DNA of 64,000 bases from positions 32,001 through 96,000 of the IMG/VR virus record IMGVR_UViG_3300042900_000746; one strand, written 5' to 3'. The notes under the pieces are model-generated. The model worked only from the letters and a program-made list of their open reading frames with translations, had not been told where the DNA came from and ran no database searches. Position numbers and translations under genes: made by a program. The DNA is from a virus. Taxonomy: Duplodnaviria; Caudoviricetes. Below are positions 1 through 64,000 of this stretch, piece by piece (positions within the stretch are counted from its first letter, which is position 1; each line of letters begins with the position of its first letter).

Positions 1-1050
1 TTCTCCACATGGATTAGTTCCAATAACTTTATTGTCATTGACCTTTTCGCCAAGTCTACCATTCTTGCGAATTAAATTACGGTTAATCAAACCATACGGC
101 TCACCAGATCCATCATAACCCTTCCAGAATTCATCAATTATTTCGTCATATGAATCTGCGTAGATTGAGTTATTAGAGTTTGCACGCCAAGCTGGGATAT
201 CTCCCTTGCCCCAATTCTTAGCCTTTAAGAAGAGGAAGTCATCAGGATCTCCAATGGCGATTTGAGCAGAACGGCGAGCAGAGCCAGCTACTACTATTTT
301 GCCTATTATGTTAGCGATATCTAGGGCATCGATGGAACGAATTTTCTTTCCAACTCTAGCATTAAGAATGTCGCATATATTTAGAATTCCCTCAATCAGA
401 ACTTCAGGGCCTGATGCTGTTCCCCCAAATGTCTTGAGAGTTGCGCCATATCCACGAACTAGAATAGTGCTATAAGTAAAAGATTCTCCAGTTTCAAAGT
501 AACTCTTAAGAACTTTACCAAGCAGAGCTGACCAACCATTGCGTGAATCACCTACAATAAAGTCAGCATCGTTAGTTTTTTCATGGCGAACATATCCCAC
601 ATTTTGTACTTTAGGGAAATCGTGGACGCTAGCTCTTTCGACTGTAAAACCGACTCCACCGCCAACCATTAAATGATCCATTAGGAATTGAAAATCTTCA
701 ACCTTTGAGATTGTTGTCATCCAACAGTTCACTAAAGAAACACCACTCATTTTTTCCACCAAGGGTGTCCCTAATTGCCACAAGCAGCGCCCAGCAAAAA
801 TACCCTTAAGGTTAAAGATGTAATCAAATAATCTTTCGGCTTCTTCTTTCGTGTAATTCGCCCCAATTGCTTGTGCACCGTTAATACAGCGTTCGATTGT
901 TTCATGCCAGTATTCTTTGCGACCAAGGGATTCAATATCTCTTGAATAAGTTCTGCGATAGACTATTTCCCCTAAACCATTAAAGCCCCAAGGTGCTTTT
1001 TTATCTGCGTATGAATTAACGAATTCTTTTGAAAGAATAATATTTTCCAT
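1..1050 (-). CDS. nrdJ: Class II (adenosylcobalamin-dependent) ribonucleotide reductase, RTPR-type; 3'-truncated by the window edge
   Basis: Not in the ORF track because there is no stop in the window. Manual translation from ATG 1050 gives MENIILSKEFVNSYADKKAPWGFNGLGEIVYRRTYSR...AGRCLWQLG...LVNCW...LMVGGGVGF...RRSAQIAIG...GEPYG...GTNPCGE; the catalytic NPCGE motif lies at the window edge. Confidence 0.93.
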   Translation of the reverse strand, partial: MENIILSKEFVNSYADKKAPWGFNGLGEIVYRRTYSRDIESLGRKEYWHETIERCINGAQAIGANYTKEEAERLFDYIFNLKGIFAGRCLWQLGTPLVEKMSGVSLVNCWMTTISKVEDFQFLMDHLMVGGGVGFTVERASVHDFPKVQNVGYVRHEKTNDADFIVGDSRNGWSALLGKVLKSYFETGESFTYSTILVRGYGATLKTFGGTASGPEVLIEGILNICDILNARVGKKIRSIDALDIANIIGKIVVAGSARRSAQIAIGDPDDFLFLKAKNWGKGDIPAWRANSNNSIYADSYDEIIDEFWKGYDGSGEPYGLINRNLIRKNGRLGEKVNDNKVIGTNPCGE

Positions 1051-1053
1051 TTG

Positions 1054-1764
1054 TTATGCTCCTATTTTATTTTCTATTTTTCTTATGTATTTAGGGTTTA
1101 TTTTAGCTATCTCTGTTGATTTTATCTTGCATATTTGATCTAATGTATACACTTTGTGTATTTGCTTTTCAAAAAAGTATCCACTTCGCCAATTGAATAC
1201 TTTATTTACAAATACTTTATGATTTACAAACATATTACATATTACTGCTCCACCATAGGCTTTGACAATATTCTTAAATTTATTTTCAATATCCTCACGA
1301 TTACTATCGTTTATGCAGTCATGACTTACTGCTGACTCATATAGCCAGTTATAAGCCTGCCTAGTCATTGGTGCTATATCAATTGGCTCTACAATACCAA
1401 GGGTTATTATTTTATTTCTATTCTTAGATATTTCGAGATCTTCTTTTAGAACATCTATAAATATCTTAAACCAATCATCTCTGTAGAACTGTTTCCACGC
1501 AGTACACCAAAATAATAGATTACTAGGCGGGTCTGGTATGGGCGTATTTTCCACTAGAGGAAGTATAGTAGCGCAAGCTACTGCTCGTTTAATGTGGTCT
1601 TTTGCTTCAGTTTCGTTACTAAATTTGTTCATTGAGTTTTTCCACAGAGCAGCTATGTGTTCTGACCAATTTATATCTGCTATGTACAGTTTCAAGTACT
1701 TTTCTGCAACAGAAAGTGGAAGGCTATTGCTACTAATGGCTTCTTCTATTTCTTTCATTGACAT
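1054..1764 (-). CDS. Hypothetical protein (236 aa) directly upstream of nrdJ
   Basis: Long ORF with a GAAGGA RBS-like sequence and a 3-nt gap to nrdJ; no recognisable motif. Confidence 0.8.
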   Translation of the reverse strand: MSMKEIEEAISSNSLPLSVAEKYLKLYIADINWSEHIAALWKNSMNKFSNETEAKDHIKRAVACATILPLVENTPIPDPPSNLLFWCTAWKQFYRDDWFKIFIDVLKEDLEISKNRNKIITLGIVEPIDIAPMTRQAYNWLYESAVSHDCINDSNREDIENKFKNIVKAYGGAVICNMFVNHKVFVNKVFNWRSGYFFEKQIHKVYTLDQICKIKSTEIAKINPKYIRKIENKIGA

Positions 1765-1821
1765 TTAAAATCCTTCATAAAATCGGATAAACACACTAAA
1801 AGGTATAAAAGGCTGGCATGA

Positions 1822-1857
1822 ATAAGACAACCCCGCCATTAAGGCGGGGCTGCTTAT
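1822..1857 (-). terminator. GC-rich hairpin, probable intrinsic terminator at the end of the late operon
   Basis: Minus strand reads ATAAG-CAGCCCCGCC-TTAAT-GGCGGGGTTG-T-CTTATT. Strong stem, weak U-tract, downstream of the holin. Confidence 0.6.
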
Positions 1858-1882
1858 AGTATTTACTTCCTGCATACACATC

Positions 1883-1891
1883 ATTATAGCA
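1883..1891 (-). promoter_or_regulatory. Extended -10 promoter element TGcTATAAT
   Basis: Exact TG-N-TATAAT on the minus strand in intergenic DNA, pointing toward the 236-aa gene and nrdJ. Confidence 0.55.
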
Positions 1892-1923
1892 TGTGTTACT
1901 GGAGACTTGTGTGAGATTACGGA

Positions 1924-2121
1924 TTATTTGATTGTTGCTGCACTTTCGGGATCGCCCATTTTTGTTGCGACCAAACCTTTAACAACACTTATTGCTGCTG
2001 CAACCGCAGCTGTGGCAGCTGATTTGATTTCATCAACACCACCTACGGTATATACGGCTATAAAAGCTTGCGCTGCTGTCCAAATAGCTCTTTCTAAAAT
2101 ATCTTTTTGTAATTTATTCAT
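1924..2121 (-). CDS. Holin, r1t-like family (65 aa)
   Basis: Pattern ILERAIWTAAQAFIAV...AATAAVAAAISVVKGL...GDPESA: two hydrophobic segments and the ERAxxTxAQ signature typical of r1t-like actinophage holins. Confidence 0.75.
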   Translation of the reverse strand: MNKLQKDILERAIWTAAQAFIAVYTVGGVDEIKSAATAAVAAAISVVKGLVATKMGDPESAATIK

Positions 2122-2131
2122 AATACCTACC

Positions 2132-2380
2132 TTAGGAAAAATTCTTTCTAATTAGCTTCTCTATAAGAAGATGAAAAGTTAAACCTAGCCACACTCCTGT
2201 GAATATACTTCCTGTTATTTTATTTTCTGTATGCCTCCAAAAAGCTCGAGTTAGTGTCTCGATTTTTTTGGACTTTATAGCATATATATCATACACTATA
2301 ATACCAAGGGCTAAACCGCCCCAAGCTATAGCCCCACTTTTTTTATCATCTTTTTCTAAGATGAGTGGGGTGCCAAACAT
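2132..2380 (-). CDS. Small membrane protein (82 aa), possible lysis accessory
   Basis: Likely start ATG 2380 (MFGTPL...), right after the upstream stop; the ORF track starts at 2470. Two hydrophobic helices: AIAWGGLALGIIVYDIY and IFTGVWLGLTFHLLI. Confidence 0.7.
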   Translation of the reverse strand: MFGTPLILEKDDKKSGAIAWGGLALGIIVYDIYAIKSKKIETLTRAFWRHTENKITGSIFTGVWLGLTFHLLIEKLIRKNFS

Positions 2381-2381
2381 T

Positions 2382-3011
2382 TTAGAGAGCTTTAGCGGAA
2401 GCAACTCCGTTAAATTCCTTAACCTTTTCACGACCATAATCTCCAGTAGTATTTGCTTGACCGTAACCACTAGTGAATACTACGGTACTGGGAACACCTT
2501 TGAATTCATTTGGTTGGAAGAACCCGAAAGACGAGGGAGCTCCCTGCGCTTCCGTACGCTGAGCGTGGCCAGTGTTGGCAAAAATGTTAGCTGAGGGGAC
2601 ACCGTCAAATATGTAATTATCATATAAGGCGTAGTCATTGCTTCTATTGATTGCATGTCCAAATGTTGAAGGGAATGCAGATGCGCCAGCTAAGCCTTTG
2701 AATTCCTGTGGTCTGAATCTTGCACCATCATACTGTGCGCCGTCTTGGAAGGTTCCAGATAGTGGGTGAATATACAGAGTGGTACCATTGAATAACTGGG
2801 ACAGGAATCTGTTTCCAGGGAACTGACCGGTGCCAGGAGCAAAATGATTGTCAGGAGCGCCATCTAAAACATGGCTTGTGCTATATAGCGGATAGAAAGA
2901 ATAAGTGCCAGTGCCCTTAGCCTTTCCTGTCATTGATGTATATGGATTAACCATTCCAGCAGTGGTTCTACCCTTTAAAACTGGTCTAGGTCCTACGTAA
3001 AAAGTGGCCAT
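2382..3011 (-). CDS. Hypothetical Gly/aromatic-rich protein (209 aa), probably virion-associated
   Basis: Strong RBS (AAGGAGA), upstream TACTAT motif, and internal repeats of the form (E/I)F(K/N/D)G(V/L)x(S/G). Confidence 0.75.
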   Translation of the reverse strand: MATFYVGPRPVLKGRTTAGMVNPYTSMTGKAKGTGTYSFYPLYSTSHVLDGAPDNHFAPGTGQFPGNRFLSQLFNGTTLYIHPLSGTFQDGAQYDGARFRPQEFKGLAGASAFPSTFGHAINRSNDYALYDNYIFDGVPSANIFANTGHAQRTEAQGAPSSFGFFQPNEFKGVPSTVVFTSGYGQANTTGDYGREKVKEFNGVASAKAL

Positions 3012-3040
3012 TTATTTTCTCCTTATGAAAACTACGTGAC

Positions 3041-3050
3041 TTTATAGTAC
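3041..3050 (-). promoter_or_regulatory. Putative late-promoter motif GTACTATAAA
   Basis: TACTAT core about 32 nt upstream of the 3011 start; the same motif occurs upstream of three other structural genes. Confidence 0.5.
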
Positions 3051-3073
3051 AGAAAAATTTCCTTTTTTAAACA

Positions 3074-4327
3074 TTACTCATAATTAATAATTAAATCAGT
3101 TAACGTTGGGGCTGTTTTATCATCTAACATATTCAATGTAACCTCTATCCACACTGAGTTAGAGGCGCCAGGATTACTTAAGGTGTAGGTGCCAGAATCG
3201 TTATAGATGACTCTATAACTAAAGGCACTACTCATAAGGCTTGAGGGGACATTGTATATTTTAGGAGTGACGTTAGTCACATTTTCAATAACGTCACCGT
3301 CTGGTGCAGTGAACTTAATAATTGTTCTGCCACTTGATAAGAACTTTTCATATCTGATATCCAGGTCTGATAATCCATATGTGTAGATAGCTTTTCCGAG
3401 TTCAGTAAAATAATTTCTTTGAATAAACTTGATTCTTATTGCAGTTATATCAGTATCTGGGAAAGTGAATGCTACGGGTGGACAATTTCTTATGGTGTCA
3501 GCGCCTGTTGTGGACCAACCTCCTGGTGGTACTTTGCCTATGGCTTCTGTAGTTCCATCGTAGTATGCTTTTTTGTTTAAGGGAGTCCATCCATCAGAAT
3601 CAGCTAGTGCTGGATTCTGCTTAGAACTGTATTCAATGCTGACTAGATCTACACCAAAAGCAGGATAGGGGTTTATCTTAATCATATTAGTTTTTAGCGA
3701 CCCCGCTGCTTCTGCAGGTATTTTTACATAGAGCATCATCTGTGCTCCAGCCATAGATGTTGACTCAACTATTACATTTCTTTTCCAAACTTTATCAGGA
3801 GCATCTAGAATAGCATTATAAATTGGTGTAGTATCAATAACTGCACCGTTTCCATCTACCCCTGCAAAATTTGTATCTATTTTAGCCTTAAAAAACTCTG
3901 GCACTACTTGACCGGCAGTCGGGCTAGTGAATTTTAATTTAGAAAATGAACCGCTAGAAACTTTTGGTAAAGAAATGGTATTATATATAGGATCAAAGCT
4001 AAGAAGTTCCGTTCCAGATACAGCGAATGAGGAACCAACTAGAGTCGAATAATCTATTTGACTAAAGGAGTGCAGCGAAATAGTATTGGATGTAGCCTCT
4101 AAAGCGCTTACTCTATTGGTAAGATCTTCTACAGCTGAGGATAAGAATTTATGATCTTTAATAACTCTTTCAAAAGCCTGGGATAATTTATTATCAATAA
4201 TGTTAGATTTGTTATAGAGATAAACTAAATCTTTATAATTTTCTTCTACTCTTTCATTGTAATCAGAACTTTCGACAGGACCGTTATATTGATAGTCTCT
4301 TTTTTTAGTGTTAAGTATGTCAGCCAT
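3074..4327 (-). CDS. Baseplate/tail structural protein, paralog family member (about 417 aa)
   Basis: N-terminal coiled coil followed by a beta-rich body; shares motifs with the 708, 820 and 876-aa neighbours. Start is 4327 or 4339. Confidence 0.7.
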   Translation of the reverse strand: MADILNTKKRDYQYNGPVESSDYNERVEENYKDLVYLYNKSNIIDNKLSQAFERVIKDHKFLSSAVEDLTNRVSALEATSNTISLHSFSQIDYSTLVGSSFAVSGTELLSFDPIYNTISLPKVSSGSFSKLKFTSPTAGQVVPEFFKAKIDTNFAGVDGNGAVIDTTPIYNAILDAPDKVWKRNVIVESTSMAGAQMMLYVKIPAEAAGSLKTNMIKINPYPAFGVDLVSIEYSSKQNPALADSDGWTPLNKKAYYDGTTEAIGKVPPGGWSTTGADTIRNCPPVAFTFPDTDITAIRIKFIQRNYFTELGKAIYTYGLSDLDIRYEKFLSSGRTIIKFTAPDGDVIENVTNVTPKIYNVPSSLMSSAFSYRVIYNDSGTYTLSNPGASNSVWIEVTLNMLDDKTAPTLTDLIINYE

Positions 4328-4328
4328 A

Positions 4329-4724
4329 TTAATTGCCATTCTCTAATCTTTGTATTTTATTTAGTAAACGAGAAAGTTTAGAACTGATCTTATTCATTAC
4401 ATCTATTTCTAAAGCTTCTTCCACTGAACCATCTTTGTCTATAAAAATATTTACATCATCTATAGAGTAAGTTAATCCATCATTTAAATTTACTGCATTA
4501 GTGACATCTGCAGGTTCTCCGATAAGGTAACTTAATTTATTTAAAATATCTATATCTATAGATTCTAGCTCATTTAATATTCTAGTTAAATCTAATTGTA
4601 GAAAATTAGTTTCCAAATTTTCACATTGACTTTCTCTACTTCCTCTAAATCTTACCCTATTTACTTGAAATAGTGGTTCCCTAATTCTTTGGGTAATTTT
4701 TGGATTATTATAAGTTGTAGCCAT
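4329..4724 (-). CDS. Small coiled-coil structural protein (about 131 aa)
   Basis: Likely ATG 4724 with an AGAGGA RBS (ORF track starts at 4739). The N-terminal FRGSRES resembles YNGPVES of the next gene. Confidence 0.7.
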   Translation of the reverse strand: MATTYNNPKITQRIREPLFQVNRVRFRGSRESQCENLETNFLQLDLTRILNELESIDIDILNKLSYLIGEPADVTNAVNLNDGLTYSIDDVNIFIDKDGSVEEALEIDVMNKISSKLSRLLNKIQRLENGN

Positions 4725-4735
4725 TTTTCCTCTTA

Positions 4736-6862
4736 TCAACTATCATTATGTTTAAATTTAACTCTAATAGAATCTATTAAAGGAGTTTGAAGTGGATTTT
4801 CATACCTTATTAAATCTGCCCTATATCTTACGGCGGTAACCGTATCTAACGCATTCGAATAGTAATTAAGCAAAGATTTTCCAGAGATTTCTCTTGAAGA
4901 CAAAATTTCTCTTCTTGTATAAAAGGGAGCTATTGTGAATAAATTAGCGCTTATATCTGATCTTCTTTTGAATTCCATGGGATCTAAATATGAGAAATAA
5001 TTCAAGAACATAGTTCCATAGTCAATCAAATTTTTATTAGACATTAAATCAAAATTAATAAGTCCGGAAAAATTCTTATCATAAGTGACAACTATATTAT
5101 TAATTCCAGTAATAAAGTTCCATTCAATAGTAGAAGAAATTACACCGGACGGCAGGTCAGCTATCAGATTACCATTTAAATATATTGCTAAATTAAAATC
5201 ATCTCTACTTTTTGTAACTTTGTGAGATACTTTATATTCTTTAGTTGTTAATAATTTTGTTTCCATTAAACCAACTCTTACACCATATATCCCTGGTGCT
5301 ATATTGCTAATTTGATCTTTTACAATATCTGTATTTAATTCATTAACATCATTAATGGCTATTTTTTCTGTCCAAATATTTAAAGATTTATAATATTCTA
5401 CATTTGAATTTCCAGGTGTTATATGATAGTGCTTATAGCAATTTAAATCAGCTAAAATATATGGATCTATAAATTGATCGCTAGCATTGACGGCCTCAAT
5501 GCGGTACACTTCTTTATCGGTACCAGGCAGAATTGTTGGATTAGCCTCATTAACATTTTCTGGATTAGGATTAATCGGAATAGAGCTTGAATCCTCACCC
5601 GGAACACCTATGTATCTTGATTGTACACTTGAACCACTAAGGTTGACAATTTTTTGTGCAGTGGCGTTAGTCGATGAAGTTGGTTCGATAGGTATCCAAT
5701 TGAACTCAGCAATTTGTTTAGCGCTTGTGGTATCGGCTGCAACGTAATATTTTATATCTGTTCCAGACAATATTTGATCTTTCGTTTCAATTGAAACTGA
5801 ATTGATTGTCAATTTATTATTGTCTGAAACTGGAATTGAAATTGGAGCAGAAACTATTACTGCTGATTTATCATAGTAGTCTGCATTTATTACTAACTCT
5901 CTAATCCCAAATTTATATGTATAGGGATTTATTGAATTATTTTCTATTTGATCTGGTTCAGTTTTATAAATAATTATCATTATTTTACTATAAAAATCAG
6001 CTGGGATAGTAAAAGAGAATCTATTATAATCTGTTTTTGAGGTTTGTGATCTCATTTGCTCCGGCTTATTTGTGTCCGTCGGCGTTGCCGTTACATAGAT
6101 CGCGCATGGTGCTGATGTCAATAATGATCCGCTAATTTTAGACAAATTATATGAAGTATTAATTGGTATATTTAATGTCATCACGACCACTGATGGTTCT
6201 GGGGAGTTATGAGTATAAGACCAGTATGTATCATTAAGTCCATCAAAAACAGATTCAAAATCTTGAACATCGACGTTATTGACTACGGGTTGATTATTTG
6301 ACATAATACTATACGTCGCATTTGAGGACGTTATGGTACTTGTTGTGAGCGCATTAGAAATACTGTTGGTTATTTTAGGTATACTAACATTGCCATATAG
6401 TGTATCAATATATGCGGACGTCATATCCATATCAATTGTATCTAAGTTAGAAAAACCTTCTAAATAAGAATAAAAATATCCATCTGAATTTGAGTTTGCA
6501 AATATTAAATCATCTATTTTATTTTCTAATATTTTTCTTTTACTTTTAAGATTATCTAATCTATTATTTAAAGCTGTAACAATAGAAAATATTTCTTGGT
6601 TATTTTCATTCACACAATCATATAATACTTCAACATTAAAAAGTGTATTTGCCATTAACTCATTTATTAGATTTACATCTGTTTTAGCTACTATGTCTAG
6701 CTTTGTGTAGTCTAATGGAATCGGATTTCCAAATTTATATATAGAAAAATACTCTCCAAAAACTTTTTTAATTTCTAGTTCAGAAGGTTTTTTTCCTTGA
6801 GAATATAAAATTTTATATATATTTCCTAAAAATTTTCTTTTTTGGATAGATGATATATTCAT
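4736..6862 (-). CDS. Baseplate/tail structural protein (708 aa)
   Basis: Coiled coil plus beta-sandwich motifs shared with its paralogs; start overlaps the upstream stop. Confidence 0.75.
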   Translation of the reverse strand: MNISSIQKRKFLGNIYKILYSQGKKPSELEIKKVFGEYFSIYKFGNPIPLDYTKLDIVAKTDVNLINELMANTLFNVEVLYDCVNENNQEIFSIVTALNNRLDNLKSKRKILENKIDDLIFANSNSDGYFYSYLEGFSNLDTIDMDMTSAYIDTLYGNVSIPKITNSISNALTTSTITSSNATYSIMSNNQPVVNNVDVQDFESVFDGLNDTYWSYTHNSPEPSVVVMTLNIPINTSYNLSKISGSLLTSAPCAIYVTATPTDTNKPEQMRSQTSKTDYNRFSFTIPADFYSKIMIIIYKTEPDQIENNSINPYTYKFGIRELVINADYYDKSAVIVSAPISIPVSDNNKLTINSVSIETKDQILSGTDIKYYVAADTTSAKQIAEFNWIPIEPTSSTNATAQKIVNLSGSSVQSRYIGVPGEDSSSIPINPNPENVNEANPTILPGTDKEVYRIEAVNASDQFIDPYILADLNCYKHYHITPGNSNVEYYKSLNIWTEKIAINDVNELNTDIVKDQISNIAPGIYGVRVGLMETKLLTTKEYKVSHKVTKSRDDFNLAIYLNGNLIADLPSGVISSTIEWNFITGINNIVVTYDKNFSGLINFDLMSNKNLIDYGTMFLNYFSYLDPMEFKRRSDISANLFTIAPFYTRREILSSREISGKSLLNYYSNALDTVTAVRYRADLIRYENPLQTPLIDSIRVKFKHNDS

Positions 6863-9309
6863 TACTTTTTGACCTTTGCTATTAACTCGTAAGAATAAAT
6901 TAATGGAGTTATATTTGTATTTTTATTCTTTATCATTTCTATTTTAACATAAATTTTATTAACAATATTTGGGACCTTAGGACTATTCAAATATGCTACA
7001 CCGGGAATTTGATATGAATCAGGAATATTTTTATTAAAAACAATCACCTCTGCTATACCCTGGGTGTCTAATTGGACTGGAGAAATTTTCATCCAGTTGC
7101 TTCCATCAGCTGAAATATAATAATTAATATTTATTTTATTAGAAAAAGTATTATCAATATTTGTCTCAACAGATAACATTATTGCCTCTACGGGGGCATC
7201 AAATAGGTATGGTGTAGAGACTATTTCTGCCTGATCAGCGTATGTCTCATAGCTAACGCTTATATCCCTTATTCCTATGGCCAATCTTTTAGCTCTATAC
7301 ATCTCTGTTTCTGCTGTAATTGGAACCACTGGTTCCAAAGTTCTTCCTAGACCAGTATGCGTAATGTATTCAACAGCGGGATTTATGATATTAAGAAGCT
7401 CAGAAGCGGTGGGTAATGATGATGAACTTATGCTAACAAAATTAGTTCTAGATATTCCTGTCACAGTTCCAGGCACTGGGGGCGTTCCACCGGTAACGGT
7501 GTATTTGATGCTAGTTGAACTAGTAATTTCAGACACTCTTACTGACTGAGGTGTTCCACCAAATAATTTTCCAGTACCATCTGTTGCAGTAATATAAGCT
7601 CCAACTTCGAGAAGTTGTACGTCTGTCATTCCAGTTATGGTAGCCGTCCATGGGCCAGCTCCTGCGACTGAACTGACGGTACCAGTAGTACTTATTGGTT
7701 GCTTTATACCATTGATAAATGATATAACAGATTGATAATCTTGATTAGCATCGCTTTCTGATTGAAAATACTTTACTGGTCTTGGATCATCTGCATTTGG
7801 GGGTGCTTCAAAATCTGGAGATTCCTTCCATTGAATGTATCTATCTGGGTCATTTAAATCTGTAGTCCAATTCTGGAAATATACTTTTTCACCATCAATA
7901 TCAAAAGTGATAATGTAGGCATTATACACAACTGGCTTTTTCTTAAGTGTTACTTTAATCGAGCCAGGATTGTTTGTATTTGCCTTGAACTTATTGGGTT
8001 GATGTAAAGGAGGAATTATTATATCTTTATTATATGTCACCTCTTCATAAATGTCCCTACTGAGGACATCTGGATTAAATCTACTTAACCCATAAAATGG
8101 GCTTTCTGTTTCTTCATCTTGAGGATAATTTGGTTTCCAATATAGGTGCTTAATATCTATATCTTGTATTGAATCTTGTTCAAAAATTACTTCAACTTTT
8201 AGTATTTTTCTTTCAGAGAATTTAACTGTAGCTTTATTGTAAAAATAGTTTTGTGCTGATTCAATAGTTAGTGGAGCAAATGATGAACCGATAAATATGG
8301 CTTTATCCAATATGTCTTCTGAGGTACCATCTTCTTTGAATATTCTAATTTGATTGACTTTAACGAAGTTAGACGAACCAAAGTAGGGGACTATATCAAT
8401 AGAGTTTGCATTTGTAGCAACATTTGATTCCATAACAACGGTTAGAACTAATGGCTTAGTTAAGTCATAGTTAGACCAATTAGTTAGAGAACCTGCGCCC
8501 TGAGTTACATCTGATCGAGTTCCAGTTACGTAAGAAAACTCATTATCCGATACTGTATTCTTATTTACTGGACCACTATCCCTATCTACATTTAAGGCTT
8601 CATACTCAAAGTAAGTTAATGGATTTGAATCCATTATACCAGCTACAGAACTAATTGTTGGATTTGATTCAAAAATATACCTATATGAAGATGTCCCATC
8701 TGAACTGGTAGACCTAATAACTTGATGATTGTTTCCCATAAATCCATCAGATGAAGTAATGCTTACCCGATTAGGCGACCATAAACGACTTTTTACTATA
8801 GGTAAAGAAAAGGAACCATTGTATATCTGTGGATTAAAATTAATCTTAACCCTATTGAAATCTACTTGATCTGCGTTATCAAAAGAGTCACCTAAATACA
8901 CAACATCATTTGATGGACTTTGGGTGTACATCTGTAAAATTTTTGCTTTTGAAGCTATTCTTTCGGCGTATCTTTTTTCATTTTCTATCTCAGTAGAAAA
9001 AAGATTGAATGTATTAATTGTTTTAGCGACAAGGTAATCTACATGTTCGGCAATTACATTCATATCATTTGCTAGGTCTTTAGAAAATTTATTAATTTTA
9101 GAGGAGATGGGTGGTTCACCCTTTATGTATGGATCAAATTTAGTCATTGGTCCAGAAATGCCCTGATATATTTCAGACAAAAGTTGATTGTATTTTTCAA
9201 TTCTTTCTTCATTTGTTTTAAAAGAATTTGTTTTTTCTAAGATCATAAAATCTCTAATCTTTAAAAAGATTTGATCATATGCCATTAGGTTTGATGAAAC
9301 TTGTGCCAT
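6862..9309 (-). CDS. Baseplate/tail structural protein (about 815 aa) with an inserted Thr/Gly-rich beta module
   Basis: Likely ATG 9309 with an AGGA RBS (ORF track starts at 9324); carries the paralog-family motifs. Confidence 0.75.
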   Translation of the reverse strand: MAQVSSNLMAYDQIFLKIRDFMILEKTNSFKTNEERIEKYNQLLSEIYQGISGPMTKFDPYIKGEPPISSKINKFSKDLANDMNVIAEHVDYLVAKTINTFNLFSTEIENEKRYAERIASKAKILQMYTQSPSNDVVYLGDSFDNADQVDFNRVKINFNPQIYNGSFSLPIVKSRLWSPNRVSITSSDGFMGNNHQVIRSTSSDGTSSYRYIFESNPTISSVAGIMDSNPLTYFEYEALNVDRDSGPVNKNTVSDNEFSYVTGTRSDVTQGAGSLTNWSNYDLTKPLVLTVVMESNVATNANSIDIVPYFGSSNFVKVNQIRIFKEDGTSEDILDKAIFIGSSFAPLTIESAQNYFYNKATVKFSERKILKVEVIFEQDSIQDIDIKHLYWKPNYPQDEETESPFYGLSRFNPDVLSRDIYEEVTYNKDIIIPPLHQPNKFKANTNNPGSIKVTLKKKPVVYNAYIITFDIDGEKVYFQNWTTDLNDPDRYIQWKESPDFEAPPNADDPRPVKYFQSESDANQDYQSVISFINGIKQPISTTGTVSSVAGAGPWTATITGMTDVQLLEVGAYITATDGTGKLFGGTPQSVRVSEITSSTSIKYTVTGGTPPVPGTVTGISRTNFVSISSSSLPTASELLNIINPAVEYITHTGLGRTLEPVVPITAETEMYRAKRLAIGIRDISVSYETYADQAEIVSTPYLFDAPVEAIMLSVETNIDNTFSNKININYYISADGSNWMKISPVQLDTQGIAEVIVFNKNIPDSYQIPGVAYLNSPKVPNIVNKIYVKIEMIKNKNTNITPLIYSYELIAKVKK

Positions 9310-9320
9310 AATATTTCCTG

Positions 9321-11930
9321 TCAACTATTCTTAGCTACTGATGTTAATCTGTCATAATTCGAATCAAATGTTGCTGTCTTAATTTTCAACAGAACTGAGT
9401 CAGCCTTAGCGGGGATGTCTAAGTTGGGGATATTCTTTCTCATAATTAATCTGAATCGTAAATTATAAGGAACATATTCATACAAAACTCTAAAATTGGA
9501 ATTAATAACTTTATTGAAAGTAATATTTTTTCCACTTTGAATAAATAAAGTTAAATTAGTATCGTAGAATTTTGCGCTGTATTGACTATTGGTATAATTC
9601 GTCATATTTATTGCGTATGTTCCATCTGACAATAATATTTTAACAGGATTATACCCGGTTCCTGCGCTTCTGAATATAGTGCCTATTGTCGATCCATACG
9701 TAGCATCATTTAAATATCTCTCATTTATATATGGAGTATATTCTAAACTAATTGATCTATTCGAATCATTTTTAGCAAAAGCCTGACCTGGGCCAGAATT
9801 ATCGCCATAATTTTTTGTTATATCTTCATACAAATTATATTTAATAAAATCTATTTCATATGGATCATACATTACTGTATCCAATGAATACGATACGCAG
9901 AAAATACTTGCTGGCCCAAAAAGAGATCTATCCGTAATGGTAACTTTATTTGACACTACGTTAAATGAGTACTGATTAGTATTACATCTAAGGCCATCTT
10001 TAAATAGTACTAGAGATCCGCTCAATGCTCTAAATCTTAATTTAGCTGAAAAATCTGTAGTGTCAAAAAATATTACTTCAGAATCAATTGAAGTTTCAGA
10101 ATTAAATGCTATAGGCACCCAATCTAGTTCATTGTTAGGACTTTCTTTATTTGAAATAGAAAGTTCATAAGATAACAAGTTGTTTAGATTAAAACTTGCT
10201 GCCTCATTATTAACTGAACTTTTAATAACTTCAGCTTTACTTTTTACTGCTAATATCTGACCATTTACTGGAATTTTTCTACTGACAAAACAAGACTTAG
10301 CGACATTTAAAGAATCACTTTCTAAAAATTCTATTGATTTTAGAGAAAAAATATACTCATAACAATCTGGAGCTTCCTTGGTTAGAAGATCTAATACTGC
10401 GTCCTGCGCAGTTCCATGCGAACTAGCTTGTGTATAGAATTGATATTTTTGATCTGACATATTATTGCTATTGCCTTGCAATATATTTCCAGGGTAAGCT
10501 AGTGTTTGTTGTGGGTTTTTGGTTATTGATGATTCTACAAAGTAATTAGAATACATATTAGAATAATTAGTATCTAAATTAGATACTATATTGTAAAAGA
10601 GATTTTTAAATATTGGCGAATTAAATAATTTACCTCTGTCGCTTAAATCAAAATTATTTGCCTTAAATATTTCATCCGAGATCATCTTAGAATATTCATC
10701 AAGATCTTTAGGAAATCTATAGCTATAATATTCGTTTTCTACGTTTTTATTTTTAGACAAACCATTAACTGTATTATTTCTTTTGAAATGCCAATAAACC
10801 AAGTCTTGCATTAAGCTAAATTTTTTACTTCTTTCATTTAATCTTTCGTTAATAAATGACTGAATATTTTTTGAATTTAGTTCAGAAGTTATTGGTGCCA
10901 GTTTAGTTCTGATATAAGATGATTGATTAAAGATAAATATAAATTTATTAATTATTCTTTTGTCAAAAGATATTTCTAATCTTGAATCAAGATTTTTTGG
11001 TGTAGACAATAATAAATTGTACGACTCCGCCGCATTTAGATTCGATGAGTTTGTATTTGGCGGATTAAAAGCAACGATCTGCAGCAGTTGCAATCCGTTT
11101 CCGAGGTTTGGATTTAGTCTTATCGTATCAATGTTAATCCCAGAAACAAGCTCTACTTCGACAGCTGTTTGTGCTCCGTTAATTCTACTATAATCATAAT
11201 TTAAATATTTTAAATAATTAATTATATTTGAAGTTAAAACTATTGGACTTTTAATAGTTAAATTCCAAGAATCTTTTAGATTATCATTAAATAAATTATT
11301 GAAATTACTATCAGTAGTTATATAATTTGCATAGTTAGAAGCTATATTAATTGATTTAATATTGTTCATTATATTTTTATTAGAATAAGAATTTCCCATT
11401 TTAAGAATTCCACTAACAGTATCTATGAAATAATTCCCACCATTCACAAACGGCGCATTATCTCTATCTGGAATAGTAAAGTTAGACCCGTCATAAGAGT
11501 AATCATATAGGCTGTTATCAAATTTTTCAATATAATTAGCATTATATAAATCATCTTTACCTGAAATATATTCGTAATTGTTAATAAAAATTTCTAGATC
11601 ATTGATATCTTTGTGAATTTTTTCTATTTCAGAAGAAAGGACATCTATCATGGAATTTAGTGCAAGTCCAGCTGAATTGGCTCCATTATATAAATTGTTT
11701 AAACGCAAAGAAGAATCTCTGAAAAGCTCAACTAAGACTTCTTTATTTAAAGTGGTCAAACTTCCAATAGAAGCTGCTGCAAAATTATTTCCGGCAGTGA
11801 AACCAGATAATCTTTTGATTAAAGAACCAATCTCAATTTTATTAACCTTCATGTTTTTAATTAAAGAAGTTACAGTAGTTTTACTGAAACTGGAAAATGA
11901 ATTAATTGTGTCAGGTAAATTTCTCAGCAT
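9321..11930 (-). CDS. Baseplate/tail structural protein (about 869 aa)
   Basis: Likely ATG 11930 immediately after the upstream stop (ORF track starts at 11951); carries the paralog-family motifs. Confidence 0.75.
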   Translation of the reverse strand: MLRNLPDTINSFSSFSKTTVTSLIKNMKVNKIEIGSLIKRLSGFTAGNNFAAASIGSLTTLNKEVLVELFRDSSLRLNNLYNGANSAGLALNSMIDVLSSEIEKIHKDINDLEIFINNYEYISGKDDLYNANYIEKFDNSLYDYSYDGSNFTIPDRDNAPFVNGGNYFIDTVSGILKMGNSYSNKNIMNNIKSINIASNYANYITTDSNFNNLFNDNLKDSWNLTIKSPIVLTSNIINYLKYLNYDYSRINGAQTAVEVELVSGINIDTIRLNPNLGNGLQLLQIVAFNPPNTNSSNLNAAESYNLLLSTPKNLDSRLEISFDKRIINKFIFIFNQSSYIRTKLAPITSELNSKNIQSFINERLNERSKKFSLMQDLVYWHFKRNNTVNGLSKNKNVENEYYSYRFPKDLDEYSKMISDEIFKANNFDLSDRGKLFNSPIFKNLFYNIVSNLDTNYSNMYSNYFVESSITKNPQQTLAYPGNILQGNSNNMSDQKYQFYTQASSHGTAQDAVLDLLTKEAPDCYEYIFSLKSIEFLESDSLNVAKSCFVSRKIPVNGQILAVKSKAEVIKSSVNNEAASFNLNNLLSYELSISNKESPNNELDWVPIAFNSETSIDSEVIFFDTTDFSAKLRFRALSGSLVLFKDGLRCNTNQYSFNVVSNKVTITDRSLFGPASIFCVSYSLDTVMYDPYEIDFIKYNLYEDITKNYGDNSGPGQAFAKNDSNRSISLEYTPYINERYLNDATYGSTIGTIFRSAGTGYNPVKILLSDGTYAINMTNYTNSQYSAKFYDTNLTLFIQSGKNITFNKVINSNFRVLYEYVPYNLRFRLIMRKNIPNLDIPAKADSVLLKIKTATFDSNYDRLTSVAKNS

Positions 11931-11931
11931 C

Positions 11932-14900
11932 TCAGTTCCAACTGTTCCCATCCATGTCTTGAAGCTCGTAAGCTATACCAGCTGTTAGATTATTGGATAT
12001 AATATTGTAAATTTCTTTTTGGTCTACAAAATAATCTTTAACTTCTTTTGGTATTCTAATTATAACATACCCACCCTTATTGTAGGCTTTGCCAGATGGG
12101 GCATAGACGTCCCAGAAAGATAGTACCTCGGGAATTGCTTCTAATAACTCATAATTTGTTTTATCTACAGTTATCCCTCCACCCTTTAACCTTAGGTCTA
12201 CAGTCTCTGGCGCTACGCTATATGGATTATTGGTTACGTAAATAGTTGCTATTGGTAGAGCGAACGGATCATATTCGGACGATCTATTGTCAAAAATGGC
12301 TGTATCGTATGTGAAGTTAATGGCGGAATCATATAAATAATCATCAATTTTAATTAAATTATTTGTATTATTTTGAATATTTTGTTTTTTATAGATATTT
12401 TTTGGAAGTACATAAATATACAATGGTTGATTATAATAAATATTATTAGAATTTAAAACAGGATTCAATGGAATTGGCACTCCATTTATGTGATTAAGCA
12501 GAATATCCCTATTGACTGTCGTGTAGTTAACTTTAACCAATTGAGAATCTTGAGGTATCATATTCTTATTGAATTCTACTAAACCACTATAGCAATCAAT
12601 ATCTCTAATTTGTGAATATGCAATCTCTACCCATTGCGAAGATACGGATTCTCTAGTGTAAATTTTAATTTGAGGTTTAATAATTCCAACTATTGAATTT
12701 CTATTATTCGTAGGATGATTCCAAGCTAAAATCGGCGTGGAGCTTACCTGAATTTTATTAGAGCTAAGTATCAATGGAGATTCATTAACAATGTCCTGAT
12801 GTCCGAAACCAAATAGTTCTGAGGAGGGGGGTTCAAATTCATTAACTGTTGTGTACTCTGCGTTTAATTCTTGATCAATATAATTCGCTTTCCATCCAGT
12901 CCATTTACGTTCAGAAGAAATAGAAATCTTTTTCCAGAAACTTCCGGTAGTTAACCGCAGTGGCCACGCATCAAACTTAGATAAATTGTCATTGATTTTT
13001 CCTACTTTAATAGCAGAATTAGAATTAGTTTTGACAGAATATACTGGGACTATTGTTCTAAGTGGAACATTTACTGGCTTGAACGTTGTGTTTAATGTTG
13101 GACCAATGTATTCATTTTTATTTTGAGTATTGCCGTCCGCATCTATCGCGCAGACTCCAATAAATATATTGTTGACACCTCTAGATAGAATATCTATATA
13201 AGTTATTTGATTTCCTAAAAATTCTTTTTCTAGAATATCATAAAAACCATAAATGAATCCATCTTGGTTTTCTATTTCATTTTTTACTATAAATGAACCG
13301 TATCTTAAATCTATCTCTTCACTATTTATTGAAGATATTCCTGTTAATTGCGTATTGATTTCAGCTGAGGTCGGTAGTCCATAAGGCGATCCACTTTGAT
13401 TGCATAGCAATAAAATTCCATCATTCACATCTACTGAGTTTCTTGAATCAGAAAAAATACGACCGTCAATTGTCCTAAGTTTGTACCCAGTTGCTAAAGA
13501 ATTGGTAATATTAAATATTTGACTTCCACTATAATAAGTAGCTGACGTAGTTAAGCTATACTGGTTACCTGATGCTGTTAACGTTACAGGGTTTCCCGTA
13601 ACAGTAATCCCGTTAGAAGTTACTGTAGTGATAGCTGCACTATTTAGTGTTACTGATGTTGGCGCACTTGCAAAATTTATCATCAGATTATCAAAAGTAT
13701 GAGTTTCATTATCATCTAGCTTATATTCACCATTTGCAAAAGTCTCAGTTTTAGTTCCCTCAAATATTTGTGGATCAGAATAGGTGATCGAACTAACATA
13801 AGAAGCACTCCTAGTTAGGTTAGAGGTAGTATATGTCTTGCTGGCATCCAAGGCAGTTGTTACGTTATTGTGAGTCTCTTCAGAGACTACTATTGCAGTT
13901 ACAAGAGTCTCTCGAGCAGGCACAGTAACCGTCTGATCGCCAGGATCGACGTCCTTAATGGTAGTTCCATAAGCTTCAATTGCCTTAATGCCAAAACCTT
14001 CGCCATAGCCGTAATACGCAACTGATCTTCCAACAACCGACACCCACATGTACTTACAGTCTTCTGCTGGCATTCCGCCCATCTGAATAACAACATCTCG
14101 ATTGAATGCATTTGCGTTTATAGAACGCAAATTTGTTTTGAATATATCTTTCCCGAAAGAAGAGGACCATCCATACCCAACAATACTAAAATTTTTCCAA
14201 AGTGGATTATCATCGGCTTGAATTTCTATTGAATTTACAATCTTTAATTTTGAAGTATCTACTTCAAAGAATATAATATCTCTAGCTTCACTTGGCCCGC
14301 CAAATCCTGTAAAAGTTATTTTCCTATATGTTTGATTGCTTTCGAGACCTGACGCAACAACGGTAGCACGAGCTGCTTGCATGTACTTAATAACTTCTGG
14401 AACTTTAGTTACATCTCTAGCCCAAGTTATCCAATTATCAAAATTAGCTTCATTCTTCCAAAACTTAGTTAAATACCATTTAGTTTCACTATCAACTTTG
14501 CCATCTTCGTATAATTGCTCGTTGTCTATTTGGAATTTTTTTACTGCCGCCTCAGTAAGTGGACCATAGATGCCATCAACTACTGATTTATATGAGCCAT
14601 GAGCAGCCAGGGTAAACTGTATATATTTTACATATTCACCAGTTGGTGTCCGATCAGATGTCCATATCTTAGTGTCTTTATGAATATCTATATCGCCAGT
14701 ATATGGGAAAACATTATTTGCATTGGAAGTATCCGTTGGCCTCAAGAATCTTAGATCATCAATAGCTGATTCAAAATTTATGCAGCTGGCACTAGTTGAT
14801 ACTATTTCTCCACTGGGTAGGGTAGGATTAGTGGGGGTTAATCTTACCGATTTTAGTTGGGCACTGAATGTAGCCGTTAATCCAGTACTTAAAGTTACAT

Positions 14901-17343
14901 CAAATGCTACGGGCTTATCTACTGCTCTAGCATAGTTATATTTAGATGTTAAATTAAATGGATAAGATCTAAAAGAATTTAATACATTTAATTCATTATT
15001 TAATCTTCGTGTACCAGAAGTACTATATTGACTATCAATAACTGCGTAGGCGCCAAAATTACTTGGTATTGTTAGCTGCGGCGAAACTTTATCTGTATAC
15101 GCGTAACATTTAATATTTGGATCTGTTACTTTAAATAAATAATAAGATGAAGGTATATTTTCATTATTAATATTTGTACTGGTATTGACTACTGTCGTAT
15201 TACTTATTATGACATCAGGATTTGTGACCTCTATGAATATTTCAACATTAGATGACGATAAACTTTGAATTATTTCCCTTTGTGCAAGTGGCAAAAAACT
15301 ACTTAAGGATGATTTATAAAAATCAAATATAGAGCTATTATTATTGATAATAGCTCTAGCATATTTAGATTCTAAATTATTAATTAATACCTGTGTAAAA
15401 TACTGTTCTTTTTCATCATCAAACAACGCATTTTGATCCATAGTCCATGACGAATCCCACTGCGTAATAAAATTATATAAAGAACTTCTGATATCTATTG
15501 AACGAGTTGCTTGACTCCTGCAATATAAAGCGTAGGAAACTATATTGTACAATAATTTAAAAGGACCCTCAACGATACCAGAATACAATGTAGTTCCACT
15601 TAGATCCGCTGCAGTGGGGCCATAGTTCGAATCGGCTACTTGCTCCGGACTATTTATGCTATAAATAGAGTTGCAATATGGCATTAGTGGGAAGGTTGTT
15701 CCAATAATATTGCCTCGAGATAATGAATCTCCACTATTCGGATAGGCCAATACTACACCTGCGCTATATGTGGATGTAGAACTCGCGCCTAAATTTAGGA
15801 ATGAGTTTACTGTTGCTGCATTATTGAAATATTTATAGTTCTTATAGGCGTTTCCCCTATATGAATAATTGGATCCATATATTCCATAGTTGTCTTTTTC
15901 AAAGATACCATCTTGTATTGTCCATCCACCATTTTTAGTATTATCTAATAAAACATTAGTATCTACAGTATCTATATAGTTGGATGAAGTTGTTGCTGAA
16001 CTTAAGCTTAATTGTGGATTTAGTACTGTGGCATTGCATGTCCCACTGCTCATATCAAGAATTAAAGTTCCATTTTTTCTTAGAAATTCTTGAATTTTGG
16101 CGTTTTGATTTGCTGTTATTGATACTGGTGGAGACCAAGCTAAAACATCAAAATTATTAAGATCATCAATAGAATCTATATCGACCTTCCAATAAGAGGC
16201 CAATGTTTTGTCTGTGCCTGTTGCGTTGGGATTAACGAATGTATATTTAGCCAAATTAAACGGAGAGTTTTGCAACCTTGCAAAAACATATGGGTTAACA
16301 GTAGAATTATTTTCTTGAGTTGATGAGCTATATAAAACTCCTACCTTAACAGTTTTTTGTACAATAGTGCCAGAAGAATCTACTTCTGAACCATAGTTAA
16401 CTTGATCAAAATTAATATTATTTCTTGTCCTGGCAATCATTCGCCAGTTAAAAACTTCAAAACTTCTATAATCTTTAATGGCTTTTGACGGTACAACTAT
16501 TTGATATCCACTTTGTTGGTTTACTTGGGAAATTAAAGTGCGATATTTATGATCTATTTTTGTAATAGAAAAATTATTTTTATCTTTATAGTTATCATCT
16601 ATAACAAATGACTCTTCTGGAATTTCGTAAAAGTATGGAATGGCATTAATTGTTTCAGTATAATTTATATTTAGATTAAATATGTTTGCGTTGTCATCGC
16701 ATTCTACTTTGTCGTATACTAATTTCAAATTATTAGGTTCATCTGAATCAAGAAGCACTATAATTCTATAGGGAAATTGATTGTTTGCAAAATTATTTAA
16801 AGTTTTAAATGGTTCTAAAAGAATTCTGTATTTTTTGATATTAGTTATTGGGTCTACATATTCTTTGTTGTCTGCACCCAAAACTTTTATATTAAGATCT
16901 TTAATTGATTCAAACGGAACATATTGCTTTAAGGATATTAAAGATATATTTGCCGGACCAGTAATAAAATATCTACTGATGTACATATAGTGAACAAAGT
17001 CACTTGCGTCCGTTTTGGTAATATCTATTTTTTCTGTGTCTGTTGGTCTGTTTAAGAATATATTTCCAACAGTAATATCATTACTTGGAAAGTTATAACT
17101 TCCATCTATTTTTTTTAAGAAACCTAGCTCGTCAGCAAAGACTATGGTTGCCTTTAATCCGTCTTCATTTGTAATTCTATTTTCTTGTATACTTCCAGAT
17201 ATATCAACCATAGAGATGTTGCTGCGTGGGCTTACCTTCGATGAGGAAAACCATGATATACCAGCAGCTTCCGTGGGAATATTTTTGCCAATTTTAACTG
17301 ACTTTTCATTGCCATCTGTTGTTAAATTTTCAAACTTTTTCAT
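11932..17343 (-). CDS. Large baseplate/tail protein with an internal peptidoglycan-binding domain (1803 aa)
   Basis: GEYVKYIQFTL...VDGIYGPLTEAAVKKFQ...DGKVDSET matches the PG_binding_1 pattern at about 14475-14640; located in the baseplate cluster. Confidence 0.8.
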   Translation of the reverse strand: MKKFENLTTDGNEKSVKIGKNIPTEAAGISWFSSSKVSPRSNISMVDISGSIQENRITNEDGLKATIVFADELGFLKKIDGSYNFPSNDITVGNIFLNRPTDTEKIDITKTDASDFVHYMYISRYFITGPANISLISLKQYVPFESIKDLNIKVLGADNKEYVDPITNIKKYRILLEPFKTLNNFANNQFPYRIIVLLDSDEPNNLKLVYDKVECDDNANIFNLNINYTETINAIPYFYEIPEESFVIDDNYKDKNNFSITKIDHKYRTLISQVNQQSGYQIVVPSKAIKDYRSFEVFNWRMIARTRNNINFDQVNYGSEVDSSGTIVQKTVKVGVLYSSSTQENNSTVNPYVFARLQNSPFNLAKYTFVNPNATGTDKTLASYWKVDIDSIDDLNNFDVLAWSPPVSITANQNAKIQEFLRKNGTLILDMSSGTCNATVLNPQLSLSSATTSSNYIDTVDTNVLLDNTKNGGWTIQDGIFEKDNYGIYGSNYSYRGNAYKNYKYFNNAATVNSFLNLGASSTSTYSAGVVLAYPNSGDSLSRGNIIGTTFPLMPYCNSIYSINSPEQVADSNYGPTAADLSGTTLYSGIVEGPFKLLYNIVSYALYCRSQATRSIDIRSSLYNFITQWDSSWTMDQNALFDDEKEQYFTQVLINNLESKYARAIINNNSSIFDFYKSSLSSFLPLAQREIIQSLSSSNVEIFIEVTNPDVIISNTTVVNTSTNINNENIPSSYYLFKVTDPNIKCYAYTDKVSPQLTIPSNFGAYAVIDSQYSTSGTRRLNNELNVLNSFRSYPFNLTSKYNYARAVDKPVAFDVTLSTGLTATFSAQLKSVRLTPTNPTLPSGEIVSTSASCINFESAIDDLRFLRPTDTSNANNVFPYTGDIDIHKDTKIWTSDRTPTGEYVKYIQFTLAAHGSYKSVVDGIYGPLTEAAVKKFQIDNEQLYEDGKVDSETKWYLTKFWKNEANFDNWITWARDVTKVPEVIKYMQAARATVVASGLESNQTYRKITFTGFGGPSEARDIIFFEVDTSKLKIVNSIEIQADDNPLWKNFSIVGYGWSSSFGKDIFKTNLRSINANAFNRDVVIQMGGMPAEDCKYMWVSVVGRSVAYYGYGEGFGIKAIEAYGTTIKDVDPGDQTVTVPARETLVTAIVVSEETHNNVTTALDASKTYTTSNLTRSASYVSSITYSDPQIFEGTKTETFANGEYKLDDNETHTFDNLMINFASAPTSVTLNSAAITTVTSNGITVTGNPVTLTASGNQYSLTTSATYYSGSQIFNITNSLATGYKLRTIDGRIFSDSRNSVDVNDGILLLCNQSGSPYGLPTSAEINTQLTGISSINSEEIDLRYGSFIVKNEIENQDGFIYGFYDILEKEFLGNQITYIDILSRGVNNIFIGVCAIDADGNTQNKNEYIGPTLNTTFKPVNVPLRTIVPVYSVKTNSNSAIKVGKINDNLSKFDAWPLRLTTGSFWKKISISSERKWTGWKANYIDQELNAEYTTVNEFEPPSSELFGFGHQDIVNESPLILSSNKIQVSSTPILAWNHPTNNRNSIVGIIKPQIKIYTRESVSSQWVEIAYSQIRDIDCYSGLVEFNKNMIPQDSQLVKVNYTTVNRDILLNHINGVPIPLNPVLNSNNIYYNQPLYIYVLPKNIYKKQNIQNNTNNLIKIDDYLYDSAINFTYDTAIFDNRSSEYDPFALPIATIYVTNNPYSVAPETVDLRLKGGGITVDKTNYELLEAIPEVLSFWDVYAPSGKAYNKGGYVIIRIPKEVKDYFVDQKEIYNIISNNLTAGIAYELQDMDGNSWN

Positions 17344-20300
17344 TACTGTTCCTCATAATCTGGATGAGAATTCTCTAAGGTTGTTATATATTCTGGAGTT
17401 GATCCAAATAGCTTTAATTGATATTGATCAAATTTTCTTAATGGAACCCATTTTTCTGGAATCCAATTTGGTGTAGCGCCATTTGCAATAACGCTAGAAG
17501 AATCTGAATGCTTATACACGAAATTAGGAGTTGCAGTTAGATCTGAACCAGCCTGCTTGCTGTGGATGAATGAACCAGGTAAAGGCAGTCCTTCGCTAGC
17601 ATACTGCACGTTATCATAAGCTTCATTCCAATAAACGATATCACCAGATATAGTAACGGCAGTTAGTGATAAATCTTCCCCATCATTTATTAATAAGTTT
17701 CTGACTATAGTTGGATCATCAATCTCAATCTTAAGGAACCAGTGACCAGGATTGGTATTCGATTCAGAAGTAATATTATTGTTTATTGCAAAAGTGCCGT
17801 CAGAATTGGTTGTTATACTATCTGCGGGAGTTCCGTCAAAGAGGTCTAACAAAGTTCTTTCCTTAATCCAATTTAGATCTATTACGTGTTCAAATGGTCT
17901 ATTTTTCCAATAAACCCTACCTACAATTGATACATTTGTTAGCCCGTCAGCTTGGATCGAATACCTTACTGGTGTTGCTTTTACCTGTAAATGAAATTTA
18001 TTATTCATATGTATTTTAAATGGTATGACTTTTTGATATCCAGCGGTTGGTGTATCTGTAATGCCAGAAATCAATATCGAACTTTCATCCAATGTGGCAG
18101 GTATGGAGCCAGTGTATCTAACTATAGTAGTTGCAAAACCATTATCGTTTGTTTGGACTTGAGGGTCTTCAGCGTCAATCTCTGTGCTATAAATGTCAAA
18201 CGACATATTTGGTTTTAAGTTTCCGTTAATATCATAAGATACTATTGATAAATACATTAAATCTTCTGCTGAATCAGTTATATGTGCTGGTGATAGGTAG
18301 GCGTCTATCGATCCATATTCATATTCATTAGTATCAATGTAAACATAGCCTTCTTCTAAGGGATTACTAACTTGATTTATATCAAGGTCTATATTGTTAT
18401 GGTTATTCATATAATCTGATTCATAGATTATCTCATAAGAAGGAGTAGGTGACACAGTTGAAGGGGTAGTGGACAAGTATAAGTTAGCTACGTAAGAATC
18501 TTTTGCGCTGGAATAGACATCTTTATCTACATAAAAAGCGTTATTAACATAATATACGACTTCGTATTCTCTACCCTGGACTGATGGGGTAGCCTCTGAG
18601 AATGGCGAAATAACATTAGTTGCCGTACTCAAATTATTATATAAAGTTTTTCCTGTATATAAATCTTTTACAGATATTTTAGATATATTTTCATATGCCA
18701 GATATAAAGAGTTGCCACTATTTCCAAGAATATTTTCAGTATTATAAAAACTTGCCTTACCTGGTGTAGCTGAATCGGTAAATATTAAATTTCTATACTG
18801 AACAGCTGGTGTAGCTGAATCATTGGCGACATTTACTATTATAGGTGCACCGAATCTAGGTATAGAAGTTAATTCAATATTAAAAAACTTTCCAGTATGA
18901 TTTTGGGTTACTGGATTAGCATAAATATAGTGTTGGTCTTGATCAAGATATAACCAGCCGGTATTTAATCCAGTAAGATATGAACTCTCATTTAGATTAG
19001 TTCTCTTGGCATTGACGTTCACATATGTTTTTTCACTTGACGATATTGAGGAGTTTAAGCTATCTAGTAGTACCTCGGGATTATCTACATAAGCTTCTAT
19101 GCTGTTCGGTGTTGCTGCAAGTTTGACATAATTGATATCATATATATCTTCTAAATCTAAATTAAAAGAAGTTCTATTTAAATCAATAGTCTGCAAAAAT
19201 TTATCTTGATTATAGAAATAATTTTTTGATTCATTTATCTTATTGTAAGTATTATTATTTTCATCAATATAACCACTAAATACATTGGGCGTTGTGGTGG
19301 CAGTGAATATATCATTAGTAATCTTATCGAATGGATAATGAGACGAAGGGGTTGCAGCGTCAACGAGTATATAATTAGGAGTAGTAGAAGAGAAGTTAAT
19401 TGTTGCAGATGTTAGATAGTCTTTAGATCCTATCAAAGTGTTATTTGATGCATAAAATCCATACTTAATATTTGGAGATGATGGAACCAAGTATGAGTTT
19501 TGGGTATATGGATCTATTGCATATCCGCCATGAGAAGAATATGATCCAGAGCGATAAAGATCTTGTATTGCTGGAGTAGCTGCATTTATGTATAGATAGT
19601 TTAGGGATGAACCTGGTGGATATATGATCTTATCTAATAAATCATCTTTAAAAGATATAATTTTATTTTCTTTGCCGGAAGCAGATATATCATTTACGGA
19701 GTTTAATACAATATTAGAAGTTAATACATCAGAATTTTTTACCTCTTGCTTAGTTTCATAAACAGTGGATCCAATTCGTAGATTTGCATTTGTATAGTCT
19801 ATATTTGGTGATGTTAATGTGGTAGAGGTGCTAGGGCTTGGGTCGGATACATATGCTATGGGTGATGTGTTAAAAGAAGCTCTATAACCAGCAACTTCGA
19901 TTGTATCGTATGACTGTGTTCCCTGATTCCATCTAACACTATACGTAGTCTTAACGCTGGCTGCGTCATAGACACTAATTGAATTTGATGCTGGGGTAGC
20001 CTCTGTATTATAATACACGTCATTTGTTACTTTATTTCTAAACTCAAGATCGGTTAAAGTTAATCCATCTTGGTCAAATATTTTTATCAGACTAAATTCT
20101 GGACTTGCAGAGTGAGTAGATAAGAATCTATTTCCAACGTACATATCATCTCTATCTAGATAAGATAGATTGGTATAAAAAGTATTTGTTGCTGCATAGT
20201 TATCGTGGGGCGGTATAACAATTTCGTATGCTACTGCTACTCCTATGCTTTCGAACGGAACGGCAGTAAAAGACCGCACTGGACGCACGCGGATCGTGGG

Positions 20301-22433
20301 GGTCATCTTGTCGATGTTGGCGGACTGATTGCCGTTGGAGAAATTCTTGTACCACGCGAAGACGTTGCCGTTCTCAGAAGAACTCCAATAGGTGAAAGTA
20401 GAAAAATCGTCGCCAAGAGCAACACGGTTTGTATAAATTTCGGCAAGTTCATCTTTCGACGGCAAGAACCAATCTGATTGTCCGCCAGAAACTAGTTCAC
20501 TACAATACACTGCGGCCGATGTTGCTGCCACATTTCCTGATTGAGCAACAATATCAATAGTATTTTGTGCACCCGTACCAATCGCTGTACCGTCAGCGCC
20601 AGAAGCTGCCGAATACTGGTTCGCGCCAGTAGACCAAGTTCTTTGTACTTGTGTTGATACTGGAGCTACCTCAAAATATCTACCCGTAGAGTTTCCTGCC
20701 GTAGATGGGGTAATAAAAATCTTGCCACCACCAGGACCAATATCCCCAATTGCGTAGGATCCGGTACCAGCTTTTCTTCTGGGGGCTTCGTAATCTGAAA
20801 CTGTTCTAGTATAATTTAAATACCAAGAATAATGGATGTCTACTGGAGAATATACATACGAGGGGGTACTACTTATTTTTGTTCCGCCAATTTCAATATG
20901 TCCAGAAAATGATACCGTTGCTGATTCAACTGGATCTATCATTAACTTAGCGTCGTCAAAATCACCAACACCTGGTTGATAGTACTCAGCTGGCAGATCT
21001 GTATCTGTATCGTAAATTGCTGCAATTCGGCTTATACCTTCACCTAGTGTTCCAGCATAATCCCATACTCCATCGCCCCAATTAACATATCCTAAATTAC
21101 TTGGATATTTAATATTCAATTCTTCTACTAACTGCTTAAAGGCTGGAAGTGGCTTACCATCTTCGGAGAAATAATCTGCTGAAGATTCAATATCAGATAT
21201 TTCTAAAATCTCTGGAGTTGCGCCTGAATAATCAGAATCCGGCGTGGAACCGTATGCTCTCCATAGGTCTAACTCTCTTCTAAGAGTTTTCTTGTAGGCG
21301 TCCATAGAGACACCAGGAATGTTCTTAGTGACATCTAAAATTCTTTTTCTATAATTAGAGTTTGACTCTAGATTAAGTCTCGGCAGGCTGACTCGAGCAC
21401 CAAATTCATCAAAGTCATTATATATATTTAAAGGGTCTTGACCATATGTGGTGTTATTAACTTTTAATATTGAAAAATTTCTCATTGTTATTATTTGACG
21501 ATCCACCGCATTATAATAAAATACATAATCTGTAGATCGAGAACTAAAGAATTCCAATAAAGAAGAAACTCTACTCAACGGTATATCATCGCCAACTATT
21601 GTATTGATATTAGCTGGAACATTATATGATACATAACACCATGCTAGTTCATTGATATCTGCGCTATTGATATAGGCATTAATTCCATATAGATCAATCT
21701 TACCGGATATATAATCTAAATTTTCTCCAACTAGGGCATTTAGAAATGCACCGCCAGTTGAGTTGGGGGTCGCTAGACTCGGCGTAGCATCGGCCATTGA
21801 GTCTTCGAATAATGCTGTCCAAGAAGGAAATCTTTTAAGAATATTTCTTACAGAATTAGATATTACTGGAGAAATTGGATTATAAATTCCTATTTCTAAA
21901 TAAAATACTAAACCAAGTTGATTGATGTTTATTTCATCAGCATATATTTCAAGTTCTACTTTTATATATGGCTTTGCATTTCTGATAAAAATAGCGTTGG
22001 TATCTCCACGAAGGGAAGATTTTAGCCACGGTCCATCTTCATCATCTGACTCATACATCTGAATATTAAAAGTGGGAGATATAGTTCCTGGTATATTTGT
22101 AAAAATATGCCTATAACTTAGAATATCTATTCTTGAAGAAGTGTCTATAAACCTTTGAACGTTAGGAGTGGCTTCTTCGTATATTATTTCTCCAATGTCT
22201 GTCATATATATAGCGTTGGAGGTTAGCGGAGTATGGCCACCCAATGTAGATGGTGAAGTCAATTCTGTTCCGACGAATGTTTTATCACCTATCAAATCTA
22301 AGCCAGATGGTGACCTTATAGATGAGTAGTTCTTATACTGATTATTGCTATATAAATTTATAGAGTCAGTTGTCCATATATTGCCAGATTTATTAAAATC
22401 AGAACTTTTTAAAAGTAACAAATATTGCTTCAT
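17343..22433 (-). CDS. Large baseplate wedge/receptor-binding protein (1696 aa) with an internal DUF1566/C-type-lectin-fold domain
   Basis: Follows baseplate J. Contains a wedge-like FDEFGARVSLPRLNLESNSNYRKRI motif and an internal YAIGDIGPGGG...DWFLPSKDEL...YWSSSE...AW...VRPVRSF domain. Confidence 0.8.
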   Translation of the reverse strand: MKQYLLLLKSSDFNKSGNIWTTDSINLYSNNQYKNYSSIRSPSGLDLIGDKTFVGTELTSPSTLGGHTPLTSNAIYMTDIGEIIYEEATPNVQRFIDTSSRIDILSYRHIFTNIPGTISPTFNIQMYESDDEDGPWLKSSLRGDTNAIFIRNAKPYIKVELEIYADEININQLGLVFYLEIGIYNPISPVISNSVRNILKRFPSWTALFEDSMADATPSLATPNSTGGAFLNALVGENLDYISGKIDLYGINAYINSADINELAWCYVSYNVPANINTIVGDDIPLSRVSSLLEFFSSRSTDYVFYYNAVDRQIITMRNFSILKVNNTTYGQDPLNIYNDFDEFGARVSLPRLNLESNSNYRKRILDVTKNIPGVSMDAYKKTLRRELDLWRAYGSTPDSDYSGATPEILEISDIESSADYFSEDGKPLPAFKQLVEELNIKYPSNLGYVNWGDGVWDYAGTLGEGISRIAAIYDTDTDLPAEYYQPGVGDFDDAKLMIDPVESATVSFSGHIEIGGTKISSTPSYVYSPVDIHYSWYLNYTRTVSDYEAPRRKAGTGSYAIGDIGPGGGKIFITPSTAGNSTGRYFEVAPVSTQVQRTWSTGANQYSAASGADGTAIGTGAQNTIDIVAQSGNVAATSAAVYCSELVSGGQSDWFLPSKDELAEIYTNRVALGDDFSTFTYWSSSENGNVFAWYKNFSNGNQSANIDKMTPTIRVRPVRSFTAVPFESIGVAVAYEIVIPPHDNYAATNTFYTNLSYLDRDDMYVGNRFLSTHSASPEFSLIKIFDQDGLTLTDLEFRNKVTNDVYYNTEATPASNSISVYDAASVKTTYSVRWNQGTQSYDTIEVAGYRASFNTSPIAYVSDPSPSTSTTLTSPNIDYTNANLRIGSTVYETKQEVKNSDVLTSNIVLNSVNDISASGKENKIISFKDDLLDKIIYPPGSSLNYLYINAATPAIQDLYRSGSYSSHGGYAIDPYTQNSYLVPSSPNIKYGFYASNNTLIGSKDYLTSATINFSSTTPNYILVDAATPSSHYPFDKITNDIFTATTTPNVFSGYIDENNNTYNKINESKNYFYNQDKFLQTIDLNRTSFNLDLEDIYDINYVKLAATPNSIEAYVDNPEVLLDSLNSSISSSEKTYVNVNAKRTNLNESSYLTGLNTGWLYLDQDQHYIYANPVTQNHTGKFFNIELTSIPRFGAPIIVNVANDSATPAVQYRNLIFTDSATPGKASFYNTENILGNSGNSLYLAYENISKISVKDLYTGKTLYNNLSTATNVISPFSEATPSVQGREYEVVYYVNNAFYVDKDVYSSAKDSYVANLYLSTTPSTVSPTPSYEIIYESDYMNNHNNIDLDINQVSNPLEEGYVYIDTNEYEYGSIDAYLSPAHITDSAEDLMYLSIVSYDINGNLKPNMSFDIYSTEIDAEDPQVQTNDNGFATTIVRYTGSIPATLDESSILISGITDTPTAGYQKVIPFKIHMNNKFHLQVKATPVRYSIQADGLTNVSIVGRVYWKNRPFEHVIDLNWIKERTLLDLFDGTPADSITTNSDGTFAINNNITSESNTNPGHWFLKIEIDDPTIVRNLLINDGEDLSLTAVTISGDIVYWNEAYDNVQYASEGLPLPGSFIHSKQAGSDLTATPNFVYKHSDSSSVIANGATPNWIPEKWVPLRKFDQYQLKLFGSTPEYITTLENSHPDYEEQ
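20268..20415 (-). other. Putative diversity-generating retroelement variable region (VR)
   Basis: Encodes YWSSSENGNVFAWYKNFSNGNQSANIDKMTPTIRVRPVRSF. Of the 33 codons from N (after SSSE) to the last R, 29 end in G/C and 19 are NNC, in an otherwise AT-rich gene. Confidence 0.7.
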
Positions 22434-22445
22434 GCAAAAACCTTT

Positions 22446-23615
22446 TTAATAATTAGAAGATCCTATTATAACAGAATATATATTCACACTTCCAGCTGTA
22501 ACGTATTCTTTTATACTATTTGGCATAAAATCTCTTAATGGTAGCTCTTTGCCATCAGCTGTAAATGTATTAATAGTGACGCCTCTTACAAGATCGGAAG
22601 AAAGCTTTATTTGTTGTTCTATTTCAGATAATGAAACAGTATTTCCAATAGTCATAGAATTTAAATATCGCTTAACAAACATCGCTGCCTGATTTCGCAC
22701 TCCATTAATTATAGTATCTGAGTTACCTGAGGGAATGGTTATTGTAGCTGAAACGTTAATGCTAATTTTCTCTGCTACTCTTACATTGAATCTGACACCA
22801 ACAGGCTTAACAGCACTGATTGCACTTAGAATTGCTTGTGGCAAAGCTTTGATCGCAGATGAAACCTCAGGAACTACAATGACGTCACATGACCCTATTC
22901 CATAAGAGGCTTCACGTATCCTTACGTCTTTCACTCCTTTAACCGAAAGGGCTGCAAATCTTACGGATTCGACTGTGCCTGGAGCCTTAGTCTTCATGGA
23001 AGCTAGTATTCTTCTACGATAATTATCATCAGACTCTGATGTAATATTGGAGTAAATTTCCTTGGGGTTATTGGAGAAAACAACTACTGTTGGCGGTGCA
23101 ATAAAATTATGTTTAGTGAGCGAATTTTTAGGGGCAACATATGAGTTATCTGAGAAATTTGGTTCAGCCCTACCATAGGATCTTGTAGCGCCAGCTGGTA
23201 TAGAAACAGTCGAAGATAATTTGTAGCTATATTGTTTAGTGGTAAAATTAGACACGTCATTGTATAATAATGTACCAGCTGGTATTGTTATTCCTGCGCT
23301 GTGGGGTTTATCTATGAAAAATTCTACGTTAAAAGATTGTCTTTCTTCTGCGACAAAATTTGTAACGGACTTTCTTGAGACACCATATAGATCTCCAATT
23401 AAGTCTAAATTCCTACCAGACGCTGTACTTAAGTTACTTTGCGAAACAGTAAATCTAAATGCCTCATAAAGATCAGATATCTCCGCACTAACTGACTCTG
23501 CGAAGGCTCTAGCAATAGAGCCTGGATAAATGGCTGTAATACCAGCATTTTTTTCAAGCCCATTAAGTATGGAGACTAGGATTTCTGATTTATTTTTAAC
23601 ACCGTAAATAGCCAT
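22446..23615 (-). CDS. Baseplate J-like (gp6-like) wedge protein
   Basis: Motifs TASGRNLDLIGDLYGVSR, IPAGT, ESDDNYRRRI, ALSVKGVKDV and KPVGV are characteristic of Baseplate_J. Confidence 0.9.
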   Translation of the reverse strand: MAIYGVKNKSEILVSILNGLEKNAGITAIYPGSIARAFAESVSAEISDLYEAFRFTVSQSNLSTASGRNLDLIGDLYGVSRKSVTNFVAEERQSFNVEFFIDKPHSAGITIPAGTLLYNDVSNFTTKQYSYKLSSTVSIPAGATRSYGRAEPNFSDNSYVAPKNSLTKHNFIAPPTVVVFSNNPKEIYSNITSESDDNYRRRILASMKTKAPGTVESVRFAALSVKGVKDVRIREASYGIGSCDVIVVPEVSSAIKALPQAILSAISAVKPVGVRFNVRVAEKISINVSATITIPSGNSDTIINGVRNQAAMFVKRYLNSMTIGNTVSLSEIEQQIKLSSDLVRGVTINTFTADGKELPLRDFMPNSIKEYVTAGSVNIYSVIIGSSNY

Positions 23616-23996
23616 TTATGCTCCTAAAGTCTGACTAACAGATAGAACTACTGGTTGATCAATATCTGAAATTATATGAACATCAAAACGAATAGTATCC
23701 TTACTGGTAGGAACTGAATCTATTTTAATATTTCTACCCTTAAAAATACCTTCTCTTTGCAATCCTGTTTGAATTAGCTTTTTGCCAAATTCTCCGGTTT
23801 CTGCAGACTGGGGCATTCCATATAGTAAAGATAAATCAATGCCTAACAGTGGATATATGTAAAAATCTCCAGGCTCTGTCATTAGCCTAATATAAGCCTG
23901 TTGTACATCGCTCTGCATGGAGGAGTTAGTTAAAACGATATCCTTATTGCCACCAATTAATATGTCTCCATTTAGTGTAAAATATAAATCACTCAT
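23616..23996 (-). CDS. Baseplate gp25/gpW-like sheath initiator
   Basis: 126 aa with QQAYIRLMTEPGDFYIYPLLGIDL; immediately precedes baseplate J. Confidence 0.8.
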   Translation of the reverse strand: MSDLYFTLNGDILIGGNKDIVLTNSSMQSDVQQAYIRLMTEPGDFYIYPLLGIDLSLLYGMPQSAETGEFGKKLIQTGLQREGIFKGRNIKIDSVPTSKDTIRFDVHIISDIDQPVVLSVSQTLGA

Positions 23997-24642
23997 TCAT
24001 TTCCCTTAATGCCCTTAGGTGAGATTGGTCAAAAGTAAGACCTTCTCTAATGTATTTTACCATTAGATCGATATGCTCTTTCGAATAATTGGAAGAGTAT
24101 GCTTCTAGCAGTCCAACTTGTTCAAAAGTTAAATCGGACAAGTTATCCTCCGAAGTATACGTCTGCTGAGGTATTATCTGCTCTTGATTAAAACCATAGT
24201 CACCAGATATAGTAATGGTCTTTTGATTTTCCTGATCTTCTAAATCGTTCATCCTATCTAAATAATATGAAATACCATTTTGAGCTGAATGAATATTCTT
24301 ATAGTTTAGTTTGACCAACGTAGGTTCCGAGTAATCAGATGAAGAATAGTTAAAATTATAATTATTCCACCTAAGTCCGTCCTCGTTACAGTGCATTCTA
24401 ATTTGATCTCCGAATAAGGATATACTCTTAGATCTACCACTGATGACTATTCCAACTCCGGGGGCAGCAAAGATCTCTATATCTCCCTGATCATTTAATC
24501 GTATAAAACTAGATAAATCAGGGTGAGTTAATCCAACTTCTCTATCAGAAAATTCTTTTCTTTTTTGGACTTCTGATTCAACTGGAAAATTCATTTCCTG
24601 TTTATTCCGTCTATTCATAGCTCCAGTATCTAAGATATCCAT
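23989..24642 (-). CDS. Putative baseplate spike-associated protein (217 aa)
   Basis: Beta-strand run SFIRLNDQGDIEIFAAPGVGIVI resembles the gpV/gp5 beta region; lies between the OB-fold gene and gp25. Confidence 0.55.
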   Translation of the reverse strand: MDILDTGAMNRRNKQEMNFPVESEVQKRKEFSDREVGLTHPDLSSFIRLNDQGDIEIFAAPGVGIVISGRSKSISLFGDQIRMHCNEDGLRWNNYNFNYSSSDYSEPTLVKLNYKNIHSAQNGISYYLDRMNDLEDQENQKTITISGDYGFNQEQIIPQQTYTSEDNLSDLTFEQVGLLEAYSSNYSKEHIDLMVKYIREGLTFDQSHLRALREMNE

Positions 24643-25010
24643 TAGTGCACCATAAATCTAGGTATTCCAGTATTTACTACAGAATTTCTTATGTAAAATT
24701 TATTAGTTGCAACATCATCAAAAAAATTAAGTATATATGGATTTGATTCATTTGTATCTCTAAACCCTATTAAGCATCTTGTCCCTAGGGTGGGTGAAAC
24801 TGATTGAACTCCTTTGACTAATGGGCAGGGTACATTTTTTAAAACGTTTCCCATATTTTCAGAGTATTGTTCATCTAAGATAACATCAGCTGTACTACTT
24901 GCCCTATTGTAACTGACTATAATTCCAGGTCTTGTCCTGGACTTTTGCATAGATACGTTGTCTATTTGATCTTGTATTTTTTTATCAAATTTTGGATAAT
25001 TACCTGGCAT
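24642..25010 (-). CDS. Baseplate spike OB-fold-like protein (gpV/gp5 N-terminal type, 122 aa)
   Basis: Pattern PGIIVSYN...TADV...LKNVPCP...PTLGTRCLIGF...PYI. Confidence 0.65.
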   Translation of the reverse strand: MPGNYPKFDKKIQDQIDNVSMQKSRTRPGIIVSYNRASSTADVILDEQYSENMGNVLKNVPCPLVKGVQSVSPTLGTRCLIGFRDTNESNPYILNFFDDVATNKFYIRNSVVNTGIPRFMVH

Positions 25011-25025
25011 TTTTATTTAGTCCTC

Positions 25026-27203
25026 TCATAGTCTTCCTGTGAACATTTCGCCGTTCATCCATCTCTCTATTACTGGAGCAGATCTGGATGTGGCCCCATT
25101 GCCTGCAAAGGCAAAATATCTTCTTACCCACGCCTTTAAGGTTTCTTCTGTTTGATTCGTATTTCTTAGATAAACCCCTACAGCGTCTGACCATTTAACA
25201 TTACTAATTGGGCCATAAGTAGGTGCCCCGCTTCCTGGAGCGCCCCCATAATCCCCCCATGGCTGAAGTACATGTTGCATTTCTGGAATTTGTCCTAATT
25301 TCTGGTCTGCTGGAAGTGGATAAACTGGATCTCGACCACTAGCCATTTTATACAGCATGAATGCTTGATTTATCGGTATCCACAATCGATCACTAGTTGA
25401 ATTTCTACTATCCGTTATATAAGCTGGAGTTTTTTCATTGGCTTTAGATTTAGCTATACTCGTGAAAAAAGATTCCCATTGATCAAAGTTTGTCAGTCCA
25501 AAATATTCCCACGCTGTTGCAGCCAATTTCCAACCTTCTGTAATTGCTACCGTTGGGAGTGGTGTCATATATGTTTTTTTTCCGTGAGCTAACAAATTAA
25601 TTTGAAAACAACCAAAAGAATAATCTCTGCTATTAAGTATTCTTGGGTTCCAACTGCCGACATTGCCTTCTCTAGCAGTTATTGCAGTAAATAGAGCTGC
25701 CAATTCTGGGTAAGCTATTGTCCCTGCGAGAAGTTGGAAAATTTCATCTTGACTTAATTCTCCAGTATTAGGTACTTTATAGCTTTTAGTATATTTGGAA
25801 TCAAGAATATTTCCTGGAGTTATACCTATACCAAAGCCGAAGTCAATAGTTGAACCTGGCACTGTGGCGGGTGTTGCTGGAGGACCAGTAGTAAAAGCTC
25901 CTCCTGGTCCAGTGTATATCCCTGACCTTGCGGGGGAAAATGCAATATGGAGGTGATTTCTATGACCGCTGTCTGGAAACCATCTAACGTGTTTTAAGTT
26001 AGGAAATCTTAGTTTTATCGCTGCGTCGTCTGCGTCTTTGTCCTCACTAACTCCATATTCAGTTTTTAGTCGATCATCAAAACCTAACAGGTCTGGAATT
26101 AGATGCATGGGGAATGAGTTTATAGCAGTTAGGAACATGTCCATAAAGCCTCTAAATGTATCTAAATTTAGGCTTTCCAGATCGTAGAATGTTCCGGATA
26201 GAGATGTTCCGTTCATAAGATCGAATGCTCTACCAAAACCATGTGCAGAAAGTGTATTACCCTCTGTCATACTGTTCTTTCCTGGACTATCTGACCACCT
26301 AGTCATTCCAAAACCGCCACTAAACTTAATTTTTGTACTTAGTAAAATAAAAAATTCAATTATTGCTGGACAAATATACGCCGTTTGCGGATCAGCGTCG
26401 ATAATTTCTGGTGGAATTATAATGATATTTGAACTTTGATCCACAAGAGGGAATTCAGTTCCTCCATCTTTAGTTCCCAAGTCACGTAATCCATTTGGAA
26501 TATCAAAAGGCCAACCAGATTTTAGATAACTACTATTACCCGCGTATCCTATATTGGCTAAAACGAGTGCTCTTTCAGCGTGCCATGCCCGTTCTTCTAC
26601 TGTGCTGTTATTAGTTAACATAACCATTCTTCCTCCAGCACTTGGATTTCCTGAATCAGTATTGGGTGGCGTATCTCCATGATTTTCTGTGCCAGCTTCT
26701 TTTGATTGGGTTTCAAAAGACACATAATTATCGTACAGGTTTCCTTCCGCTTCTTCAATAAAAGAACTGCCGCCTTGTTTCCCTACAATACTTTCTGCAA
26801 GTATCCTAGCAAACGCAGCACCTCCCCTAAGCTTCGCAGTCTCTGTGGCTCCATCAGCATTTGTATAAGTACCACCTTCTGGATTTTCAATTACTAGAGT
26901 TGAAGTTGAATCAAAAGTTGATTCCGAGCCGGCGGTGATTAGGGAGTTTAAAGAACTCCCAATCGATTTATTATAAAAAGTAGTTGCAAATTTTGGGGAC
27001 CTATATAAAACATCTCCAGATATAGCCTCTGATATGGTTCGGCTAGTAAGAGTTTTGCCAGAAACTCCATTTTTGCCAAAAGTTGTATTTTCAACAACAA
27101 TTTTTCCATTTGGAAAATTTTTACTTTTTGGATAATAACTATCAAAAATAGCATTTGTTATCGACTTAGAGTTTGCCATTTGGCTTTTGTCAATGTTAAC
27201 CAT
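25026..27203 (-). CDS. Virion-associated peptidoglycan hydrolase: M15/LAS-type Zn peptidase plus lysozyme-like domain (725 aa)
   Basis: SAHGFGRAFD and HRNHLHIAF fit the H-x6-D...HxH Zn ligands; AITAREG...SFGCFQINL fits a lysozyme/transglycosylase-like E...GxxQI motif. Confidence 0.75.
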   Translation of the reverse strand: MVNIDKSQMANSKSITNAIFDSYYPKSKNFPNGKIVVENTTFGKNGVSGKTLTSRTISEAISGDVLYRSPKFATTFYNKSIGSSLNSLITAGSESTFDSTSTLVIENPEGGTYTNADGATETAKLRGGAAFARILAESIVGKQGGSSFIEEAEGNLYDNYVSFETQSKEAGTENHGDTPPNTDSGNPSAGGRMVMLTNNSTVEERAWHAERALVLANIGYAGNSSYLKSGWPFDIPNGLRDLGTKDGGTEFPLVDQSSNIIIIPPEIIDADPQTAYICPAIIEFFILLSTKIKFSGGFGMTRWSDSPGKNSMTEGNTLSAHGFGRAFDLMNGTSLSGTFYDLESLNLDTFRGFMDMFLTAINSFPMHLIPDLLGFDDRLKTEYGVSEDKDADDAAIKLRFPNLKHVRWFPDSGHRNHLHIAFSPARSGIYTGPGGAFTTGPPATPATVPGSTIDFGFGIGITPGNILDSKYTKSYKVPNTGELSQDEIFQLLAGTIAYPELAALFTAITAREGNVGSWNPRILNSRDYSFGCFQINLLAHGKKTYMTPLPTVAITEGWKLAATAWEYFGLTNFDQWESFFTSIAKSKANEKTPAYITDSRNSTSDRLWIPINQAFMLYKMASGRDPVYPLPADQKLGQIPEMQHVLQPWGDYGGAPGSGAPTYGPISNVKWSDAVGVYLRNTNQTEETLKAWVRRYFAFAGNGATSRSAPVIERWMNGEMFTGRL

Positions 27204-27204
27204 A

Positions 27205-30200
27205 TTATACAGTTCCTCCTACTACGATTGGCATTGCGGCTGATTCTTCAGCAGTCGTTACAGAATCTGATTCTGCTTGAAGATCTGCAACGTAGACTCT
27301 AGCTAAGTTATTGACTACTAGTTCCCAGTTTAGTGTGTATGGATGTCCATCTTCATAATATTCATCCCAGCTAACTTGAGGCCATTCTGAAACTACGTTA
27401 TAAATTTCTTCTAATATTTTCATATAAACTAAAATATTATATTTCTTTACATATTGTTCGGACAGTCCGTGTAATGGATCTAGATTATCTAAATCATCAA
27501 AATAGTCTTCTTTTACAGTATTAGCTATCTTGCTATAAATTTCATTAAATTTGACTCTAAAAGGCGATTCATCATACATAGAATCTTGCACTTTTGTTTG
27601 CACAGTATCCAAAGATTCTTGATTGCTTCTAAATAAATTTCTAATATTTATTTTATGTTTTTCTATATTTACTTCTGGTAGATAATAGAATATTGTTCCA
27701 ATTGTTCTTTGAAATACATCTCTCACATAATTTGCATCAATATTTTGAGATGCTCCAGCCTCATAGTCCTGTTCTAATACAGCGGTCTTTCCAACTCTAG
27801 TTGGATTAACTCTAAGAACAAAAATTTTATCTGTCAAAGCTTTTGTTGTAAACAGTTTAGCTTTACCACCAGGAGTGGAAAGATCTAATAAACTAATAGT
27901 ATCATTCGCAGTTATTGGATTTGCTGGAGTATCTGGATATCCAACTTTACCTTCCATGGTATTAATTTCAGATGTATTCATTCCATCAAAACGAACTTTA
28001 AAAGTAGCTCCAGATAATACGTCTTCTACTTCAATTGTGTCACCGTCCACGAAGTGAATTACTTTACACAGTACTTTAAATTGTGGTTCAAGCCCAGCTT
28101 TTTCTGGACCAAGTCCTGCCATCTTAAGAACGCGCGCGTGCACTAGAGCGTTTTCATAACTTACATATCTAACCAGGTCTGTAATTTGACTTTCATTCCA
28201 TCCAAGACTCTTGAATAGATCATCGCTTCTAATATACGCATTCCCTTCTGGCGTTCTGACTTTAGCTCTAACGCCAAGTATTCCCGGAAGAAGTGCCTTA
28301 GAATGATACTTTCCGACAACCATTCCCTGATTATAAGAGAGCCCTGCGTCCATTGGTTGACCGTTTTTACTTAAATATTGAACATAACAACCATGCTGAT
28401 CAAGAACTTTATCCCTAATCCAACTCCACCCTTTCCATGCAAGTTGCCCGACTAGAGGCCCACCTATTGCTGCGCCGACTAAACCTATTGGGGTTACTGC
28501 TCCTAGAAGGGCACCTGCTGCTAGGCCACCGGCCAACATTTTAAACCCTACACCTGCACCTCCTCCATTAGCTGAGGCAAGGGCTATTAGCTGATCCTTG
28601 GCGTCTGGCAAACTTTGCGCAGTTTGGTTAGCCATAACATCTTTCACTAAAGCGCTCGAACCATGAGTGAATTGCAATCCGCCTAATAGTTGAGGGGACA
28701 GTGCTTCTCCAAGGGCATCCATAGATACATTTCCGCCAACAGATACTCCTGAGTTTCCCGATCTAATTCTACTTAAATACATTCTAGTATCATTTCGAAT
28801 TGTTTGAACGTTCATCCAAGAATGAATCCAAGATGTCATAAACCATCTTGCTGGGTCATTTACTGTAACTAGAGCATTAGGTGTTATTGACGTTATGTAC
28901 CCTAATTCTGCTGTAAAGTGATGAACGACTTGTTCAACTTCGAATATGCCATACATTCTCTCATAAACGTCAGCCAAATAAATTAAATCGTGCGGTCTAA
29001 TATCTGAGTTTCCAATAACTATTAATTCTCCACCATAAATATCTTTAATTGATTCTTTTAAGTGAGACAGTGCAACTCTTCTTGCAGATAATTCATCAGG
29101 AGCTCCTTGGACATTTTTTGCAATTCCGCTGATTGTTTCGAGCGGGTGCATTAACGGGTGTAGAAATCCAGTAAATCCAGAACCAGTCATATTGTCAAAG
29201 TATAGTCCAGTTTCAATAGTTTTCTCGACTTGCCTTTCAGCTGGAGCACCCTTATCTAAAGCTACAGTGACAGGATATTTTCCGTCTGATACGGCTGTAA
29301 CAGTTGTTGCAACGCCGTTGATATTTTCTTGTATTTCATTAGACAAGATGTGGGAGAAAGAACTTATGTAATGAAGTCTCTGGAATGGTTCACGCACCTC
29401 TATAACTGGTTCTCCATATTCTCTAGTAAATGGATTATCTACAGCTCTAAGAAGTGTTCCAGGTCTTCCTAGCGAATAATAAATGGAATCGTTAAGTGCT
29501 TTATTCAAAATGTTTGCTTGCTTTTTAAAGTTACCTGCTTCGGACAGGGCGTAGCCCATTTGTTGCATAGACAATTGAAACATTGACATTAGGCCTGTTA
29601 AACCATCTCCTATAGCGGTAAAGATTGGTCCTACGTTTGCGTTCCAAAAATCATTAATTCCGTCGGCGCTTTCCCCAACGATATTAGTTGAACTATTCCC
29701 TTCGCCTTTTGTCGCAGCTAATAATTTCAAAAATTTATCATTTTTACCCGGCTTAGCGTAATCGCTATATGGATCAATAAACGCTCTAAATATTTTATCC
29801 ACTGGTTTAAAGCTCCATTGATCATCCCCAGTTTTCTTTCTATCTGGCTTAAGCACTAGCCAAGCTCTTGCATACGGATCTTCCCACATTCTTTGTCTAA
29901 AGATGCCAACCATTAATAAAAATAGTTGTTTTGGTGTTTTAATTTTTTTAGCCAACTCAGATTTTAGTGTTGGGTTATCTGTATCTGCGGAAAGACTAAA
30001 GCTCAATACGTTATTAACAGTGGCATTGTCTAAGAAGTTCTTGTTAATTGAAGTCAATGACTTAACAACAACTGCATTAAAGTATTCTACTATTCCACCT
30101 TTATCTATACTGGTATCAATATAATTTGCTCTAGCAAACTCAATAGCTTCCTTAAAGTTTTGGTTGGAAGTACTATCTGCACTAGATTCACTGGAAGAAT

Positions 30201-33200
30201 TATTTGTACTTTGTAAATTATTTACAAAATCTGAACCCAATAGAATTGAGAACTCATCTAAAGCTCCAGCTGAACCATTTCCAGTAGTATCATTGAATTT
30301 TGCGATAGGATTTGCAATAATTCCAGATCCAGTAAGTATATTTTTATAAAACTCTGGAAATTCATTTTCGTTATCAGGGTCTAAACTAAACGCATCAAAA
30401 AATATTTGTTTAACACTTTCATAATTATGATAACCAAATCTAAATTGATCCCAGATATCTTCAGCCTGCCTTAAGGTTCTGCCATCTCCAGCAATGACTG
30501 ACACTGAGGCATCAAAGTTTTCATCATAATATGATCTAGCCTCAACGCTAACTATATCTAACGGAGAATAAACTGGAGCAAATGAAACTCTTCCAGTTCC
30601 AGAATCACCTCCCGTTGTAGTTAATTCATCATCTAGTATTTCATAGAGATTATCTCTTTTTAGACTATCATAGTCATCGCCAGTAGCATCTATGACGGCC
30701 TGGAAATAAGTTTTTTGATCACCTTCTTTTACGACATTTAATGCATTACCGCCGTATTGCAAACCTTCGACATTTGATACCATATTAGTATCCAATGGCT
30801 TATACGCATTTAATGAATCATTTATGGCGATAGCTCTTCTTTCTATCGTATCTGCCGAACCACTTCTATCTCCTGATGCTGTTCTTTGTATTGCATAATT
30901 TACATCACCTTCTTTTGGTTTAAAGGATCCAAAACCAATTAACTGAACTTCATCTCCCTCAATTTTTTCTCCATTTTCACCCTTTAATGAGAAGTCTGAC
31001 ACTGGTGCAACTGCATCTGCTATAACTCCAACAGGAACATTATCCGGAACAAATGCCATAAAGCATTCTTGCATAATGGGATAAGGTCTAAATCCAGAAT
31101 TTCTCCAGTTATTCATATCTCCACCACCACCCTGTGCTGCCCTAGAGACGACCATGTCTTCTTCTTTAGAATTTCGTGTAATTACACCTAAGTAATAAGC
31201 TGCATCTGGCGACACTACTGCATCAGACAATTGATAATCCTTAGCGGTGCCGTCACTATCAACTCCACTAATTGTTTTTTGACTACCCCATAAGAAGTAT
31301 GCTGGACGACAAACCACCGCTCTTCTATTGGTAGGGTTGTAAACTAAAACTTTTCTAGATTTATAATCTTTTACTGTTCCATATAGATCTTCAAAATCAT
31401 AATTAGATTTAAATTGACTAATAGTATCTTCATCTGCGCCAGTTCTATTGGTTTCACTCTGGGAGACTGGGTTATATGGCCATCTCATGGCTATATAGAA
31501 TTGTTCGTCTTCAGCTGTAGCTGGAGTACCCCATTCCTTATAGGTTAATTCTCCATAATTATCTGATTGATATTCAAAAGAAAAATCATCATCAACATTT
31601 TCTTTTTTTATTACACCTGAACCAATAGACCCTGCTGCATTAGTCGAGAGATCTATTCTTGGCAGCGGGACCATTACTTTTCGTGCTTCTGGATATAATT
31701 TTATTGCTTCTTGATTAAGTTGTCCAAAATTTAATGGATTATCAAGATTAATGGTGTCATCAGACGGGATCAGTGTTTGTTTTGTTTCTTCAAAGAAAAT
31801 ATATTCTAAACTTTGAAGTTTTAATAAATTATTATAATAGTCCTTATTACCTTCAGTTATATGATCTCCATCACTGTCGTCCATATGATCTTTGATATCA
31901 CGTGCCAAAGAAATAAACGGAGCATTAATTAATTGATCGTCAGGGAGATCTTCATTTGCGGTAAAGTATGGGAAACTGTATCTTGGCGGAAGATTGGGCA
32001 GCTGCTTATGTTTATCTTGTTGTATAGCTAGGGTATCTTCTGTTCCGCCACCAACGACTCCTACTGGTAAGTGTAAACCAACATTAACATAACCTTTAGA
32101 TACTGGCAATTTAGCTAATATTTTAGTTGTGTCAGATGGATCGTAATATGTCATAGACGGTTCTGAATAAAAGTTTAATATTTTTCCAGCTACTTTTGAT
32201 GTAGGTGCGTAGACGCCACCAGAAGTTAACATGGATTGAGACATATCCTGAATTGTTTGACTTGGCTCTGATGCTTGAAAAAAGGCTGCGTAGTCAGCAA
32301 GGGGGTTGGAGTCTTTATTGATTTTATCTAAAATAGATATAAGATCTTGATCTGGTTGCTTCATCTGAGGAGGAATGATTCCTAATTCCTCAGCTTTTTC
32401 TTGCCCAGGAAAACCTGTTGTAATTGGGACTACACCAGATGTATAAAGCCAATGTGGTTTGCCATAAAATACTGTCGACCTATCTTCAAATGGTCTAACC
32501 GCTACAATATAATTAGGTAGCAATCTTGCGCACATTTGAAATAAATCCCAAACAGTTCTCATATAAGTTTGAGCTTTAAACGAGACTTCGTCAAAACCGG
32601 GTAAATCATCATCAGAATTAGGAGATATAATTCCCATAGTTCTGAATAGATTAGTTCCACCTCTGCCACGTAGTACTCCAAGCAACCCTGATCCAGCTAT
32701 GGCTGCAGTAACCGGTCCTCCTAGTGCAAAAACTCCTGCGGTTATACCAGCGCCGAATAAACCTTTGACTAATCCAGCTCTTCCTTCTGAATTTACAAGT
32801 TGGTTATCTTCTGTTAAGAAATCTAATGTGCTATTTGCTCCAGTATCTAATAGGCCATCATTTTCTAACTCTGAATTAGAAATTAAGTCATTCCAAGTTC
32901 TATCGGTCAACCTGCCAAGATAGCCTTCCATTCTTTCATTGTGGCTATTTTCTTGGGTAAGAGATGATGCCGTAGACCATCCATCATCTAGGTCACCACC
33001 AAGAAATTGAGCAATGCCCGTTCCATTTCCGGGATAAATATTTCTTTTATATATTTCAAGATCTACTTGAGCGCAGAAGTTAGCAAATAATTGGCTAACT
33101 GCGGAAAATGTATTGCCTCTATAATTCATGCTAAAACCCTCGGTAATTCCAACAGCTTTATTCATGAAACTATTATTGCTTCCAGCAATACTAAATGCTC

Positions 33201-36200
33201 CAGTTATACTATCCCGAACAGCGTCATTCTTTGCCCGCTCTCCTGTAGTCAATGGCTCATACAAAATATTGCCAAAGTGTCTAATGCCAAATCTATTTTC
33301 AGAAAATACTGTTCCTCTTGTCGCATGAGCTATAGCTTCTCTTGTCCTAGAAGCGCCCATAGAAAGTAGTCTTACCATTAAGTCTCTAGGCTCTGACATA
33401 TACATGCCAGTATCAACGCCGCCATCGATCTTTCCGCTACTGCCTTTTTTATTTACTGAATTGATTACTGCGCCTAATTCAATTGCGTCTGACTGTGCTG
33501 TAATTGTGACAATTTCACCTTGTTCAACATTGGTAATAACTCCATTGAAAAGAGTTTGCAGTGAGTTTGGATTTGATCCATAACCTGCTCTTAAATGAAC
33601 CCTTACTCCTGGCTTTAATCGTATATTAGCTATATCAACAACATATTCATTTCTCATATGTCCAAGAATATTTTTTGACATATTTAAAGTTCTTTCAATA
33701 ATAGAACTTAAACCATCAGTTAAAGAAAGTGGGTCATTATTTCCTTCAGTATCATTAGGGTTAAATATTTTACTAGATTCATTCTTTGTTAATTTACTGT
33801 AAAGATTAGAAACTCTGAAAATTAAAGTATCACCTAATAAATCTTCTGAGCTTACTACAGAGAAGTCAATAATAGATTGTAGACCATAGAAGTTGTCGAA
33901 CAGTTTAACGCCCGCAAACATACCGCCTTCATCTATTAACCATAACATATATGTTGGAAACGCGCGTAGCATTCGGCCTGACACATCTCGGTAAGATGCA
34001 TCGACCATCATAGTCTCCCAATGTGATTGCACATCACCTGTATAGGCGTTTTGGTATTCAGAAACTGCTTTTGCCCCAGAGACACCTGTATTAACAGTGG
34101 TATTTCCAGTTTCTGGAGTCTGTACATCTTTTATGAAATTAGATGAAAATTTGGTAACCCCTGAATTGGCGGAATCACTTTCATCGGTGACCTTCTTAAT
34201 ATTCGTGCCATTAGCGGTTAAGTAGAATCTACCATTGTCTCTACTAATATATCCAAAATGAGTGCCTGCTGCAGTTTGCAAGATCGATGGAATTTTATTA
34301 TCTAATATATCAGCTGGATCTGATGCAGGTACTGTAAAAATTTGTTTATGAAAATCAACTTCATCTGGATCAAAACTGACAAATTCTTCACCTTGTATGT
34401 TAAAGGCTCCGCTCAAAGCTGCTTCAATAGAATTAGCGTTTGCTGCATCATTCGGAGATAAGTCTCCCTGCTGAAAACGAGCTGGAGTAACTGCATCAAA
34501 GAATGGATTTGTTTCACTAGTTTCTTCAGTTAATGTAATGAAATCAGTCAATAGTTGCACATTTGTGGCACTGCTATAGTCTGTGTTGCCGGTAACAACA
34601 TTTCTTAGTAAATGAATAAATCTAGATAATCCAATTTGATTTGCAATTATGTAATCTTTCATTTGCTGCACAACGTCTGAAGAAGCTATAGTATCTTCTC
34701 TATTATTGTATAACTGAATAAATTCTAATATTTTTGCAGTTATCCCTAAGCCATCAGAACCTTCACCGCCCCATCCACCTGAACCATCGGAATGAGTATC
34801 AAAATTATAGTCTTGAATTTTTGAATGCTGTGTACTAAAGCTGTTTACTACATCTCTATCAAACATTTCAAAACTTCTGAAGTAATAATCTGGATCTAAA
34901 TGCCCTACAACATCTCCGTCAGAATTTTTTAAACTTAAAGGAAAATCTGGATACGCATTGAACGTTCCCCAGAATTGTTTAATTCTTAAAAATGGATTTT
35001 TCTTTGTACTGAATTGTTGTATTAATTCTTTTTGCTGAGTACTGCTAAGTTCTTCTCGTTTTTGTTGGAATATGTCAAAGTCTATTAGAGTTAATTGGAC
35101 ACTGTATGCGTGAGGATAATTAGGTATCGTACTAACATTATAACTTAGTGGTAAGACATATTTAATTCCGCACAGTGCCGTAATAATATTCTTAATACCT
35201 AAGAAGCCAATTACTCCAGTAGCGTGCTCTAGTCTTGCTAAATTAGATATATGATCAAAAACATTTTTTAATTTAATTAATTCTTTTTCACCAATTACAG
35301 TCATAGATATACTGATACTGCTGTCCCTGCCACCAATGTGCTGATAGGTTGGCTCATCTTGCATTTGTATTTGTAATTTAGCCAGGCTGTTACCCATGGA
35401 TACTGTCACGCCATTAATAATCACGGCATGAGGATCTAAGTCAACCCGTATCATCGGAACTTCCCATTCTTTGAATGAGTAACCACTTTCCCTAATTACA
35501 TTTCCATCTTCATCTATATTGTAATTACCTTTGGCTCTTGCTGCTTCCATTAAAGATTGAATAGGCCCACTCATAAAAAATCTTTGATATAAAGACACAC
35601 TAAATGCTTGAGCTAATTCATTTTGAACACTTTTTTCAATAGAAGTTCTCATTTCATCTGTAAGATCTGGAATTCCAAGTTTACGTATCTTTTCTTCAGT
35701 TATTCCACTCTTTATTAAGTCTAAGTAAGATACTGGATCTCTTGAAATATCAGTGAATGAATCTTTCATACCATTAAGGGATACATTATTTATAAACTTT
35801 CCTTGGAAAATGTATGTGCCCTGTTCAGGATAATTCGCTGCTGAAGTATTAAAGTTATTCTTTAGCCAATCTGCTTGAGTCTTAGTGATGCTTTTATTTT
35901 CAGCAATAAATGAGGTGACAAAAAACGCATATATCTGTTCAGCTTTATCGTCTGATGTAATACCGGCTGTCAATATATCTATAGAATCTTTTATTGTATT
36001 CGCTATTGATTTAGAATAAGAGTCTGAAAGTGATATATCTTGAACTTCTGCTAAAGACACCCCATATGATTCTGATTGATTAATATCTATGCCAAACCTA
36101 GAAAGTATTCCTTGCCAAGTATTTTGCCCTAGATCAGTTAACGTTTTTTCCTGTTTAGTTCTGAATGAAGATGTATCAGGCAAATAAATCTTTGTTTGAG

Positions 36201-38391
36201 TTTCAGCTGGGGCAAATAGAGAAATATTGTTTCCATTTTTCCATTCAGAAATTACGTTAATATTTAATACATCATTATCAAATACATTCGGCGGAACTGC
36301 GGGTGTTTCAGGATCTGTGTCAATATCAGAATCAGTTATGCCAATAGCAAAACCAAAGTCAGTTACAGTTTTTCCAGTAACAGTTTTAGCGGTTAAATCC
36401 ACTTCTTTTACATCAGACTGCTTTAATAGAAATTCTTCATTAACATAGTCATGAAGATGTCCTGCGGCCTTGCCCATATAATGACGATATTTACCCCAAT
36501 GAATTGCTTGATTAAAGTCTTTGATCATTGGAAGAAATGGTTGGTGATTAAAATTCAATAATTCAATATCAACAGCGAGTGCAAAAGGATAATTTGGAAT
36601 AGTTGAAATACTCATACTAGAAAGGGCTACTGCTGTTATTCCGTGAACAGTATTTAAGTAATTATTCTTAATAGGGAGAATTGGAGAATATTTAAACGCC
36701 GCGACTAGGCCTCTTAGTGAGGAAAGAAATTTATCTATCTTTATTTCAGTATCTCCACCATTTTTAAAATCAATTTTAAATGTATCATTTAAATCTATTC
36801 TCGACAAGGCGTCTACTGACAATCCCCAAATTTCTTCATAGTTTGGAAAAAACAATCTCATTCTAATACTGGTCTCTTTATATCCAGAATTAAACTTAGG
36901 ACTGTTCTTCTGCCTAATGGCCGCACCAGTAAGGCTTCCAGTTTTAAAATTAGAATTTACATCTATTGATACAGGGGGAACATAGAAGTTTGCTGCACCC
37001 AATCTTAGGTGAAAATTATCTGGAGTATTTGGAGCTATATTAGCTCTGAATGGTGATGTCTTCAATACATTTTGAATACGTTGCGATGTATTAGTGAACT
37101 TGTAAGCCATCTGGAAAATTGCTCTTGCAGTTTGACCAATGGCAACAAAGTTTCCATAATCAGTAGCTGTAAGTACAGAGGTAACACCAAAAGCTTTTTC
37201 TAAAGATAATGCAAAGTCATCTGCGTTATTGAGGGTATCTTCTTCTCCTCCGCCTTTACCATTATCGGAATAATCTCCAACAACTGCTAGTGCATCGACC
37301 AGGAAGGTTGTTAAACTTGGGAAGTAAAAACTTATCGCTGCAAAAGTTAAGGGATCATGTTTCAACCTTTGTATTACTTCGCCTAATGAAATTAACCAGG
37401 GTAGATCTACAGTAGGATCTACTACATCATTTGCAGATCTCTTCAGTGTAAATTTATTTCTAAGCCTTTTCTTTGCAAACTCTGATATTTCATAGGCATA
37501 AGATGCTAGGTGGAGTAGGCCAATTTCTTCTATTTTATTCATTATAGTTTCAAAATTATTTCTTCCAGATGACTGTTCTGCTAAACCATTCAATCCTTCA
37601 AGATTTAAATTTGAAAAAACTCTACTAAAACTATTGACATACTTAAGGGATGATTCATAATTTTCATATGTAATACCATCTAAATTTCTTCCCTTAAAAG
37701 TTCTTTCCAAAACTCCAGGATAATATGAACCTAAGGAAAATAGACTATAAATATCTTCAAGCTGTCCAATATCTGATTCTATAACCGTATCTTCTGAATT
37801 ATCCCTCTCTTCACCATCAGTTGCGTCTTCAGGATTTTCTGTATTAGAATCTTTAAATGAAGATATTCTACTTTTAACAAATTCCAAAAAACATCTATAT
37901 ATTCTAAAACCAAATATGATAAAAACGTTTTGGTCATACTTAGCATTAATAAAATTATTTTGATAAAAATGAACTCTTATTTGAGCCATTGTTGTAGATG
38001 GAGTTAGCTCATATTCCGTTGCATAAAACCTCAATATGTCTTCTGTCCACGTTTTAGCAACTGCATTTCCTACAAGAGTGGCTATGCATGAACTATACGC
38101 ATCGACTGCTATTTGGTCATTTTCATCTAAAAATATTAATTGAGATAAATTTAAATCATAATCTTTTAACTCAATTTTTTCTGAATTAGAATTAAATTCT
38201 CCGGATCCATCTTTAATGAGATCTCTCATTTTAAGATATTGATCTGCCTCACTGTACGGAGTATAAGATGTCTCTTCATCATTCCCTATTGAGGGATCCA
38301 ATAATAGGTCAATATACCTCGCAAGTGAATCTAGCGCATTATTGCTTTTTAATGTTGTTAGCGCGTTAAATGATTGGGGACTGATAGCCAT
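27205..38391 (-). CDS. Giant baseplate hub fusion protein (3728 aa) with a C-terminal thermonuclease (SNase)-like domain
   Basis: Hub-like segments LKPGVRVHLRAGYG...FNGVI...ITAQS and GELIVIGNSDIRPHD...FEVEQVVHHF...GYITSI; SNase-like VDGDT...VRFDGMNTSE...DVFQRTIG...LNWELVVNNLARVY. Confidence 0.75.
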   Translation of the reverse strand: MAISPQSFNALTTLKSNNALDSLARYIDLLLDPSIGNDEETSYTPYSEADQYLKMRDLIKDGSGEFNSNSEKIELKDYDLNLSQLIFLDENDQIAVDAYSSCIATLVGNAVAKTWTEDILRFYATEYELTPSTTMAQIRVHFYQNNFINAKYDQNVFIIFGFRIYRCFLEFVKSRISSFKDSNTENPEDATDGEERDNSEDTVIESDIGQLEDIYSLFSLGSYYPGVLERTFKGRNLDGITYENYESSLKYVNSFSRVFSNLNLEGLNGLAEQSSGRNNFETIMNKIEEIGLLHLASYAYEISEFAKKRLRNKFTLKRSANDVVDPTVDLPWLISLGEVIQRLKHDPLTFAAISFYFPSLTTFLVDALAVVGDYSDNGKGGGEEDTLNNADDFALSLEKAFGVTSVLTATDYGNFVAIGQTARAIFQMAYKFTNTSQRIQNVLKTSPFRANIAPNTPDNFHLRLGAANFYVPPVSIDVNSNFKTGSLTGAAIRQKNSPKFNSGYKETSIRMRLFFPNYEEIWGLSVDALSRIDLNDTFKIDFKNGGDTEIKIDKFLSSLRGLVAAFKYSPILPIKNNYLNTVHGITAVALSSMSISTIPNYPFALAVDIELLNFNHQPFLPMIKDFNQAIHWGKYRHYMGKAAGHLHDYVNEEFLLKQSDVKEVDLTAKTVTGKTVTDFGFAIGITDSDIDTDPETPAVPPNVFDNDVLNINVISEWKNGNNISLFAPAETQTKIYLPDTSSFRTKQEKTLTDLGQNTWQGILSRFGIDINQSESYGVSLAEVQDISLSDSYSKSIANTIKDSIDILTAGITSDDKAEQIYAFFVTSFIAENKSITKTQADWLKNNFNTSAANYPEQGTYIFQGKFINNVSLNGMKDSFTDISRDPVSYLDLIKSGITEEKIRKLGIPDLTDEMRTSIEKSVQNELAQAFSVSLYQRFFMSGPIQSLMEAARAKGNYNIDEDGNVIRESGYSFKEWEVPMIRVDLDPHAVIINGVTVSMGNSLAKLQIQMQDEPTYQHIGGRDSSISISMTVIGEKELIKLKNVFDHISNLARLEHATGVIGFLGIKNIITALCGIKYVLPLSYNVSTIPNYPHAYSVQLTLIDFDIFQQKREELSSTQQKELIQQFSTKKNPFLRIKQFWGTFNAYPDFPLSLKNSDGDVVGHLDPDYYFRSFEMFDRDVVNSFSTQHSKIQDYNFDTHSDGSGGWGGEGSDGLGITAKILEFIQLYNNREDTIASSDVVQQMKDYIIANQIGLSRFIHLLRNVVTGNTDYSSATNVQLLTDFITLTEETSETNPFFDAVTPARFQQGDLSPNDAANANSIEAALSGAFNIQGEEFVSFDPDEVDFHKQIFTVPASDPADILDNKIPSILQTAAGTHFGYISRDNGRFYLTANGTNIKKVTDESDSANSGVTKFSSNFIKDVQTPETGNTTVNTGVSGAKAVSEYQNAYTGDVQSHWETMMVDASYRDVSGRMLRAFPTYMLWLIDEGGMFAGVKLFDNFYGLQSIIDFSVVSSEDLLGDTLIFRVSNLYSKLTKNESSKIFNPNDTEGNNDPLSLTDGLSSIIERTLNMSKNILGHMRNEYVVDIANIRLKPGVRVHLRAGYGSNPNSLQTLFNGVITNVEQGEIVTITAQSDAIELGAVINSVNKKGSSGKIDGGVDTGMYMSEPRDLMVRLLSMGASRTREAIAHATRGTVFSENRFGIRHFGNILYEPLTTGERAKNDAVRDSITGAFSIAGSNNSFMNKAVGITEGFSMNYRGNTFSAVSQLFANFCAQVDLEIYKRNIYPGNGTGIAQFLGGDLDDGWSTASSLTQENSHNERMEGYLGRLTDRTWNDLISNSELENDGLLDTGANSTLDFLTEDNQLVNSEGRAGLVKGLFGAGITAGVFALGGPVTAAIAGSGLLGVLRGRGGTNLFRTMGIISPNSDDDLPGFDEVSFKAQTYMRTVWDLFQMCARLLPNYIVAVRPFEDRSTVFYGKPHWLYTSGVVPITTGFPGQEKAEELGIIPPQMKQPDQDLISILDKINKDSNPLADYAAFFQASEPSQTIQDMSQSMLTSGGVYAPTSKVAGKILNFYSEPSMTYYDPSDTTKILAKLPVSKGYVNVGLHLPVGVVGGGTEDTLAIQQDKHKQLPNLPPRYSFPYFTANEDLPDDQLINAPFISLARDIKDHMDDSDGDHITEGNKDYYNNLLKLQSLEYIFFEETKQTLIPSDDTINLDNPLNFGQLNQEAIKLYPEARKVMVPLPRIDLSTNAAGSIGSGVIKKENVDDDFSFEYQSDNYGELTYKEWGTPATAEDEQFYIAMRWPYNPVSQSETNRTGADEDTISQFKSNYDFEDLYGTVKDYKSRKVLVYNPTNRRAVVCRPAYFLWGSQKTISGVDSDGTAKDYQLSDAVVSPDAAYYLGVITRNSKEEDMVVSRAAQGGGGDMNNWRNSGFRPYPIMQECFMAFVPDNVPVGVIADAVAPVSDFSLKGENGEKIEGDEVQLIGFGSFKPKEGDVNYAIQRTASGDRSGSADTIERRAIAINDSLNAYKPLDTNMVSNVEGLQYGGNALNVVKEGDQKTYFQAVIDATGDDYDSLKRDNLYEILDDELTTTGGDSGTGRVSFAPVYSPLDIVSVEARSYYDENFDASVSVIAGDGRTLRQAEDIWDQFRFGYHNYESVKQIFFDAFSLDPDNENEFPEFYKNILTGSGIIANPIAKFNDTTGNGSAGALDEFSILLGSDFVNNLQSTNNSSSESSADSTSNQNFKEAIEFARANYIDTSIDKGGIVEYFNAVVVKSLTSINKNFLDNATVNNVLSFSLSADTDNPTLKSELAKKIKTPKQLFLLMVGIFRQRMWEDPYARAWLVLKPDRKKTGDDQWSFKPVDKIFRAFIDPYSDYAKPGKNDKFLKLLAATKGEGNSSTNIVGESADGINDFWNANVGPIFTAIGDGLTGLMSMFQLSMQQMGYALSEAGNFKKQANILNKALNDSIYYSLGRPGTLLRAVDNPFTREYGEPVIEVREPFQRLHYISSFSHILSNEIQENINGVATTVTAVSDGKYPVTVALDKGAPAERQVEKTIETGLYFDNMTGSGFTGFLHPLMHPLETISGIAKNVQGAPDELSARRVALSHLKESIKDIYGGELIVIGNSDIRPHDLIYLADVYERMYGIFEVEQVVHHFTAELGYITSITPNALVTVNDPARWFMTSWIHSWMNVQTIRNDTRMYLSRIRSGNSGVSVGGNVSMDALGEALSPQLLGGLQFTHGSSALVKDVMANQTAQSLPDAKDQLIALASANGGGAGVGFKMLAGGLAAGALLGAVTPIGLVGAAIGGPLVGQLAWKGWSWIRDKVLDQHGCYVQYLSKNGQPMDAGLSYNQGMVVGKYHSKALLPGILGVRAKVRTPEGNAYIRSDDLFKSLGWNESQITDLVRYVSYENALVHARVLKMAGLGPEKAGLEPQFKVLCKVIHFVDGDTIEVEDVLSGATFKVRFDGMNTSEINTMEGKVGYPDTPANPITANDTISLLDLSTPGGKAKLFTTKALTDKIFVLRVNPTRVGKTAVLEQDYEAGASQNIDANYVRDVFQRTIGTIFYYLPEVNIEKHKINIRNLFRSNQESLDTVQTKVQDSMYDESPFRVKFNEIYSKIANTVKEDYFDDLDNLDPLHGLSEQYVKKYNILVYMKILEEIYNVVSEWPQVSWDEYYEDGHPYTLNWELVVNNLARVYVADLQAESDSVTTAEESAAMPIVVGGTV

Positions 38392-38400
38392 GTAATTTTC

Positions 38401-38844
38401 CTATTTAAACATCATATTATTTTTAACTATATTGCTAATTTTATTACTAGATGATCCAGTCGCAGACATCGAACTGTAATTATCCATTATACTATAGTTT
38501 TTATCAACAGGTGCCATATTAAAATTAAAGTTTTCATTATTATGAGATACTTGGTTTTTATTATATCGGGCATTTTGTATAGCTTTATTGTCATAGCCCA
38601 CACCATCCATTTGTAGGACAGTGGAGGAACTATTCTGCAGGCCTTCGTATGAGCCTTTTAGCTTGGCAGAATTAGATTTTCTAACAGTAGCTTTTGATTC
38701 ACCAATAGTTTTATTTGCAGAAGACTTACTGGAAGAGATCTTACCTGAGTAAGCATCTGCATTTTGTTTTCTATAAGATGTATCTTTTGGACGACCAGCT
38801 GCACTACTCAGTTTTTTATTTTGGTCACCTGCACCAAAAATCAT
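38401..38844 (-). CDS. Hypothetical low-complexity S/N/K-rich protein (147 aa)
   Basis: Fills the gap between two large genes in operon orientation, with an AGG RBS-like sequence. Confidence 0.65.
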   Translation of the reverse strand: MIFGAGDQNKKLSSAAGRPKDTSYRKQNADAYSGKISSSKSSANKTIGESKATVRKSNSAKLKGSYEGLQNSSSTVLQMDGVGYDNKAIQNARYNKNQVSHNNENFNFNMAPVDKNYSIMDNYSSMSATGSSSNKISNIVKNNMMFK

Positions 38845-38856
38845 AAATACCTAACC

Positions 38857-41800
38857 TTAATAATTGGCTGCCATTTCCGCATATGGATCCTGGGCTACAT
38901 TGGGGATTCTATTATACATAGTAGTGTTGATATTGCCATTAACTAACCCTCCTGCAGCAGCATTAAATCTTCCGACGGTGTCTTGGTCTCCATATAAGTT
39001 TACTTTGTAACTGACGCCAGGATCATAACCTGGTCCTCCAAAGGTGCCAATTTGTGGAACTCGATTTGGATAACCGCTTTCATAGGCGGATCCGCCTGGA
39101 AGTAGTGGGGGGCCAGCCATATCTTCGTGAGTCCTATCCCTGATCTCTGAATAGGCCAAGCTTCCTGCTATTAAGCCTCCAATTGCCAGGGCGCCTTTCT
39201 TGATAGTAGGATTTTTGAAAAGATCTTTAAGATCTCCCATTTTTTCGCCTATTCTTTTATATACTGCTTTGTTCTCTACGAGTCCATCGTCTAGGTCTGT
39301 AATTGAATTAATGATATTATCAGCTAGTCCATCATCTCCAAATGCTGTTCTGGCAGCATCAGCATCTAATACACCAGCTGTTCCTAGGGTCCCTGGTGTT
39401 ACATCATCTATTAGGCCTGTCGATGGATCAATATTTATTAATCCAGCTTGCGCTAGTTCATCTTTTTGCATTTGAGCTCTTATTAATGCTACCTGATGAT
39501 TAGCGTTTCCTCGTACCAAATCGTCAGCAATTTCATCTGACTGACCTAGTAAAGCTCTAAAAACATCATTTTGTTCGTTAGTTGTTTCGAAGATATCGAG
39601 CATTGTGTTCGTGCCGTCATCTATTCTTTGCTGGGCTTCTTTCACGGACTTTAGTCTTTTTTTAGCTTCTATTTCCAAGTCCTCCATAGTGCCTTTATTT
39701 CCGAGGCTAGCTCTGACTTGATTGGCGTAATCTTGATCAAAAGATTCATAATGTTTTACTCTTCTGTACGTTCTAACATCTTGTATTGCTTTAGCTGCCC
39801 TTTCCGCGTCCTCTGGTAGCTCTCCTGCTTGCAGCGACGTTAAATGTCTTAAGCCTCCAATATCAACTCTAGTTCCAGCTGTTACTTTATCTATTGCATT
39901 TACTAAATCTACTGATGACATTCCGACTAATTGAGAAGCTTGACCTATATCTCTTAGTACCTTTTCGCCTATATTATCCAAAAGTGCAGAGTGATTAAAT
40001 AATTCAGTTTGATTCATTGTCTTAATGCTATCTGTGGTCGTATTGAATATCCTATCTAGCTCATCCTTATGGGTAGCAATAATTGATCGAGCAACTGAAT
40101 CAGCTTCCCTAGAAGTTCGTGTTGAAGATAAAATGTCGTCAGATGGAATCCTAGATATTGAGGACCTGTTCACAGAATCAAGATATGAAGAATATCGAAC
40201 GCCTACGTCATGCACCCTGGATATTGATGCAAATGAGTGGTCTGCGTTTAGGCCAATTCTTTTTATTAATTCCTCTTTAATCTTACTTGCATCATTAGAA
40301 GCGGATATATCTTTTAATTCTTTTAATGTTTTGTCTAAATCAACAGCTGTTGCAAGCCCTTGCCTTTGAGCGTCTTCCATACCTGTAATCATATTGTCTA
40401 ATATAGATTTTGTGTCTGTGTCTCTAATTCTATCTTTCAGTAGAAACTCATCAATACCTAATAGAAGACTATCGTCAGAGGAGCCAACTGCGCGCGAGAA
40501 GCCAATCATTTTTCCTAGTCCCTCGATGCTTTGTTCACCAAAAACGTCAAGCCCTAAATCTGCTCCAGACAGTCCTAATTTTACTAGCGCTTTTTGAACT
40601 CCTACATCTTTCATATAATTAGCATTATCAGCTGAAGATAGAAGGCTTCCTACATTTTGAGATAGATTCCTCGAGGAGGCAAAACTTACACCAACGGAGG
40701 CGTCAATTGCCTCGTCCTGTGCTAGTAGGCCAATCTTATAGTTTTTCAGCATGTACTCTTTGGTTGCTTTAGAGGTACCTGCATCATTTAAGAATGCTTC
40801 ATATTGATTCAATACACTGCCAACTGTCATCGATCTATTGACGTACACTCCAAGAATATCTCCACCTTCAATAGCTTTTTTGACACTAAAATCATCTATT
40901 GCTGTCTGAAAAATTGCCCGCAGAGCCGGGTCTGTCTCATAGGTGGATTCCATCATCTTTAGCATTTCTTCAAAATCTGCGGCTTTTGAAAATTTATTTA
41001 TCATTTTTTGATCAAAATTGTTTGCTCTCATTGTTTCCAGGAAATCATCCTTCATGTCAAAAGAACCTGATTCTATAAAAGCTTTAAATATTCCTTCTCT
41101 AGTATAATCTGGTCGTTTGCTTAAATCTTTGACACTCAATGTAGAAGACCCATATCTTTTTATTTTTTCCGCTCTTTTTATGTCTAATTTTTGTATTGTA
41201 GTTACTCCACGTGCTTCTAAATCTCCAAAAACATTTACTATAGCTTGTTCAAAATCATCTATATGATTTAAGGATAGTGTTTTGTCTTTTTTGACAATTT
41301 GTCCTTTAACAGTTGTTTGGTCAGTATGTTTACCATCTAGTATGTCTTGAAGAATTCTGTACGTTTTTTTATGGGCTGTATTGCTAGTTGATTGTGTTAA
41401 AGAGTCTAAGGATTTTCTAAATTCCATAACTGAAGAAGAATCTTCCCTACCCCCAAATAGACCCCTAATAGTATCTTGATCCATATTCATTCTAGCAAAT
41501 ATTAATTCTTCCGGGCCAGATGGCTGACGACTAATGTTGAACCCTAATCGAGTTAATCCTTGATTATCTTTATATGTTAAAACTTTTTCTAACACCTTGT
41601 CGTCTAAGTCGAATCCACCAAGAGCATGTCTGTATTTACCAATAGAGTCAGCCGGCAACATCATTTTATGGCCACTAACTCTAAACTTTAATATGTCGTG
41701 TTTTACATCGCCTAAACCCTCTATCGATATACGATCATATCCCCTGCCTTTATTCAGAATCATCTTTCCTTTTTCGGTTCCCATTAAAATTGCTTCACTG

Positions 41801-51588: not shown

Positions 51589-51617
51589 ATAATATCATAA
51601 AATTACTTTTTTTTCAA
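51589..51617 (-). promoter_or_regulatory. Sigma70/SigA-like promoter TTGAAA-N17-TATTAT with extended -10 TG
   Basis: Minus strand TTGAAA at 51617-51612, a 17-nt spacer ending in TGA, and TATTAT at 51594-51589, about 31 nt before ATG 51557. Confidence 0.6.
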
Positions 51618-51633
51618 TTATAAATCACTAAAA

Positions 51634-52599
51634 TTAAAAGCTCCAGCTAGTACTTGGATCTCGCAACAACTGATCAAATGTTGTTGAATCAGGATCAATA
51701 TTAGATGGCGCATCAGAATCTGAAGTATTATTTGCAGACATTCCTTTTATAAAATCAAGCTTTGCTTCAGTAAAATAATAATCTCTAGCTATGAATTGGT
51801 AACTTTCACCAATTGCCATTCCTCCTGGGCTATAGGTTGTTGACATATTCATTAGATTAACTTGCTGAAGTATTGTTTTCATTGGACTTACTTTATTGTC
51901 CATTTTAATAGTTCTTTGATTAACGTCAAAAGACATTTGATTGTTTAAATAACTAGAAGTACTTGTATCTTCAGAAGTATTAGCACTAAATGGACTTAAT
52001 GCTGTTTCTTCTAGTCCGTACAAGATAACAAAATTGAATGGTGGATGGGCGCTGAATATATTGGTAGTGTCATATCCAGAAACTGCCGGGTCAGAAGTTA
52101 TTCTATCCAATTGACTATAGGCCCAAAATTTTTCTATATTACTTTCATCGCTTGAAGAAAGTTGTGAATCTAATCGTGAAACAATTGTGTCTTTTGGTGT
52201 CCTAACATCTTTATTCATCACTCGAGATTTTGCTGCTTTTTCTAGAAGCTCTGTCATTCTGCGCGGATACCTGGTAAATATGCTTATTTCACCACTAATG
52301 ATTCTTGAACCAAGCATGACAGTATCATAATTATATGACCAGAATCCGTAAACAGGTTGCTTTTCCTGCCTAACGGAATAGGAAAAGGAAGCAATATCTA
52401 ATTCATCTTCCGGGCCAAAAAGACCATCAATGTAAACTCTTACATCTTCTCCACTGAAGTAGTAATCATAATAATTATTAAAAGTTTTGTCAGTGTCTGG
52501 TGCTCTACCTGCGTAGACTCTATCTATATGATTTGATAAAGGATCGTATTCTTTATCAAATTTCCAAAACTTTTTATTATCTAATCTTGATTCCGACAT
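51634..52599 (-). CDS. Tail tube-like protein, paralog 3 (probable tube initiator, 321 aa)
   Basis: FSGEDV...SVRQEKQPVYG...ISGEI...PPFNFVI...QFIAR, collinear with the major tube protein motifs. Confidence 0.7.
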   Translation of the reverse strand: MSESRLDNKKFWKFDKEYDPLSNHIDRVYAGRAPDTDKTFNNYYDYYFSGEDVRVYIDGLFGPEDELDIASFSYSVRQEKQPVYGFWSYNYDTVMLGSRIISGEISIFTRYPRRMTELLEKAAKSRVMNKDVRTPKDTIVSRLDSQLSSSDESNIEKFWAYSQLDRITSDPAVSGYDTTNIFSAHPPFNFVILYGLEETALSPFSANTSEDTSTSSYLNNQMSFDVNQRTIKMDNKVSPMKTILQQVNLMNMSTTYSPGGMAIGESYQFIARDYYFTEAKLDFIKGMSANNTSDSDAPSNIDPDSTTFDQLLRDPSTSWSF

Positions 52600-52628
52600 T
52601 ATTACCTGCTATCTAACGATGTTTTCTA

Positions 52629-53363
52629 TCATATTGGGATGATACGTTCTACCATATTTTGATTATAAAATTCAGATATTTTATCTACAGCTTCGTCACC
52701 AAATATATTTCTAGATATTTGCACATCTCTTTGGGTTACTGCTGGATCTTTCGTTGAGTCTATTTCAGAACTAATATCCATTTTCACCATAGGTTGAATG
52801 CCACGAGCCATATAGGTGTAAGTCTGTTCTGTAATTATGTCCTCAATTGATACTGTTTGACCTTCATCTACTATAGTAATACCAAAGATCTTCATTTTTG
52901 CAGATTGGCCATACTCATTGAAGAAAGAAATTACTATATCAAATGGTGGAAGCATGTCCGCCAGTGGAGCGAAGAAGCCGTTTCTTCTGGCTAGAAGTTC
53001 TCTATATTTTTTAATTTTATAAAATGCATACTCATTAAAAACGGTAAATATTAAGCTTCCAGCTATTGTTCTTCCACCTTTAATGAAGCCTCTTACATTT
53101 ACGTGCCCAAGAGTTCTAACGGGAGAATTTTCTCTATGTATTGAATACGACAATGTTTGCAGTTCGCCCAATTCGATAACGTCACCATCATTAGTGATTT
53201 TTCCGTCTTCACCTATAACTGGGATAATCATTGTTGCTACGGCATCTGCTCCTGAGAATGATATATTCTGAAGACCGGTGTTTGGATTGTAGGTCCCACG
53301 AGGTTCGGTGTCCTGTGGCGGTTCAACAATAATTTTTGGTCTTCCAGTAAAAAGTTCTGTCAT
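52629..53363 (-). CDS. Tail tube-like protein, paralog 2 (244 aa)
   Basis: FSGADAVA...SIHRENSPVR...IAGSLIFTVF...PPFDIVISFFNEYGQSA...TYMARG. Confidence 0.75.
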   Translation of the reverse strand: MTELFTGRPKIIVEPPQDTEPRGTYNPNTGLQNISFSGADAVATMIIPVIGEDGKITNDGDVIELGELQTLSYSIHRENSPVRTLGHVNVRGFIKGGRTIAGSLIFTVFNEYAFYKIKKYRELLARRNGFFAPLADMLPPFDIVISFFNEYGQSAKMKIFGITIVDEGQTVSIEDIITEQTYTYMARGIQPMVKMDISSEIDSTKDPAVTQRDVQISRNIFGDEAVDKISEFYNQNMVERIIPI

Positions 53364-53379
53364 TGTTCCTTGTCCTTAT

Positions 53380-53417
53380 AATGAAATGTGCACGGAGGAA
53401 GATCCCCCGTGCACACC
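53380..53417 (-). terminator. Intrinsic terminator after the major tube gene
   Basis: Minus strand GTGTGCACGGGGGA-TCT-TCCTCCGTGCACAT followed by TTCATT. Confidence 0.7.
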
Positions 53418-53439
53418 TGTCAACCTAAAGTAGTTTCTA

Positions 53440-54117
53440 TTAGGGTCTGATAATATCTGACTTAAGAGCGTTTGACTGAATAAAGTCAAGAGCATCAACG
53501 TCCATATTATCAATGAGACCATCTGTTTTGATTGTGTACATCGGGCCGAGTTCACGAGCAACATAAGTCATTGTTTCTTCAATGACGATGTCATCCATTG
53601 AAGCGCCTGAACCTTCGTTCAAAAGTTCGCAACCATAGATCGATCTAACGGCAGATTGGCCATACTCGTTTACAAATGTGATAGTGATATCAAAAGGAGG
53701 AATCTGGTCAGCGTAGTAAGGAACTTTCTTTACAACACTGAGCGCCTGATCATTGACATCGGCTATTCCGCGATATTTGTAAGATGTATCGCCAGGAAGT
53801 GCGTTATGACTTCTTGTGTAGAAAACCTGTGTCGGATCACCATTCGCACGGTTCTTGTCCAACATTGTATACAACGCTGGGCGATCAAAAACTGTGAAAA
53901 TTAATGAGCCTGCAATACCTCTTTTTCCTCTTGAAAAAGAACGAGGATTAGGTGAACCCATTGTGTAAATGGGAGCTTTTTCTCTAGTGACAGAGAAAGT
54001 AATGCCCGAAAGAGCACCAATTTCAATTCCACCAAAAGTGGCTACAATGTCTGCACCTGAGAAGGTGGTGTAGGTATTTAGGTATTTATTTACTGATGTA
54101 TAATCTTCAGTTGCCAT
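53440..54117 (-). CDS. Major tail tube protein (225 aa)
   Basis: Directly after the sheath gene with a GGAGG RBS and followed by a terminator; FSGADIVA...SVTREKAPIY...IAGSLIFTVF...PPFDITITFVNEYG...TYVAR. Confidence 0.8.
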   Translation of the reverse strand: MATEDYTSVNKYLNTYTTFSGADIVATFGGIEIGALSGITFSVTREKAPIYTMGSPNPRSFSRGKRGIAGSLIFTVFDRPALYTMLDKNRANGDPTQVFYTRSHNALPGDTSYKYRGIADVNDQALSVVKKVPYYADQIPPFDITITFVNEYGQSAVRSIYGCELLNEGSGASMDDIVIEETMTYVARELGPMYTIKTDGLIDNMDVDALDFIQSNALKSDIIRP

Positions 54118-54142
54118 TTTGAATTACCCTCCAATCGGTATA

Positions 54143-55417
54143 TTATAAGTTAATGGCTACCTGGACTTCGATTGTTTTAAGTTCGAAGGCAGGTGTTAAA
54201 ACGAGGTCAACAATCGCTTTATTTTGGTTGGGAACATACGAAACTGTAAAATCGCTTCCCAATAAAGCACCCATGAGCTGCATTCCTCTTAGACCAGAAG
54301 TAATTGCTGTTTCCATCGCATTACGAACTTGAATATTTGATGGCTCACCAATAAACTTCTGGCAAACTTGTCTAATGACAAGAGAAGCTTCGTCAACAAT
54401 TCTCTTTGTTGACAAACGCGTGTAATCTGATGTTGACTGGCCGAATGTCAAGCCTTCACCAAAAACTGCTACTTTATTAAAATTAAGAACAACAGTATTG
54501 ATGCCCTTTGTACTCAAAGCTTGCTGCTGAGTTCTTGTTGGAGCATAACGAAGAGCCTCAACGTTGTAAAGTGGCTTGTTAACTACTGAACTATATGAAG
54601 GAAGTCTACTCATTGAAGCTGCCAAAAAGGCTGCACCATTTGAATAGCCAAATTGTGTTGTTCCTGATGAATAGTTAACTGGCTTGATCTCAGTGGCGAT
54701 AATGGTGACGTACGGTCCGACTGTCTTCCATGCATCTCCAGAATCTCTGTCTGGCAATCCAGACAAGTTAATTTTAGTTGCTATTTGACTTGGAGTCATT
54801 CTTTCGTAAGTAGCAGCTCCGCCTTCAGCTTGACTTACCAAGAAAGGCTTAACGCCCATAACGGCTATGCAAGGGTTTGTGCTTTCTGAAATTTCCTTAG
54901 CCTTAACTGCAACCTTATAGGCCCAGTTTGTTGCATAGGCGGTATTGTTGTCGGCGTGGAAACCAAATTCTCTGTCATCGCTAGGCGTGGCAGTTGCATT
55001 CAGCGACCAGTCATTCGGATCTGAGCCACGGCCCCAAGGGATGATAATATCCGGGACTGCTGATTCTGCTGCAACAAAAGCTGCATCAAAAACAGATCCA
55101 CCAAAGGTTGAACTTGTTACTGTGCAGAGTGAATGATCGAATATTGTATCGCTTGGAAGCGGAACAACGAAAATTCTTTCAGCGCCAGCGGTGACCAACT
55201 CCACAAATGCGCGGTGTGCATCTGATCCGTTGCCAAATGCGGTAATTGCATCAGCTTCGTTTGATACTCTAACTATGTCAAGGTCGGGAACTCCACCAGT
55301 GCCGTCAGCAGTGCTGCGCTTTGCAATGGTTACAATTCTCGGACCAACAGGTGCGTCTTGTCTCGACACACTGTAAAAACGATCTCTTATTAAGGTTGTT
55401 ACTCCAGGTATAGCCAT
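54143..55417 (-). CDS. Tail sheath protein (compact, 424 aa)
   Basis: N-terminal MAIPGVTT; C-terminal LSTKGINTV...YTRLSTKRIVD...KFIGEP...LTPAFELKTIEV sheath signature; GGAGG RBS. Confidence 0.88.
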   Translation of the reverse strand: MAIPGVTTLIRDRFYSVSRQDAPVGPRIVTIAKRSTADGTGGVPDLDIVRVSNEADAITAFGNGSDAHRAFVELVTAGAERIFVVPLPSDTIFDHSLCTVTSSTFGGSVFDAAFVAAESAVPDIIIPWGRGSDPNDWSLNATATPSDDREFGFHADNNTAYATNWAYKVAVKAKEISESTNPCIAVMGVKPFLVSQAEGGAATYERMTPSQIATKINLSGLPDRDSGDAWKTVGPYVTIIATEIKPVNYSSGTTQFGYSNGAAFLAASMSRLPSYSSVVNKPLYNVEALRYAPTRTQQQALSTKGINTVVLNFNKVAVFGEGLTFGQSTSDYTRLSTKRIVDEASLVIRQVCQKFIGEPSNIQVRNAMETAITSGLRGMQLMGALLGSDFTVSYVPNQNKAIVDLVLTPAFELKTIEVQVAINL

Positions 55418-55459
55418 ATTATTTTTAGACCTCCGATTAGGAATCTTTTAGAATCTTCA

Positions 55460-55470
55460 TTTATAGTAAC
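55460..55470 (-). promoter_or_regulatory. Putative late-promoter motif GTTACTATAAA
   Basis: Intergenic TACTAT core about 45 nt upstream of the sheath start. Confidence 0.5.
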
Positions 55471-55530
55471 AGACAAGTTATAAAAACAACTTCACAAACA
55501 TTTTATCTGAAGATAAATATATAGGTTTGA

Positions 55531-56427
55531 CTAGTAATTTGGGCTGGCAGATTGTTGTAAGTCAACTATATTTATAGTGACATCTTCAAAATTTGGTGTC
55601 GCTAATGATTCAACGATACTTCTTTCATATGCCATCCAAGTTCTTGCATCCACTGCGATCTTCTGGATTCTTTCATTCTTAATTGCAAATGTTTTTTCTG
55701 TAGTTAACATATAGGTTACAGTTCTTTTATGCAGGTCTTTTCCATCTCTATTTATTTCAGAATCGGAAAGTCTTCTAGAATACACTAACTCCGAAGCGCC
55801 AGAAGCTTTGAAGACTGGAGTATATTCCAACATAAAATCTTCAAAAGCTTCTATAACTTGATCGGCCAGCACCGATGCATCGAGATCGTCTCTAGTTGTT
55901 GTAATATTATCATTTTGGAATGTTCCCACTTTTGTGAGAACTGAAAATGAAACTATATTTTGAAATTTTTGACCATATACTGTTACAGTATTTTCCAATA
56001 CATTTTGTCTCATTCTAGGCTTTGGCTCTGTAGTATGAGTTTTTCTTAATTCCAAAGAATAAACAATAATTGCTGGAAATTCTTCTAAAGCTGTTAATCC
56101 AGAACTTGATGACGCTGGCGCAGAAGATATTTCACTAACTTGAGTGCTAGATGTCATTGTATCAGAATAGGTACTACTAGTCTCTCTATTGATACCACTA
56201 GGAAGAATGGGTATCGTAGGATAACTTTCTTCCCATATTTTTTTAACTAAACCTATAAATTCGAGATAACTTAGATTGCCAGAATATATTTCTTCTACGC
56301 CATTCTCATCCAGTCTTCGGTAGCCTGGAGATTGGAGTACTGAATCTTTTAGTTGACTAGCCCAAATTGGTTCAGTAAATCTACTTTTTCTTCCGTGAGA
56401 AGGAAAGCCTCTATTTATATATGCCAT
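55531..56427 (-). CDS. Putative tail completion/terminator protein (about 298 aa)
   Basis: Likely ATG 56427 with an AGGAG RBS (ORF track starts at 56463); lies before the sheath gene; FPAIIVY...QNIVSFSV...ADQVIEAFEDFM. Confidence 0.6.
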   Translation of the reverse strand: MAYINRGFPSHGRKSRFTEPIWASQLKDSVLQSPGYRRLDENGVEEIYSGNLSYLEFIGLVKKIWEESYPTIPILPSGINRETSSTYSDTMTSSTQVSEISSAPASSSSGLTALEEFPAIIVYSLELRKTHTTEPKPRMRQNVLENTVTVYGQKFQNIVSFSVLTKVGTFQNDNITTTRDDLDASVLADQVIEAFEDFMLEYTPVFKASGASELVYSRRLSDSEINRDGKDLHKRTVTYMLTTEKTFAIKNERIQKIAVDARTWMAYERSIVESLATPNFEDVTINIVDLQQSASPNY

Positions 56428-56428
56428 A

Positions 56429-58024
56429 TTAAACTCCTGGTCCTGTTGATAAGGCAAAGTCAATTTTCTTTAACCCTAGGGCAGAAAGAACTTCTATGTA
56501 GAATATTATACTTCCAACAGTGGTACTACTTACTTCTACGTTAAAAGAATAACTAACTATAATTTTATCGCTTTTTAAAGATTCTAATAAAGATCTTACA
56601 TCGTCTACTACCTTATCGTATCCTAGTTGACCGATAGCTTTGTACCCATATCCTCTGATTCTGCTTACTAGAAGAGCTACGAGTCTCATTTGTGCCGCTT
56701 TGTGCAGGGTGGATTCTGGATCAGAAAGGGTATACTCATTGGTTAAATAGACTTCAAATGGAACAGATCTTCTAGTCTTTTTTCCTCTATATATAGTATT
56801 GACTCCTATGTCATCTAATCTTTGATATTCAGATTGGGATAAGTCTGATCCATACAATGACATTGCTCCTGGTATTCTTGTTCTAATGAGACCCATATTT
56901 AGTGGTCTTGAGGCGAACATTCCCGCTAGCGATGCTGCTATGGACGAAACGTAAGATGTTTTTATTTGATCGTGCTGGTATACAGCTTCACCATATACTG
57001 GAATGACAAATCTTCCATTATCAGAAGAAATTTGACCAGTCATATTTATTGTAGTTAATTTATCAGTTAGGACAGAATTTGCCTCTAATAAATCAATATC
57101 TGGAGATGTAACGCCACCACTTCTTGATCCTATTATTCCAATTTGGACATAGCCAGTAGTGTTGTGGAAATCAGCGCAATAATCAGCTAACTGGGTTATA
57201 AAATCAACTCCACCTGTTTTAATAATGGAAGTTTCTAGTGGAACAATAATATCAATAAAATCTAAATCTTTAATTATTGAATATGTTTCTTCTAATCTTT
57301 CATAATATTTTTCATAAAAAGTATATTCACTGGGTGTGGCGGCGTTTCTGTCAAATAGAGTATTGGAAATATTTCTGTCAGAATATTTATCCACATATTC
57401 AGACATGGGAGCTGTTGCGCAAATCATAATATCCCTAGCTCCTGCAGCGTATGCATCAAATACACCTCTTAGCAGGGGGCTGGAAAGATCTGCCCCAAGA
57501 AGATCAATAGCACTTTGCATTGACCTAACATTAACGGGGTTATTAAATTCCATTCCATTTGCGTGGCCAATTAATAAAATCGTACTAGTATTATTTGAGT
57601 TTAACTGTTCATAACTTGGCTTATAGTTTACTACGGTACTTTTATTTGGGGAAATAACTATTGGACTTAAAGTCGATACTTCACCTTTAACTTGAAACTT
57701 TGCACTTATGTTTAAATTTCCAGTGGAGTTAGTTGTTTGTGCAATAACAGAATAAATTCCCTCATATAATTTATCTGGAATTTGGTAATAAAAAGTAAAT
57801 TCTTTAGAATTACTTTTTTCAATATAAATAGGTCCTGAAGGATTTTCTTCTTGAATTAAATAAGAATATGGACCATCTATTACTGGACCGCTACCATACT
57901 CTCCTCTAATAACAGAAAAATATATGTCTAATGGTGTTGAATTGGCGGTTGGGTCATATATATTTCCTTCTGAAATAAATATAAATTTAAATTGTACCGA
58001 CTGACCTCTGCTAACTATTAACAT
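56429..58024 (-). CDS. Second sheath-like protein with an N-terminal Ig-like domain (about 531 aa)
   Basis: ILLIGHA...SPLLRGVFDAYAAGARDI...LAGMFAS...LDDIGVNTI...QMRLV...IGQ...LKKIDF is collinear with sheath motifs. Likely ATG 58024 (ORF track starts at 58048). Confidence 0.7.
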   Translation of the reverse strand: MLIVSRGQSVQFKFIFISEGNIYDPTANSTPLDIYFSVIRGEYGSGPVIDGPYSYLIQEENPSGPIYIEKSNSKEFTFYYQIPDKLYEGIYSVIAQTTNSTGNLNISAKFQVKGEVSTLSPIVISPNKSTVVNYKPSYEQLNSNNTSTILLIGHANGMEFNNPVNVRSMQSAIDLLGADLSSPLLRGVFDAYAAGARDIMICATAPMSEYVDKYSDRNISNTLFDRNAATPSEYTFYEKYYERLEETYSIIKDLDFIDIIVPLETSIIKTGGVDFITQLADYCADFHNTTGYVQIGIIGSRSGGVTSPDIDLLEANSVLTDKLTTINMTGQISSDNGRFVIPVYGEAVYQHDQIKTSYVSSIAASLAGMFASRPLNMGLIRTRIPGAMSLYGSDLSQSEYQRLDDIGVNTIYRGKKTRRSVPFEVYLTNEYTLSDPESTLHKAAQMRLVALLVSRIRGYGYKAIGQLGYDKVVDDVRSLLESLKSDKIIVSYSFNVEVSSTTVGSIIFYIEVLSALGLKKIDFALSTGPGV

Positions 58025-58025
58025 A

Positions 58026-58397
58026 TTATTTCTCTCTAGTTGCGCCAACTATCCAATAATTAATCTTACCATGTCTGCCTCTTACTGCAGTGATAGCATC
58101 AATCTTGAACATTGTATAGTTTTTTGTTGCTTTGGCGGAATAATTCTCATATATTCTATCACCCTCTTTAGGGTAAACGATGTCTTCAAAATAATATACT
58201 GCATCATATTTTGTCAAAAGACCTTCATCATATTCTTGTGTTGAATTAGAATTCACGGCCCCCGATTGGCCAACCTGCCTAGTTGTGACTAACTCGAATT
58301 GATTATAATGATTTCCATTTGCAAGTATTCTTTGAATATGAACGTTATGTCCCCATTCTCTAAGAATCTTTTTGAAAGTTTTCTTGACATCAATCAC
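58026..58397 (-). CDS. Head closure/stopper-like neck protein (123 aa)
   Basis: Size, position after the adaptor gene, and the pattern YYFEDIVYPKEGDRIYE...FKID...GKINYW. Confidence 0.6.
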   Translation of the reverse strand: MIDVKKTFKKILREWGHNVHIQRILANGNHYNQFELVTTRQVGQSGAVNSNSTQEYDEGLLTKYDAVYYFEDIVYPKEGDRIYENYSAKATKNYTMFKIDAITAVRGRHGKINYWIVGATREK

Positions 58398-59268
58398 GGC
58401 TTCTCAAACCTCTATTGGGCATAGGGTCATGACTCGCTGGGACAGTTCTTACTACACCATACAAATCTCTATCAGTAAGATGAGCAATTTGTCCACCAGA
58501 ATAAAACGGACCAGCACTTGGTAAGCCTTTCATCTGGAATCCCATTGGACTAACTCTATTTGATAACATTTCTTTTCTAAGAGCTGTGGCAATTTGGCAC
58601 CATGTGGTGGCATTGTCTCTTGTAACTTTATTCCTTGGTATAGACTTATTTGTGAGGCTGAAATCCCCAAGGCTTATAGATATTTCATCATCACTGCCAT
58701 AACCGTATGTTCTACTTAGCTCACACGCTGTAGCAGCTTTAATGTATTCATATACAATAAATGACAGATCACTACCGTCGTCGGTCTCTATGAGACTATA
58801 GATGCCTTTAACCTCATTAGAGAAGTTGTGGGCAATTTCGCCTATTTCTAACATCGTTGCGTCAGGGAAATAAGAGAGTAATTGCTCAGGGTCGATGTAA
58901 AGAGGTGCCACATCTGGGGCAAAAGTAATAGTCTCATCATTTTTGAGAGTTACTGTTGGCTGATATTCTTCTACTGTGGAACTAACGTATAATCTTTGTT
59001 CTATAACTACAGTATTAGAATTAGCTAATATGCCAGTAAACTTAACTGTATATGTATCGGCTATAGTTGGAGTGTAATCAAAGTAAAATATTGAACTAGA
59101 TATTTGGCTAGAAGTATCTGTGACTACAGTTGCATTGGAAGAGTTTTTTATTATTACTTGTGGATTGGCTACAGGAGATAATGCTACTTCATTTCCATTG
59201 GCGTCAATATCTTTAAATTTTACAGTTATTCTAACTGTGTCACTGACTACAACTCTATCTGTTGACAT
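58390..59268 (-). CDS. Head-tail adaptor-like protein with an N-terminal Ig-like domain (292 aa)
   Basis: Beta-sandwich N-terminal half; helical C-terminal half with YIKAATACEL...ISLGDFSL; located in the neck region. Confidence 0.6.
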   Translation of the reverse strand: MSTDRVVVSDTVRITVKFKDIDANGNEVALSPVANPQVIIKNSSNATVVTDTSSQISSSIFYFDYTPTIADTYTVKFTGILANSNTVVIEQRLYVSSTVEEYQPTVTLKNDETITFAPDVAPLYIDPEQLLSYFPDATMLEIGEIAHNFSNEVKGIYSLIETDDGSDLSFIVYEYIKAATACELSRTYGYGSDDEISISLGDFSLTNKSIPRNKVTRDNATTWCQIATALRKEMLSNRVSPMGFQMKGLPSAGPFYSGGQIAHLTDRDLYGVVRTVPASHDPMPNRGLRSRD

Positions 59269-59283
59269 TTTTTACCTCTTGTT

Positions 59284-59736
59284 TTATGCGTTAGATATAA
59301 TAGTAACGTTAATTGTTCCAGCTGAGTTGTCCTCTAGAATAATACTTTCTGCACTGGAAATAGCATAAGCTTCATTCTTATCTATTGATATTGCTATATA
59401 GCCAGAGCTATATATTTCTTCGCTATCCAGACTTGAGATAGCAAAGGCGTCTGCGTTTATTATATCTATCTCCGAAGACCCGTAACCGTCAAACATGGCG
59501 AATGTCATTGAGGATGAAGTTTCTGTATTTTCTAATATTCCACTTGGGGTAAGAACAGAATGACTATCAACAAAAACTAATGTGCTATTTACAGACGGTG
59601 GTGATATGACAATAACGCCTAATACTTTTAGGCCACCAAAATTAGTAGTTATTCCAAAAGACTCAGGAGAAACTACATATACACCACTATAATTAAAATG
59701 AGCTTGGTTATAGGCTATATCTCCATTGTAGAGCAT
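59284..59736 (-). CDS. Hypothetical acidic Ser/Ile-rich structural protein (150 aa)
   Basis: In operon orientation with an AAGGA RBS. Confidence 0.65.
   Translation of the reverse strand: MLYNGDIAYNQAHFNYSGVYVVSPESFGITTNFGGLKVLGVIVISPPSVNSTLVFVDSHSVLTPSGILENTETSSSMTFAMFDGYGSSEIDIINADAFAISSLDSEEIYSSGYIAISIDKNEAYAISSAESIILEDNSAGTINVTIISNA
59298..59307 (-). promoter_or_regulatory. Putative late-promoter motif GTTACTATTA, within the 3' end of the upstream gene
   Basis: TACTAT core about 31 nt upstream of the 59268 start. Confidence 0.4.
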
Positions 59737-59749
59737 CTAAATCCTTTTA

Positions 59750-64000: not shown

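Follow-up and report, generated by a model that had tools for sequence, protein, structure and literature searches.

Introduction

A DGR is regarded as a complete unit that passes on its template, enzyme and target as one cassette. Among phages, the Mtd protein of Bordetella phage BPP-1 reportedly belongs to a DGR of the phage itself, with an RT and a template repeat (TR) of its own beside a C-terminal variable region (VR). Wu et al. (2018; PMC5758913) place CLec2-type VRs that overlap DUF1566, DUF823 or Fib_succ_major in a category 'd', with the Legionella DGR as an example, and also describe remote or non-adjacent targets such as that of the Treponema denticola DGR. The C-terminal position of the VR has been put down to cis elements, and surveys that seek a VR beside an RT miss targets lying elsewhere, as stated by Roux et al. 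(2021; PMC8144416). Outside the supplements of these two papers, no report of orphan VRs or of DGR targeting from host to phage was found in the literature.

The window analysed here, the whole stretch of 64,000 nucleotides (positions 32,001 to 96,000 of IMG/VR record IMGVR_UViG_3300042900_000746), comes from an AT-rich lake myovirus (GC 37.5%) with an estimated genome of ~210 kb. The whole contig spans 133,870 bp and is 63% complete, leaving 37% of the genome unseen. The features of the locus are collected in Table 1.

Table 1. Features of the lectin-bearing locus, in window coordinates
Feature	Position	Strand	Extent and basis
1696-aa virion protein gene with lectin insertion	17343..22433	-	ORF; phrog_21059; orthologs L002-L006
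Lcl_C/DUF1566 C-type-lectin-like inserted domain	20250..20783	-	aa 551-728; ortholog comparison, Pfam, AF2, fold match
VR tract homologous to freshwater Actinomycetota DGR TRs	20268..20406	-	76-77% over 139 nt
Third-position G/C island, NNC-type codons	20274..20375	-	codons 687-720; 30/34 end in G/C
Recombination patch, N-terminal half of lectin scaffold	20472..20729	-	codons 569-654; differences to L002
Baseplate wedge subunit gene	22446..23615	-	phrog_6, E 8.7e-39; 1696-aa gene directly downstream

An inserted lectin domain in a large virion protein

The 1696-aa protein is matched at aa 223-392 by phrog_21059, annotated as 'virion structural protein' (E 1.3e-16), and at aa 558-723 by phrog_4245. 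An earlier note on this DNA had called it a baseplate protein; its gene does adjoin a baseplate-wedge gene, an order also seen in L018, and this position, the sole basis of the designation, suggests a baseplate-associated or tail protein. Searched as a whole against the phage database, the protein returned four distant matches (22-27% identity) in Bacillus and Moorella phages, which are uninformative on host or function. A WhiB gene, sought as a pointer to an actinobacterial host, is absent from the phage, and such an absence is non-diagnostic.

Within this protein, Pfam places Lcl_C (PF07603, the former DUF1566) at aa 632-720 with an E of 3.9e-9 and 37.3 bits, above the cut-off of 34.9; in a six-frame genome search the score is 41.3 bits. 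The AF2 model of the lectin domain (pLDDT 87.7, pTM 0.87) has as its top Foldseek match the C-terminal domain of Legionella Lcl (8q4e_A; E 1.4e-5, probability 1.00, TM 0.73 normalised to the target), the remaining matches all having an E of at least 0.027, and a sequence search of the domain also finds 8q4e_A (E 5.7e-5). The lectin domain is an insertion, seen only in the window phage and in one of the five orthologs compared, that of L002, a 99% relative; in the other four (L003, L004, L005, L006) it is cleanly missing. This comparison had been proposed in the earlier note, which had set the span at 20268..20760 (aa ~558-722); the domain itself stands, while its bounds shift to aa 551-728, with the TR-homologous tract confined to a part of them (Table 1). 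Over the 600-nt domain region the window and L002 differ at 55 sites, ~45 of which fall within the recombination patch, mostly at third codon positions.

A variable region homologous to bacterial template repeats

The run of NNC and other G/C-ending codons that the earlier note had listed is borne out, with a slightly higher count than its 29 of 33, as are the ~975 aa that follow C-terminal to the variable region. Nineteen of the 34 island codons end in C. The 1596 other 34-codon stretches of the gene have a mean of 8.1 G/C-ending codons (sd 2.5, maximum 16), and the island is the sole stretch to reach 30 among 34,610 in the 68 ORFs (at least 200 aa) of the whole 133,870-bp contig. By 30-codon bins, GC3 is 0.87 at codons 691-720 and 0.07-0.37 in all remaining bins of the gene. 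The tract carries the YWSSSE...AW...VRPVR frame with NNC codons.

When TR-bearing loci were compared with the phage contig by blastn, the tract in Table 1 was matched with an E of about 1e-24 and no further similarity appeared; the bacterial DGR targets share just 36-44% amino acid identity with the phage lectin scaffold, undetectable by blastn. In the local alignment, 18 of the 27 mismatches fall on TR adenines, a rate of 18/46 at adenines against 9/89 at other bases. In the codon-aware core, 18 of 21 substitutions lie at TR adenines, and therefore a DGR appears to have written the variable region. The rest consists of 3 non-A substitutions together with two one-codon insertions, one of the inserted codons being ATG, which is not obtainable by AAC mutagenesis. 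The window VR and the TRs have a G/C-rich 3' end in common, and the limits of the island fall inside the TR-homology tract. Judged by this DNA homology and adenine bias, the tract would be a genuine DGR-type VR of the CLec2/DUF1566 class, in keeping with the core claim of the earlier note: it is homologous to TRs that adjoin bAvd and RT, and it departs from them mainly on TR adenines.

A TR that differs from the window VR only at adenines was not found, the nearest TRs among the matches listed leaving the 3 non-A sites and the two extra codons; every TR among the matches listed is shorter than the window VR by two codons. Since VRs of 113-125 nt occur in the family (among the matches listed), an unsampled longer TR could match the window VR exactly.

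The bacterial DGR family

Metagenome contigs were scanned with the two conserved VR ends as query, and this gave at least 123 stretches comprising at least 97 distinct sequences. In at least four loci (L105, L134, L139 and L192) the copy is AAC-rich, with 11-13 AAC and an A content of 37-38%, and is not preceded by a long ORF. The TR of L134 is flanked by bAvd (E 3e-14) on one side and RVT_1 (E 1.4e-19) on the other. Three Actinomycetota MAG contigs, from genomes of 1.5-2.4 Mb, carry counterparts of the L134 RT gene (100, 96 and 88% identity), and there the DGR has as neighbours genes for an AlkZ-like glycosylase, phosphoglycerate dehydrogenase, acetyl-CoA synthetase and an ABC transporter. 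These bacterial DGRs have the order target, bAvd, TR, RT, their targets combine collagen repeats with Lcl_C, and their loci have a GC of 47-51% vs 37.5% in the phage.

The system is at work in this family: fourteen VRs depart from the L134 TR at adenine sites alone (298 of 588). Remote targeting also seems to occur, since another contig of one DGR-bearing bacterial genome bears an additional VR-like copy. An internal VR with 0 non-A mismatches also exists among the matches listed (L187), and internal position alone is thus no argument for inactivity.

Outside the window, the strongest lead for cross-replicon writing is the pair L017/L027, with re-randomised VRs whose invariant bases fit two bacterial TR variants.

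Search for DGR components in the phage

The earlier note had seen no retroelement nearby, and this holds for the 134-kb contig and for the 99% relative, in which no RT, bAvd or TR was detected; the search that it proposed for a near-identical copy beside an RT gene, extended to the 134-kb contig, found none. RVT_1 was found neither in the phage's own record (0/1; 63% complete) nor in those of its relatives (0/4, a count outside which the 196-kb record of L005 stands), and bAvd in neither of the two records searched (the own record, again, being 63% complete). Neither BLAST nor an ungapped scan tolerating mismatches at genomic A recovered a second copy or TR in the contig. With a bacterial TR as query, one TR-like match each was obtained in G000 and G001, that in the phage contig being the VR itself.

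Moreover, a 42-letter motif of the cognate TR, derived from codons 692-705 and tolerant at adenines, had 0 matches in IMG/VR and 0 in 241 million JGI metagenome contig records, a set that does contain the phage's own VR allele (L151). The two-end pattern recovered from IMG/VR only 4 known VRs and no TR of the family, and none was present within 10 kb of 9 island-bearing VRs. An exact search of IMG/VR with the 18 bases of the VR 3' end gave the L002 contig and one chance match in a contig of 64% GC, which was rejected on reading. Viral records carrying the domain had an RT in 0/50 plus 2/25 cases, both positives being distant domains of 36-37% identity, and the closest IMG/VR relatives of the bacterial RT are 44-51% identical. 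As in the earlier note, no downstream hairpin was detected: the 121 nt downstream of the VR fold no better than shuffles (z -0.03), and the canonical VRs of the family are also without a common hairpin.

Two alleles of the tip

The window and L002 carry the same base at 17 of the 18 mutated adenine sites, and the two alleles descend from one written product. They differ in the tract at 5 sites, all nonsynonymous, with 4 at TR adenines and 1 in an inserted codon, and codons 676-740 have zero synonymous changes. Lying mostly at TR-adenine sites, these differences also fit weak adenine mutagenesis from a TR resembling the present VR. In four of four lake runs the tract has 0 differences (main contigs of X11, X12 and X13; a 174-nt contig of X18); rare variants are lost from such Logan contigs, and diversification at a low level could therefore still occur. 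Many-allele diversification at TR-adenine positions was not found, two alleles being known and the contigs of the four runs being identical. The window VR is probably inactive now.

Short low-depth contigs of the four runs that match both VR ends alone were first taken as alleles and then set aside. Their flanks differ, some entering AT-rich DNA as happens after the stop codons of canonical bacterial targets, and they are best read as other family members.

Origin of the variable region

Taken together, we consider it likely that the lake phage carries an orphan, now static VR cassette, written by a DGR, on its inserted lectin domain. An Lcl_C lectin domain would have been inserted into a large tail or baseplate-associated phage protein, with the VR as its ligand-binding tip, and this tip may serve host-surface binding. 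The VR sequence would have been made by adenine-mutagenic reverse transcription from a template repeat, the source TR belonging to the family found in chromosomal DGRs of small-genome freshwater Actinomycetota; the tract presumably arose by retrohoming or came from an allele already written. A DGR origin accounts for the NNC codons and for a composition that is foreign and G/C-rich within a phage-like scaffold. The cassette would by now be an orphan in the phage lineage, with no RT, Avd or TR travelling along, and the tip would be frozen, changing only via ordinary point substitutions at binding-site codons. The earlier note had offered two options, of which the captured VR cassette fits best, with the amendment that only the 139-nt tract is similar in DNA to the bacterial DGR whereas the whole domain is the insertion. 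Its other option, an internal target served from afar by a functioning DGR, lacks support: the VR is identical in the contigs of four lake runs, the two alleles come from one written product, IMG/VR and the JGI metagenome contigs gave no cognate TR, and the 134 kb hold no RT, bAvd or TR. It keeps a small probability, since 37% of the genome is unseen and Logan contigs hide rare variants.

It is improbable that the window VR is still being written in trans, the phage carrying the target alone and, as it infects, borrowing bAvd, TR and RT from a DGR in the chromosome of its bacterial host. Such writing would agree with the presence of the family's TR, bAvd and RT in bacterial chromosomes (among the matches listed) and in no IMG/VR contig, with the apparent remote targeting of a VR-like copy on another contig of one bacterial genome, and with the statement of Wu et al. 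(2018; PMC5758913) that avd, TR and brt function when a plasmid provides them in trans. Further, L017 and L027 are orthologous phage genes of 95.6% identity over 9.2 kb in which the internal VR is re-randomised: over about 135 nt they differ 42 times, and codon positions 1-2 account for 39 of these. At diagnostic non-A sites the two VRs side with different bacterial TR variants, that of L017 showing 1 mismatch to the L220 TR against 3 to the L134 TR, and that of L027 showing 2 to the L134 TR against 4 to the L220 TR. However, these other phage contigs are 9-39% complete and could carry a DGR of their own, and the window VR is not re-randomised, given the 17 of 18 mutated sites that it shares with L002 and the identical tip in four runs. 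Its two codons in excess of the TRs (among the matches listed), its 3 non-A mismatches, the phage GC of 37.5% vs 47-51% in the DGR loci, and the absent WhiB gene also speak against trans writing. A broader proposal, that RT-less phages have the lectin tips of their baseplate-associated proteins written by DGRs in the chromosomes of freshwater Actinomycetota, through trans retrohoming in the course of infection or repeated uptake of host-written VRs, with the window tip now at rest, is a tentative and rather doubtful one.

The phage could instead have its own DGR on the unsequenced ~37% of its genome, with the window VR as a non-adjacent internal target. Since the contig is 63% complete, RT and TR could sit in the unseen part; Wu et al. 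(2018; PMC5758913) describe DGRs of phages in which the target is not adjacent but mostly no more than 50 kb away, and the 5 differences between the window and L002 are at adenine-type positions (4 TR adenines, 1 in an inserted codon). Nevertheless, the cognate-TR motif is absent from IMG/VR and from the 241 million metagenome records despite the L151 allele there, the family TR is in no IMG/VR contig and the nearest IMG/VR RTs are 44-51% identical, RT occurs in 0/50 plus 2/25 domain-bearing viral records, both with distant domains, and the two alleles come from one written product; an own DGR is therefore very improbable. Hardly credible is a tract with no DGR history, in which G/C-rich foreign DNA or chance codon bias would have arisen in an ordinary lectin domain. 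The domain family is indeed very large (20,035 representatives at E<=1e-3), and many of its viral copies are without an island (inner-codon GC3 0.1-0.4), but the tract is in register with AAC-rich TRs adjoining bAvd and RT, its mismatches concentrate on TR adenines (18/46 vs 9/89 elsewhere), and the island ends within the TR homology.

Comparison with known systems

At the least, written VR cassettes would move between replicons and could become fixed as ordinary binding modules, and the receptor-binding diversity of phages would gain a source independent of any retroelement carried by the phage itself. Should cross-replicon writing be in operation, as L017/L027 hint, a phage would retarget itself with the mutator of its host, a new kind of phage-host interaction.

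The phage tip shares with category 'd' DGR targets the Lcl_C family, the YWSSSE...AW...VRPVR frame and the NNC codons, and its relatives have the arrangement of target, bAvd, TR and RT; unlike those targets, the VR lies mid-protein, ~975 aa from the C-terminus, has no RT, Avd or TR in 134 kb, and is apparently static. Like remote targets of the Treponema denticola type, it is far from any RT; in those, however, target and DGR share a genome and differ at adenines only, whereas the nearest TR to the window VR is in a bacterial chromosome and is not an exact template. The C-terminal domain of Legionella pneumophila Lcl (PDB 8q4e), the best match in both sequence and fold at 24% identity, belongs to a bacterial adhesin and not to a phage protein. 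The window VR differs from BPP-1 Mtd in being internal, with no hairpin detected and no cassette present, and yet has in common with it a C-type-lectin-fold tip, a phage tail protein and adenine-derived codon variation.

The lectin domain and its codon island

The source is a large contractile-tailed phage, whose IMG/VR record (133,870 bp, 37.5% GC; the window covers its bases 32001-96000) is estimated to be 63% complete, so that the whole genome would come to roughly 210 kb. A baseplate wedge subunit gene (phrog_6, E 8.7e-39) lies directly upstream of the gene for the 1696-aa protein and a tail sheath gene follows further on; judged only by this gene position, association of the protein with the baseplate or a fibre is plausible. 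It contains a Pfam Lcl_C domain (former DUF1566) above cut-off at aa 632-720, and aa 558-723 match a PHROG of unknown function. The stretch is present in 20 sequencing runs, whose labels are lake water or freshwater metagenome in nearly every case and marine in one. The protein also carries the tripeptide ATP 14 times (e.g. aa 88, 216, 405, 812, 1222 and 1634) against 0.45 expected, and each of 13 other large window ORFs has it 0-1 times. These tripeptides use varied synonymous codons and are retained in orthologs down to 44% identity with adjoining residues changed; they are a peptide-level motif, perhaps a modification site or domain-boundary element.

The earlier note had listed a run of G/C-ending codons within the lectin domain; the codons are indeed those of the 1696-aa gene, and the bias is real and far beyond chance. 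Third positions are G/C in 30 of the 34 codons 687-720, against a mean of 8.1 (sd 2.5, maximum 16) in the gene's other 34-codon windows, and among 34,610 windows from all contig ORFs of at least 200 aa this one alone reaches 30. By 30-codon bins, the fraction reaches 0.87 for codons 691-720, and all other bins of the gene lie at 0.07-0.37. The remainder of the lectin domain has A/T-rich codon usage, as the phage's own. Near the contig end, beyond the window, several ORFs have raised third-position G/C (24-27 of 34 codons) and a composition unlike the remaining phage.

Five orthologous loci were found, which allowed the comparison that the earlier note had proposed. The lectin domain is carried by one (L002, 99% identical over 25 kb), and aa 551-728 are cleanly missing from the other four (L003, L004, L005 and L006; 93, 88, 88 and 44% identity), where the flanks join directly; the domain is an insertion. 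Its structural model is confident (pLDDT 87.7), the sole strong match being the Legionella Lcl C-terminal domain (8q4e), with weaker matches to C-type lectin-like folds. With 20,035 representatives at E<=1e-3, and frequently several copies to a protein, the Lcl_C family is very large; it follows one layout, a highly conserved scaffold and then a variable stretch bounded by YWSSSE and VRPVR.

Several observations touch on the wider family and gene. Tandem lectin domains occur in a metagenome contig (L187) and in proteins P0002, P0003 and P0004, P0002 having three copies; in L187 an internal variable region (VR), with 0 non-A mismatches to the template repeat (TR), is followed by the start of another domain. 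The proteins of L004 and L005 (10001-16162) are 2054 aa, 358 aa longer than that of the window despite the missing lectin domain, so they must hold other insertions elsewhere, and this protein type therefore seems to serve as a platform on which modules are swapped. An exchange with another family copy seems to have affected part of the lectin domain, since the N-terminal half of its scaffold has ~45 mostly synonymous differences to L002 and the remaining gene is nearly identical. A second hot spot, probably another recombination patch, holds 53 of the 262 differences of the 25 kb within 600 nt of a neighbouring structural gene, which also encodes an endolysin-like stretch (aa 876-993).

Coordinates of the features discussed
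Feature	Sequence	Position	Strand	Basis
1696-aa ORF, carrier of the lectin domain	window	17343..22433	minus	ORF call
VR-like tract	window	20268-20406		similarity to DGR loci
N-terminal half of lectin scaffold	window	20472-20729		differences to L002
1803-aa gene	window	11932-17343	minus	
Second hot spot, in 1803-aa gene	window	16000-16600		differences to L002
ORFs with raised third-position G/C	whole contig	122,900-133,400		
VR of first phage locus	L017	10355-10490		
VR of second phage locus	L027	7780-7915		
VR-like copy in an Actinomycetota genome (L306)	G080:C52	747-887		77% identical to TR

Template repeats and their bacterial home

The earlier note had suggested looking elsewhere in the genome for a template copy beside a reverse transcriptase (RT). 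Neither RT, accessory protein bAvd nor a second copy of the tract occurs in the 133,870-bp contig (63% complete by estimate) or in the record of L002; AAC-rich templates were found instead in metagenome contigs. A pattern of the two conserved tract ends recovered four known VRs and nothing else in IMG/VR, and at least 123 stretches (at least 97 distinct sequences) in metagenome contigs. The majority of the 97 distinct sequences listed end 39-44 codons before the stop, as classical C-terminal VRs do. Among the matches listed, four loci (L105, L134, L139 and L192) have AAC-rich copies (11-13 AAC codons, 37-38% A) that lack a long reading frame upstream; the L139 copy lies ~720 nt downstream of a C-terminal VR, and the L134 copy has a bAvd gene (E 3e-14) on one side and an RVT_1 gene (E 1.4e-19) on the other. 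These copies are the TRs of a canonical diversity-generating retroelement (DGR). The system is active in that family: in 14 VRs compared with the L134 TR, 298 of 588 adenine sites are changed (G 131, T 109, C 58) and every other site matches.

The L134 RT recurs at 100, 96 and 88% identity in three MAG contigs, whose titles read Actinobacteria or Actinomycetota bacterium; there it lies beside genes for an AlkZ-like glycosylase, phosphoglycerate dehydrogenase, aminotransferase, acetyl-CoA synthetase and ABC transporter. The DGR-bearing genomes measure 1.5-2.4 Mb, and their targets are collagen-repeat and Lcl_C proteins of 304 and 415 aa. In one of these genomes a separate contig bears an additional VR-like copy, which suggests a remote target. 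The closest RT relatives in IMG/VR are just 44-51% identical, and any RT at all occurs in 2 of 75 viral records with the lectin domain, both with distant domains.

Origin and present state of the tract

At DNA level the DGR loci resemble the phage contig nowhere but in the tract itself (76-77% over 139 nt, E ~1e-24). Local alignment to the TR gives 27 mismatches, which hit 18 of the 46 TR adenines and 9 of the 89 other bases, and a 6-nt gap; a codon-aware core alignment has changes at 18 TR adenines and at 3 other bases, and there the tract has two codons beyond the TR, one of them ATG. The scaffold of the bacterial targets is just 36-44% identical in protein to that of the phage and below blastn detection. 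Since the phage scaffold also keeps phage-like A/T-rich codons, the tract alone carries the composition and sequence of the TR family. It either was written on a template of this kind or comes from an allele so written. It is the exact product of none of the TRs found, and an adenine-tolerant motif for its cognate TR had no match in IMG/VR or the metagenome contigs. VRs of 113-125 nt, present among the matches listed, imply that longer TRs than those found exist in the family.

The tract differs between the window and L002 at five sites, of which four coincide with TR adenines and the fifth falls within an inserted codon. Every one is nonsynonymous, and codons 676-740 have zero synonymous change. 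Homing resets every adenine site from the TR each time; given that the two share the same base at 17 of 18 mutated adenine sites, their alleles must descend from one written product, followed by a few point substitutions and kept across ~1% divergence (262 differences in 25 kb). The tract shows no differences in the main contigs of three lake runs (X11, X12 and X13) and a 174-nt contig of a fourth (X18), assembled contigs that hide rare variants; the sole differences in these lie at 20847 and 20865. With one shared written product, identical run contigs and no cognate TR in the motif search or among the metagenome matches listed, the tip of the lectin domain is read, from a 63%-complete record and assembled contigs, as frozen and evolving by ordinary mutation, with selection probably acting on its predicted binding surface. 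Overall, the tract is a real DGR-written VR, unusually placed (internal, in an inserted domain, with no retroelement), and most likely static now.

Other phage loci and known systems

The same kind of island occurs in internal domain copies of several other viral contigs. Among them, locus L027 is orthologous to L017/L018 (95.6% identity over 9.2 kb), and in these the lectin gene likewise comes after a baseplate wedge gene. Over ~135 nt their VRs have 42 differences, of which 39 fall on codon positions 1-2; this amounts to full re-randomisation. Compared with the TR of MAG contig L220, the L017 VR is changed at 22 adenine sites and has 1 other mismatch, and it has 3 other mismatches to that of L134; the L027 VR has 21 adenine-site changes and 2 other mismatches to the L134 TR, and 4 other mismatches to that of L220. 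As the non-adenine mismatches are fewest to L220 and L134, respectively, the two alleles follow two bacterial TR variants. This pattern is consistent with host DGRs that write in trans, or with segments written in hosts having been captured repeatedly. These VRs may instead be served by a DGR that the phages carry on unseen DNA; the L017, L018 and L027 records, 9-39% complete, contain no RT. It is this cross-replicon question that makes the finding interesting.

The literature searched yielded no report of a phage VR with its template in a bacterial chromosome. Passages of Roux et al. 2021 (PMC8144416) give C-termini as the VR location and state that remote targets were undetectable by their approach. 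The CLec2/DUF1566 class of VRs has its definition in Wu et al. 2018 (PMC5758913), who describe chromosomal DGRs with remote targets, expect phage DGRs to have none, and report that avd, TR and brt are functional in trans.
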